Assembly: GCA_964016885.1 (NCBI GenBank)
Contig: OZ024742.1
Span: forward strand, 17,980,001-18,044,000
Length of the DNA: 64,000 nt
Direction of reading: 5' to 3'
Origin: Eledone cirrhosa
Taxonomy: Eukaryota
Shown: one piece after another, positions 1-64,000 of the stretch
How the letters are laid out: every line of letters begins with the position of its first letter
Position numbering within the stretch: the stretch's first letter is position 1
Program-made: the position numbers and the translations under genes
The notes under the pieces: model-generated
Told to the model about the DNA's origin: nothing
Database searches by the model: none
The model's input: only the letters and a program-made list of their open reading frames with translations

Positions 1-160
1 AGGCCAGCAATTAACCAGTGCATTACTGGTACTTTATTTCATCGACCCCGTGAGGATGAAAGGCAAAGTTAACCTCGGCGGGATTTGAACTCAGAATGGC
101 AAGGGACGTAACTCTATGCGTGGCGTCCGACCCTCTACCGATTCTGCCAATTCACCGCCC
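1..160 (-). mobile_element. tRNA-derived SINE (octopus-like family), tail cut by window edge
   Basis: Minus strand reads GGCGGTGAATTGGCAGAATCGGTAGAG (A-box-like) ... GAGTTCAAATCCCGCCGAGGTTAACTTTGCCTTTCATCC (B-box); more than 12 copies in the window. Confidence 0.85.
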
Positions 161-942
161 TCTATTTTATTTAATTATATTAAATTATTAAATTATATTA
201 ATTTAATACTATTTAAATAGTTTAAATAGAATATAGTTATTCAACCTGAAAACATCCTTTTAACCATTCAAAAACAAAATTGAAGAACATGTGATTGTTG
301 TTTTTTAAGTTTAAATGACATTTCAACAATGTAATTACTTCAGTTTCAACACCTGGTCTCAGTACAATATGTACATCGAACAATTTTAGTATTATTTATG
401 TATTATGCTACACTGGAGTTAAATGTGTTTTTCAATTCTCAAGAAAATAACAAGTTTATAGAGCATTACAAAACAATTTTTAAAATAGACTTCATGTTAT
501 TGATCATAAAAATAGGCAAAGCTATAAAATCTTTGAAAGTAAATAAGACACAAAGAATATATTAAGAAATGTGTGACTAATTTCATAAGAACTATGTCGA
601 ATCCATGAGATGATTGCGTGTTACTGTAGTGGTTTTTCAATTTGTTTAACTTTAAATTCTTATATATATATATATATATATGTCAACATGTCATTCATAT
701 TTGTAATTTTCAGTTGTTTTTTTCCTAACATTATCTTGCTTCCAGCCATGATCTAAAACATTTTTCAAGCTTTAATAACAATGTAAGATAAACGACGATT
801 GTAATACGGACGATATCACTGATAACTCAGACATATTAAAATTATTTACTCACAAAAGAACTAGTTGTAGGGGTAAGACGTTGAAAGCAAGAGAATGGTG
901 AGCCAGAGAGTTTGAGAGTCGTGGAAAGATGGGAAGATTATA

Positions 943-1122
943 TTTGTTTTTACTTTAGGCACAAGGCCAGCAATTATCCCAGTACATTACTGGTGCTTTA
1001 TTTTATCGACCCCGTAAGGATGAAAGGCAAAGTTAACCTCGGCGGGATTTGAACTCAGACCATAAAGCACTCTATGCTGCAAAGCATGGCGTCCGACCTT
1101 CTACCGATACTGACAATCCCCC
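943..1122 (-). mobile_element. tRNA-derived SINE copy
   Basis: Same body as 1-160; flanked by direct repeat AGATTATA (935-942 and 1123-1130), a likely TSD. Confidence 0.85.
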
Positions 1123-1438
1123 AGATTATAATATTGGCGGCGATGTATTTGTTTTGCAAGATTCTTGATATGAAATCGTGTGTTGAAACAGATATTGTTA
1201 TATTTGGAGAGGGTCAAGTTGTCTTAATATTGCCAAAAAATAGTACTGCCAATCCACCGCCCTCGGTCATCAGAAGAAGGGAGATAGATGTAAAAAAACA
1301 AACTCACTATCTTCAATTCGGTAGTTGTGTCAACTCCTACCTATGGGCATTAATGTTGGGTAGTAACCGAAAGAATACGATCGCGAATACAAGCGGCCGA
1401 AATGGGGTTCCTGCTAAGGGTCTTTAGACTAAAGTTAC

Positions 1439-1790
1439 TTGATGGTGCAGTCTGCGACTAATCCGGGCTCTGCTGCACTTCGGGCCGAGGAGGGTAAACT
1501 CTCCATGTATCGGTCGCTCTCCGACAGGTTTCCAGTCGAGCCCGTAACAGTGGAGACTTCTGGTGTCCTTGGCCCTAGGACCACCTCGCTACTCACCACC
1601 ATCGACACAGAGTTGGCTACCTGCATGTGTGAGCCTCGTGAGCTAGAATGGCTCTTCCAACACTTCACCCTCACCATCCTCCGGGGAAACGCCATCTCTG
1701 TTCTGCGCGTGGGCTCCCGTTTGTTTATAATAGTGAGTGATGGGGAGAGCGAGAGAGGCGGAGGCAGTGAGTGAGAGAAAACATCTGCGC
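1439..1790 (+). pseudogene. CRE-clade non-LTR retrotransposon 3' fragment (restriction-like endonuclease C-terminus)
   Basis: AALRAEEGKLSMY...PVTVETSGVLGP...WLFQHFTLTILRGNA matches the CRE-type AE..K..KY / VET.G..G / QR.S....RGNA terminus. Confidence 0.75.
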
Positions 1791-2335
1791 ACATACGGAT
1801 TTGATAAAACAACGATAGAGATTAAACCAACACAACCATCTTATAACGTTCAATATTTTCTACCATTGCAGATAGCCACAGATGTATAGTGGCTCAAACG
1901 AGGAACCCTGCATTGCGCCACATTTTCATTTTTTATTTATTTATTTTTTGTTGTTGATTTATTTATTTGTTTTGGGGAAGAATACAACACCATGTACGGA
2001 CATGTAGTTTTCTAACATGTTGCATAAATATCAGCGGGGTTTTACTGTCAAATCAATTAGCATTCCACTCACACAAAATCCTGAGTTTAGTTTTGTTTTT
2101 ATTACTTTCTGGGAGGTCAATAAGTTCCTGATTCGTAAATTATTTCTGTTGATTGTCTTATTACTTTAACCTTGGAGTTTCTGGGGAAAAATCACAGAGA
2201 ACAATGGTTTTCATTAATTTTTAAAGTAACAATTCTACATCGAAATTGAAGACATGAGTCATTTAACTAAATTTCTTTGGCGTTGCAATTACTTTAGTTC
2301 TGAGTTTCCCAAACCCCAAGTCTCGGCTCCCAAAT

Positions 2336-2522
2336 AATTGTTTCTACTTTTGGCACAAGGCCAGCAATTACCCAGTGCTTTACTGGTACTTTATTTTATC
2401 GACTCCGTAAAGATGAAAGGCAAAGTTAACCTCGGCGGGATTTGAACTCACATCATAAAGGGCCATAACTCTTTGCTGCAAAGCATGGCGTCCGACCCTC
2501 TACCGATACTGCCATTCCACCC
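2336..2522 (-). mobile_element. tRNA-derived SINE copy
   Basis: Full SINE body; CCCAAATAAT direct repeat on both sides. Confidence 0.85.
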
Positions 2523-2894
2523 ATCGGGTCCCAAATAATAGGAGGGGATAAGTGAAGGAGGTGATATTCGGCCAATGTTATATTTTACTCTTATAATTTG
2601 CCAGAATGTAGGCGTGTTTTATAAAATTTCAAAGTTAATTGAATGTTTCTTTTTACCCGAGAGTATATTAAGTTTCAGTTGAATAAAGTTTATGTAGAAT
2701 ATTGGTTCATATTAAGTAATTTCGTCAGTTTTCTTATCAATCTATAATGCAGAATAAACAACACAAACCCGATATAAAGGCTCAAATGGCCTTCAGCATT
2801 ACTCTTCTTACAACCTTTACAGTATGTATCTTCAGACTATAAAAACGACATCTATCTACCTACTTAACATCTGACTGATAAAATGACAAGTCAG

Positions 2895-3172
2895 TCAATC
2901 ATATTGATGGCCTCCCCACAGCCCGGCCGACAGAATGGAGAAGGCGTATCCCCGGAGGGTGACAAGGGAGACGCGCTGGAAAAGCCATTCCAACTTGCGG
3001 GGCTCACACCTGCGGCTGGCCAGCTCAGCGCCTATGGTGGTGAGTAAGGAGCTAGCCCTGGGGCTGAGGACACCAGCAGTTTCCACGGGCAAGAGTACAA
3101 TCGCAAACCTGTCGGAGGGCGATCGGTATTTGAAGAGTTTGGCCTCCTCAGCCCGACGCACCAGGTTGCGGC
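2895..3172 (-). pseudogene. CRE-clade LINE 3' fragment
   Basis: RRAEEAKLFKY...PVETAGVLSP...WLFQRVSLVTLRGYA. Confidence 0.75.
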
Positions 3173-3224
3173 AATTTATGACACAGTTACCAACGTACAG
3201 ATGCATTCATAAAACAGACGCGTG

Positions 3225-3649
3225 CTCTCGGGTCTCGAATAATTGCCACCCGCTCTCCTCATTAATTTTTCGGGGTTTTTTCCACCCCCACCCCTCCGAT
3301 CTTATCTCCCCTCCTGCTTATTAAATTTTACTAATCTATTTCCGACGAAATTTTATGTTAAGTGGTAACATTCCTGCGACAATTTTCTCTAGACATTACA
3401 AAACTTTAAACATGACTAACAAAGTACATTACTAGAAATCCCATACGATATAAAATAAATAGGATGGGTTGGGGCCTCAATATGTAAACTAAACGACTAA
3501 TTCTGGTTTTAAAAAAAAAATCAATGGAAACAACCTAGAAAAATGACCTAGTTCCCTCCCCCATCCCCACCGACCCCCGCTTATTCCCCCAACACTCCAC
3601 CCCTCCCCACCCTTGCTTATTCCACCCTCTGTTGTTTGAAACCCGAGAG
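3225..3649. mobile_element. TIR MITE (probably Tc1/mariner superfamily), non-coding
   Basis: Imperfect TIRs CTCTCGGGTCTCGAATAAT / GTTGTTTGAAACCCGAGAG with TA at the right end; internal sequence recurs at 42505-42850, 51540-51705 and 62190-62560. Confidence 0.6.
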
Positions 3650-3748
3650 TACACTAATTACACAGACATATAGTCACTCACAAACACAGACACACAACTA
3701 TATTGTCAGTTCTATCAATTATCTCAAATACACACTCTTTGACACCCA

Positions 3749-3795
<47 letters not shown>

Positions 3796-4534
3796 TCACA
3801 CACACACTCACATACATATACACACACACTCACATACATATACACACACACACACACACACAATCAACATAATCAGAAAGAAATGAACATCCACAGAACA
3901 CAAAACATACACAAATACACACACACATACACACACATACACACATACACACCTACATACACACCTACATACACACACACAGTCAACATAATCACAAAGA
4001 AATGAACATCCACAGAACACAAAACACACACACACATACACCATACAAGGCAATATATATATTACACATGCATCTCAACGTCAATCTCAATATAACCATT
4101 ATTATTTCAACTCATAGTTTGACACCAAGCTGTCATCAACTCACATTTTCACTGGGTCAATTTGCCGCAATTTGTTTTGCTTCCGATTAAACAAAACTAA
4201 AATAACAGATATGGACATGTTCCCACACCCACTCATAGTTACTTTTGCAGGGTGACCCCAAACTTTGACTTGTTTCACGAAATCAAACAAAAGTTCATTA
4301 TTGACTGCCATTTGGCTATGACGTTAACTACAAAAGTTAAGCTCATACACGAAAATAGATTTCAGACACGATGGCTGTTTGATGAAAAGTTATATCAAAT
4401 ACATGCGAGCCTCTACATAGACGCACGTGTATTTAACCAATGACTATAGTGCCTCAGATTCCAGATCGAATGAAAGGCTGTGTCTTCGAATCATGTCGGG
4501 GTTATATTTAGTTTTATGGACGCAGACACATATA

Positions 4535-4612
4535 AATGGTTTTAAAAGTTTGATAATGGTTAAAAATGTTTGATAATGGTTTTAAATGTTTGATAATGGT
4601 TAAAAAAGTTTG
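4535..4612. repeat. 20-bp minisatellite, about 4 units
   Basis: AATGGTTWWAAAWGTTTGAT repeated in tandem. Confidence 0.8.
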
Positions 4613-4619
4613 CAATTGT

Positions 4620-4740
4620 GAGGTCCCGGCATCGATCCTACTTCGTGGCATCTTGGGCGACTTTTAGATAGCCTCGGATTAACAAACAAAAAATGTGAGT
4701 GGAATTGAGTAGATGGAAGCTGCATGGAAGCTCGTCGGGT
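4620..4740 (+). mobile_element. Second SINE family fragment (CORE-like)
   Basis: GGTCCCGGCATCGATCCTACTTCGTGGCATCTTGGGC...TGTGAGTGGAATTGAGTAGATGGAAGCTG; related pieces at 8232-8328 (-) and 51187-51300 (+). Confidence 0.5.
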
Positions 4741-4808
4741 GGATTGTATCTGTAATTCAAAAGTCCAGCTTCGTTATTTTGTACGCTGATCCAGCTTAAA
4801 GGTACGTC

Positions 4809-5137
4809 GTGACCTCAGGCGTTCTCGGACCCAGGGCAGATGACTTCCTCCGTAAAATCGGATTAATAGCAGCCCATCTGAGGAATGAGCCCCGCGAGGT
4901 GGGATGGCTGTTTCAGGGGGTGTCGATGGCTATTGTCCGCGGAAATGCCATTGTTATTTTGTCCGCGGTGTGCAGCCCAAACACTGCTCTGCCTAGGTAT
5001 AGTGTCTGTCACCCTCTCTCCTTTACCTTCCTCCTTTCTTTCTTCCTTTGTTTAGTAGTCCTCGCTCTTCCCCTCCCTTTCCTCGCATGTGTGGTGTTTA
5101 CAGTCCCCTCTAATGCTGCTTTCTTTCTCTATGTTTA
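4809..5137 (+). pseudogene. CRE-clade LINE 3' end with 3' UTR
   Basis: TSGVLGPRA...WLFQGVSMAIVRGNA followed by a pyrimidine-rich UTR. Confidence 0.7.
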
Positions 5138-5348
5138 ACTATTCACATTTATTCACGGTTTGGACGATCAAAACTCGACAGAAAATCATGTCTTCGTGCG
5201 ATTCCAACTACACAACCTCACCCCACTGACAGACATTGGATTCAGTGTACTTGAAAAGCCAGTATTTTAACATTAATGACAGAATTGTCTATTTTATTTC
5301 TAAGCTTATGTATCGATCTGCCTATTAGGAATATAAAATGTTTAATTG

Positions 5349-5575
5349 ATTAAACATACAGAAAAAGAAAGCAGTATTGGAAAGGACTATAAATGCCATA
5401 AAGGAGGGAAAGAGCAAGGACTACTAGACAAAGTAAGAAAGGGGGAAGGGAAGAGGGTGACAGACGCTACACCTGGGTCAGAGCGGTGTTTTGGCTGTGC
5501 CCCGCGGACAACATGGCAAAAATATTTCCGCAGGAAATGGTCAGCGACACTCGCTGCAACAGCCACCCAACCTCT
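5349..5575 (-). pseudogene. CRE-clade LINE 3' end, inverted relative to 4809-5137
   Basis: Diverged reverse complement of 4898-5137. Confidence 0.65.
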
Positions 5576-6212
5576 GCCTATTTATCTACATACATCTATT
5601 TGTTTGTCCCCTGGATGTACAAAATTACAATGATGTTCAAGTATTTATATGTATACAAATAACCTTTGGACATTATAGTTGACCTTCCACAAGTATCTCT
5701 ATATGAAATCGCACCATAGTACGGATCACGGTGGAACCGAACAACAGTAAATATAAGGAGTGTAGGCTGAGTCACATAGTTTAGTAAAATTGGTGAATAT
5801 GTGGGAGGATTTCAGCTGAATGGGCAGACCGAAAAAAGAAAATTTCATTATTCAATAACACCACGCCTGCTTACAGAAGTAATCCACATCTTCCTTGTAA
5901 TTTATCCCATTTGGAGATATGGATTTTTTTTTGTTTTTGAGGGCACATGGGGCTGACTGAATCGATAGAGTACAACCTGTTGTACGTTCCTTACCCGTCA
6001 CCGACACGTAAGTACCCGTAGTCCAGTTCAGTAATTCTCAAATGGTTCCAGTCTGCGAAAATTGAAAACAAGAAGATATAGTTCTCTTCCGTGATCTGTA
6101 AACGGCAGCATGACAGTGGAATTGGTGAGTGATCTGTTTGCTTGAATTACTATGTATGCATAATATACATACACACATACATATATACATACATACATAT
6201 ATACATACATAC

Positions 6213-6289
<77 letters not shown>

Positions 6290-6482
6290 GGAGGTGAGTT
6301 TTATTGTAGTACAATAAAGCAATGCAGATATCGGATAAGTAGCACTCTACAGTTTGTAGGACTGGAGTATAAATAATAATATATAAGATCAAAAGATGTT
6401 TAAAAGAGTTCCATGTATTATATATGTTGATTTAAAACTGCACTATTCACAAGTGTGTTTTAACCTTCATATCATGTCTCCC

Positions 6483-6553
6483 TATTTTATCTGACGAAAA
6501 CGCAAATGTTATTGCATGATGATATTTGTTTTTGAAATGCACATAATAAAATA
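6483..6553 (+). ncRNA. Type I hammerhead ribozyme (Penelope-like pLTR type)
   Basis: TATTTTAT-CTGACGA-[long stem II]-GAAA-TGCACA-TA-ATAAAATA; stem I is 8 bp. Confidence 0.8.
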
Positions 6554-6583
6554 CATGGAACTCTTTTAACCATCTTTTGATCT

Positions 6584-7058
<475 letters not shown>

Positions 7059-7160
7059 AGGAACAAGTATACTTGTTCCTATTACCCACTCTTTTACCCT
7101 AAGTATTGAGTACTTTGGTGCGTTATGGTCCATCTGGTTCCTTACCACAATTCCTTCGTT
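7059..7160 (+). mobile_element. Penelope-like 3' tail cassette with 11-bp fold-back head
   Basis: AGGAACAAGTA|TACTTGTTCCT then the same tail that follows the HHR at 12946-13041. Confidence 0.7.
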
Positions 7161-7193
7161 ATTTATATATATATATACATATATATATTATTA

Positions 7194-7325
<132 letters not shown>

Positions 7326-7451
7326 CTCTAGAATACATACATGCGTTTATATGATTGACTATAAAATATTCAAGGCGCTACTCTAGCGTCGTTACAGTCA
7401 AATAACTGAAAACAGTAAAAAAAAAAATGTTTAATATATATTATTGTCTAA

Positions 7452-7627
7452 GTATCGGTAAAGGGTCGGACGCCATGCTTTGCAGCAAAGAGTTACAGCC
7501 CTTTGTGGTCTGAGTTCAAATTCCCGCCGAGGTTAACTTTGCCTTTCATCCTTACCGGGTCGATAAAATAAAGTACCAGTAATACACTGGGATAATTGCT
7601 GGCCTTGTGCTAAAATTAGAAACAATT
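7452..7627 (+). mobile_element. tRNA-derived SINE copy
   Basis: Same family as 1-160. Confidence 0.85.
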
Positions 7628-7771
7628 TAGGTATTTAATAGGTATCAATTGAAGGCGGTTGCTTCTTCTGACAGGACCCGCTGAAGGGCGTATTTGGAAA
7701 CACTTCCTCCACTACCGTCTCATGAATAAGTGGAAGAAGAAGGAGAAGAAGAAGAAGAAGTTTATTTTAAA

Positions 7772-7827
7772 AACACTCGACCTCCAGTTTACTAGACTGG
7801 CACTCTAACCAACTGAGCTATGGGGCC
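7772..7827 (-). pseudogene. 3'-truncated tRNA-Thr(AGT) pseudogene
   Basis: GGCCCCATAGCTCAGTTGGTTAGAGTG-CCAGT-CTAGTAA-ACTGG-AGGTCGAGTGTT; intact D arm and anticodon arm, stops in the T loop. Confidence 0.75.
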
Positions 7828-8001
7828 ACCTTGCGCTCAATAATATATTCTAACTATTAAGTGAACAGCAATTTGTTACATTACCCAAAAGAAGAACGTT
7901 TAATAACATAAAAAAATACGATGAAACTTATAGGTTCCTCCTTTAACTGGTTAACTACGAATTTATGTCTCAGGCAGTTTCCTTGGTGCTTTAGTTATAA
8001 T

Positions 8002-8190
8002 TTTGTTTCTACTTTTGGCACAAGGCCAGCAATTATTCCAGTATATTACTGGTAGTTTATTTCGACGACCCCGAAAGGATGAAAGGCAAAGTTAGTCTCG
8101 GCGGTATTTGAACTCAGATCATAAAGGGCCGTAACTCTATGCTGCAAAGTATGGCGTCCGACCCTCTACCGATACTGCCAAACCACCGCC
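8002..8190 (-). mobile_element. tRNA-derived SINE copy
   Basis: Full length; TSD TTAGTTATAAT at 7991-8001 and 8191-8201. Confidence 0.9.
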
Positions 8191-8439
8191 TTAGTTATAA
8201 TGGCATCCTATCATGGAAAGCAACATGAAATAAAGTGTCTTGCTCAAGAAAACTAGGCGCTATCGGATCCAAGAATCGAACCCATGACCTTTGGAGTTCA
8301 ACATTCTAACCAGTGGACCACGTGCCTTTCCTAAGGTTATTTATTATCTTTTATGTCAATTATAAAATGATATTTAATTACATCTTTAATTACATATATA
8401 TTTTTTACTTCGTACTTAATTCCTCACAATTAAGCTACA

Positions 8440-8965
<526 letters not shown>

Positions 8966-9329
8966 TATTCGTTTCGTTTATTTACATATCAGTATATTCG
9001 CTGACAACGTGAATTTATTTCCTACACCCTTGTGACATTACTTACAACTGACCCTGTCACAATACTATTGAGCCAGGTTCAGTTGTATATAAAGTTACAT
9101 ACATATCTTTAATAAATATAACGCATCTAAATGTATGTGCAGCTTATCTATAAAGCAGTCTCAACGTTTTCCTTAATTCATACGTGACACTACCGAATGT
9201 ATTAATGCAAATGTGTCAAAGCACAGCTTGTTGTTCATCATTGCATTTTGCAAGTGTAATAGTAAGATATGTTCATAGTCTCTCTCTCTCTCCCCCTCTC
9301 TCTCTCCCTCTCTCTCTCTCTATCAGATG

Positions 9330-9372
<43 letters not shown>

Positions 9373-9462
9373 AAAATTAAATTAAGGGAGTCATGTCCGA
9401 GACATGCGCCATATCCACCGTAGAATAAGCTCAAAGATTCCAATGAATAGATCCGAGCATTG

Positions 9463-9709
9463 TATATCAACTAGAAATTGATTGACATATATATATATCT
9501 AAAATAAACACATGAAACAATCACGGGGGATAATTTGTAAAGTGTGTAAAATGATTAATCATTTTAAAAGGTATCTATATTTGAAGTTCTAGTTAAACTT
9601 TAATTAGTTACCTACCTAGCTGTGTGTGGTTACACACTTTACAAATTATCCCCTGTGATTGTTTCATGTGTTTATTTTAGATATATATATATGTCAATCA
9701 ATTTCTAGT

Positions 9710-9716
<7 letters not shown>
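9463..9716. repeat. Inverted repeat, about 87-bp arms, 80-bp spacer
   Basis: 9463-9549 is the near-perfect reverse complement of 9630-9716; abuts (TA)n. Confidence 0.85.
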
Positions 9717-9753
<37 letters not shown>

Positions 9754-9784
9754 AACAGGAAAGACGGTATTATTCGTACATCCC

Positions 9785-9873
9785 TATTTAATTCGTTATA
9801 CGTATTTCAAAGACGTAAGGCAGTTGTATAATATCTACCTTGCGTCTTTGAAATACGTATAACGAATTAAATA
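9785..9873. repeat. Fold-back palindrome of a hammerhead 3' half
   Basis: 39-bp arms; each carries stem II strand-GAAA-TACGTA-TA-ACGAATT. Confidence 0.75.
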
Positions 9874-10844
9874 TAAGTATGTATACGTACATACATATAT
9901 GCATATATGTGTGCATGTATGTATATATATATATACATACTACTGTACGTCTGTATACATATATGTACGTATACATACTCATATTTAAGTAACAGCCGTA
10001 CTGAGAGTCAGAAATGAAATTTCGTTTCATTTTTTCCGTTTATATATATATTCCTTACCTTAAGTTGCTCGCACTTTGCTCGGTTTGTTGGGTTTTTTTC
10101 GCTGTTTTTTCACTGTTTTCTCTTTTCTTCCCTTTTGTTTTCCTTCTCTCCTTCCTTTGTTTTCCCAATAATTTATCCAGTTATTGACGCCCTGGGGGTG
10201 AGATATCTTGTCTTTAAAGCGTAGAAATATCCGAGACCCTCAGTAGACAACTGATGAGGAACACTCCCCCCCCCCTCGTTTTTGCCTTCTTATTCCCACT
10301 GCATTTTAAGTTACCTTAAATAGCAACTACACACCCATTTCCATTCTCCATATATTTCTATATGTATATATATAGACGGACGTAGTGGCATGCTGCCACA
10401 TTTGTTGCCCGCCTCTGTGCTTACAGTAATAAAAATTCAACATATTTGGCCTCCTGTCATTTCACTTTATAATACATTTACTCCGTTCCCACACCACCAA
10501 CATAATTCAACATTAAGATGGATGAGTTGCATAACGTCGAGTGCTTTTCTCATATTACGTCATGATTAACACTGCAGAATGACCGATTCTACCCAGGGGC
10601 AAACCACCAAATTTAAACGTATATGTGTATATATATATATATATATTTATTTAGGTTTGAGGTTCACCACTGGATAGAGTTGGTCATTCCGTATGGTCAA
10701 TCTTGAGGTAATAATATGGAGAGTACTCAACGTAAAGCAGCTCAACCGTCTTCGTGTGTGTAGTTGGTGGTGCGAGTACAGAGTTATTTATTATAATAAA
10801 ATAACAAGAGGTTGGACTTGTGTAAATCCTTGATCATTGTGTAT

Positions 10845-10902
10845 ATACTATGATCATTTCAATGACCGGGTTCCGTATGAATCCGGTGATATCATCAGGT
10901 AT
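10845..10902 (-). ncRNA. Type I hammerhead ribozyme
   Basis: ATAC-CTGATGA-[stem II]-GAAA-TGATCA-TA-GTAT; palindromic stem III; homolog at 41051-41108. Confidence 0.8.
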
Positions 10903-12644
10903 TCGAAATATAATAAATGAATGTAACAGATAAAATCCATGGGGCTGAAAATCATAGACCCGAGGACGACCGACCATCTAGCATCTTCCACTTTAGCCAG
11001 TCGCCCTCAAGTGCAGGCTATACGGTCTACTTAAGGCTATCTGGTGAGGGGGCGAAAGTTTATAATGTGCTACTACCCTCCCGGTGAAAGAGAAAAAAAT
11101 GACAGAAAGAAAGAAGTCAGCGTTAATGTCATGCTGCAATCAGGCTAGGAATTGCTGCGAAAAATGTTATTCTAAAGAACCTATATCTTAACAGAGGTAT
11201 ATATTATAACAGAGGTATATATAGTGGGCGTCTGCATGGTATAATGTGTGAACAGAAAATTGGAACGTTAAATTTTTGTTTAGATTTATAGGATGAAATT
11301 TAAAAAAATTAAATTAAAGATTAAAATTATAAAATTAAAAAAATTAGAAAATTAAAAATTAAACAGTTTTAAAAAATTTAAGGTTTGGGTTGCGAGATTT
11401 AGTTAAATAATTTACAGAGAGAGTTTTTATGAACAAATGTTAAGTGTATTATAGAGATCCTCGATAAGTTTTCAGGGTGAGATATAGAGTAAAGATTAAG
11501 TCCTTGTTTAGCAGTCAAACAGCACACGACGACTGCAGACTCCGGCCAGCCCGTCCTAACCACGTGTCAGCCATTCCGAGTGAAACCGTCTAACGAGAGA
11601 TATGGAAATCAATTTTTCCGAGCACTCGAGGAATGTAACTGTTCTAGGCTTCGGGTGTGCTAGTGGGAAGTCAGCCATTGTCGTTAGGCCATCGTTATAC
11701 CAAACGAGTACTATTAATTTACGCAGAGGGGGATTTGTTTGAGTGCCAGTAGAGGGAGGCATGATACAGCTAATAGTTATGATTAGGCCTAGAATTTAAA
11801 GGTACTATATGGCGGTCAAAAACGGCGGCGCGGCGGGCCCCGGGGCGAAGCAATCCGCTCCGAGTAATTTCATTTACCGAAAGAAGAGGAAATTAATTTT
11901 TCCAAGCACTCAAGAGAGGCTTATGCACCAGAGCGCTGGGCGCGCAGCCAGGAAAACCACCACACCAGTCGGATCATCGTGTGTAATCAATTATAAAACC
12001 CGATGAAAAGCGCAAATAGACTATATCTAGGTCCCCAGATAGTCTGGGTTATAAGTATTGTGGTTCTCAGGGGGAGATATTCTAGTGTCGTGTGCTAATG
12101 AGTACAATGATAAGTACTTAATGAGAGTAAAGCGAGTAAAACCCTAAATAAAAGGAACAGTAAGCAAAAAACAAAAAATACATAGATAAATAAAAGCAGA
12201 ATACGAAGTTAAAAACACATTAATAAATTGTATTTACTTATTTATTTATTTATTTATTTATATATTTCTATCTTTACTCAGGTATTTCCTAATCTTTGTT
12301 GAGTGAGTTTGAATATAAATACATAAACGGAGAAGGCTAATAGCGATACTCCGGCCAAATTCAAACTCACTCAACAAACATTAGGAAATACCTGAGTATA
12401 TTCCCAATTAAACGAGTGCTAACTATATTGTATTGTGTGGATAATTGGCTGTATTATTTCATATGAGATATATCTATTATATCATTTCCCAGACGAATCG
12501 TTTCATTATAAGATTTCTACAAGATAATATTTGAAATTAAAGTCTGTTAAAAATGAAAGTAAGGCTGAATTTTAAAAAATTTAATTCAGCCTCACTTTCA
12601 TTTTTAACAGATTTTAATTTCAAATCTTATATCCATAACGTAAA

Positions 12645-12718
12645 TATTTCATCTGATGAGCGTAGGAGACTTTTCTGTCAAGATCGTCTAGTTTCATGAA
12701 ACCTTAGGTAATGGAATA
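12645..12718 (+). ncRNA. Type I hammerhead ribozyme
   Basis: TATTTCAT-CTGATGA-...-GAAA-CCTTAGG-TA-ATGGAATA; stem II partly decayed. Confidence 0.7.
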
Positions 12719-12852
12719 ATTATATTGTGTTGTTTATTATATAATTAAATAGCTCTGTACTATACATAGAGCACTCTTCTTTCCTTTACCTTTTCTACGG
12801 AAATACATAACACATAACACACACACACGCACATATACACACATATATATAT

Positions 12853-13720
12853 AACGAAGGAAATGTGGTAAGGAACCAGATGGACCATAACACACCAAAG
12901 TACTCAATACTTAGGGTAGTAGAGTGGGTAATAGGAACGAGTAGGACCCCGACGGCTGAGCTCAAGCCGTTTCGACGGCTAATTCTGGACTAAATGAAAA
13001 TGTTTATCCTGGTACATGAATAGCCGAGCTTCTCAGGGGGTAATTCCATATATGGTAAAAGTGATTGTCACAAGGATTGGTCAAAAGTTTGTTGTTGAGA
13101 CACATAATTCTATCATGGCATTTTGTGGAAGGAAGGGGTAGCTGAACTTGCCAGTAGAAGAAAGAGGGAGAGGGAGTGGAGGAAACCCAGTCGTGCGTTG
13201 ATAGTGCCAACTAGAGCAGGATCCTAAGGATAAGAGGTCAAGAGAAGTATACTAGGGATAGGGAGGGGGAGGAAGTCGAAACAATAAGTAAATCAATATG
13301 GAGTAAATATATAGAAGAATAATAAGAATGTTAAAAATATAAAAAAAACAATTTCTGGTTACTATTCCCCTACCACAATCATCAAATCTCTCACTGGTAC
13401 AGCTAAACTATAGAAAAGTTTAATAGGTGGGACGGAATACTAAATACGAGATTGTAGTGAAAGAATTTTATGAGTTAGTAGTAATCGTCCAAATCTATCT
13501 TACAGTGACAGGTCAACAAGTATGGGACCAAAATACTAAAGAAACTACTACGAAATAATAATTCAGAGTCCCGAAACTAATACGAAATAATAATTCAGAA
13601 TCCCGAAAATGAATACTAATACGATATATAAGAGTGCCGCTACGATACATAAATTATAATACAAACTACATAAATGCTCGTACGATATATATGAAAAATT
13701 TAATACGAAAAATTAATTCA
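12853..13720 (-). mobile_element. Penelope-like element 3' region (non-coding) with HHR
   Basis: Homologous to 31545-32292 (+); ends in (TA)n. Confidence 0.7.
12946..13041 (-). ncRNA. Hammerhead-like ribozyme with non-canonical CUGAGAA core
   Basis: ACCCC-CTGAGAA-G..CGGCTA...TAGCCG.C-GAAA-CGGC(loop)GCCG-TC-GGGGT. Confidence 0.7.
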
Positions 13721-14100
13721 TTCTTTCTGTTTCAACAGAAAGAATGAATGGAATAACAACAACACCCAAACAAACAACACTGACCTAAGAGAAGTATAAA
13801 TAAAATAAATAAATAAATAGATAAATAAATAAATAAATAGATAAATAAATAAATAAATAAATACACAAGCACAATAACAACAAACACATTTAAACACACA
13901 CTAGTAAAGATAGAATACATTAACCGATACACAGTCACCCAATCACGAACACACATCAAACAAAACACTATACACACACGCAAACGCATGCGCAAAGAAG
14001 ACAACATAAAATAAACAAACAAACAAATAAATAAATAAATATATAAACAGACTAAATAAAAATGGCGTAGACATACAATGTAACGGGAGGAAACAATAGC

Positions 14101-14141
14101 ACCACTGACGTGCTGCAGATGTGCAACGAAAGAACTTTGAT
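14101..14141 (+). ncRNA. Decayed hammerhead motif
   Basis: CTGACGT-GCTGCA/TGCAAC-GAAA-GAAC-TT-TGA; same GAAAGAACTTTGA as 26562-26604; A9 mutated. Confidence 0.45.
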
Positions 14142-14342
14142 AAACTATATATATGTGTTTGTGTCTATATTGTATCTGTATTATTTTTGACCGTCGGTCA
14201 GTCAATGGCAACATTGAGGACCGAATAAATTAGATTACCGATATAAAAGACACAGAAGCGAAAAGCGAAAACCAACCAAACAGTGAGTGTGTTCTGTTAT
14301 TAATTCTGGCAATATTACACAAATATGACCCTCCCCAAGTAT

Positions 14343-14408
<66 letters not shown>

Positions 14409-14514
14409 TATATATATGAAGTAATTCCGTCGGAAAAGTCCAGGAAAAAAGAGTGCTCTATGTAAGCAACAGAGCTTAATTATTATTATGTAATAAACAA
14501 CATAAGGCAATTAT

Positions 14515-14572
14515 TCCATTTACCAGTGGTTTCTTAAAAGCAAAAGGTTTTGCTTTCAATCCTCAGAACGAA
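14515..14572 (-). ncRNA. Type I hammerhead ribozyme
   Basis: TTCGTT-CTGAGGA-TTGAAAGCAAAA/TTTTGCTTTTAA-GAAA-CCACTGG-TA-AATGGA; same downstream tail as 12645-12718. Confidence 0.8.
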
Positions 14573-14707
14573 AAAATCCTGGTTTGTTTATTGAATTTGG
14601 ATCTTAAAAACAAAAAAAGCAAGCTATATGAAAGTGAGGCTGGAGAAGGAAGAAGGAAAGGAAAAAATAAAAACAAAATAAGACTACCCATACAACCACA
14701 CATACAC

Positions 14708-14770
<63 letters not shown>

Positions 14771-15221
14771 TGTGTATGCGCGCACGCACGCGTATACAAA
14801 TATAAATATATTTCCCCCATACACATGTGTGTGCGTGCATGCGCGCATACGCGCAGGGTATGTTCTGTTGAAAGTGTCTCGTGAATTTATGGCTACAGTT
14901 GTATAGATTATACTTAGAAATTGTCCACAGAATTCCCTAAACCTTCGTCAATATACTAGAACCTTTAAGAATTTAGCTTTTAAGGAATCTCCCCTTCCTC
15001 CAAATCTATCTACCATGACTGATCCCATACTGATCTTACAGACACCTGTAAGCCAAAGAGAAAGCTAATGATCAGGATTGGCTCCAATCTGAATACAGAA
15101 ATCTGAATACAGAAATCTGAATACAGAAATCGGCAGACAGATTATATATATACAGTATATACAGTATATATACAGTATATATATACAGTATATATACAAT
15201 ATATATATATATATATATACA

Positions 15222-15257
<36 letters not shown>

Positions 15258-15288
15258 GTATATATATGTATATATATATATATATGCA

Positions 15289-15472
<184 letters not shown>

Positions 15473-15533
15473 GTATATAGTATATATATATATATATATA
15501 TATAGTATATATATATATATATATATATATACA

Positions 15534-15573
<40 letters not shown>

Positions 15574-15602
15574 TGATTCCTGATGATTACAGTATATATA
15601 CA

Positions 15603-15640
<38 letters not shown>

Positions 15641-15641
15641 G

Positions 15642-15690
15642 GATTCCTGATGATTTCTAATGAATGAAACAGTTCTAGTCCTGTAGAATC
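15642..15690 (+). ncRNA. Type I hammerhead ribozyme
   Basis: GATTC-CTGATGA-TTTC(TAAT)GAAT-GAAA-CAG(loop)CTG-TA-GAATC. Confidence 0.8.
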
Positions 15691-15773
15691 TCATCTATAT
15701 TAAAACTATATATATATATATATATACTGAGGTTGCCAGTTTAGTCGCCAACGACCCGACCATGAGACAGGTT

Positions 15774-15816
<43 letters not shown>

Positions 15817-15821
<5 letters not shown>

Positions 15822-16382
15822 AACCTGTCTCATGGTCGGGTCGTTGGCGACTAAACTGGCAACCTCACCAAGGTTTCTTGGTGAGGAAAATGACTTTGGA
15901 CATCATGCAGGACTAAAAACAAAACCTGTCAAAGGGCAAAGGAGCTCTTAAGAGTCAATAGCCATCCAAAATCACTGGGAGAGATGACCCCTTAGCCTTT
16001 GTCAAGGCAGAATTCTAGGAGAAAGAAAACTCTGATATAGCACCTGCAAGACTGATGGTATCCAATGATGTTGACTTGTTCTTCTTTTTGGTAAATATCA
16101 TCTTGGTTAAGAGAGTGGGACTGGCTTTGTGCAGTGCTTTTGCTCACTATAAAAGCTTCACGGCACAGGCATTGCTTTATATCTGGAGATCTCTCTGCAC
16201 TTGTCGTCACATGGTACCATGGGCCCAGTACTATGTGTCAATAATTGTCACAAGTGTAGTGTTTGTACCAGAGTGTTCAAGTCGCTGGCTGGACTAAAAA
16301 GTCACACTCGTTCAGCGCATCAGTAGGGTTCTCCTACATGGATATAAAGTAGTGGCCGTACTCGAAAACGAGTTGGCAGCCA

Positions 16383-16386
<4 letters not shown>
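15817..16386 (+). mobile_element. RTE-related non-autonomous element (subfamily A), 5' truncated
   Basis: Matches 45651-46259 and 59860-60467; first 51 bp mirrored at 15728-15778. Confidence 0.75.
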
Positions 16387-16424
<38 letters not shown>

Positions 16425-16675
16425 GAAACGTATAGAAGTTGTTTTAGCGAGAAGTTAATAGTATTCTATAACATATATGCGACTATGTCGTCAAGATGGG
16501 AAAAGTAGTTAACGTAAGATTTATGAAAAATAATTCAAACTCATCTCAAAAGAGAATCAGGATACAAATTCATCCACAGAATTTAGTGAAATCCAGGGAA
16601 AAATCAATAGACCTTTAACTCATGATAAAATAAAGTTTAAAACACTTATCCTTCAATTTGGAATAACATCAAATG

Positions 16676-16754
16676 CTCTGTATAGTCTTAAAAGACTATT
16701 TCATGAAAACTTTCAGTGGAGATGGTCACGGTTGGATTTCAATCGTCAGCAGAG
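16676..16754 (-). ncRNA. Type I hammerhead ribozyme
   Basis: CTCTG-CTGACGA-...-GAAA-TAGTCTTTTAAGACTA-TA-CAGAG; lies in a 16420-16870 element homologous to 18170-18595. Confidence 0.8.
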
Positions 16755-16959
16755 CTCACCAGATAACCAGGGCTACCACAGTATTATAAGCCGAAAAGGG
16801 AATTCTAAAACTGGCTAGTTCGCCATCATGCGTGATTATGAAAACGCACATGAGGAAAAACGGGGCTAGTGACTATATATATATACAGTATATATATATA
16901 TACAGTATATATATATGTACAGTATATATATATATATATATAGTGTATATATATATACA

Positions 16960-17053
<94 letters not shown>

Positions 17054-17178
17054 TATATATATATATATATATACAGTATATATATATATATATATACAGT
17101 ATATATATATACAGTATTTATATATATATATATATATTCAGTATATATATATATATACAGTATATATATATATATTCA

Positions 17179-17234
<56 letters not shown>

Positions 17235-17553
17235 GGGACTTGGAGACTATAGCCGAATGCTATCATTCTATTATACAACGATGTGAGACTGCTATTTCTA
17301 ATAACCAATTTTTCACTATCTTATTAATTTGTGTTTGAGACACGTTGGCTGAGAGCTTATGACGGGAGCAGAACTATTTGATTTCTAATCTCCTGCCATC
17401 ACGTAAATTAACAAATCGGTGGCCAGTCGGGAGACAGCATTATATCAGATCCCAGTTGCTAATCCCGTTACTGTTTCGGCCGTCACAAGCAGTCATAGCC
17501 GGCATGGACTGGAGTCGAATTCTGTCGATCTATTGGTTATTGATTTGGCGATA

Positions 17554-17664
17554 CACGCTGATGAAGCCACATGCGCCGATTATGCTTTGTTGCATAATAT
17601 ATGCAGACATATGGTGCAGTGTACCCTACTGCTGCATTAAGTGTGGCCGAAACTCGAGTTCGGG
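17554..17664 (+). ncRNA. Hammerhead candidate with large branched stem II
   Basis: CTGATGA-AGCCACA...TGTGGCC-GAAA-CTCGAG-TT; palindromic stem III, weak stem I. Confidence 0.55.
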
Positions 17665-18137
17665 AACTACTATAGGTACCCGTTTACGTGTGTTGTATTG
17701 AAGCGAATAACTATGTGTATACTCTGGGAGTGTATTTTACATTGCCTATTGAGTAGGCTGAGATGTAACCGGTCCTAGCAGTGATACCTATGCTGGTTCC
17801 GTCAACTTCTTATTATATATATATATGTATATGTATATATATGTGTGCGTGTGTGTGGGGGGGGGGGTGTATTGAAAAGATAACAAGGACGATTGGTTAC
17901 TCCTTCATTACATTTATTGGTAGGTGACGCGCGTTTCGCCACTGATCAGCTCAAGGTTCGATCTGTATCGATCTTACCCGACTCTATAATCCAAAGCTCG
18001 ACGGACCCTTTAAAATGCTAGTAGAAAAACTCTGTATAGCTCTACACCTCGACACGGACGTGAACCTAAACATCGAGTGCTCACCCGGGTGAACCTACAG
18101 TAACTCCAAGTTACACTCCCTAGATATATATATATAC

Positions 18138-18168
<31 letters not shown>

Positions 18169-18266
18169 CGTTTATTTTCATAATTACGCATGAGGGGATC
18201 TAGCCTGCTTTTAAATTCCCTTTTTGGCATATTCTAACAGTGGTTCTTAAGGTTATCGTGTTTGAG

Positions 18267-18344
18267 CTCTACTGATGAACGATTCCAACCGTGATCATCC
18301 CCACTGAAAGTTTCGTGAAATAGTCTTTTTAAGACTATACAGAG
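18267..18344 (+). ncRNA. Type I hammerhead ribozyme
   Basis: CTCTA-CTGATGA-ACGA...TCGT-GAAA-TAGTCTTTTTAAGACTA-TA-CAGAG. Confidence 0.75.
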
Positions 18345-18590
18345 TATTTGTAGTTTTTCCAAATTGAAGGATGAGTATTTAAAATTTATTTTATTCAGAG
18401 TTAAGGCTCTATTGATTTTTCCCTGGATTTCACAAAATCTGTGGATAAATCTGTATTGATTTTTTTTTTTAATTGAGTCTGAATTATTTTCCCACATCTT
18501 ACGTTAATTACTTTTCCATTTTGACGTTATAGTCACTTATATATTATGAAATACTGTTGGCTTCATGCTCACAATAATTTCTATACTTTC

Positions 18591-18684
<94 letters not shown>

Positions 18685-19333
18685 ATTTAGTGATTTAATC
18701 CTGGTATGTATATAAGCATTTCTAACTTTAATTTTTACCTAATTATGTATGGTTGACCCTATATTTAATTAATTTCCACGTGCTGTTGAAATGTTGGGTA
18801 AATATTCTATAGCGGTTGGCCGCGAAGACGCTGCTGTGGCGTATTTATTTACTGTTTCTTCATAGGAGCCTTTTATTCTTATATCTCAAAATTATTTTTG
18901 AAAAGCAAAAGAAATGTGCAACCGGTAAAAACTTAAAACTAAAACTGAATTCTAACTAATACTTATTACTAATTTATACTTATTCCTAATTAAACTATTT
19001 TTCACTGGGAAAAATTTGTCAGCATTTTCTTTTCCTTTTTACTAATATATCACAACTCGTGTGTCACACCTCTATTTTTTTAAAATATATATATATATAT
19101 ATATGACACTCATTCATTACTAAGCGATGTTTAGTCAAATCTCGCGTGTAAGCGTTATTTGTGAAAAACACAAACCATGTTACGTTACACAAATGAACGT
19201 GCCATTGTGTTAACATTCTGTAAGTATATTATACTTGTATTTGATCAGGAGAACAGTAATTACAGAATATGGACTTCCATACATTTTACTTCTTTGCAGA
19301 TTATCATCACATTGAATAATGGTTTCTTATATT

Positions 19334-19445
19334 TCACAAGGCCAGCAATTTTGGAGGAGGGGAAAGTCGATTAAATCGACTCCAGTTTGTGACTGGTACT
19401 TTATTTTATTGACCCTGTGAGGATGAGAGGCAAAGTTAACCTGGA
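19334..19445 (-). mobile_element. SINE 3' fragment (variant tail)
   Basis: CACAAGGCCAGCAATT...GTCGATTAAATCGAC...GGCAAAGTTAACCT. Confidence 0.7.
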
Positions 19446-19850
19446 TTGAATAATGCTAAACAATAATGCTAAACATTAATAATGCTAAACATTAATACTT
19501 TTCGCACTTCTCTTTATATCTCTCTCACATTTGCTTTTGGAACTTTCTGTGTCGTTTATTTCTGTAATTTACTTATTTTCGTATGTCTACCTGGTAATAA
19601 CACTATTATACTTCAAACCTAAAAGTTTATTTCTTGAAGAGATTTTTGAAATGTAATTGCTATGGTTGTCGATTTAATTAATTAATTCATTCATTCATTA
19701 ATCAATTTGTTAATCTGCAAATTCTTACATATGTTTACAATTGCAGTTCAATAAATCGAAACGATCGGAGAAGTGAATAAATTGGTTTGAACTCTATAAA
19801 AACTTGCCTTATTCACCTAAATTGTATAATATATACATGATGTACATACA

Positions 19851-20388
19851 TGATCATTGCTGCCCCCTCGTTATCGAGTATGGCCATTGCACGATATACC
19901 ATTATTAATAATTATTAATTAATTCTATCGTGCAATGCCTGTGCGTGAAGATATTTTTTAAAGTGAGGAAAGTCTGTGCACTGACCCAATCCCACTCTCT
20001 AAGCGACAGTAGCTATAACCCGAAAAGAAGAAAAGATCAACATCATCGGTAACTACTGAGCCGCAGGTTTTATATCGGAGTTATCCCAGTTTCCTGAGTT
20101 GCCTTCTCCTAGAAGAATGCCCTGATCAAGGCTAGGGGTCCTTCACTCCCAGTGGTTTAACCTCGCGGTACATGTGTATATACATATTTACACACTTTCG
20201 GATGGCCGTTGACTCTTATGAGTTCTTCCGCCCTTTGTCAGGTTTTGTTTTTTGTCCTGCAGACTGTCCAAAATCACCCTCCTCACCAAGTAAACTTGGT
20301 GGGGTTGCCGGTTTAGTCGCCGACGACCTGACCATGCGACAGGTTGTTCTGGGTTATATGTTACCAGTAGCACTCAAGAGTGACCCGA
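19851..20388 (-). mobile_element. RTE-related non-autonomous element (subfamily B)
   Basis: Reverse complement of 60947-61536; bordered by (CATA)n. Confidence 0.8.
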
Positions 20389-20445
20389 CATACATACATA
20401 CATACATACATACATACATACATACATACATACATACATACATAC

Positions 20446-20490
20446 ATGATGGCTGCCCTCTCGTTATCGAGTATGGCCATTGCACGAGAA
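20446..20490 (-). mobile_element. RTE-type 3' terminus
   Basis: TCGTGCAATGGCCATACTCGATAACGAGAGGGCAGCCATCAT then (TATG)n on the minus strand. Confidence 0.65.
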
Positions 20491-20535
20491 GAAAAAAAAA
20501 ATTTTAAATAAAAATAAAAATAAATAAATAAATAA

Positions 20536-20592
<57 letters not shown>

Positions 20593-20799
20593 GCCCCGGC
20601 ACCACCACCGACATAGCCAGCAGCAATAACAGCCAACTACAACAAAAAGTATATTATATTATTGTAATGCACTGGGTGATTGCTGGCCTTGTGCCTGGAG
20701 TGGAGACAATTATTAATAATTTCATTCTTAAGCCACGCAATGCTCACATTAAGGAACCACTCATGATAATAACAATTTAAAAAAAACAACAAAAAGAAA

Positions 20800-23700
20800 A
20801 CCCCGTGACCAAGAAATACCGGGATGGCGGCCGGCGGGGAATAGCCATGTCTCTAGGGGAGAACGACCCCTCTAGTCTTGGTTGACATTCGTTGTAGAAG
20901 TGGTAACACGAAATGATTACCCCTTGGCGGATAAGGATAAAACGCGACAAAATAAAGTAGATGTCTAATGATGAAATCTCATACCGGATCGGCCGTCACC
21001 CGGGTAAAAAAGGGCCGCGTCCCTCAGAGAGGAACCAGACTGGGGTCGAAAAATCAGCTAATGGTTCAAACCTTTCCATCACTTCGGAGCTGGAGACCTC
21101 CCATAACCGGAATACTCCTACTGTTGGCCCTCCATGCTCACCACCAAGAAATCCAAAGAAAAAGAGAGAAAAATGGTCAAGGGAAGATAATAAAGAAGTC
21201 CTTGAGGCTTTCTACACTGCCATGTACTACCCATCAAATACATCGAATACAGAACAAACATATATCAACTGGAAAAAGAAACATCCCGAAAACAGAGGCT
21301 ATATTGACAGTAACAAACTAGCCAATATACGAAGAAATATTGTAAGAAAAAAGTTACTAACTGATATAGAAATTGATCAGATCAAGCTAGTAGCACAAAG
21401 TCAGCGAAGGGAAAATGAAGCATGTGTCAGTGAAAACGAGGTAAACTGTAACACTTCGAATCCCAGGGTTGGGGCGGAATCACTGGCAACAGAACAAATT
21501 AAAGAAAGGAGCGAAAAAGTGGAGGGAGTGCATGCTCAGGATGAAACTCCAAATGAAAATAATGAGATCGTAAATGATAAAGAAATGAATGAGAATGAAC
21601 TTGCCAACTTGAAGGATGAAATTATGATCGAATGGATGAAAATGAAAGAATCTGACATGGGGCAACGAGACACCGTCCCTAAGATCCAGAACTCCAAACA
21701 GAACCAAAAGATAATACACAAGACTAACATAATTCTCAAAAACATTATCATCACAAACAAACTAAACATTACTGACTTAAATCATCTCTATTATGCATCG
21801 GCTAAAGTCACCACTCACTTATGTGGAGTGAAGATGAAAAAACAAAGGAATTCCCACAAGAAATCTACTTGGCAAGATAACATCAATCGCCAAATAAACC
21901 TTCTCCGATCTGACATAGAAATTTTAACAAACTATAAAGTAGGTGAACATGTTAAACAAACTAAACTTAGAAAATTGAAAAAAAAGTACAGTATAAGATC
22001 AACATGTGACATAGACATGCTGATAGAAACAATCAAGCAAAAAGTGTCGGCCAAAGCTGCTCGTATAAGGCGCTTTGAAAAACGATCTAGATTCTATAAG
22101 GACAATAATATGTTCAAAAACAACCAAAGAAACTTCTACAGAAAAATTGGTAAGTCAACAATAACTGCTAAATCAATACCACCCAAGGAGGAAGTGCAAG
22201 AATTCTGGGAAAAGATCTGGGCCGAAGAAAAAGTTCATAACATACATGCCCCATGGATAGACAGACAAATGAAAGAAACAGCTCACCTTGAAGAACAAAC
22301 ATGGGAAAATATAACAGTTGAACAGCTGCGCTTGGCTCTAAGAAAAACCAGCAAATGGAAATCCCCGGGAAAAGACAAAATACAAAACTTTTGGATAAAT
22401 GCCTTCACAGCTGTTAGCCCAACTTTACAATTAAATAGTTAAGGAGCCAGAAAAGATACCATCATGGCTAGTTAACGGCATTACATTCCTGATACCGAAG
22501 AATGATGAGACAAACAATCCCAAAAATTACAGACCGATAACCTGCTTGACCACAATGTATAAAATTTTAACATCAGTCCTAACTGAATACACATATGACC
22601 ACCTGATAACAAATGACCTATTTCCCATTGAGCAGAAAAGGGTGTAAACGAGGCTCATATGGCTGTAAGGATCAGCTTCTGGTTAACAAAATGATACTGG
22701 AAGATTGTCATAATAGACACAAAAATCTATCGATTGCTTGGATAGATTATAAAAAAGCATTTGATAGTTTGCCACACAGTTGGATTGAAAAATGTTTAGA
22801 GATTTTCAAAATATCCCCCGTTGTCAGGAGGTTTTTGTCATTCAGTATGAGGACATGGAGAACGACACTCCTTTTGAATAGTGAAACAAAATCACTGGAA
22901 GCTGGAGAAGTTAACATTAATTGTGGAATTTTTCAGGGTGACTCTTTATCACCGCTTTTATTCTGCATCGCACTTATACCATTAAGTAAAATGCTCAATG
23001 AAACAAAACATGGATATAGAGTCTATGACAAAACCATTAATCACCTGTTCTACATGGATGACCTGAAACTATTTGCAAAAAATGATGAACAATTGCAAGG
23101 GCTATTATCCACTGTGAAGCAGTTCAGTGATGACATTAAAATGGAGTTTGGACTGGATAAATGCGCCAAAGCAACGTTCACCAGAGGAAAGCTGCTGAAG
23201 AGTTCAGACATTAATCTTGATCGGGGGAACGTGATAAGAGAGCTTGATCAAGAAAAAACTTACAAATATCTAGGTGTTTGTGAAGGAGACGGAATCAAGC
23301 ACTCGACAATGAGGGAAAGGATAAGGAAGGAATGTTACCGCAGAGTCAGAGCAATCTTAAGAACGGAATTGAATGCAAGGAATAGGATCGATGCCATAAA
23401 CACGCATGCCATACCAGTAGTAACCTACAGTTACAATGTCATCAACTGGTCAAGCACAGAGATCCGTAGGCTCGATACAAAAATCCGAAAATTCTTAACC
23501 ATGCACAGAATGCATCACCCTAAGGCAGACATAGATAGAATATATCTCCCTAGGAAAGAAGGAGGACGTGGGTTAATCCAGTTAGACATTGCGTTGAAAA
23601 CTGCAACAATTGGATTATCCACATATCTAAGGGAATCACATGATTGGATGATCAAACTCGTTTTGAAACACGAAAGCACCAAAAGATCATATTCCATTAC

Positions 23701-24741
23701 AAAAGATGCACAAAGATACAGTAATGGACTACAAATTTCAGAAGTCCCATTTACTGCTGAAATGGAAAACACAGAAAAAGCAAAGCAGGTAAAAGTAACT
23801 GCAAAGAAAGAACTGCTATAGAAACTGGCTAAGAAATGGCAAGAAAAGCCTCTGTATGGAAAATACCCAGAGCGAGCTAACAATCCTGGTGTTGACAAAA
23901 CTTTAACCCATCAGTGGTTGGCATCCTCTGGACTGAAATCGGAGACTGAAGGACTGATTATATCCGCACAAGATCAGTGTCTGCCAACAAAAAATTACCA
24001 AGCCAACATAATAAAAAATGGGTGCAGCCCATTATGCCGTGTATGCAAAAAACAACCAGAGACCATTGACCATGTAATTTCAATGTGCAGTCCTATAGCT
24101 CCAACCGAATACCTAAACAGGCATGACAGAGCTGCACAATACATACATTGGATAATGTGTAAGCATTTTGACCTGCCCCATCAAAAGAATTGGTGGGAGC
24201 ATCAACCACCTCCCATACTTGAAAAAGATCACATCTCAATCTTGTGGAACTTTAGCATCCAAACAGACCGAAAAATAGATGCAAATAGACCTGATATAAT
24301 ATTGAAGGACTTTCAAAGGAGGGTATGCCTGCTAATTGATATGTCTGTTCCAATAGACAAGAATGTATCTATAAAAACATTTGAAAAATTGAGCATGTAT
24401 AAGGACCTGGAGATAGAAATTGGAAAAATGTGGAAATTGAGAACTAAAACAATACCAGTGGTTGTAGGCGCTCTGGGAATGATACCTAAGGGGTCTAACG
24501 ACTACTTATCGCAAATCCCAGGAAACCCGCGTATAGGATAAATACAAAAGATAGTACTAATGGGAACTGCCCATATACTAAGGAAGATCCTGTCAATATA
24601 AGTACATCACAAGTCTAAACACTAAGGATGCATGTGTGAATATGTATGTTCTTTCTTGAACATGGCGGACCTTGTTGTCTCTTGAGGTCACTGGTTGTGA
24701 CTTGGTGATAACTCGTATAAACATAAAGCAAGATAAATGCA
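20800..24741 (+). mobile_element. Near full-length R4/Dong-clade non-LTR retrotransposon
   Basis: Single long ORF with RT and C-terminal CCHC plus RLE; ends in (TAA)n. Confidence 0.9.
20961..24601 (+). pseudogene. R4-clade RT-RLE polyprotein, disrupted
   Basis: [43 protein letters not shown]...HVISMC, RHD, RPDII; frameshifts near 22430 and 22620, stops at 23819 and 24539 (sense codons in the second copy). Confidence 0.9.
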
Positions 24742-24777
<36 letters not shown>

Positions 24778-24793
24778 AATAAATAAAAAAAAG

Positions 24794-24828
<35 letters not shown>

Positions 24829-24895
24829 CATACATACATATATACATACACACATACATACACATACACACACACATATACACACACACATACAT

Positions 24896-24973
24896 TAATA
24901 ATAATAATAACGACAACAACAATAATAATATACATATTCATATATATATACACACACACGCACTCACATAAGC

Positions 24974-25005
<32 letters not shown>

Positions 25006-26000
25006 GATAGCAACTAACAGTGCTGCGATCGAATGTGGCTTTTTAGCCCAGCCAATGATCTAAAATGTCTTGCACAGAGTCAGCAACCAAAACATTTACT
25101 GGGAATAGTCAGCTGTGGTTGGAGTTCGTGTACTTTTGCATGTCGCTTGAGCCCTCCTGCTGATTTACATTCTCTACCACATGTTTGGCAAGCATGATGA
25201 GTAGCATCTCCAACAGCAGCCTGGTAGTCAACCACTGGTCTTACTTTATGACTGCGAAGATGACTTTCGAATCCAGCTTTGCTTAGGCAGAGTCTCGCAC
25301 AGACGTTGCATGTCAGCACCATAGGAGGACCCTCGCCGTCTGGAAGTGCAACAGCAATGCCCTTCCTCACATCCCGCTTTACTTTCTCGTGTGCGATTCG
25401 AGATGCCTCAAAGGCAACTTTTCCCTCATATACAGTCTTTCTCCATTTATTCTCCATTTATAAAGGTCGTTTTCCTTTAACCAACTCTCCATAGAAGAGT
25501 TGTTTTGGTATTCTAGAATCCTTCATCCTGGCAAGGTGACCACTCCTACGGAGTCGTTGCTTAAGCACAAGAGATTCTATACTGTCACACATAGAGCTTT
25601 CCAAAATCTCGACATCACTGATGTGGTCCCTCCAGTGAACGCCATGGATCCGTCTGAGACACATCTGATGGAAACGCTCCAATTGCTTAAGGTGGTGTCG
25701 ATATGTGACCCAGGTCTCGCAGGCATAAAGAAGACAAGAGAGTACACATGCCCTGTACACCTTTACCTTTGTCCTCCTGCATATGTCTCGCCGACCTCAG
25801 AGTCGCCTTTCTAGCTTTCCGAAAGCATCACTTGCTTTCCTAATCCTAAGTGAGATTTCACTGTCGAGGTTGCCGTATCGATTGACAGTGCTTCCCAGGT
25901 AGACAAACTGATCAACCACTCCAAGTCGTTTGCCATACACATAGATGTTTGGTTCAGTGTACTGCTTACTAGGGGCAGGTTGGTACATGACGACGGTTTT
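24896..26000 (-). mobile_element. RTE/BovB-like LINE, 5'-truncated copy
   Basis: FVYLGSTV, LLYACETW, RIPKQLFYGEL, three C2H2-like fingers; highly similar to 58560-59740. Confidence 0.85.
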
Positions 26001-26102
26001 CATACATACATACATACATATATACGTATGTATGTATACATATGTATATATGTATACATATGTATGTATGTATGTATTATGCGTATATATATACACACAC
26101 AC

Positions 26103-26149
<47 letters not shown>

Positions 26150-26162
26150 TTTGAACATATAA

Positions 26163-26256
26163 GGTCGCATATCTGACGAGATATCGAAAAGGAGTTGAGC
26201 CCCATCACCTTGATTGTACCCTAGGCTGATCGATATCGAAACAATTGTAATGCACC
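26163..26256 (+). ncRNA. Type I hammerhead ribozyme
   Basis: CTGACGA-GATATCGA...TCGATATC-GAAA-CAATTG-TA-ATGCACC; palindromic stem III, stem I interrupted. Confidence 0.7.
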
Positions 26257-26294
26257 AATAAAGTTAGTAGATATGGTGCAACACTGACCTCAAC

Positions 26295-26334
<40 letters not shown>

Positions 26335-26561
26335 TTTCTGAATTTGTTTAGCAAGATTCTTTATCTGAAAACGTGTGTTGAAACCGATATTGTTATACTT
26401 TGGGAGGGTAATGTTGCCAATAAGAAACACACGCACCAGTTGCTTTCACTCCAATTTATTATAAATTAAGAAATTTTAAGAAAAAAAAAAAAATTTTTTT
26501 TTTAATTTATAAATTTCCGGTTGGTGCGCTGGTTCCACAACCGGACGGTTGTTCATATATT

Positions 26562-26604
26562 GTCAAAGTTCTTTCGTCACACATTCTGTGACCTCTTCAG
26601 TGAC
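26562..26604 (-). ncRNA. Type I hammerhead ribozyme
   Basis: GTCA-CTGAAGA-G-GTCACA(GAATG)TGTGAC-GAAA-GAAC-TT-TGAC. Confidence 0.7.
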
Positions 26605-26844
26605 TGGGGATTCTTTTCTTTGTTTCGTGCCTCTCCTTTGTTCTGTCCTACGCCATCTTGTTTTTGTGTTTGTTGTGTGCTTAGTTTGCGCATGTGTTAC
26701 ATCCGCACGTGTGAGGAAAGAACTTTGACAATATATGAAGAACCGTCCGGTTGTGGAACCAACCAGCCAACCGAAAATTTATTAATTTTTTTTAAAAAAG
26801 GTTTTTTATTTTTTTTTTTTTTATATTTCTTAATTTATAATAAA

Positions 26845-27092
26845 CTAGCAGATGTACCCGGCGTTGCTCGGGAAATGAATGACCACCTGAGTTGTTCAAT
26901 GTCGTTTATGGGTTAGCTAGCAATTTCTGAGTGCATGTCAGCTTATGTCAGCTAATTGGCTAGCCAATGAGAGGTCGCCTCAATAGCACGTGCCAAATCG
27001 GCCTAGTACTTCAAAAGTTAAAAGGAGCCTAGTATTTGTACACAGACAGACATACACACACACAGAGACCGACTTACTTTTATATAGAGAGA
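26845..27092 (-). mobile_element. Non-autonomous Helitron-like element
   Basis: 5' TC, 3' hairpin CCCG-AGCAACGC-CGGG then CTAG; inserted between A and T with no TSD. Confidence 0.75.
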
Positions 27093-27152
27093 TTGGAGTG
27101 AAAGCAACTGGTGCGTGTGTTTCTTATTGGTAACATTACCCTCCCAAAGTAT

Positions 27153-27195
<43 letters not shown>

Positions 27196-27198
<3 letters not shown>

Positions 27199-27307
27199 CG
27201 GATGAAATGTGGTAAGGAACCAGGTGGACCATAAAGCACCAAAGTACTCAATACTTAGGGTAGTAGAGTGGGTAAGGAACGAGTAGGACCCCGGGGTCCT
27301 ACTCGTT

Positions 27308-27312
<5 letters not shown>
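27196..27312 (-). mobile_element. Penelope-like tail cassette starting at the HHR cleavage site, with fold-back
   Basis: ...GAGTAGGACCCC|GGGGTCCTACTCGTTCCT between two (TA)n tracts. Confidence 0.75.
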
Positions 27313-27364
<52 letters not shown>

Positions 27365-27376
27365 TTAATATAGAAA

Positions 27377-27426
27377 AGCTTCTGCAGGACTGGAACTGCT
27401 TCATTCGTGAGAAATCATCAGGAAAT
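27377..27426 (-). ncRNA. Decayed hammerhead (family of 15642 and 50672)
   Basis: CTGATGA-TTTC(TCAC)GAAT-GAAG-CAG..CTG-CA-GAAGCT; A15.1/U16.1 read as G/C. Confidence 0.5.
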
Positions 27427-27546
27427 ATATATACATATATACATACATATATATATATATATATATAGTAATAAGAATAAATTTGAAGACTAAAATCCAA
27501 GGGTGAAAGCAGCGATTCTTTGCTTAAACTTTAATCTATTATTTTA

Positions 27547-27626
<80 letters not shown>

Positions 27627-27673
27627 GTATATATATATATATGTATGTATGTATGTGTATATATATATATATA

Positions 27674-28060
27674 TATTAATAAGAGGAATTCCAACTTTGT
27701 CTGATTTACTCGTTTTATTTACAATCCTTTAAAATTTATAATGGTATTATAATGAAATAGTATGATAGAATATTAAATTCTAAGTGTTAATTGAACAAGC
27801 ACTTTCATGCTTTCGCAATCTTCAGGTTCATAATATGTGGTGACAGTCAAGTTTGCAATTTTCAACTGTTGAAAATTGCAAACTTGACTGTCACCACATA
27901 TTATGAACCTGAAGATTGCGAAAGCATGAAAGTGCTTGTTCAATTAACACTTAGAATTTAATATTCTATCATACTATTTCATTATAATACCATTATAAAT
28001 TTTAAAGGATTGTAAATAAAACGAGTAAATCAGACAAAGTTGGAATTCCTCTTATTAATA
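27674..28060. repeat. Palindrome with 193-bp arms and 1-nt centre (27867), carrying two HHRs
   Basis: Arms read as exact reverse complements. Confidence 0.9.
27904..27942 (+). ncRNA. Minimal hammerhead (mirror copy 27792-27830 on the minus strand)
   Basis: TGAAC-CTGAAGA-TTGC(GAAA)GCAT-GAAA-GTGC-TT-GTTCA. Confidence 0.7.
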
Positions 28061-28100
28061 TAATCTTCTATACACAATCATACACACCCGTGTGTATTTA

Positions 28101-28139
<39 letters not shown>

Positions 28140-28143
<4 letters not shown>

Positions 28144-29320
28144 AAATGGCGTGCTGCGGGGTTGATAATGGGTTACATATGAATAAAATTACTCCTTCAT
28201 CAGTGATCTTCCAGCCTTCATTGGTATTTCATCGCTTTAAAGACCATATACCTCTGGTTGATGCGAGCAACGGCTAAAGAAGTCGTTGGGACACGTAAAT
28301 AGGGGGAACGAGCGAGACAGTAAACAAACAAAGATGGTAATGCAACGAAAAGTGAGGAAGAAGGAGTCAAGTCCCTGAAATCGATGAACATAAGTTCTGT
28401 GAAATCGTAGACGAGAGAATAAAGACCATCCAACCTGGTCGAAATGTGAGCGAGGAAAGAATTTCGCACAGGTCAAACGGGAGGAAGTGATGGAGAGGGA
28501 GTAACAGAGAGTGAGGGAGTGAAAGTGTGAGGAAGAGGCTAACAGAGAGAGTGACTGGCAGAGGGAGTAAAAATAAAGTGAGAGATACAGAGAAAGGGGA
28601 AGCAGTAAGAAAGAAACAGACGGGTCACAGCGGAGGAAAATATATAAATATATGAAAAAATGGCGTGCTGCGTGGTTGCAAATGGGTTACATATGAATAA
28701 AATTACTCCTTCATCAGTAATCTTCCAACCTTCATTGGTATTTCATCGCTTTAAAGACCATATACCTCTGGTTGGTGCGATCAACGGCTAAAGAATGTCG
28801 TTGGGACACGTAAATAGGGGGAACGAGCGAGACAGTAAACAAACAAAGATGGTAATGCAACGAAAAGTGAGGAAGAAGGAGTCAAGTCCCTGAAATCGAT
28901 GAACATAAGTTCTGTGAAATCGTAGACGAGAGAATAAAGACCATCCAACCTGGTCGAAATGTGAGCGAGGAAAGAATTTCGCACAAGTCAAACGGGAGAA
29001 AGTGATGGAGAGGGAGTAACAGAGAGTGAGTGAGTGAAAGTGTGAGGAAGAGGCTAACAGAGGTAACTGGTCTTTAAAGCGATGAAATACCAATGAAGGC
29101 TGGAAGATCACTGATGAAGGACTAATTTTATTCATATGTAACCCATTTGCAACCACGTAGCACGCCATTTTTTCATATATTTATATATTTTCCTCCGCTG
29201 TGTCCCGTCTGTTTCTTTCTTACTGCTTCCCCTTTCTCAGTATCTCTCACTTTCTTTTTACTCCCTCTGCTAGTCACTCTCTCTGTTACCCTCTTCCTCA
29301 CACTTTACTCACTCACTCTC
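28140..29320. mobile_element. Tandem (about 514-bp unit) plus inverted repeat element, probably Penelope-like
   Basis: 28140-28653 and 28654-29062 direct; 29069-29320 inverted; further copy at 34412-34610. Confidence 0.65.
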
Positions 29321-29654
29321 TGCTATGAGAATGTGTAAAAAGATATATAAATAATTAATAATATATAATACATAAACTTATATAACTGTTAAAAATGTAA
29401 ATAATAATAATATATTCATACCTCATTATTGTTGATAGTGGAAGTGATAGATGAAATAGCAAATCATGAGGAAAGAGAGATAAAAAAGAGAAAAAAGAAG
29501 GAGATTTGATGATAGGAACAAGAGAAGGGAGAAATGATCAAATGATAGAGAGGAAAATAAGTTAAATCTTATAATCATATATAGTTGTAGGTGATGTTAT
29601 TTGCTTTAACAGTACATTTATAAACTAGGTTCTTATCAAAACAATTATTTTGCA

Positions 29655-30030
29655 GAGGGCAATTTGATCTATTTCTACAGTTACATTTCGATTTACTGCA
29701 AATAACATCACCTACAACTATATAGGAGCAACCTCATCGAGCTTTAAATTAAGATATTCGAATCACAAGCACTCTTTTTCGAATCCGGATAAGAAATTCT
29801 CTACCTCTTTATCACAACTCATATGGTCCTTGAAAGACAAAAATTTAGAGTACTCAATATTTTGGTCAAAACTTTGTAATAGCTAAGTCTACATTAATTC
29901 CTCCGTATCACCTAACTGCAATCTTTGTGATATAGAGACTCTATTAATAATTACTAATTATGATAAGTTAATTAACAAAAAAAGTGAATTATTCTCAAAT
30001 TGCTTGCACAAAGCTTATCTACATTCCAAG
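29655..30030 (+). pseudogene. GIY-YIG endonuclease remnant of a Penelope-like element
   Basis: NLIY/(frameshift)/TVTF...YNYIGATSSSFKLRYSNHKHSF...TSLSQLIWSLK...CNLCDIE...LINKKSELFSNCLHK. Confidence 0.75.
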
Positions 30031-30944
30031 CTTCACAAAAAATCAGGAAAAAACATTGAATAAATGTGAAATGATTTAGACGTTTATTAATAACTCTGAG
30101 TGTGAAACAATATTGTCTAAGATTAAAAATTCTTGTAATGCTTTTATTATTTATACTATTATTAATATTAGATTAAGGGTTTCTACCTTAACATTGAAAG
30201 TGTTAACCTGATCTCTTGTTGAGTACGTATTGACCTTTAGATTGTTTAAATACATTTAATTTTGGTGTTCGTATTTTTTAAATCTTATATCTTATATATT
30301 TGATACCTTTAATGTATTCAAGCTTGTAAACCGTTTAATTACTTTGAATGGTTATTTACGATTCACGAGGATATGATTATACATTTATAGTATAAAAGTC
30401 TCCTTAGATCCAAGTTGATAAATTTGTTTGTATATTTAAATTGATGTAAAATTTTAAATACAGTAAAATCTAGTTGAATTAAATTTATAACACTCTTAAC
30501 ATACTACATATAAGTGACTAATATCGTCTTAAACCTTAAAATTTATAGTCGATATATAAATTATCTAGATAAATCTGGTTTAATAATATCTTATTAAATA
30601 CATTTATAATGCTTTATGACTTATTAATAACATTTTAATTTTAAGGTTTTTTTTTACTAATGTATTGATTATATTCTTGATTTTAATATACTTTTAAATA
30701 TACTTAACAATAATGAGGTATGAATATATTATTATTATTTAAATTTTTAACAGTTATATAAGTTTATGTATTATATATTATTAATTATTTATATATCTTT
30801 ATACACATTCTCATACGCACCCTCTGTATTATATGTAATCTTTTCAACTTAAGGTATATAAATATCGAGTTTTGTCATAAATAATCACTGCCATGACTAA
30901 ATTATAGAACCATCAACATAGTCAAGGTATGTCAGGCATCAACT

Positions 30945-31010
30945 TATTTTATCTGATGAGGGCGTACTGTTGAAATAGCTCAGTATCTCTGAAATATGTA
31001 TAATAAAATA
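30945..31010 (+). ncRNA. Type I hammerhead ribozyme downstream of the GIY-YIG remnant
   Basis: TATTTTAT-CTGATGA-GGGCGTACTG/CAGTATCTCT-GAAA-TATGTA-TA-ATAAAATA. Confidence 0.8.
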
Positions 31011-31144
31011 TATTTGATCACATGAATGTCTATATTTATTAATATTGTGAAATAATATTAATAACTCCAAAAATCTTTTTGTAGAGTGTTTATAATCTAT
31101 TGTGAAACTTTATTCATTGATGAATTCATTGAACCTTGTTAAAC

Positions 31145-31221
<77 letters not shown>

Positions 31222-31382
31222 GTGTATACATATATACATATATATATATATGTATATATACATATATATATATGTGTATGTCTGTGTGCGCTGAGAATAC
31301 ATATATCAACACATATACAGACTTATCGACCTATTCAAAGCAGTATATTTCTTATACAAATATACACATATATATACATGTG

Positions 31383-31447
<65 letters not shown>

Positions 31448-32183
31448 TTATATATATGTATATATATATACATACATATATATATATATACATATATATA
31501 CATATATATATACATATATATATATACATATATAAATTTCTTAGTGGTATTTTTGTATTAGTATTCTTGTATTAGTATTTATGTATTAGTATTCTGAATT
31601 AATATTTCGTATTATTCTGAATTAATATTTCGTAATATTTTTGTAGTAGTATTTTATTATGTTTGTTCTCAACTTATTAACCTGTCATTGTAAGATAGCA
31701 TTGATTGATTACTACTAACTATAGCAGTGGTGTTAGACCTCCTGTAAAGCCGGCTTTATAAAATTCTTTCACTACAATCTCGTGTTTAGTACTTTTCTCC
31801 ACCTATTAAACTTTTCTATAGCTTAGCAATACCAATGAGAGATTTGGTGATTGTGGGGATGGAGTAGTAACCAGAAATTGTTTTTTATATATTTATTTCC
31901 TTATGTTTACTCCCTTTCGATTTAACTATTCATTCAACTCTCCCCCCCCCCCTCCCTTTCCCTTCTCCAGTACACTTTTTTCGACCTTCTATACACTATC
32001 CTTAGAATCTGGTGTATAGATTTCACTTTCAACGCTTGACTGGGTTCCCCCACTCCCTCTTTGTTCTACCGGCAAGTTCAGCCACACCTACCTCCCACTA
32101 AATGCCATGATAGAATCATCTGTCTTTATAACAAATTTTTTACCAATCCTTTTGACAATTACTATCTTCCCATATAAGGAATT

Positions 32184-32279
32184 ACCCCCTGAGAAGTTCG
32201 GCTATTTATTTACCAGGCTAAAAATTCTTATTTAGTCCAGAATTAGCCGTCGAAACGGCTTGAGCTCTGCCGTCGGGGT
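32184..32279 (+). ncRNA. Hammerhead-like ribozyme with CUGAGAA core, second copy
   Basis: ACCCC-CTGAGAA-GTTCGGCTA...TAGCCGTC-GAAA-CGGC..GCCG-TC-GGGGT. Confidence 0.7.
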
Positions 32280-32313
32280 CATACTTGTTCCCATATACAT
32301 ATATATATATATA

Positions 32314-32786
32314 TACAATATTAAATAAATGGAAAACTATATTTATAAAACCATATTTATTTCATTATATATATTTCGGGGATATCATATTAACAATATG
32401 CTATGCCTTCATCAGACAAAATACAATATAAACAGTTTTATAGATAAATATATTCGACATACCGTAATAAACATCAACTTCATTTGAAGAGGTTCACTCT
32501 AGCAGTGAAAATACAGAGAGAAAGAAAGAGAGAGAGAAAAGAGGGAAATAAGAAAGAAAGAAAGACGAAACGAAGAAAAGGAAGAAAAAGAAGAAAAAGA
32601 AGAAATGCATGGGACAAAATAGAGAGATGGAAAAATAGATAAAGCGAAGAGCTTCATGTAAAGAGACCGAAAGAGATATATATATATATATAGAGAGAGG
32701 AAATAGAGATAGATACATATATAAATATAGATATAGAAAAATTAGGTAGTGGGAGGTCATTTTGAGTAAGTGTATCAATGATGCAT

Positions 32787-32825
<39 letters not shown>

Positions 32826-33416
32826 GCTCAAGTATTAATGTAAGGGAGATATAGAGAGATATAGAGAGATATAGAGAGAGAAAAATTTAAAAATAGCCAG
32901 ACATATTCGAGGCGTAGAAAACCCTATGTTTTAATGTATTAGTATTTATAAAACTTACACTATATTGTAAATATCAGTATTCCTGAATGAAACAAGTATT
33001 CACAATGCGTGAAAATTCATTATCTTATGTTTAGTTTTTTAAAAAAATTCATATGTCTATGTGAATCCAACTGATTCACTCCGCAAATTCTAAGTTACCG
33101 GAAAACATTCTCAATGTGGTATAAACATTTGAGCGTATTATTATTCTTGCGATTACTCTACAAGATTATCTATCAAGCAGAAATAGAGAGCAGATTTCAA
33201 TATACTAATCGAAAATATATATTATATTATAAGCAGAGATAACAATAATAATGATAATAAGTAAAAATATATAAAAATATAAAAATATAGAATAGAAAAC
33301 TAAAAAAGAATATTACGAAAGAATATTACATAATAAAAATATTGCATATTAAAAATACTACGTATTAAAAATATTACGTATTAAAACTTTACATATAAAA
33401 ATATTAATACTTGAGC

Positions 33417-33451
<35 letters not shown>

Positions 33452-33924
33452 ATGCATCATTGATACACTTACTCAAAATGACCTCCCACTACCTAATTTT
33501 TCTATATCTATATTTATATATGTATCTATCTCTATTTCCTCTCTCTATATATATATATATATCTCTTTCGGTCTCTTTACATGAAGCTCTTCGCTTTATC
33601 TATTTTTCCATCTCTCTATTTTGTCCCATGCATTTCTTCTTTTTCTTCTTTTTCTTCCTTTTCTTCGTTTCGTCTTTCTTTCTTTCTTATTTCCCTCTTT
33701 TCTCTCTCTCTTTCTTTCTCTCTGTATTTTCACTGCTAGAGTGAACCTCTTCAAATGAAGTTGATGTTTATTACGGTATGTCGAATATATTTATCTATAA
33801 AACTGTTTATATTGTATTTTGTCTGATGAAGGCATAGCATATTGTTAATATGATATCCCCGAAATATATATAATGAAATAAATATGGTTTTATAAATATA
33901 GTTTTCCATTTATTTAATATTGTA
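32314..33924. repeat. Inverted repeat with about 525-bp arms (32314-32839 / 33403-33924)
   Basis: Identical 94-aa spurious ORF on opposite strands confirms arm identity. Confidence 0.9.
33815..33880 (+). ncRNA. Type I hammerhead (mirror copy 32358-32423 on the minus strand)
   Basis: TATTTTGT-CTGATGA-[stem II]-GAAA-TATATA-TA-ATGAAATA. Confidence 0.75.
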
Positions 33925-34008
33925 AATATACTCCAAGTATTTGTCGAGTGCTTTTATATCAGTTATAAATATTTACTAGTTGTAACCCAACAATTTTAAA
34001 TATAACTT

Positions 34009-34214
<206 letters not shown>

Positions 34215-34275
34215 CCTAACTCGTCCCATGGACTGACTATTCTACCACTACGGGTATTACCTTCCAGTGTTCTAC

Positions 34276-34411
<136 letters not shown>

Positions 34412-34607
34412 GAGAAAATGGCGTGCTGCGTGGTTGCAAATGGGTTACATATGAATAAAATTAGTCCTTCATCAGTGATCTTCCAGCCTTCATTGGTATT
34501 TCATCGCTTTAAAGATCATATACCTCTGGTTGGTGCGAACAACGGCTAAAGAAAGTCGTTGGCACACGTAAAATAGGGTGAAACGAGCGAGACATGGAAA
34601 CAAACAA

Positions 34608-34668
<61 letters not shown>

Positions 34669-34821
34669 CAAGATGTATGGTAGGTCGTATGTGAATCGCG
34701 ATGATCACGTCTGACCTACCAAATATGTGACGGTAGCTAGTTAAGCTCTATGCGTATACGCAGAGCAGAAATATTAGTGGAAAAGAACAAAGGAACTATT
34801 ATGACATTATAACGAGTTTAT

Positions 34822-34868
34822 TGCCGACAGCCGTTTCGTCCGACCATATGGTGGGACTTTTCAAGGCA
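34822..34868 (-). ncRNA. Hammerhead with U3-A8 core variant
   Basis: TGCC-TTGAAAA-GTCC...GGAC-GAAA-CGGCTG-TC-GGCA. Confidence 0.7.
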
Positions 34869-35740
34869 TATAACATGTGATTGTAGGATCATTATTTACA
34901 TCAACGTATCACTCAAGGCTAGCAGTTTGAAATTGTGGTATACATCAGCAGCTCCGCTTGTATAGTTGGGGTCTATACTCTTTTATATTAGTTGTCGGGG
35001 TCAGGGATTGAAGGTTAAAAATTAGATAATATATAATTTAGATAATATATAATTTACGCATTAACAGTAAACTAAAAGACTTGGGATCCCGTAGAAGCAC
35101 CTTAAAAAATCCCTCAATAAGTGCATAAAGCTTACAGGCTCCAATAAGCCTAATAAACTAGAAGAAATTAAGAGGCTAATAAAATAAAAAATAAAAATAT
35201 AAAGTTTCCTACGAAATTCCTTCGAGAGAAAAAAAATTTTTTCCCCCGAGATCACGTTTACAAATTTCTGAAAACTTACGGAGTTTTGATATTCCCTACT
35301 AAGTTGAAAGAAACTAATCACTTAAAGGTTAATTCAAAGAGCCTTCTATAAATCTCTCAGAAACGGCCCCTTTAATATTTTTAATAGGAACTTCCTCCGA
35401 GAGACCCTTCGAAGAATTAAAATTTTAGAGAGCCTTTAAGGATATATATAAAAACGAATTGAGGAAAATTATACATTAAAAGTTTAAAATTACGGTATTT
35501 GGGATATCCGAGGAATTTTCAAAGGGCTGCTTCAACAGATACAACTTAGGCATAATAGATACAATAATTTAAGTAATTTAAGTAATTTAATTAGGGAGCA
35601 ATTCAAAGAGTTTATCAAGTTGGGCAAGATTAAAGAAAGTGGTAAATAAGAAAATACATAAGCAAAAAGACAATAATTATAACATGTATTTTTAAGAAGG
35701 TATAAGGTAGCTTCAGTAATCTAACAATGTATTATATATA

Positions 35741-36057
35741 TATAAAGAAAAAGAGATGAAATCGAAAATGCAACTGGAGTCTTATTTTTTTTTTTTTTTT
35801 TAAATATATATATTTATTTGGTTCCTTTACCGGTTTCGCAATTCTTCTGCTTTTCAAAAGTAGAGTTGAGATGGAGGTTCTGTGGTTTTTCTCACATCAG
35901 ATGTGAGAAAAACCACAGAACCTCCATCTCAACTCTACTTTTGAAAAGCAGAAGAACTGCGAAACCGGTAAAGGAACCAAATAAATATATATATTTTTAA
36001 AAAAATAAATAAATAAGACTCCAGTTGCATTTTCGATTTCATCTCTTTTTCTTTATA
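35741..36057. repeat. Palindrome with 158-bp arms (centre 35899), carrying two U3-A8 HHRs
   Basis: Near-perfect reverse complement; HHR at 35937-35974 (+) and 35824-35861 (-). Confidence 0.85.
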
Positions 36058-36115
36058 CTTTCACTCGTGTAAGACACCTCGGTTATTTTTCAATTTGTAA
36101 AAAAAAACACATCAC

Positions 36116-36215
<100 letters not shown>

Positions 36216-36405
36216 ATGTATGTTTATAAGTATAAACTATAAATACATCTCAAAACAGTTACATACATCTACTCACACACATTGTGAAGTCGTGTGAATA
36301 TGATGAACTTACCCGTCAGGCCGAATCACTATAAAATTATGTGGAGAGGGTGTTGTATAACCGACCACACACATTGTCATAATCGCACCCCTCTCTCTCT
36401 CTCTC

Positions 36406-36453
<48 letters not shown>

Positions 36454-36473
36454 TCACTCACTCTCTCTCTCTC

Positions 36474-36601
<128 letters not shown>

Positions 36602-36859
36602 TATATATATTTAACTCGACCTCTCCGCCTATATACCTATGTATCTATTTACTCTGTTGAGTACTTTACCAACCATACAACAACGTTCCAGCGATTTAAA
36701 TTGACAACATTTCATAGCTGTGTATGTATTACTTTCCTTAATCATTCCTAATAGTCTTGTTTCTCTTTTTTATTCTCTTTCTTCCTTTTTGTTTCATAAA
36801 TTAGAAGAAAAGATTTATCGTAGATGTTGTCGCTTCCATTTATAATTCCATTTATAATT

Positions 36860-37210
36860 TGCTGTGGAAACTTCTGGTGTCCTTGGCCCTAGGACTACCT
36901 CACTACTCACCCCCCTAGGCAATGAGTTGACTACCCGTAACAGTGGAGATTTCTGGTGTCTTTGGCCCTAGGACCACCTCCCTACTCACCGCCATCGGTA
37001 CAGAGTTGGCTACCTGGAGCAGTGGAGACTTCTGGTGTCTTTGGCCCTAGGACCACCTCCCTACTCACCACCATCGACACGGGCTTGGCTACCCGCTGGT
37101 ATGAGCCTCGTGAGCTGAAATGGTTCTTCCAACGCATCTCCCTCATCCTCCTCCGAGGAAACACCTTCTCTATTCAGTCTGCCGGGGTCGCTGCCGGGGT
37201 CGCATAATGA
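36860..37210 (+). pseudogene. CRE-clade 3' fragment with triplicated VETSGVLGP segment
   Basis: GTGGARAYTTCTGGTGTCYTTGGCCCTAGGAC near 36864, 36942 and 37022; WFFQRISLILLRGNT. Confidence 0.7.
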
Positions 37211-37339
37211 AAGATGGGGTGTTCGGACTTGGTGTATATGTATATATTTATTTACCACACGACATTAACTATATGTGTGTGTGTGTGTGTGAGGATGGAT
37301 AAGGTATTGTTTATGTATATTTTCCTTGCTGCTACTCTT

Positions 37340-37394
<55 letters not shown>

Positions 37395-37482
37395 ATATAT
37401 TATATATATATATATGTATATTATATATATATATATTATATATATATATATATATATTATATATAAATATATATATTATATA

Positions 37483-37527
<45 letters not shown>

Positions 37528-38088
37528 ATATTATATATATATTATATATATATATTATATATATATATATATAATATATAAATATGGCCAGCTCGCCGGG
37601 GTGTCAGAGTTCAGATTTTCTATTGAAGTGAAGATTTTCATATTCACTGAACCAGAACATTTCTCCCAATCCCTTTTCTCTTGACCACTATCTCTCCATT
37701 GTCATAACATTCACTATAAAGACTACAGAATAGCTTTCCAAATAAGGGCACAAAAATGTAATGAAAACTTGTTCACGTGACAGCCAAATTTCATTTATAA
37801 CCAACCCAAAAAAAGCCTTCGTGAGCCTCCTTTTTTCAAGTAAAAAGAAATTCAAACACTCATATATGAAAAAAACAACTTGTGACAACCCCCCCCCCCC
37901 CCCCCCCTCTCTTATTTGAAGAACTATTGTAACGCGAACTGGCGCGAAATTTATTATAATTATTGACAAACCAATCAAATTACTTCTCGAAAAACCTGGC
38001 ATTTCGAGCCACTTTTTCCATATAAAACAAGTAACATTCAGAGACCAACCAGATATGAGAAAAACCACAGACCCTCCATCTCAACTCA

Positions 38089-38126
38089 CCTTTTGAAAAG
38101 CAGAAGAACTGCGAAACCGGTAAAGG
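38089..38126 (+). ncRNA. Hammerhead with U3-A8 core variant
   Basis: CCTT-TTGAAAA-GCAG(AAGAA)CTGC-GAAA-CCGG-TA-AAGG. Confidence 0.7.
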
Positions 38127-38234
38127 AACCAAATAAATATATATATTTTTAAAAAAAATAAGACTCCAGTTGCATTTTCGATTCCATCTCTTTTTCTTTA
38201 TATATATATATATATATTATATATATATATTATA

Positions 38235-38279
<45 letters not shown>

Positions 38280-38339
38280 TATATATATTATATATATTAT
38301 ATATATATTATATATATATTATATATATTTATAATATAC

Positions 38340-38370
<31 letters not shown>

Positions 38371-38376
38371 ATTATA

Positions 38377-40550
38377 TAACTTTGATAACTTTGATAGGTT
38401 TCGGCCAGTATTGGCCCAGGCCATGTCTAACTTAATAGCACCACCTGGCGAAGTCCTACAAATCAGTGTTTGGGCACCATGGCCCACTCGAGCAGAGAGT
38501 TATTGTTTACGGAGGCATATCCGGGTGTAGGAGGCTTATCCGGGATTTCTTGAAGGAATTTATCCAAAGACTTTTTGAACTTGATGGGGTCTGTCTCTGC
38601 TTTGATGTGTTTTGGTGTAATGTTAAATAGTGCAGGGACAATTGAGGTGAAATAATTATGCCGTATTGTTGTTATGTCATGCGAGTGGGATTTTTGTCGT
38701 GGGCGGATAGCACGGGGCCCAAGCCTTGGGTGTACACTAAAGGTGATGCCAACATCATTTGGGCTAAGCTGATGGAATATTTTCCACATCATACAGATAA
38801 TGTAGCGCTCACGGCGACGTTGAAGAGAATAAAGTTTGAGCTTTTCTAAACGACCCCAATAGTCAAGGCCTGTCATGCCAACTATCTTTTTTGTAATTGA
38901 CCTTTGGGGTGCTTCAACTTTCATGATACTTTGTTTCGTGTGGGGTGACCACAGTGGACAACAGTATTCAAGGTGGGCTCGGGCAAAAGTGGAGAAGAGA
39001 AGGACAACAGTGTGGATATCTCTCGACTGGAAAGTTCTGAGAATCCAGGAACACATTCTGCGGGCCATAAAACTTTGCTGTTTATATGAGTGGCCCAGCT
39101 TATATTGTTGTCCACAATTACTCCCAGGTCTCTGATGTTATTGGAAGCCACTAGAGTTTCACCCGAAGGAAGAGAGTATGGTAGTTTCAGGGCATCCTTT
39201 TTTCCAAAGTGGATTAGTTCAAATTTATCCTCATTCAACAGCATATTATTCATCTCTACCAATTGGATAACAGCCAGTAGGTCTGACTGAAGGCAAGCAA
39301 GTCCGGTCACCCACCTCATTGATGACCCTTTGGAGCTCGGAATCATCTGCGAAGATTCTGATGTTGCTGTGTTTGATGATGTCAGTAATGTCATTAATGT
39401 AGATGATGAAAATAAGTGGGTCCAACACAGTGCCTTGTGAGACGGCACTGCTGATTTTGGCAGGGCTTGATTTTACTCCTTCGACTACAACATGCTGGGT
39501 TCTGCCTGTCAGGAAACATTTGATCCAACGTAGTAACCTTCCAGAGACACCAACATTGGATAGTTTTTTCAGTAGAATCTTATGATCAACCCTGTCGAAG
39601 GCCTTGCTGAAATCAAGGTAGATGACATCAGTGTTGGAGCCCTCTCCCAAGGCTCTCAAAACATCGTCAAAGTGATGCAGGAGCTGCGTTAGGCAGTCCC
39701 TTCCATTACGGAACCCATGTTGGTTGGAGTTCAGCAGGCCGTTGCTTTCAAGAAAGTGGGTTATTCGTTATCTCACCACCCTCTCAAATACCTTGATAAT
39801 ATGAGAGGTGAGTGAGATCGGACGGTAGTTCACTGCAAGGGACTTATTTCCGTTTTTGAAGACTGGGACAGCGAACTGGGACAGAAAGTTTTCAGGAATA
39901 TAGCCAGTGTCCAGTGAGTTCCTCCACAGATTAGCAAGAGGAGTTGCAAGTTGGTGTCGACACACCTTCAGGACACAAGCAGGGAACTTGTCGGGGCCTA
40001 CTGCTGAATTGTGTTTAATTTCTTTTATTGCCGCTAAGACATCAGGGGCGCCAAACGTTATGTCTGATATAGTGTGTTGGGGGTTAATATCACTGATACG
40101 GCCCAGATCGGCCATATCAGGGTTGCTGAAAACAGAGCAGTATTGTTTCTGCAGTAACTCGCCCATGGTTTTGGCATTGTCCTGGAGTGTGCCATTTTCA
40201 TCAACTAGGGGGCCAATAGTGGAGACGGTGACCTTGTGTTTTTTAGCGAATGAGAAGAACCCTTTGGGGTTGAGTTTGATTTTCTCAATGGCCCACCTCT
40301 CTTCAGCTATTCTCTGGTTATTGATGATGGTCATCATGCATTGCTGGAGGTTATATTTTTTTTACTCAAGCAGGGTGATAGCCATTGAATGTGTGTGTTG
40401 ATGTTGACAGTATTTTAGTGTGTTAATTTTTTAATTTGTTCTTTTTATTTTTCTGATAATTCTTTTTCTGTTTTGGGGGATACCGCACTTGCTTTTGTTC
40501 ACATCCCACCGAGGTCGGCTTTGCACTTCATCTTTCTCCAAACTGCCTGG
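38377..40550 (-). mobile_element. CR1/L2-group LINE, 5' truncated, RT pseudogene
   Basis: NYRPISLTSHIIKVFE, DVIYLDFSKAFDRVDH, QGTVLDPLIF, IFADD, LEYCCPLWSP, LYSLQRRRER; 3' hairpin and TATCAAAGT tail repeat. Confidence 0.85.
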
Positions 40551-40557
40551 CATTGGG

Positions 40558-40820
<263 letters not shown>

Positions 40821-41050
40821 GTAATTAGTTACACCAGTGCCATGTACAGGTACTTAAGTTTCATTCGGTTGTTTATACCCAACTCATCCAGCCTGTCATA
40901 AAATAAAATCCCTATCGATTGAATCCCATCCTTAAATATTTATATTTATTTACTTGAGGGCGGCCGACCGAACTAGAAACTGCTAAATGGGTGGCCGCCT
41001 TCTTGTCACTCTGCCAGCTCCATGGATTATATTCCTTTGTTAAATTTCGA

Positions 41051-41108
41051 ATACCTGATGATGTCACTGGATTCATACTGAACCCGGTCATTGAAATGAT
41101 CATAGTAT
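41051..41108 (+). ncRNA. Type I hammerhead ribozyme
   Basis: ATAC-CTGATGA-...-GAAA-TGATCA-TA-GTAT; homolog of 10845-10902. Confidence 0.8.
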
Positions 41109-41373
41109 AATAAACCTTTAAGGAATTACACCAGTCCAGTCTCCTGTTATTTTATAATAATTAACTCCGTACTCACACCACCAACTACACAAACGAAGAC
41201 GGATGAGTTGCATTACGTCGAGTGCTCTCCCTAATATTACATCGAGGTTGACCATACGGAATGACCAGTTCTATCCAGTGGTGAACCAACAAACATAAAT
41301 AAATATATATAAATATATATATAATTGAGATCAGCTGAACAAGTAAATTTTAAACATTCTTTTAATCTCATTT

Positions 41374-41443
<70 letters not shown>

Positions 41444-41834
41444 TATATGTGTGTGGGGGGGGGGGCCTTCAATTTCCTCATTTTAGATTTTGATTTTAGT
41501 CAACTACTTAAAATCTCTCTATATCTATTCGATCCACCTAGTTTCTACGACACCCTCACCTACAACAGTTACTATTACCGAATCTAATGTTTAATTATAT
41601 GTCTATATCTTCTTTCCTTGTTTCTATTAGTCCCATATTTCCATGAAACTATCTCATCAATGTGATTATATAATTAAATATGATTACATGTAAAAATCAA
41701 AATATTAGAGTTTTTTTACGAATCAACATTCAACGAGAATCATTAATAGACAACAACAACGGCAACAACACCAATGGTAGACGACAACAACAACAACCAA
41801 CAACAACAACAACGGCAACAACAGTAACATCAGT

Positions 41835-42006
41835 AATTGTTTCTACTTTTAGCACAAGGCCAGCAATTACACAGTACATTACTGGTACTTTATTTTATCG
41901 ACCCCGTAAGGATGAAAGGCAAAGTTAACCTCGGTGGGATTAAAACTCAGAATGGCAAGGGCCGTAACTCTATGCGTCAAAGCATGGCGTCCGACCTTCT
42001 ACCGAA
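41835..42006 (-). mobile_element. tRNA-derived SINE copy
   Basis: Same family as 1-160. Confidence 0.85.
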
Positions 42007-43464
42007 TAATAGACAACAACATCAATAATAGACAACAGCAACAACAACACGAAAGCAATACAGGTTAGCCTTCTCAACACATACACTGCTTAACTTGTAA
42101 ACAACTTATTTTTATTTGTTGTTTGTGTCATGATCTCGGCGAATTGAATGTCGAATGTGTTACTCCGGGGAATTGTGAGATACACTTGAAGGAGTCAGTC
42201 CTAATTCCCGGGACTCGTACTTGCTAATGGCAATGGTAATCTCTATCGCAATAAGTAAGGATGTGATTTCAGAGACCCAGGGTCTCAAATGTTTCCACAG
42301 CTTTGGGTTCAGCAATAAATCTATCAAGAAGTAATTTGTACTTTATCAGCTTGAAAATCTTCAGCCTGTGCCTGACGCTCATTTCAACAGGAGCCTGCTG
42401 ACCAAACCCCTGCCCCTATCAGTGGGTCTTTATCCGTTAGTGCTACATGCCAGTTACTCCCCTTTAGCTAGTTATTTTTTGCTTCCTTTCCCTGTTACTT
42501 TAACTACTTTCGGATCTCGAATAATCGCTCCCAACCCCTTCCCATTTACTAATTTGTCAGGGTTTTTTCCAACCTCTCCGGCCTTATTCCAACCCCGCCG
42601 CTTACTAAATTTTGCTAATCTATCTCCGGCGAAATTTTATTTTAAGTGGTAGCATTCCTGTGAGAGTTAATTTTCTTTATACATTAAAAAAACATTATAC
42701 GAAATACATTGACGAAAAATACATTACTAGAAATCCCATATGTTATAAAACAAATAGGATGGGTTGGGGGTCTCAATGTAAACTAAACGACTAATTCTGG
42801 TTTTTAAAAAGAATCAACGGAGACAACCTAAAAAAATTACCGATTTTCCACACACACACACCTACACTCACACTTCTTTGCTTGTCTAATCTTTTGAACA
42901 CTGCATATAGAGAGGAAGAATCTGTCTCAGTACTAGACTGGTACTTTGTTTATCGATCTTGAATGGATGAAAGGAATGATTGGTCTCAGTGGGTTTAGAA
43001 CTCAGAGCACAGAGAACTGAAAGAATAGTGTAAAGCCTTCTACCTTCAAAGCAATCAGACGTTCTAACGACTCTGTAATTCACCGCCTATAATAATGTAG
43101 AAGTTTCCATAAAGCAACATAAACTTTTAACCCTAATTATACCACTATGTAGTTAACCTTATAAAAGACTTCGATTAACCTCAAATAGAAACAGAAATAA
43201 AGCTGTGTTAAGTAAATACAGAGGCAATTAGAGAAATGACAAGGTAAATAAGCCAAAGAAAATCCATCCAATATGAATCACAAAATAAATAGTAAAACAT
43301 TATACAAAGTTAGAACTTCGAGAGATACACAATCTTGACAAAGGACAATAACCCAGAAACAATATTGTCGGTTTTTTTCTCTCTGTCGCCGCTAGATCAA
43401 AACGATGGAATTGGTCATCGAAAAAACAGCATAATGAAGCTGTTTTCTTGTAAACGAATTGAAT

Positions 43465-43826
43465 AGTGGATTGGCAGTATCGGTAGAGTTCTTTGCGACA
43501 TAGAGTTACGGCCTTCTATGTTCTGAGTTCGAATACCGCCGAGGTTAACTTTGTTTTTCATCCTTTCGGGTCGATAAAATAAAGTCAATTTAATCGACTT
43601 TCCCTCCCTAAACTTTATGGCTTTGTGCCTAAATCAGAAACCATTATGGTGGATTGGCAGTATTGGTAGAGGGTCGGATGCCATGCTTTGACGCATAAAG
43701 TTACGGCCCTTGCCATTCTGAGTTCAAATCCCGCCGAGGTTAACTTTGCCTTTCATCCTTACGGGGTCGATAGTACCAGTAATGCACTGGGTATTTGCTG
43801 GCCTTGTGCCAAAAGTAGAAACAATT
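43465..43826 (+). mobile_element. Two head-to-tail SINE copies
   Basis: 43465-43644 (variant tail) and 43647-43826. Confidence 0.85.
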
Positions 43827-44796
43827 ATTATTCTATATAAAACTGATGAATCCATAATACAAAGTAATTAGCAATATCAACAAATCTGACTTCAATCTTA
43901 CCACACTATCTCTGAGGGCGAGGAGTCCTGTTTATGAGGAACCCCCAAACTCTTGTTTACTTTTCATATCAACCCACTATTTTATTTTTATATCTCTTCT
44001 TACAAGTTTCCCACATTTTTACGTTGATCTTTCGCTCATTTTGTAAAGCGAGAGAATGGTACAGCTTTATCTGTATGTATGCGTACGTGTACATATATAT
44101 GTATGTGTGTGTGTGTGTGTATATATATGTTTATGTAATTATGTATCTATCTATATCTATATATGAATGTATGTATAGTATATTTGGCAATATACCAAAT
44201 GTTTAATTAAAAACATTTTGAAGACCATACGTTATCGGTTTTAAAGTAGTGACTATGTCACTTATTTCGTTTCGGCGAAAGAAGGGAGAGAAGCTGGTAG
44301 TCTGTTTCACGCTGCTGGCGATCATCAGAGCCACGCACTCTCCTGCTTTCGCCGAAAATTATAGAAGCTGGATTCTTATAGAATTCCAGTAATAATCAGG
44401 AGCTGATTATACAGAGCGATTGCCGGTCCAACAAAAATTAGGTATTAGGACTGGTGCTCTGAAATAGCGATGTACACATGAATGTATGTATAGTATATTT
44501 GGCAATATACCGTATGTTTAATTAAAAATATTTTGAAGACCATACACACACATATTTGTATAGATCTATGTACATATATATTTGTATAGATATGTATATA
44601 TACATATATATGTGTGTGTGTGTCACATGTCATTTTTGTTCTTTTACTGTTTTCAGTCATCTTTATTGTGGCCATACTGGAGCAGCACGTTCAAGGGTGT
44701 TTTTATTATAACGACCTCCAATAATGAGGTTGATGCTTATTGTATGAATAATAGTTGTAAGGACAGCAAAGCCGACAGACGCGTAACAAAAATATA

Positions 44797-44985
44797 ATTG
44801 TTTCTACTTTTGGCACAAGGCCAGTAATTATCCCAGTGCATTACTGGTACTTTATTTTATCGACCCTGTAGGGATGAAAGGCAAAGTTTACCTCGGTGGC
44901 ATTTGAACTTACATCGTAAAGGGACGTAACTCTATGCTGCAAAGTATGGCGTCCGACCCTCTACCAATACTGCCAATCTACCGCC
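44797..44985 (-). mobile_element. tRNA-derived SINE copy
   Basis: Full length; AAATATAAT direct repeat on both sides. Confidence 0.85.
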
Positions 44986-45650
44986 AAATATAATGGGACT
45001 TAACCGACAGACAGAACTAACCTCGACTTGCAGGCGCAGAATGAAATTCTTGCTATCTCTTTTCAGGGTGACAGTCAAAACATCGGTAACGGCACACAGT
45101 GACAGACCACTATTGTATATTTTTCTTCAACAATTACGACAAGACTCCGCTGAAGATCACTGCGTCCAATTTTCTGGATACTAAAATGAAACTGTGGGAC
45201 GATTCTCATTACAGGTACTAAATATATGTGTGTATGTATGTATGGTATATCGTGCAACGGCCATACTCGATAACAAGGGGTCAGCCATCATGTATGTATG
45301 TATATATGTTTTATGTATATCTGTATGCATGTATGTACGTATTATGTATATCTGTATGTACGTATGTATTATGTATGTATTATGTATGTATATATGTATG
45401 ATGTATTTCGGGTTATAGCTAGTGTCGCTCAGAGAGTGGGATTGGCTCAGTGCACAGTCTTTCCTCACTTTAAAACATATCTTCATGCACAGGCATTGTA
45501 CGATAGAATTAATTAATAATTATTAATAATGGTATATCGTGCAATGTCCATACTCGATAACGAGGGGGTAGCCATCATCATGTATGATGTATTATGTATG
45601 TACGTATGTATGTATGTATGATGTATGTATATATGTATGTATGTATTATG

Positions 45651-46259
45651 TCAGGTCACCAGTTGGTGCTACTGGTAACATGTATCCCAGTACAACCTGT
45701 CCCATTGTCGGGTCGTTGGCGACTAAACTGGCAACACCACCAAGGTTTCTTGGTGAGGAGGGTGACTTTGGACATCCTGCAGGACTAAAAACAAAACCTG
45801 TCAAAGGGCAAAGGAGCTCTTAAGAGTCAATGGCCATCCAAAATCACCGGGAGAGATGACCCCTTAGCCTTTGTCAAGGCAGAATTCTAGGAGAAGGAAA
45901 ACTCTGATATAACACCTGCAACCCTGATGGTATCCAATGATGTTGACTTGTTCTTCTTTTTGGTAAATATCATCTTGGTTAAGAGAGTGGGACTGGCTTT
46001 GTGCAGTGCCTTTGCTCACTATAAACGCTTCACGGCACAGGCATTGCTTTATATCTGGAGATCTCTCTGCACTTGTCATCACATGGTACCATGGGCCCAG
46101 CACTATGTGTCAGTAATTGTCACAAGTGTAGTGTTTGTACCAGAGTTTTCAAGTCGCTGGCTGGACTAAAAAGTCACACTCGTTCAGCCCATCGGTAGGG
46201 GTTCTCCTACATGGATATAAAGTAGTGGCCGTACTCGAAAACGAGTTGGCAGCCACCAT
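45651..46259 (+). mobile_element. RTE-related non-autonomous element (subfamily A), full length
   Basis: Contains RTE 5'UTR-like TCTAGGAGAAGGAAAACTCTGA; 3' CTCG-AAAA-CGAG hairpin; (TATG)n on both sides; 3' stubs at 45249-45290 and 45407-45581. Confidence 0.75.
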
Positions 46260-46435
46260 GTATTATGTATGTATGATGTATGTATTATGTATGTATGTAT
46301 GTATGATGTATGTATGTATTATATATGTATTATGTATGAATGCATGTATGTATGTATGTACGTATGTATTATGTATGTATGTATTACGTGTGTATGTATG
46401 TATGTATGTATTATGTATCTATTATGTATGTATGT

Positions 46436-47105
46436 TATCTCTTTCTCTTAATTTCGAGTATATTTTTGACCGGCCACCTTCCTGGTGGCAATGTTGTAAA
46501 AGAAAAGAAAAGAAAATGTCATCCCTTGAATCGCAAGAATGTTTTGCAAATTTTGAAGGTGTCAGCTATCGCAGCCATTTGTAGACTATGAATTAGGGAG
46601 CTACGCTCTTTGTCCGCAAATCCAAGTTCAGTTATACATTGGTCCAAGCGGGTTGGTATATAACCCGTAGCTCCAATAATGATGGGTATGAAGCTAAAGG
46701 TGTATCTTGGATACTGGATTTGTAAACCCCTCATCAATGGTCCGTAGATGTCCTCCTTCTCCTGTATTTTTCTGACAACGTTTACATCAAGTGGGCAGCT
46801 GATCTCCACAACAGAACACGTTTTCAATGTGTGGTCCCAAACAACAATATCAGGCCGGTTGTGCTTTAATTTGGTTGCAGTTTTTAGTTTCAGGTTCCAC
46901 CAGTATTCCTTAGTGCCATCTGTCTCAATATATTCTTCCTCGTTTGTTGTTAATTTTGTTTTCCGAAGTGCGTTCCAGATGGTTCTAGCTATCCCATCGT
47001 GCCGTATGGGGAGGTAGTAGCGATATGACATTCTTTCGCAGCTGGCAACAATGTGGCTTACATCTTCGATCTTTGTTTTACATAGCCTGCATTTATTGTC
47101 AGCTG
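46436..47105 (-). pseudogene. R4-clade LINE family 2, 3' fragment
   Basis: YYLPIRHD...KHNRPDIVVWD...VVEISCP...PIIIGATG; (TATG)n on both sides. Confidence 0.8.
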
Positions 47106-47180
47106 ATGTATGTATGTATGTATGTATGTATGTATGTATGTATGTATGTATGTATGTATGTATGTATGTATGTATGTATG

Positions 47181-49210
47181 TTCTTCTGGTTTTATAATTT
47201 CACAAAGTTTTACCAATAGAGAGAGAGTCGGTTTCTAACATAGACACAAGACTCTCTCATTGGAATTTACACATCAACTAGGTAGATTATGTATGCATGC
47301 ATGTGTAGATATGGATGTCATTGTATGTGTGGACGTGTATGTTTTGAGTTGTATGTGTGCATGTGTATATGCTTTGCATCTGTACATGTGTATATGCAGT
47401 TATTAGATGCAAAATTTTTGGAATGTTTTACATATTTTTACTGTTCCATTAATGGATTGTACTTGTAATTTCCTAACTAGTTGTGTTTTTTATGTTCCTG
47501 TGAAGCCTAGCTTCTCAAGATTTGTATTGAGGCAGTTACTAACATATCCCAGTGCCCCAATAATCACAGGTATAAATCTGAAGGTGTAAACAGGGTGGAG
47601 TATCTGGAGATTTCTCATCAGTTCTGCATAAATATTCTCCTTTTCGCTAATCTTTGATATTATATTGGCATCTGCTGGGCAGCTAATTTCCACTACTGTG
47701 CATGCTTTCTTCTCCCTGTCCCATATCATATCTGGTCTGTTATGCCTGCATTTTATTGGGGTTTTTACTGGAACATTCCACCAGTGCTCTTTCTTATGTA
47801 CATGGATGTCTTCCACACTGCTGTAGCTTTTAATGTGTTTATTATTGGAGCTATCTTTTGTACGAACTGCATTGTACAGTGTTTTGGCCACCACATCATG
47901 CCTCATAGGTAGATAGTACCGCGATGACATCTTTGGACAGCTGCTGATGATATGGGTGATATCTCTGATGTTAGTTCTGCAGAGTCTGCACTTGTTATCA
48001 CATCTAGGTGTTTTGTCTGCATCCCTATCTCTTTTGTGAAACAGGTATTTCGTGTTAATCTCCTGTTCTTGGATTGCAAAAGCGTATCCTTCAAAGTGGG
48101 AGCCAATATAGCGGTTGTTGGTCCAAGATACACTACTTTCCTTATCTATATTACTCTCACTCTGGAGATTCCTGGCAACATATCCATGCATGATTTTTTG
48201 CTGATAAGCATGCAGTTTTTCCTCCATGGATTTACTGCGATACTGCTGAGCGACTTCCATGGGTGTGAGTTTTTGATTATCACACAGGGAATATCTCTCA
48301 AGGAGTTCCTTCCCAACTCTCATCACCTTATCTGTTTCATGCAGATAGACTTGCTCGAGAAACGGGCTCCTACGTTTCGAGGTTCGTAGATGTTGTCGGA
48401 GAGATATGATGCAGCATTCAAATGTCGTCTGACTGATGTTAGGCCTCTGCCTCCCTGCTTACGTTTCAAGTAAAGGCGGTCTATGTCACTGTTGATGTGG
48501 AAGTTTCCGGTGTTGCTTAGTATTTTTCGAGTTCCAACATCAACTGCTCGAATTTCGTCTATCGTCCAATTGAGTATTCCAAACGTTGGTGTTAGGACAG
48601 GCACAGCAAACACATTGTGAGCCACTGTTTTGTTTTGCGCAGAGAGTTCCGATGACCAAATCTTTCTTAATCGGGTGTAGTATTCCCTGGTTACGCGTTC
48701 TTTATTACAGACACCATTATAGGATATGTTCTCATCTATCACCAGGTATCTGTAGCAGTCCTCATCAGATATCGGTGAAACAGTTAGGCCATTGATGACA
48801 ATGTTGCTAGATTGGGTTGTTGTTTTTCCCCGCTTTACAGTCATGTATGAGCATTTATCTTGGCCAAACTCCACTCCTATATCCTTTGAGAACGTTGTAA
48901 CAAGGTCAAGATTTTTCTTCATCCCATCCATGTTCTTGGCATAGAGTTTCAGATCGTCCACAAAGAAATTATGGGTGGGTTAGGTTCGTATTTCTGTCCT
49001 CCTGTGAGCCAATGATGTATCCCTCATATTTCTTGAGCAGAAAGGACAAGGGGTTTAATGACAAGATGAATAATATCACAGAGAGAGACTGTCCCCCTGA
49101 AATATACCCTTGCAATATTTTATTTTATCAGTGAAAATAGAGTCCTCCCTCTCTGTCTTTAACCTTAGAATAATAGCACAAGAAGACAGCCTCTCTATGG
49201 CTCTGACAAT
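47181..49210 (-). pseudogene. R4-clade LINE family 3, RT-RLE fragment
   Basis: DDLKLYAKN, FGQDKC, DIDRLYLKRKQGGRGL, CRLC...HIISSC, RHD, HNRPD; extra 3' pieces at 49256-49448 and 61555-62163. Confidence 0.85.
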
Positions 49211-49692
49211 AATTGTTTCTACTTTAGGCACAAGGCCAGCAATTACCCAGTGCATTGAAATTTAAACATCAACTTGGTAGATATGTCTGCATGTGTGTGC
49301 AGGTATGGATGTTATTGTATGTGTGGATATGTATGTGCTGTGTTACATATGTGCATGTGCATATGCTTTGTATCTGTACATGAGTACATGTAGTTATTAG
49401 ATGCAGAAATTTTAGACTGTTTTACATATTTTTACTGTTCCATTAATGGGATAACTCCGACACAAAACCTGCGGCTCAGTAGTTACCGATGATGTTGATC
49501 TTTTCTTCTTTTCGAGTTATAGCTTCTGTTGCTCAGAGAGTGGGATTGGCTCAGTGCACAGTCTTTCCTCACTTTAAAAAAATCTTCATGCACAGGCTGT
49601 ACGATGGCAGTAATTGATAACTATTAATAATGGTATATTGCGCAATGGCCATACTTGATAAAGAGGGGGCAGCTATCATGTATGTATGTATG

Positions 49693-50307
49693 TCGGGTCA
49701 CTCTTGAGTGCTACTGGTAAGATGTAACCCAGTACAACCTGTCACATGGTCGGGTCGTCGGCGACTAAACCGGCAACCCCACCAAGTTTACTTGGTGAGA
49801 AGGGTGATTTGGGACACCCTGTAGGACAAAAAACAAAACCTGACAAAGGGCGGAAGAACTCATAAGAGTCAACGGTCATCCAAAAGTGTGTAAATATGTA
49901 TATACACATGTACATATGTATGTATATGTATATGTGTATATACATGGGTGCATGTGTATGTATATGCGCGAGGACATAGAAATGGTCGGGTTGGACACTC
50001 GATCGCGCGGTTAAACCACTGGGAGTGAAGAACCCCTAGCCTTTGTCAGGGCATTCTTCTAGGAGAATGTAATTCAGGAAACTGGGATAACTCCGATATA
50101 AAACCTGCGGCTCAGATGTTGATCTTTTCTTCTTTTCGGGTTATAGCTACTGTCGCTCAGAGAGTGGGATTGCCTCAGTGCACAGTCTTTCCTCACTTTA
50201 AAAAATTCTTCACGCACAGGCATTGCACGATAGAATTAATTAATAATTATTAATAATGGTATATCGTAAAATGGCTATATTCGATAACGAGGGGGCAGCC
50301 ATCATCA
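49693..50307 (+). mobile_element. RTE-related non-autonomous element (subfamily B)
   Basis: Matches 60947-61536; preceded by a 3' half copy at 49448-49680 and (TATG)n. Confidence 0.8.
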
Positions 50308-50558
50308 TGTATGTATGTATGTATGTATGTATGTATGCAGAACATCTATTGTCTTTTGATGAACAATCAACAATTTGTGAAACAAATGCAATCCTTGTCA
50401 TTTTCTCTGTACGAAAATAAAATCCAAACTGTATTTACATTTGTTCACTTTTTCACAATTCGATTTATAATTTACAAACTATAATTATACCTCAATTGAA
50501 TTTATCTTATAATTTCACACTCATACACGTATATACACATGTGTGTAGGAAGTATACA

Positions 50559-50610
<52 letters not shown>

Positions 50611-50616
<6 letters not shown>

Positions 50617-50736
50617 ATAGAAGGAGCTTCTACAGGACTAGTACTGTTTCATTCAGATGAAATCTTCAGGAAGCTTCCTGAAGATTTCATCTGAATGAAA
50701 CAGTACAAGTCCTGTAGAAGCTCCTTCTATACAATA
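50611..50736. repeat. Spacerless palindrome with 63-bp arms: two back-to-back hammerheads
   Basis: Centre AAG|CTT at 50673/50674; one mismatch. Confidence 0.9.
50672..50722 (+). ncRNA. Type I hammerhead (mirror copy 50625-50675 on the minus strand)
   Basis: AGCTTC-CTGAAGA-TTTC(ATCT)GAAT-GAAA-CAG(loop)CTG-TA-GAAGCT. Confidence 0.8.
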
Positions 50737-50911
50737 AATATATTTTACTCTGCCATGTATTGAGTACCTTACTTACTGTGGTTATCCCCGACTCAACCCG
50801 GGACCTACGTATATATATATATATACATACACACACATATATATATCCATATATATGTGTGTGTGTTTAATCAAACATACATACATACATAATTTACTAG
50901 CCTAGTTCATG

Positions 50912-50942
<31 letters not shown>

Positions 50943-51301
50943 TGTATGTATGTATGTATGTATGTATGTATGTATGTATGCATGCATGTATATTTGCACC
51001 ATAATAGACATAATTAAACCTGTGTCTAAGTTTTCGTCCTAGTTTTCCCAATGTCGTGTTCACTGCTCAATGGCCAGGTTGTAAAGAAATTATGAAACAA
51101 AAGAAGTGTGTCATATTCTTTTCGTCAACATTTCTATAGCCAGTCACTCCTTCAAGGCCTTCCAAATGTTTAGTCTTCCAGATATGGAGGCAAGCATGGC
51201 TGACTGCTTACGAAGCTAGCTTCGTCATCACGAAGTCTCGGCTTCCAGGTTTTTACCATAGCTTCAAGTTATGAGAGAAATTATATAAACTGTGAAAGCC
51301 C

Positions 51302-51513
51302 GCCGGATTGGAGATACCTTTAGGAGACCAGCATCTAACAACACACGCCAAGCCCTGACCTGTAATCCGCAGGATAAGAAGAAGAGTGGCCGACCCCGCG
51401 GTGCTGGAAGCCTTACACTAAAGTTGAATTAAGAAAACTGGAAGTCAACTAGAGTGGAGTAACAAGAGCAAACCCAGGATCGTGTACGATGGTGGAGGCT
51501 CATCAATGGCCTT
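51302..51513 (+). pseudogene. Old RTE-clade LINE 3' remnant (different family)
   Basis: Translates to IGDTFRRPASNNTRQALTCNPQDKKKSGRPR, resembling the RTE WIGHTLR...ALTWNPQGKRKRGRP tail. Confidence 0.6.
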
Positions 51514-51754
51514 AGTGATGGGTTGGATTAAGTGGGAGGTGGAATAAGCAGGGACTTTTCTAGGATGTCTCCAATGATATTTTTAAAAACTAGAATTGGT
51601 CGTTTAGTTTACATATTGAAACCCCTACCCGTCCTATTTATTTTATAACATGTGGGATTTCTAGTCATGTACTTTTTTGTAACGTATGTTTTTTAATGTA
51701 TCTGAAAAATATGTAACTCCTCTATCTGGTTTGTTGTGTCCCAATATACACTCG

Positions 51755-52050
51755 GGTCCACCTCCCTACTCACCTAAATCGGCACAGATTTGGCTACACG
51801 CAGGCGTAAGCCTCGCGAGCTGGAATGGCTCTTCCAACGCCTCTTCTTCGCCATCTTCGCGGAAATACCTTCTCTATTCTGTTAGCCGAGTGGGTCCGTG
51901 GGGTGTCCGGCGTGTGGGGATGGGAGAGTGAGAGATACGGAGGCAGTGAGTGAAAGAGAGAGGTAAGGAGAGTGAGAGAGACGGAGGCAGTGAGTGAAAG
52001 AGAGAGTGGGGAGAGTGAAAGAGAAGGAGGCAGTGAGAGAGAGAGAACAT
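51755..52050 (+). pseudogene. CRE-clade 3' fragment with GGAGGCAGTGAG tail repeats
   Basis: Nucleotide similarity to 1580-1785. Confidence 0.6.
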
Positions 52051-52287
52051 CAACAGTTGTTTACTTATTCGTATTTCGCTGTATTTTGATGTCGTTGAAA
52101 TGATAATGACTATAAAGCTAAAAGAACATTGTGTCACCATAGATATTTGATCTCACCAGCTATGGCTGACTTCTTAATCTATTGATTTGTTTGGCTGCTG
52201 TTGTAGTTTTACTACAACGATCTGACCTACACTCACACAACAGAACATGTTTATATATGTCAAGACATTTAGTTGCTGTTATGAGAG

Positions 52288-52558
52288 CAGTGGGTTGGTA
52301 GTATCGGTGGAGCGTCGAACAACATGATTTGTGGCACAGAGTTACGGCCCTTTACGATCTGAGTTCAAATCCTGCAGAGGTTAGCTTTGTGGCATAGACT
52401 TACGGCCCTTTACGATCTGAGTTCAAATCCTGCAGAGGTTAGCTTTGCCTTTCAACCTTACGGGGTCGATAAAATAAAGTACCAGTAATACACTGGGGTC
52501 GATATAATCAACTTTCCTCTCCTCCAAAACTGTTAGCTTTGTGCCTAAATCAGAAACC
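52288..52558 (+). mobile_element. SINE copy with internal duplication of about 58 bp
   Basis: TTTGTGGCAYAGA...GAGGTTAGCTTTG occurs twice. Confidence 0.75.
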
Positions 52559-52697
52559 AATGTATGTATGTATGTCACTTATTGACACTCATACGTACGA
52601 CATACACACACGCGCACACATACATACGCGCGCACACACCAACACTCATGCATACAAACAAACACACACACGCTACTCACTTACACACACACACATA

Positions 52698-53070
52698 TCT
52701 ATATATATAAAACAGAGGATGTCTGTCTGTGTGTCTGTTTCCCTAAAACTCGAGAAGTACCCAACCGTTTTTGTTTCAAACTTTACACGTGTAACCCGTA
52801 TGGCCCCGGAAGTGTTTTGAGCAAAAAAAATTTTTTAATTATTCTGACCTAGGGATCAAATTAGTGAAGTGGCCAATGTCTGTACATAATGAGGGAGTGA
52901 GAGGGGAGAGAAAGAAACGGAGAGGCGAAGTGAAGAAGTGGCTCTCTACTCCTCCTCCTCCTTCTCCCCATTCGTCACAGCGTTATTCGATAGAGGGGCG
53001 AAATGTGAACGAGTTACAGAGAGAAAGAGTGAGAGTGAAAGAAACAGACAGACTAAAAGAGGGGGATAGC

Positions 53071-53109
<39 letters not shown>

Positions 53110-53512
53110 GCTGGAAGAAGGGAAGGAAAGCTTTATGTCTTGCTGTCTGCATTACGATACATATATATACACACACACATTGATCGCGTCATAATGACGT
53201 AATGCAGACAGCCAGACATACAGACAGATATTATAAGAGCGCAAATAAAATAAAGTACCAGTAATGCACTGGTTAATTGCTGGCCTTGTGCCTAAAGTAG
53301 AAACAATTATAAGAGCGCAACGTTATATCTATGTATCTATTTAAAAAGAAAGACTAAGAATTATAGAGAGGGATCGCTAAATCGCCTAATGCGGTCCCTA
53401 GGGCATGGAAAATTTGAAATATGTTTTGCTCAAAACACTCACAGAACCATAAGTATTACATGTGTAAAGTTTGAAAACAATCGGTTGGGTGGTTCTCAAG
53501 TTTTAGTGAGCT

Positions 53513-53544
<32 letters not shown>

Positions 53545-53726
53545 TTCTCTGTTTTAGATATAAAGATATATATATAATTATATATTCGTGTACAGATATT
53601 TTTGCATACACAATAACAAAATATAAATAAACGTATTTATTTCACGAGGCTCAATAAGGATAAATATATATAAAATATATAAGAACCCTAGAGCAAATCC
53701 CGAGTAACGCCGGGCCATTCTGCTAG
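52698..53726 (+). mobile_element. Non-autonomous Helitron-like element
   Basis: A|TCTATATATATAAAA start; CCCG-AGTAACGC-CGGG hairpin and CTAG|T end; nested SINE tail 53245-53305 with 15-bp TSD ATTATAAGAGCGCAA. Confidence 0.7.
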
Positions 53727-54432
53727 TATATATCTATATATTACCGTCATTACTGATACAAGATTACAAGATTATGTCAACCGTTGACTTTCGAAAGAGT
53801 TCGTATAGTTGAAGCCGTTCGTGTTACCGTTCAGTATTATTATAATTGCTTTACAGCATAGAGCTATGGCCCTCCACGCTCCGAGCTCAAATCCCGCCGA
53901 GGTCAACCTTGCCTTTCATCCCCACGGAGTCAACAAAAGTGACCACCGGTAATGTGCTGGAACAATCGCTGGCTCCGTGCCAAAAGCAGAAAAATTATTA
54001 TTATTAAAGTTGTTGTTTTCTTAAGGCCCGGTCGCTGGTGATGGTGGTGGTGATGGTGGTGGTGGCAGTTGATGTTGTTGTTGTTGTTGTGTTGTGTGTG
54101 TGTGTTTTTTTGTTTTGTTTTTTTTTTTTGTTTTTTTTTTCTTTATGCGCGGAGACATATAAATAGTCGGGCTGGATACCCGATCGCGCAGTTAAACCAC
54201 TGGGAGTGAAGAACCGCTAGCCCTTGTCAGGGCATTCTTCTAGAAGAAGGCATCTCAGGAAACTGGGTTAACTCCGACATAAAACCTGCGGCTCATTAGT
54301 TATCGATGATGTTGATCTTTTTCTTCTTTTCGGGTTATAACTACTGTCGCTCAGAGAATGGGATTGGCTCAGTTCACAGTCTTTCCTCACTTTAAAAATA
54401 TTCTTCGCGCACAGGCATTGCACGATTGCATT

Positions 54433-54598
54433 GAGGGTCGGACGCCATGCTTTGACGCATATAGTTACGGCCCTTGCCTTTCTGAGTTCAAATCCCGCCG
54501 AGGTTAACTTTGCCTTTCATCCTTACGGGGTCGATAAAATAAAGTACCAGTAATGTACTGGGTAATTGCTGGCCTTGTGCCAATAGTAGAAACAATTA
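54433..54598 (+). mobile_element. tRNA-derived SINE copy
   Basis: Same family; follows a partial subfamily B element at 54146-54425; older SINE at 53853-53996. Confidence 0.8.
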
Positions 54599-54939
54599 AT
54601 TAATAATTATTAATAGTATATTTTCATGCGCCTATAGGCTAGCTAACTTGAGGAGAGGGGTGCTCTCCCTGGGTGCCCTAGAAGCGCAGGGTGGTTCAGG
54701 ATTGGTGGGGTACCCGAGTCACCCAGGGTCATCCACCCCTATCGGGGAATTTATTTTGTTATATTTATGCTAGTTTATGTTATATTTTTATATCTTCATT
54801 GTTAAATAAGTCTTGCCATTGTGCACTTTTACTCGACCTTATTGTAAATCCCCACTGTCCCTGTCTTTGTATTGTCCCCTACATGTCGGCCCTTGTGGCT
54901 AATAAATGAAATCATTATTATTATTATTATTATCATTAC

Positions 54940-56528
54940 AGTTGCATTTATCTTGCTTTATGTTCATACGAGTTATCACCAAGTCACAACCAGTGACCTC
55001 AAGAACAATGTTCAAGAAAGAACATACATACACACACATGCATCTTTAGGTGTTTAGACTTGTGATGTACTTATATTGACAGAATCTTCCTTAGTATATG
55101 GGCAGTTCCCATTAGTACTATCTTTTCTATTTCTCCTATACGCGGGTTTCCTGGGATTTGCGATAAGTAATCATTAGACCCCTTAGGTATCATTCCTAGA
55201 GCGCCTACAACCACTGGTATTGTTTTAGTTCTCAATTTCCACATTTTTCCAATTTCTATCTCCAGGTCCTTATACTTGCTCAATTTTTCAAATGTTTTTA
55301 TAGATACATTCTTGTCTATTGGAACGGACATATCAATTAGCAGGCATACCTTCTTTTTAAAGTCCTTCAATATTATATCAGGTCTATTTGCATCTATTTT
55401 TCGGTCTGTTTGGATGCTAAAGTTCCACAAGATTGAGATGTGATCTTTTTCAAGTATGGGAGGTGGTTGATGCTCCCACCAATTCTTTTGATGGGGCAGG
55501 TCAAAATGCTAACACATTATCCAATGTATGTATTGTGCAGCTCTGTCATGCCTGTTTAGGTATTCGGTTGGAGCTATAGGACAGCACATTGAAATTATAT
55601 GGTCAATGGTCTCTGGTTGTTTTTTGCATACACGGCATAATGGGCTGCATCCATTTTTTATTATGTTAGCTTGGTAATTTTTTGTTGGCAGACACTGATC
55701 TTGTGCTGATATAATCAGTCCTTCAGTCTCCGATTTCAGTCCAGAGGATGCCAACCACTGATGGGTTAAAGTTTTGTCAACATCAGGATTGTTAGCTCGC
55801 TCTGGGTATTTTCCATACAGAGGCTTTTCTTGCCATTTCTTAGCCAGTTTCTGTAGCAGTTCTTTCTTTGCAGTTACTTTTACCTGCTTTGCTTTTTCTT
55901 TGTTTTCCATTTCAGCAGTAAATGGGACTTCTGAAATTTGTAGTCCATTACTGTATCTTTGTGCATCTTTTGTAATGGAATATGATCTTTTGATGCTTTC
56001 GTGTTTCAAAACGAGTTTGATCATCCAATCATGTGATTCCCTTAGATATGTAGATAATCCAATTGTTGCAGTTTTCAACGCAATGTCTAACTGGATTAAC
56101 CCACGTCCTCGTTCTTTCCTAGGGAGATATATTCTATCTATATCTGCCTTAGGGTGATGCATTCTGTGCATGGTTAAGAATTTTCGAATTTTTGTATCGA
56201 GCCTACGGGTCTCTGTGCTTGACCAGTTGATGACATTGTAACTGTAGGTTACTACTGGTATGGCAAGCGTGTTTATGGCATCGATCCTATTCCTTGCATT
56301 CAATTCCGTTCTTAAGATTGCTCTTACTCTGCGGTAATATTCCTTCCTTATCCTTTCCCTCATTGTCGAGTGCTTGATTCCGTCTCCTTCACAAACACCT
56401 AGATATTTGTAAGTTTTTTCTTGATCAAGTTCTCTTATCACGTTCCCCCGATCAAGATTAATGTCTGAACTCTTCAGCAGCTTTCTTCTGGTGAACGTTG
56501 CTTTGGCGCATTTATCTAGTCCAAACTC

Positions 56529-56531
<3 letters not shown>
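54940..56531 (-). mobile_element. R4/Dong-clade LINE, 5'-truncated copy of the 20.8-24.7 kb family
   Basis: Near-identical protein from MEFGLDKC to LRKILSI; (TAA)n on both sides. Confidence 0.9.
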
Positions 56532-56559
<28 letters not shown>

Positions 56560-56579
56560 GTTGTTACTATTATTATTAC

Positions 56580-59500
56580 TTTTTTTCTTTTCCCAATTCA
56601 ATGATGTTCCAAAACAATATAAAAGTGATAATTGGCAATAAGGGTTCTGGAACAAAAGAAATAATTGGCAATAAGGGCAGGGGCTCCAGGTTATCACAGC
56701 CTGGGCCCGCTCGTCATCGTGCCACTATAATAGAGCCAAACAAGGCATTTAGTCTTGGCTGCTGGAACGTACGGATGCTGCTTGACAGGATTCCTTGGAG
56801 CGGCCTGAACGAAGGACCGCTCTTGTTTCAAAGGAGCTTCGACGTTACGATCTTGACATCGTGGCTTTATCTGAGACGAGGTTAGCTGGAGATGGTCATC
56901 TTACAGAATTTTGTGGAGAATATACATTCTTCTGGAAAGGAAGAGATGAAGGAACCAGAAGAGAGGCTGGGTGGCATTTGCTGTTAAGACTGTTCTTGTG
57001 AATAAATTAGAAGAATTCCAAGTAGGGATTAGTGAGCGTCTTATGTCCATGAGAATTCCACTGGACAACGGAAGATATGCTACCCTGGTGAGTGTGTATG
57101 CTCCAACTATGAATTCTGTCGATGAAGAAAAAGTGTCCTTTTACCATGCCTTGAAAGGTGTTTTAAAAAATATCCCTCAGGCAGACAATCATCGTGCTTG
57201 GTGACTTTAATGCTAGAGTGGTAGGGATTTTAACACATGTAATGTAATCGGAAGGCATGGGGTGGGAAAGTGTAACAACATTGGTATGCTCCTGCTGCAG
57301 ATGTGTGAGGAGCTGGATCTGTGTGTTACCAGCACCATGTTCCAACAAAAGAACAAATTTAAGACTACATGGATGCATCCTGCATCTAAGGAATGGCATC
57401 TTTTGGACTACGTCCTAGTTAGGATGCGTGACAGACGGGATGTGCAGCGTGTTCGTGCTCTTCGTGGAGCTGAGTGCTGGACGGACCACCGCCTGGTACG
57501 CGCAAAAGTGAAACTAATCATTAAACGTAAAATCCGAGCTCCTGGTGTTGCCCTGCCCAGAAGATTGAATGCTGCTCGTCTTAGGTATAAAAATGTGAAG
57601 AGGACATTGCGAGAAGAGATGCAGGTTGCAGAACTTGGTGAGGATTGGCCGACCCTTAAAAAGTCGGTTTATGATGTAGGCAGGCGTGTTCTGGGATTGG
57701 TGCAGAGAAAACATCAAGACTGGTTTAATGAGAATGATGAACATATAGTGGTGAGAGACTCCTGCAACATCTTCACTTTTTGTTTGGCAGGGTATGGGAT
57801 AATGAATCCGTACCTGAGGACTGGAGAGATGCAGTAATGGTGGTCTTGTACAAGGGAAAGGATAACAGGAATGATTGTGGGAACTACAGAGGTATATCAT
57901 TGCTTTCTGTCGTAGGGAAAGTTTTATGTAGGGTGCTTCTGGACCGTCTGCTGACACACATTGCAGATTGTGTTCTTCCTGAAAGTCAATCTGGTTTTCG
58001 TACTGGACGTGGCACTACTGATATGATCTTCTCAGCTAGACAGCTCCAGGAGAAGTGCATGGAACAAGGTTTAGATCTGTATCAGGTTTTTGTCGATCTG
58101 ACAAAAGCTTTCGATACTGTTAACAGAAATGTATTATGGAAAGTTCTCCAGAAACTTGGTTGCCCATGATAAGTTCCTTGCTTTAGTTAGGTCTTTCCAT
58201 GACGACATGAAGGCTTGGGTTAATGTCGGAGGTAACATGTCGGAGCCTATCTCAGTAAAAAATGGAGTGAAACAGGGGGATATTCCAGCACTGACCCTGT
58301 TTGCCATATACCTTGCAATGGTTTTCTATATTGCATTCAGGAATTGCGAGCATGGTGTTTACATCCGATATTGAACCTCAGGCAGCATATTTAACATCAG
58401 GCGCTTTGCTTCAAAAACAAAAGTGTTTACATAAATCATAAGAGACCTCTTGCATGAAGATGATTGCGATCTTGTAGCGCACACAGAGAGTGATATGCAG
58501 CACATTTTGAATGCATTTTCTGATGCTTGTACTGCCCTAGGATTGACTGTCAGTCTCAAGAAAACCGTCGTCATGTACTAACCTGCCCCTGGTAAGCAGT
58601 ACAGTGAACTAAATATCTATGTGTATGGTATACGACTTGGAGTGTTGATCAGTTTGTCTACCTGGGAAGCACTGTCAATCGATACAGCAACCTTGATAAT
58701 GAAATCCCCCTCGGGATTAGGAAAGCAAGGGATGCTTTCGGAAAGCTAGAAAGGCGACTCTGGGGTCGGCGAGACATATGGAAGAAGACAAAGGTAAAGG
58801 TGTACAAGGCATGTGTGCTCTCTTCTCTTCTTTATGCCTGCGAGACCTGGGTCACATATCGACACCGCCTTAAGCAATTGGAGCGTTTCCATCAGATGTG
58901 TCTCAGACGAATCCATGGCGTTCACTGGAGGGACCACATCAGTGATGTCAAGATTTTGGAAAGCTCTCTGTGTGACAATATAGAAGCTCTTGTGCTTAAG
59001 CAACGACTCCGTTGGAGTGGTCACCTTGCCAGGATGAAGGATTCTAGAATACCAAAACAACTCTTTTATGGAGAGTTAGTTAAAGGAAAACGACCGCCCA
59101 TAAACCAAAAAAGAGGTATAAGGATTCCTTGAAAGCCTCTTTGAAAGACGCTAACATCTCTGCTGATACATGGGAAAATGTTGCTGCTGATCGTAATAAA
59201 TGGAGAAAGACTGTATATGAGGGAAAAGTTGCCTTTGACGCATCTCGAATCGCATACGAGAAAGTAAAGCGGGATGTGAGGAAGGGCATTGTTGTTGCAC
59301 TTTCAGATGGCGAGGGTCCTCCTATGGTGCTGACATGCAGCGTCTGTGCGAGACTCTGCCTAAGCAAAGCTGGACTCGAAAGTCATCTTCGCAGTCATAA
59401 AGTAAGACCAGTGGTTGACTATCAGGCTGCTGTTGGAGATGCTACTCATCATGCTTGCCAAGCAGGAGGGCTCAAGCGACATGCAAAAGTACATGAACTC

Positions 59501-59810
59501 CAATCACAGCCGGCTATTCCCAGTGAATGTTTTGGTTGCCGACTCTGTGCAAGACATTTTAGATCATTGGCTGGGCTAAAAAGCCACATTCGATCGCAGC
59601 GCTGTTAATTGCTATCGTGTGTGTGTGTGTGTAGATGTGTTTATGTGTGTGCGCGTGTGTGTGTATATATATATATATATGTATGTATATTATTATTATT
59701 GTTGTTGTTGTTGTTATTATTATTATTGTTATTATTATGGGGGGGTTTTTTTTTGGGGGGGGGGTTCGTGCAATGGTCATAATAGATATGGAGGGGGCAG
59801 CCATCATCAT
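56580..59810 (+). mobile_element. RTE/BovB-like LINE, near full length, disrupted, probable internal deletion near 57750
   Basis: APE motifs WNVR, DIVALSETRL, VSVYAPT, TTWMHP, WTDHRLV; RT motifs YRGISLLS, FVDLTKAFDTV, GVKQG; C-terminal C2H2 fingers; microsatellite 3' UTR. Confidence 0.9.
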
Positions 59811-59859
59811 GCATGTATGTATGTATTTATGTATGTATGTATGTATGTATGTATGTATG

Positions 59860-60467
59860 TCAGGTGACCAGTTGGTGCTACTGGTAACATGTATCCCAGT
59901 ACAACCTATCTCATGGTCGGGTCGTTGGCGACTAAACTGGCAACCTCACCAACGTTTCTTGGTGAGGAGGGTGACTTTGGACATCCTGCAGGACTAAAAA
60001 CAAAACCTGTCAAAGGGCAAAGGAGCTCTTAAGAGTCAATGGCCATCCAAAATCACCGGGAGAGATGACCCCTTAGCCTTTGTCAAGGCAGAATTCTAGG
60101 AGAAGGAAAACTCTGATATAACACCTGCAACCCTGATGGTATCCAATGATGTTGACTTGTTCTTCTTTTTGGTAAATATCATCTTGGTTAAGAGAGTGGG
60201 ACTGGCTTTGTGCAGTGCCTTTGCTCACTATAAAAGCTTCACGGCACAGGCATTGCTTTATATCTGGAGATCTCTCTGCACTTGTCGTCACATGGTACCA
60301 TGGGCCCAGCACTATGTGTCAATAATTGTCACAGGTGTAGTGTTTGTACCAGAGTTTTCAAGTAGTGGGCTGGACTAAAAAGTCACACTCGTTCAGCGCA
60401 TCGGTAGGGGTTCTTTTACATGGATATAAAGTAGTGGTCGTACTCGAAAACGAGTTGGCAGCCACCA
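59860..60467 (+). mobile_element. RTE-related non-autonomous element (subfamily A)
   Basis: Near-identical to 45651-46259. Confidence 0.8.
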
Positions 60468-60946
60468 TGTATGTATATATGTATGCATTTATGTATGTAT
60501 GTATGTATGTATGTATGTATGTATTTATGTATGTATGTATGTATGTATGCATTTATGTATGTATGTATTTATGCATGTATGTATTTATAATTGTATATAT
60601 ATATGTATGTATATATGTATATATGTATATATGTATGTATATATGTATGTACACGCTTTTATTCTAGAACAATTCCAAAGATATGTTTTATACATTACTG
60701 AAATACCAAGTGTGTATCAATCTATGTATCTTTGATTGTTTATGCTTCACCAATGCAATCTACTTTTGCTCAGAGAGTGGGATTGGATCATTGCACAGTC
60801 TTTCCTCACTTTAAAAACCATCTAACGCACAATCATTGCACGGTGGAATTAATTAATAATTATTAATAATGGTATATCGTGAAATGGCCGTACTCGATAA
60901 CGATGGAGCAGTCATTATCATGTATGTATGTATGTATGTATGTATG

Positions 60947-61536
60947 TCGGGTCACTCTTGAGTGCTACTGGTAACATGTAACCCAGTACAACCTGTCGCA
61001 TGGTCGGGTCGTCGGCTACTAAACCGGCAACCCCATCAAGTTTACTTGGTGAGGAGGGTGATTTTGGACATCCTGCAGGACAAAAAACAAAACCTGACAA
61101 AGGGCGGAAGAACTCATAAGAGTCAATGGCCATCCAAAAGTGTGTAAATATATATATATATACACATGTATATATGTATGTATATGCGCGGAGACATAGG
61201 AATAGTCGGGCTGGACACCCGATCGCGCAGTTAAACCACTGGGAGTGAAGGCTTCCTAGCCTTGGTCAGGGCATTCTTCTAGGACAAGGCAACTCAGGTA
61301 ACTGGGATAACTCCGATATAAAACCTGCGGCTCAGTAGTTATCAATGATGTTGATCTTTTCTTCTTTTCGGGTTATAGCTACTGTCGTTCAGAGAGTGGG
61401 ATTGGCTCAGTGCACAGTTTTTCCTCACTTTAAAAAATATCTTCACGCACAGGCATTGCACGATAGAATTAATTAATAATTATTAATAATGGTATATCGT
61501 GCAATGGCCATACTCGATAACGAGGGGCAGCCATCA
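60947..61536 (+). mobile_element. RTE-related non-autonomous element (subfamily B)
   Basis: Full copy preceded by a 3' stub at 60770-60921 and (TATG)n. Confidence 0.8.
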
Positions 61537-61554
61537 TATATGTATGTATGTATG

Positions 61555-62163
61555 TTCTTCTGGTTTTATAATTTCACAAAGTTTTCCCAATAGAGATAGT
61601 GTCGGTTTCTAACATAGACACAAGACTCTCTCATTGAAATTTACACAACATCAACTAGGTAGATATGTATGTATGTCTGCATGTGTAGATATGGATGTTA
61701 TTGTATGTGTGGATGTGGATGTTTTGAGTTGTATGTGTGCATGTGTATATGTACATGTGTATATGCAGTTATTAGATGCAAACATTTTTTTATGTTTTAC
61801 ATATTTTTACTGTTCCATTAATTGATTGTACTTGTAATTTCCTAACTAGTCGTGTTCTTTCTGTTCCTGTGAAGCCCAGCTTCTCAAGATTTGTATTGAG
61901 GCAGTTACTAACATACTCCAGTGCCCCAATAATCACAGGCATAAATCTGAAGGTGTAATCAGGGTGGAGTATCTGCAGATTTCTCATCAGTTCTACTTAA
62001 ATATTCTCCTTTTCGCTAATCTTTGATATTATATTGGCATCTGCTGGGCAGTTAATTTCCACTACTGTGCTTGCTTTCTTCTCCCTGTCCCATAACATAT
62101 CTGGTCTGTTATGCCTGCATTTTATTGGGGTTTTTACTGGAACATTCCACCAGTACTCTTTCA
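61555..62163 (-). pseudogene. R4-clade family 3, 3' fragment
   Basis: Matches 47181-47790. Confidence 0.8.
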
Positions 62164-62559
62164 TATTATGTATGTATGATTGTATGTACTCTAGCGTCCC
62201 AAAAAATATAGGGGGGGGGGGGTAAGCGGGAGGTTTGGAAAATCGGTAATTTTTCTTGGTTGTCTCTCTTGATATTTTGTAAAAACCAGAATTAGTCGTT
62301 TAATTTACATATTGAGACCCAACGCATTCTATTTATTTTATAACATATGAGATTTCTTGTAATGTACTTTTTTTGTCATGTATAATGTTTTTTTAATGTA
62401 TAAAGAAAATTAACTGTCGCAGAAATGCTACCACTTAAAATAATATTTCACCAGAGATAGATGAGTAAAATTTACTAAACTAATAAACGGGTTGTTGTAG
62501 AAGAGAGCGAGGGGGATTTGAAAGAATAATAACGGAGAGAGGGAGGGTTATTCAGGAGT

Positions 62560-64000
62560 ATGGATGGTTGGTTGGTTGGTTGGGTGGTTGGATTGTTGGA
62601 TGGATGGTTGGATGGTTGGTTGGATGATTGGTGGTTGGTTGGATGGTTGGGTGGATGGTTGGATGGTTGGTTGGGTGGATGGTTGGTTGGGTGGTTGGTT
62701 GGTTGGATAGGTAGTTGGATGGATGGATGGTTGGTTGGTTGGATGGGTGGTTGATTGGTTGGATGGGTGGTTGGGTGGTTGGATGGCTGGTTAGTTGGTT
62801 GGTTGTTTGGGGGTTGGTTGGATGGATGGTTGGATGGATGGTTGGTTGGATGGATGGTTGGATGGATGGTTGGATGGTTATATGAATGGTTGGATGGATG
62901 GTTGGTTGGATGAATGGTTGGATGGATGGTTGGATGGATGGTTGGTTGAATGGTTGGATGGTTAGATGAAGGGTTGGATGGATGGTTGGTTGGATGGGTG
63001 GTTAGATGGTTAGATGAAGGGTTGGATGGATGGTTGGTTGGATGGGTGGTTGGATGGTTGGATGGATGGTTGGTTGGATGGTTGGTTGGATGGATGGTTG
63101 GATGGTTTGTTGGTTGGTTGGATGGGTGGTTGTATGGTTAGATGAATGGTTGGATGGATGGTTGGTTGGATGGATGGTTGGATGGTTGGATGGTTGGATG
63201 GTTAGATGAATGGTTGGATGGATGGTTGGTTGGTTGGTTGGATGAATGGTTGGATGGTTGGTTGGATGGTTTGATGGTTGGTTGGATAAATGGTTTTGTG
63301 AATGGTTGGATGGAAGGTTGGTTGGTTGCATGGTTGGATGAATGGTTCGATGAATGGTTGGATGGTTGGTTGGATGAATGGTTGGATGAATGGTTGGTTG
63401 AATGGTTGGACGGGTGGTTGAATGGATGGTTGGTTGGATGGATGGCTGGTTGGTTGGATGGTTGCGTGAATGGTTGGATGGATGGTTGGATGGTTGGATG
63501 AATTGTTGGATGGATGGTTGGATGGTTGTTTGGATGGTTTGATGGTTGGTTGAATGGTTGGATGGCGGGTTGGTTTGATGAATGTTTGGATGGTTGGTTG
63601 GTTAGATGAATAGTTGGTTGGTTGGTTGGTTGGATGGTTAGATGAATGGTTGATTGGATGAATGGTTGTTTGGATGAATGGTTGTTTGCATGGTTTGATG
63701 GATGGTTGGGTGGTTGGATGCTTGGATGAACGGTTGGATGGATGGTTGAATGGATGGCTAGTTGGTTGGATGAATGGTTAGTGAATGGTTGGATGGATGG
63801 TTGGTTGGTTGGATGAATGGCTGGTTGGTTGGATGAATGGTTGGATGGTTGGTTGGTTGGATGGATGGGTGGTTGGATGGTTGGATGAATGGTTGGATGG
63901 TTGGTTGGTTAGATGGATGGATGTTTGGATGGTTTGTTGGATGGGTGGATGGATGGTTGGTTGGTTGGATGGTTGGATCGATGGTTGGTTGGTTAGATGA
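62560..64000. repeat. Degenerate (TGGA/TGGT/TGAA)n tetranucleotide array running off the window
   Basis: Direct reading. Confidence 0.95.

Follow-up and report, generated by a model that had tools for sequence, protein, structure and literature searches.

Why should a short palindromic insert in a (TA)n run begin exactly where a hammerhead ribozyme is predicted to cut its own RNA? The insert lies at 27,198-27,310 of the window, that is, of the whole 64,000-nucleotide stretch of Eledone cirrhosa DNA analyzed here. Positions relative to the predicted cut are numbered so that +1 is the first base after it (GUC/G, the slash marking the cut) and -1 is C17. The insert and its surroundings consist of the following parts.

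27198-27292, minus strand: long arm (95 bp), the tail of the element from +1 (27292) to the outer priming site beside (TA)n.
27293-27310, plus strand: short inverted arm, from +1 to +18/20, which stops at the inner priming site GTTCC/TATA.
27157-27197, no strand: left part of the (TA)n target, the repeat that flanks the insert.
27310-27360, no strand: right part of the (TA)n target, the repeat that flanks the insert.

Read on the minus strand, the long arm (97 bp if the shared TA is counted) begins with GGGGTCCTACTCG and is 93% identical to 12850-12951. The centre of the palindrome is between 27292 and 27293, with zero spacer and exact 18-bp arms. The initial annotation had described an insertion that starts at the predicted hammerhead cut and is mirrored at once inside (TA)n, and both observations hold: the 95-bp arm starts from the first base after GUC, and an exact 18-bp arm follows with no spacer. 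Its further statement, that no ribozyme base lies upstream, cannot be read from a single copy. The palindrome centre is CG and the first mirrored G also complements C17, so the letters at the junction would be the same whether the arms were joined blunt at +1 or overlapped by 2 nt (CG) at -1. The exact 24-mer palindrome occurs at 16 sites in the 3.0-Gb genome, versus 0 for a control pattern, and the (TA) repeat flanks both sides in 28/30 junction loci of the same style.

The window contains further copies of the same element, two of them with a hammerhead.

12853-13719, minus strand: longer, 5'-truncated copy with the 3' non-coding part plus the tail; it serves as the natural reference, which was taken as 12855-13730.
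12945-13041, minus strand: type I hammerhead motif, with the predicted cut between 12951 and 12950.
7059-7160, plus strand: third copy, with a two-arm layout like that of 27198-27310, joined at +7/+8.
31830-32294, plus strand: diverged copy with a full hammerhead (core 32189-32196, C3-A8; predicted cut after 32274), which stops at the inner priming site.

On the minus strand the longer copy reads GCCGTC/GGGGTCC at the predicted cut, as had been annotated, and the fold of the third copy does lie 7 nt further 3', with its centre between 7069 and 7070. The motif at 12945-13041 consists of a 5-bp stem I (ACCCC/GGGGU), a long helix II, GAAA, a stem III with a palindromic loop, and GUC. Hammerheads of Penelope-like elements (PLEs) share the short stem I, the long helix II, and the palindrome in loop III (PMC4209133). 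In an Rfam scan with 190 matches, none of the 150 that were listed was a hammerhead. In a natural copy with a U3-A8 core (L063), the hammerhead is the minimum-energy fold, with stems I-III around CUGANGA/GAAA and with NUH, as in type I PLE hammerheads; in a second U3 copy (L058) and in the 13-kb window copy, the unconstrained fold is not a hammerhead.

The core of the longer copy, at 13036-13029, is CUGAGAAG, which in the usual register has a C3-A8 mismatch, and both window copies with a hammerhead carry C3-A8. In the T-tail subfamilies U3-A8 is found in 10/10 cores, and N7 varies, which fixes the register. The C-tail subfamily, to which the insert itself belongs, has C3-A8 in 4/7 unbiased cores and U3 in 2/7, with the core of the longer copy predominant. 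U3-A8 is a known active covariation (PMC3088659, PMC4209133). Because of the mismatched C3-A8 core, cleavage of a transcript of 32170-32300 may fail. Lunse 2017 may already deal with such variants of the hammerhead core. In four contig sets, loose ends are found at 12857, 12931, and 12995, and the depth drops upstream of about 12995 in sets X1 and X4; the cut is absent among the 20 loose-end rows listed of 276, and contigs cannot reveal RNA ends.

The family is large, as one 24-mer of the tail has 19,176 occurrences in the 3.0-Gb genome, so that there are at least that many copies. Longer copies (L023, L013) have, upstream of the shared 3' sequence, a 459-aa frame with YRDD and VIY...YIG, that is, a reverse transcriptase (RT) followed by a C-terminal GIY-YIG endonuclease. 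A CxC...C linker and His/Cys motifs are visible by eye in the protein frame, the type of Cys linker and a CCHH motif being, with the RT phylogeny, the characters that bear on a Neptune, Nematis, or Hydra clade. Atlas matches of 0.93-0.97 are with HTH_animal/RVT_1/GIY-YIG clusters; a Pfam scan gave no family for either frame. Another copy (L020) runs from the tail to the ORF start MPKHNIDFSTKNIP at about +190 (offset counted by hand). An inverted 5' copy and a tail on one end only are also seen, with 67 adjacent inverted arms among 91 anchors. Judged by its predicted protein and its layout, the family is an endonuclease-containing PLE.

A non-LTR retrozyme was considered as well and rejected, since the inserts are solitary and head to head, not tandem units each with a full hammerhead. 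The sole tandem seen is without the 5' half of the ribozyme. It is a head-to-tail array of 257-bp units at L124 (G000:C1:27008648-27011330), from -44 to just beyond the ORF start, and is suggestive of priming from a third site and of template jumping at the start site. A different PLE (GIY-YIG, CxxC linker) adjoins the studied family at L013 (106-987) and at L008 (1719-2198).

Other repeats were also observed in the window. At 27672-28061 there is a head-to-head palindrome with 195-bp arms and a 1-nt loop; it represents a second family, in which a minimal motif resembling a hammerhead (CUGAAGA...GAAA) is located near 27909-27935. The joint of this palindrome does not coincide with the cut but precedes the core by about 40 nt. 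A third family in (TA)n has the minimal hammerhead-like motif CUGAUGA/CUGAAGA...GAAAC and is found at 50613-50736 and 27360-27425, as well as at loci L054, L070, and L436. Several of its joints are just upstream of the core, and one copy is located in the same TA run as the 27198-27310 insert. The near-perfect palindrome at 35803-35995 (57-bp-plus, AT-rich ends) is of similar style. A 514-bp inverted repeat with 100% complementarity (32308-32821 and 33417-33930) lies beside the 32-kb copy, and another repeat, at 15751-15844, is present as two tail-to-tail copies around (TA)20. Finally, a LINE-like RT with its frames in pieces (20961-24541) has an inverted partial copy, 98% identical, at 55050-56537.

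Where the arms of such inserts end was analyzed in a first unselected set of 90 loci taken in genome order (91 anchors). Beside TA, the arms end at two fixed sites, +18/20 and +96/98. All 67 short arms, which were selected for this range, end at +16 to +23 beside TA, 58 of them at +20; they are tens to hundreds of bases long, yet all end at about +20. At the other side, the 5' stops of 45/67 short arms and 47/91 long arms fall at -34 to -47, and those of 1/67 and 2/91, respectively, at -1 to +2, with the reservation that the x-drop mapping of this set misplaces ends inside stem III. A second unselected set (T-tail, 3/90 loci removed as duplicates) has 60/87 arms in -34 to -47, 2 at +1, and 13 scattered over -3 to -31; rows in which the walk halts at -50/-51 on a subfamily indel count here only as "long". 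In at least 2,173 inserts both arms reach -41. The main stop of the cDNA arms corresponds to the following feature of the longer copy.

12991-12995, minus strand: inferred transcription starts inside loop II (A at -41 is 12991, A at -45 is 12995).

The adenines at -41 and -45 are in initiator-like contexts. The base added to the cDNA after -41 is C in 22 cases versus T in 5 (p 0.0008), the templated base being G in one subfamily and A in others, and some inserts have an extra C/G on both arms. An extra G is the mark of capped ends in L1 inserts (PMC11702581), and Penelope is reported to have an internal promoter inside the pLTR (PMC2377424, PMC6765202). The pile-up at -34 to -47 is likely to represent a capped transcription start inside loop II. 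Transcripts that begin there would not include, at their 5' end, the ribozyme half with CUGA, and this would account for the read-through of the cut by most arms. The importance that the initial annotation implied for the cut is therefore not borne out, as most arms pass it and stop at -34 to -47. Relative to the GUC, the 5' ends do include a sharp class at +1, but the cut is not the main end.

For single arms this class is small. Of 9,330 short arms, 182 depart from the reference at +1 through two mismatches, and 23/30 of those checked are true stops; the matched control at -23, with the same next five bases and the same CpG, gave 93 matches, of which 24/30 are true. This amounts to a stop rate of 1.5% of 9,330 arms at +1 versus 0.3-0.5% at -23, where the denominator is estimated (14,000-24,000 arms). 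The single-arm enrichment at +1 is modest, about 3-5 times the matched control. A control at -7 was unusable, as most of its 67 matches are joints through the stem III palindrome, and two other hammerhead-bearing families in the fetched DNA have 4 and 16 arms, too few for the test. In the two other hammerhead families of the window, neither GGGG nor a stable stem III adjoins the cut.

The two arms of an insert tend to end at the cut together. Among 80 short junctions (the first 80 loci of 236 matches), the short arm ends at +1 in 31 cases and the long arm in 24, versus 5 each over -2 to -9 (p 6e-25 and 8e-19). For the other subfamilies, the first 50 of 274 loci were scored by eye, and 12 of the 15 fetched for a check agree. 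Both arms are at +1 in 38/50 of these loci: 15 with zero gap, 12 with a single A/T, and 11 with other fillers. The remaining loci comprise 10/50 with a GAC/GTC joint, which needs an uncut template on one arm, one longer, and one ambiguous. Junctions carry fillers, mostly of 0-9 nt, A/T-rich and varied, or 2-3 nt overlaps. As the fillers vary among loci, a founder-copy origin of the +1 class was rejected. In the 80 short junctions, the first base of the +1 fillers is A in 11 cases, T in 7, and C in 3; that they start mostly with A/T and not with C is as expected for an uncapped end, and run-off additions of R2 resemble them (PMC3774820). In the junction after +1 at L240, a 36-nt filler between two +1 ends holds an inverted piece of the element around the ORF start.

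When one arm ends at +1, its partner is also at +1 in 8/19 inserts versus 1/19 for the control at -23 (p 0.019), and it is upstream of the cut in 3/19 versus 13/19 (p 0.0025); 7 and 6 read-throughs and 4 and 5 rows without a mappable partner are excluded from these counts, and L281 was placed by hand. If one arm extends to the start site, its partner stops at +1 in just 3/30 inserts, the rest being scattered over -1 to -14 with no +1 peak (167 loci). Mixed inserts, with one capped-type end and one cut end, also exist. By hand arithmetic, there are about 280 double ends at +1, from about 197/11,405 T-tail and about 86/9,330 C-tail inserts, versus 19-33 for independent stops. Because the arms are coupled and the double ends are far above the independent expectation, the +1 end appears to be a property of the template. 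The coupled class fits an RNA that physically ends at +1, in about 1-2% of inserts. Thus the earlier proposal that the RT copied a self-cleaved RNA to its 5' end is retained for a subset that ends sharply at GUC+1 with both arms together, which is only a minority. According to hand estimates with unequal patterns, double ends make up about 0.9% in the C3-A8 subfamily versus about 1.7% in the U3-A8 subfamilies, and the zero-gap class 0.17% versus about 0.7%. A larger drop would be expected for a dead C3-A8 core, unless the cleavage occurs in trans or in a register without N7, or the source copies have U3.

We consider it probable that the locus is a two-armed, (TA)n-targeting PLE insert, whose two cDNAs ran off the 5' end of a ribozyme-cut RNA and were joined head to head. 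The element protein would prime one cDNA on each strand of the TA repeat, and +18/20 and +96/98 would be the internal positions at which the RT starts, each serving one target strand. This assignment follows Frangieh 2024 (PMC11167929), who showed that a PLE protein cuts both target strands and extends them, the tail being delimited by two positions within the RNA at which the RT begins. The ordinary mRNA would begin, capped, in loop II, so that its 5' end would contain just the 3' half of the ribozyme, and it would be copied uncut. The +1 ends would be the 3' product of ribozyme cleavage. Both cDNAs would run off the same RNA 5' end, in this insert likely created by hammerhead self-cleavage, gain run-off additions, and be united by end joining or by an RT jump onto the other cDNA end; the template may be one RNA copied twice or two sibling RNAs in a dimer. 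Going by junction letters, the +1 class is likely to be a trace of in vivo self-cleavage of the RNA. The genomic record of in vivo cleavage seen by the initial annotation would thus be kept, for coupled +1 ends in a minority of inserts and with a joining mechanism different from fold-back. Counting against it, Frangieh 2024 (PMC11167929) saw no RNA-seq ends at the cut and found that cleavage was not needed in vitro.

Two cDNAs could also have ended at +1 without a ribozyme, if, on uncut RNA, the RT is halted by the base of stem III or by the G run, or if another nuclease trims the RNA to that point. We regard this as improbable. The folded start-site RNA does extend stem III to G(+1), but stalling should produce independent stops on the arms, and these are coupled, with no +1 peak where the partner read through. 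Persistence of the +1 class in the C3-A8 subfamily and a single-arm enrichment of only 3-5 fold also speak for stalling or trimming; on the other hand, the stop is exactly at the predicted phosphodiester, and the single A/T fillers look like run-off additions, for which R2 is a precedent (PMC3774820).

The joining of the arms bears on the second alternative. Subfamily letters are common to both arms in 79/79 cases (shuffled mean 42), hence the arms are of the same source, which fits a fold-back or one RNA copied twice. The initial annotation had one cDNA of a self-cleaved RNA turn back on itself, and this would explain the coupled ends and the matching arms directly. Further, in Arkhipova 2013 (PMC3846280), junction palindromes of rotifer Penelope elements are taken as self-priming, on an antisense template. 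The fold-back nevertheless has little chance of being correct. The arms are separated by 0-1 nt in 27/50 other-subfamily junctions, and a hairpin with so small a loop is unable to self-prime. In 27/67 inserts the short arm extends further 5' than the long arm, in 25/67 the reverse holds, and 15/67 are equal, although later asymmetric deletion of palindrome centres could mimic the outreaching short arms. In addition, the short arm ends at about +20 regardless of its length, at a fixed TA junction like a second priming site, and single inserts have the extra C/G on both arms. The arms are likely two separate cDNAs joined head to head, not one folded copy. Still slightly less credible is the collapse of a longer start-site palindrome at this locus, or its joining via a 2-nt CG overlap at -1/+1, with no cleavage. 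Both readings give the same letters, joints through an overlap occur often, and GAC-type joints make up 10/50, but the equivalent CG / GC overlap centres 3 and 5 nt upstream (-4/-3 and -6/-5) give 0/50 each in the same loci versus 15 (binomial p 7e-8), and filler-bearing double ends (23/50) could not have formed in this way.

The reading of two cDNAs run off a ribozyme-cut RNA may be extended to the family: the head-to-head repeats would be twin cDNAs of one sense RNA, with the promoter inside the hammerhead and a half-ribozyme mRNA, and a few hundred inserts would be dated germline records of cleavage. We lean slightly toward this wider view. Hammerheads, inverted 5' copies, tails, and a pair of RT start sites have already been described for PLEs, and R2 junctions are known to show ribozyme cuts. 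In the literature outside subscription journals, we found no report of PLE inserts ending at a hammerhead cut, of cap-marked PLE twin arms, or of transcription that starts within the ribozyme. Such questions are testable from junction statistics in a family of more than 20,000 two-armed inserts. If true, the explanation would make the in vivo activity of each ribozyme variant readable from sequence alone, with the natural core variants U3-A8 and C3-A8 as a built-in control, and exact positions are named for 5' RACE and cleavage assays.

The closest relatives are the endonuclease-containing PLEs (Craig 2021, PMC8557442; Arkhipova 2013, PMC3846280), which share the RT with C-terminal GIY-YIG, the pLTR hammerhead, the head-to-head inverted arm, the tail on one end, and the (TA)n target. 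In contrast to them, most inserts studied here are only about 140 + 60 nt and are bounded by RNA 5' ends, and the tail is about 78 nt, versus 30-40 in those elements. Arkhipova 2013 (PMC3846280) proposed antisense self-priming, whereas the present data favour two sense-templated cDNAs. The PAc Poseidon element of Anolis (Frangieh 2024, PMC11167929) shares two internal RT start sites, the cutting and extension of both target strands, a predicted dimer, and an AT-rich target. For PAc no RNA ends were seen at the cut and cleavage was dispensable in vitro, whereas genomic ends pile up at the cut here; the ORF start is before the cut in PAc and about 190 nt after it in the present family.

In L1 twin priming the second primer anneals at variable internal places, and the L1 arms are not known to overlap; here, by contrast, the second site has a fixed position, and one 5' segment is copied by both arms. 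Features shared with L1 (PMC11702581) are the priming of cDNA by both target ends, the extra G at full-length 5' ends, and microhomology joins. Likewise, the HDV-like ribozyme of R2 (PMC3774820) has 5' junctions that reflect the self-cleavage site, with non-templated additions and microhomology. In R2, cleavage makes the normal 5' end, whereas here about 1-4% of arms end at the cut and the normal end is a likely capped start.
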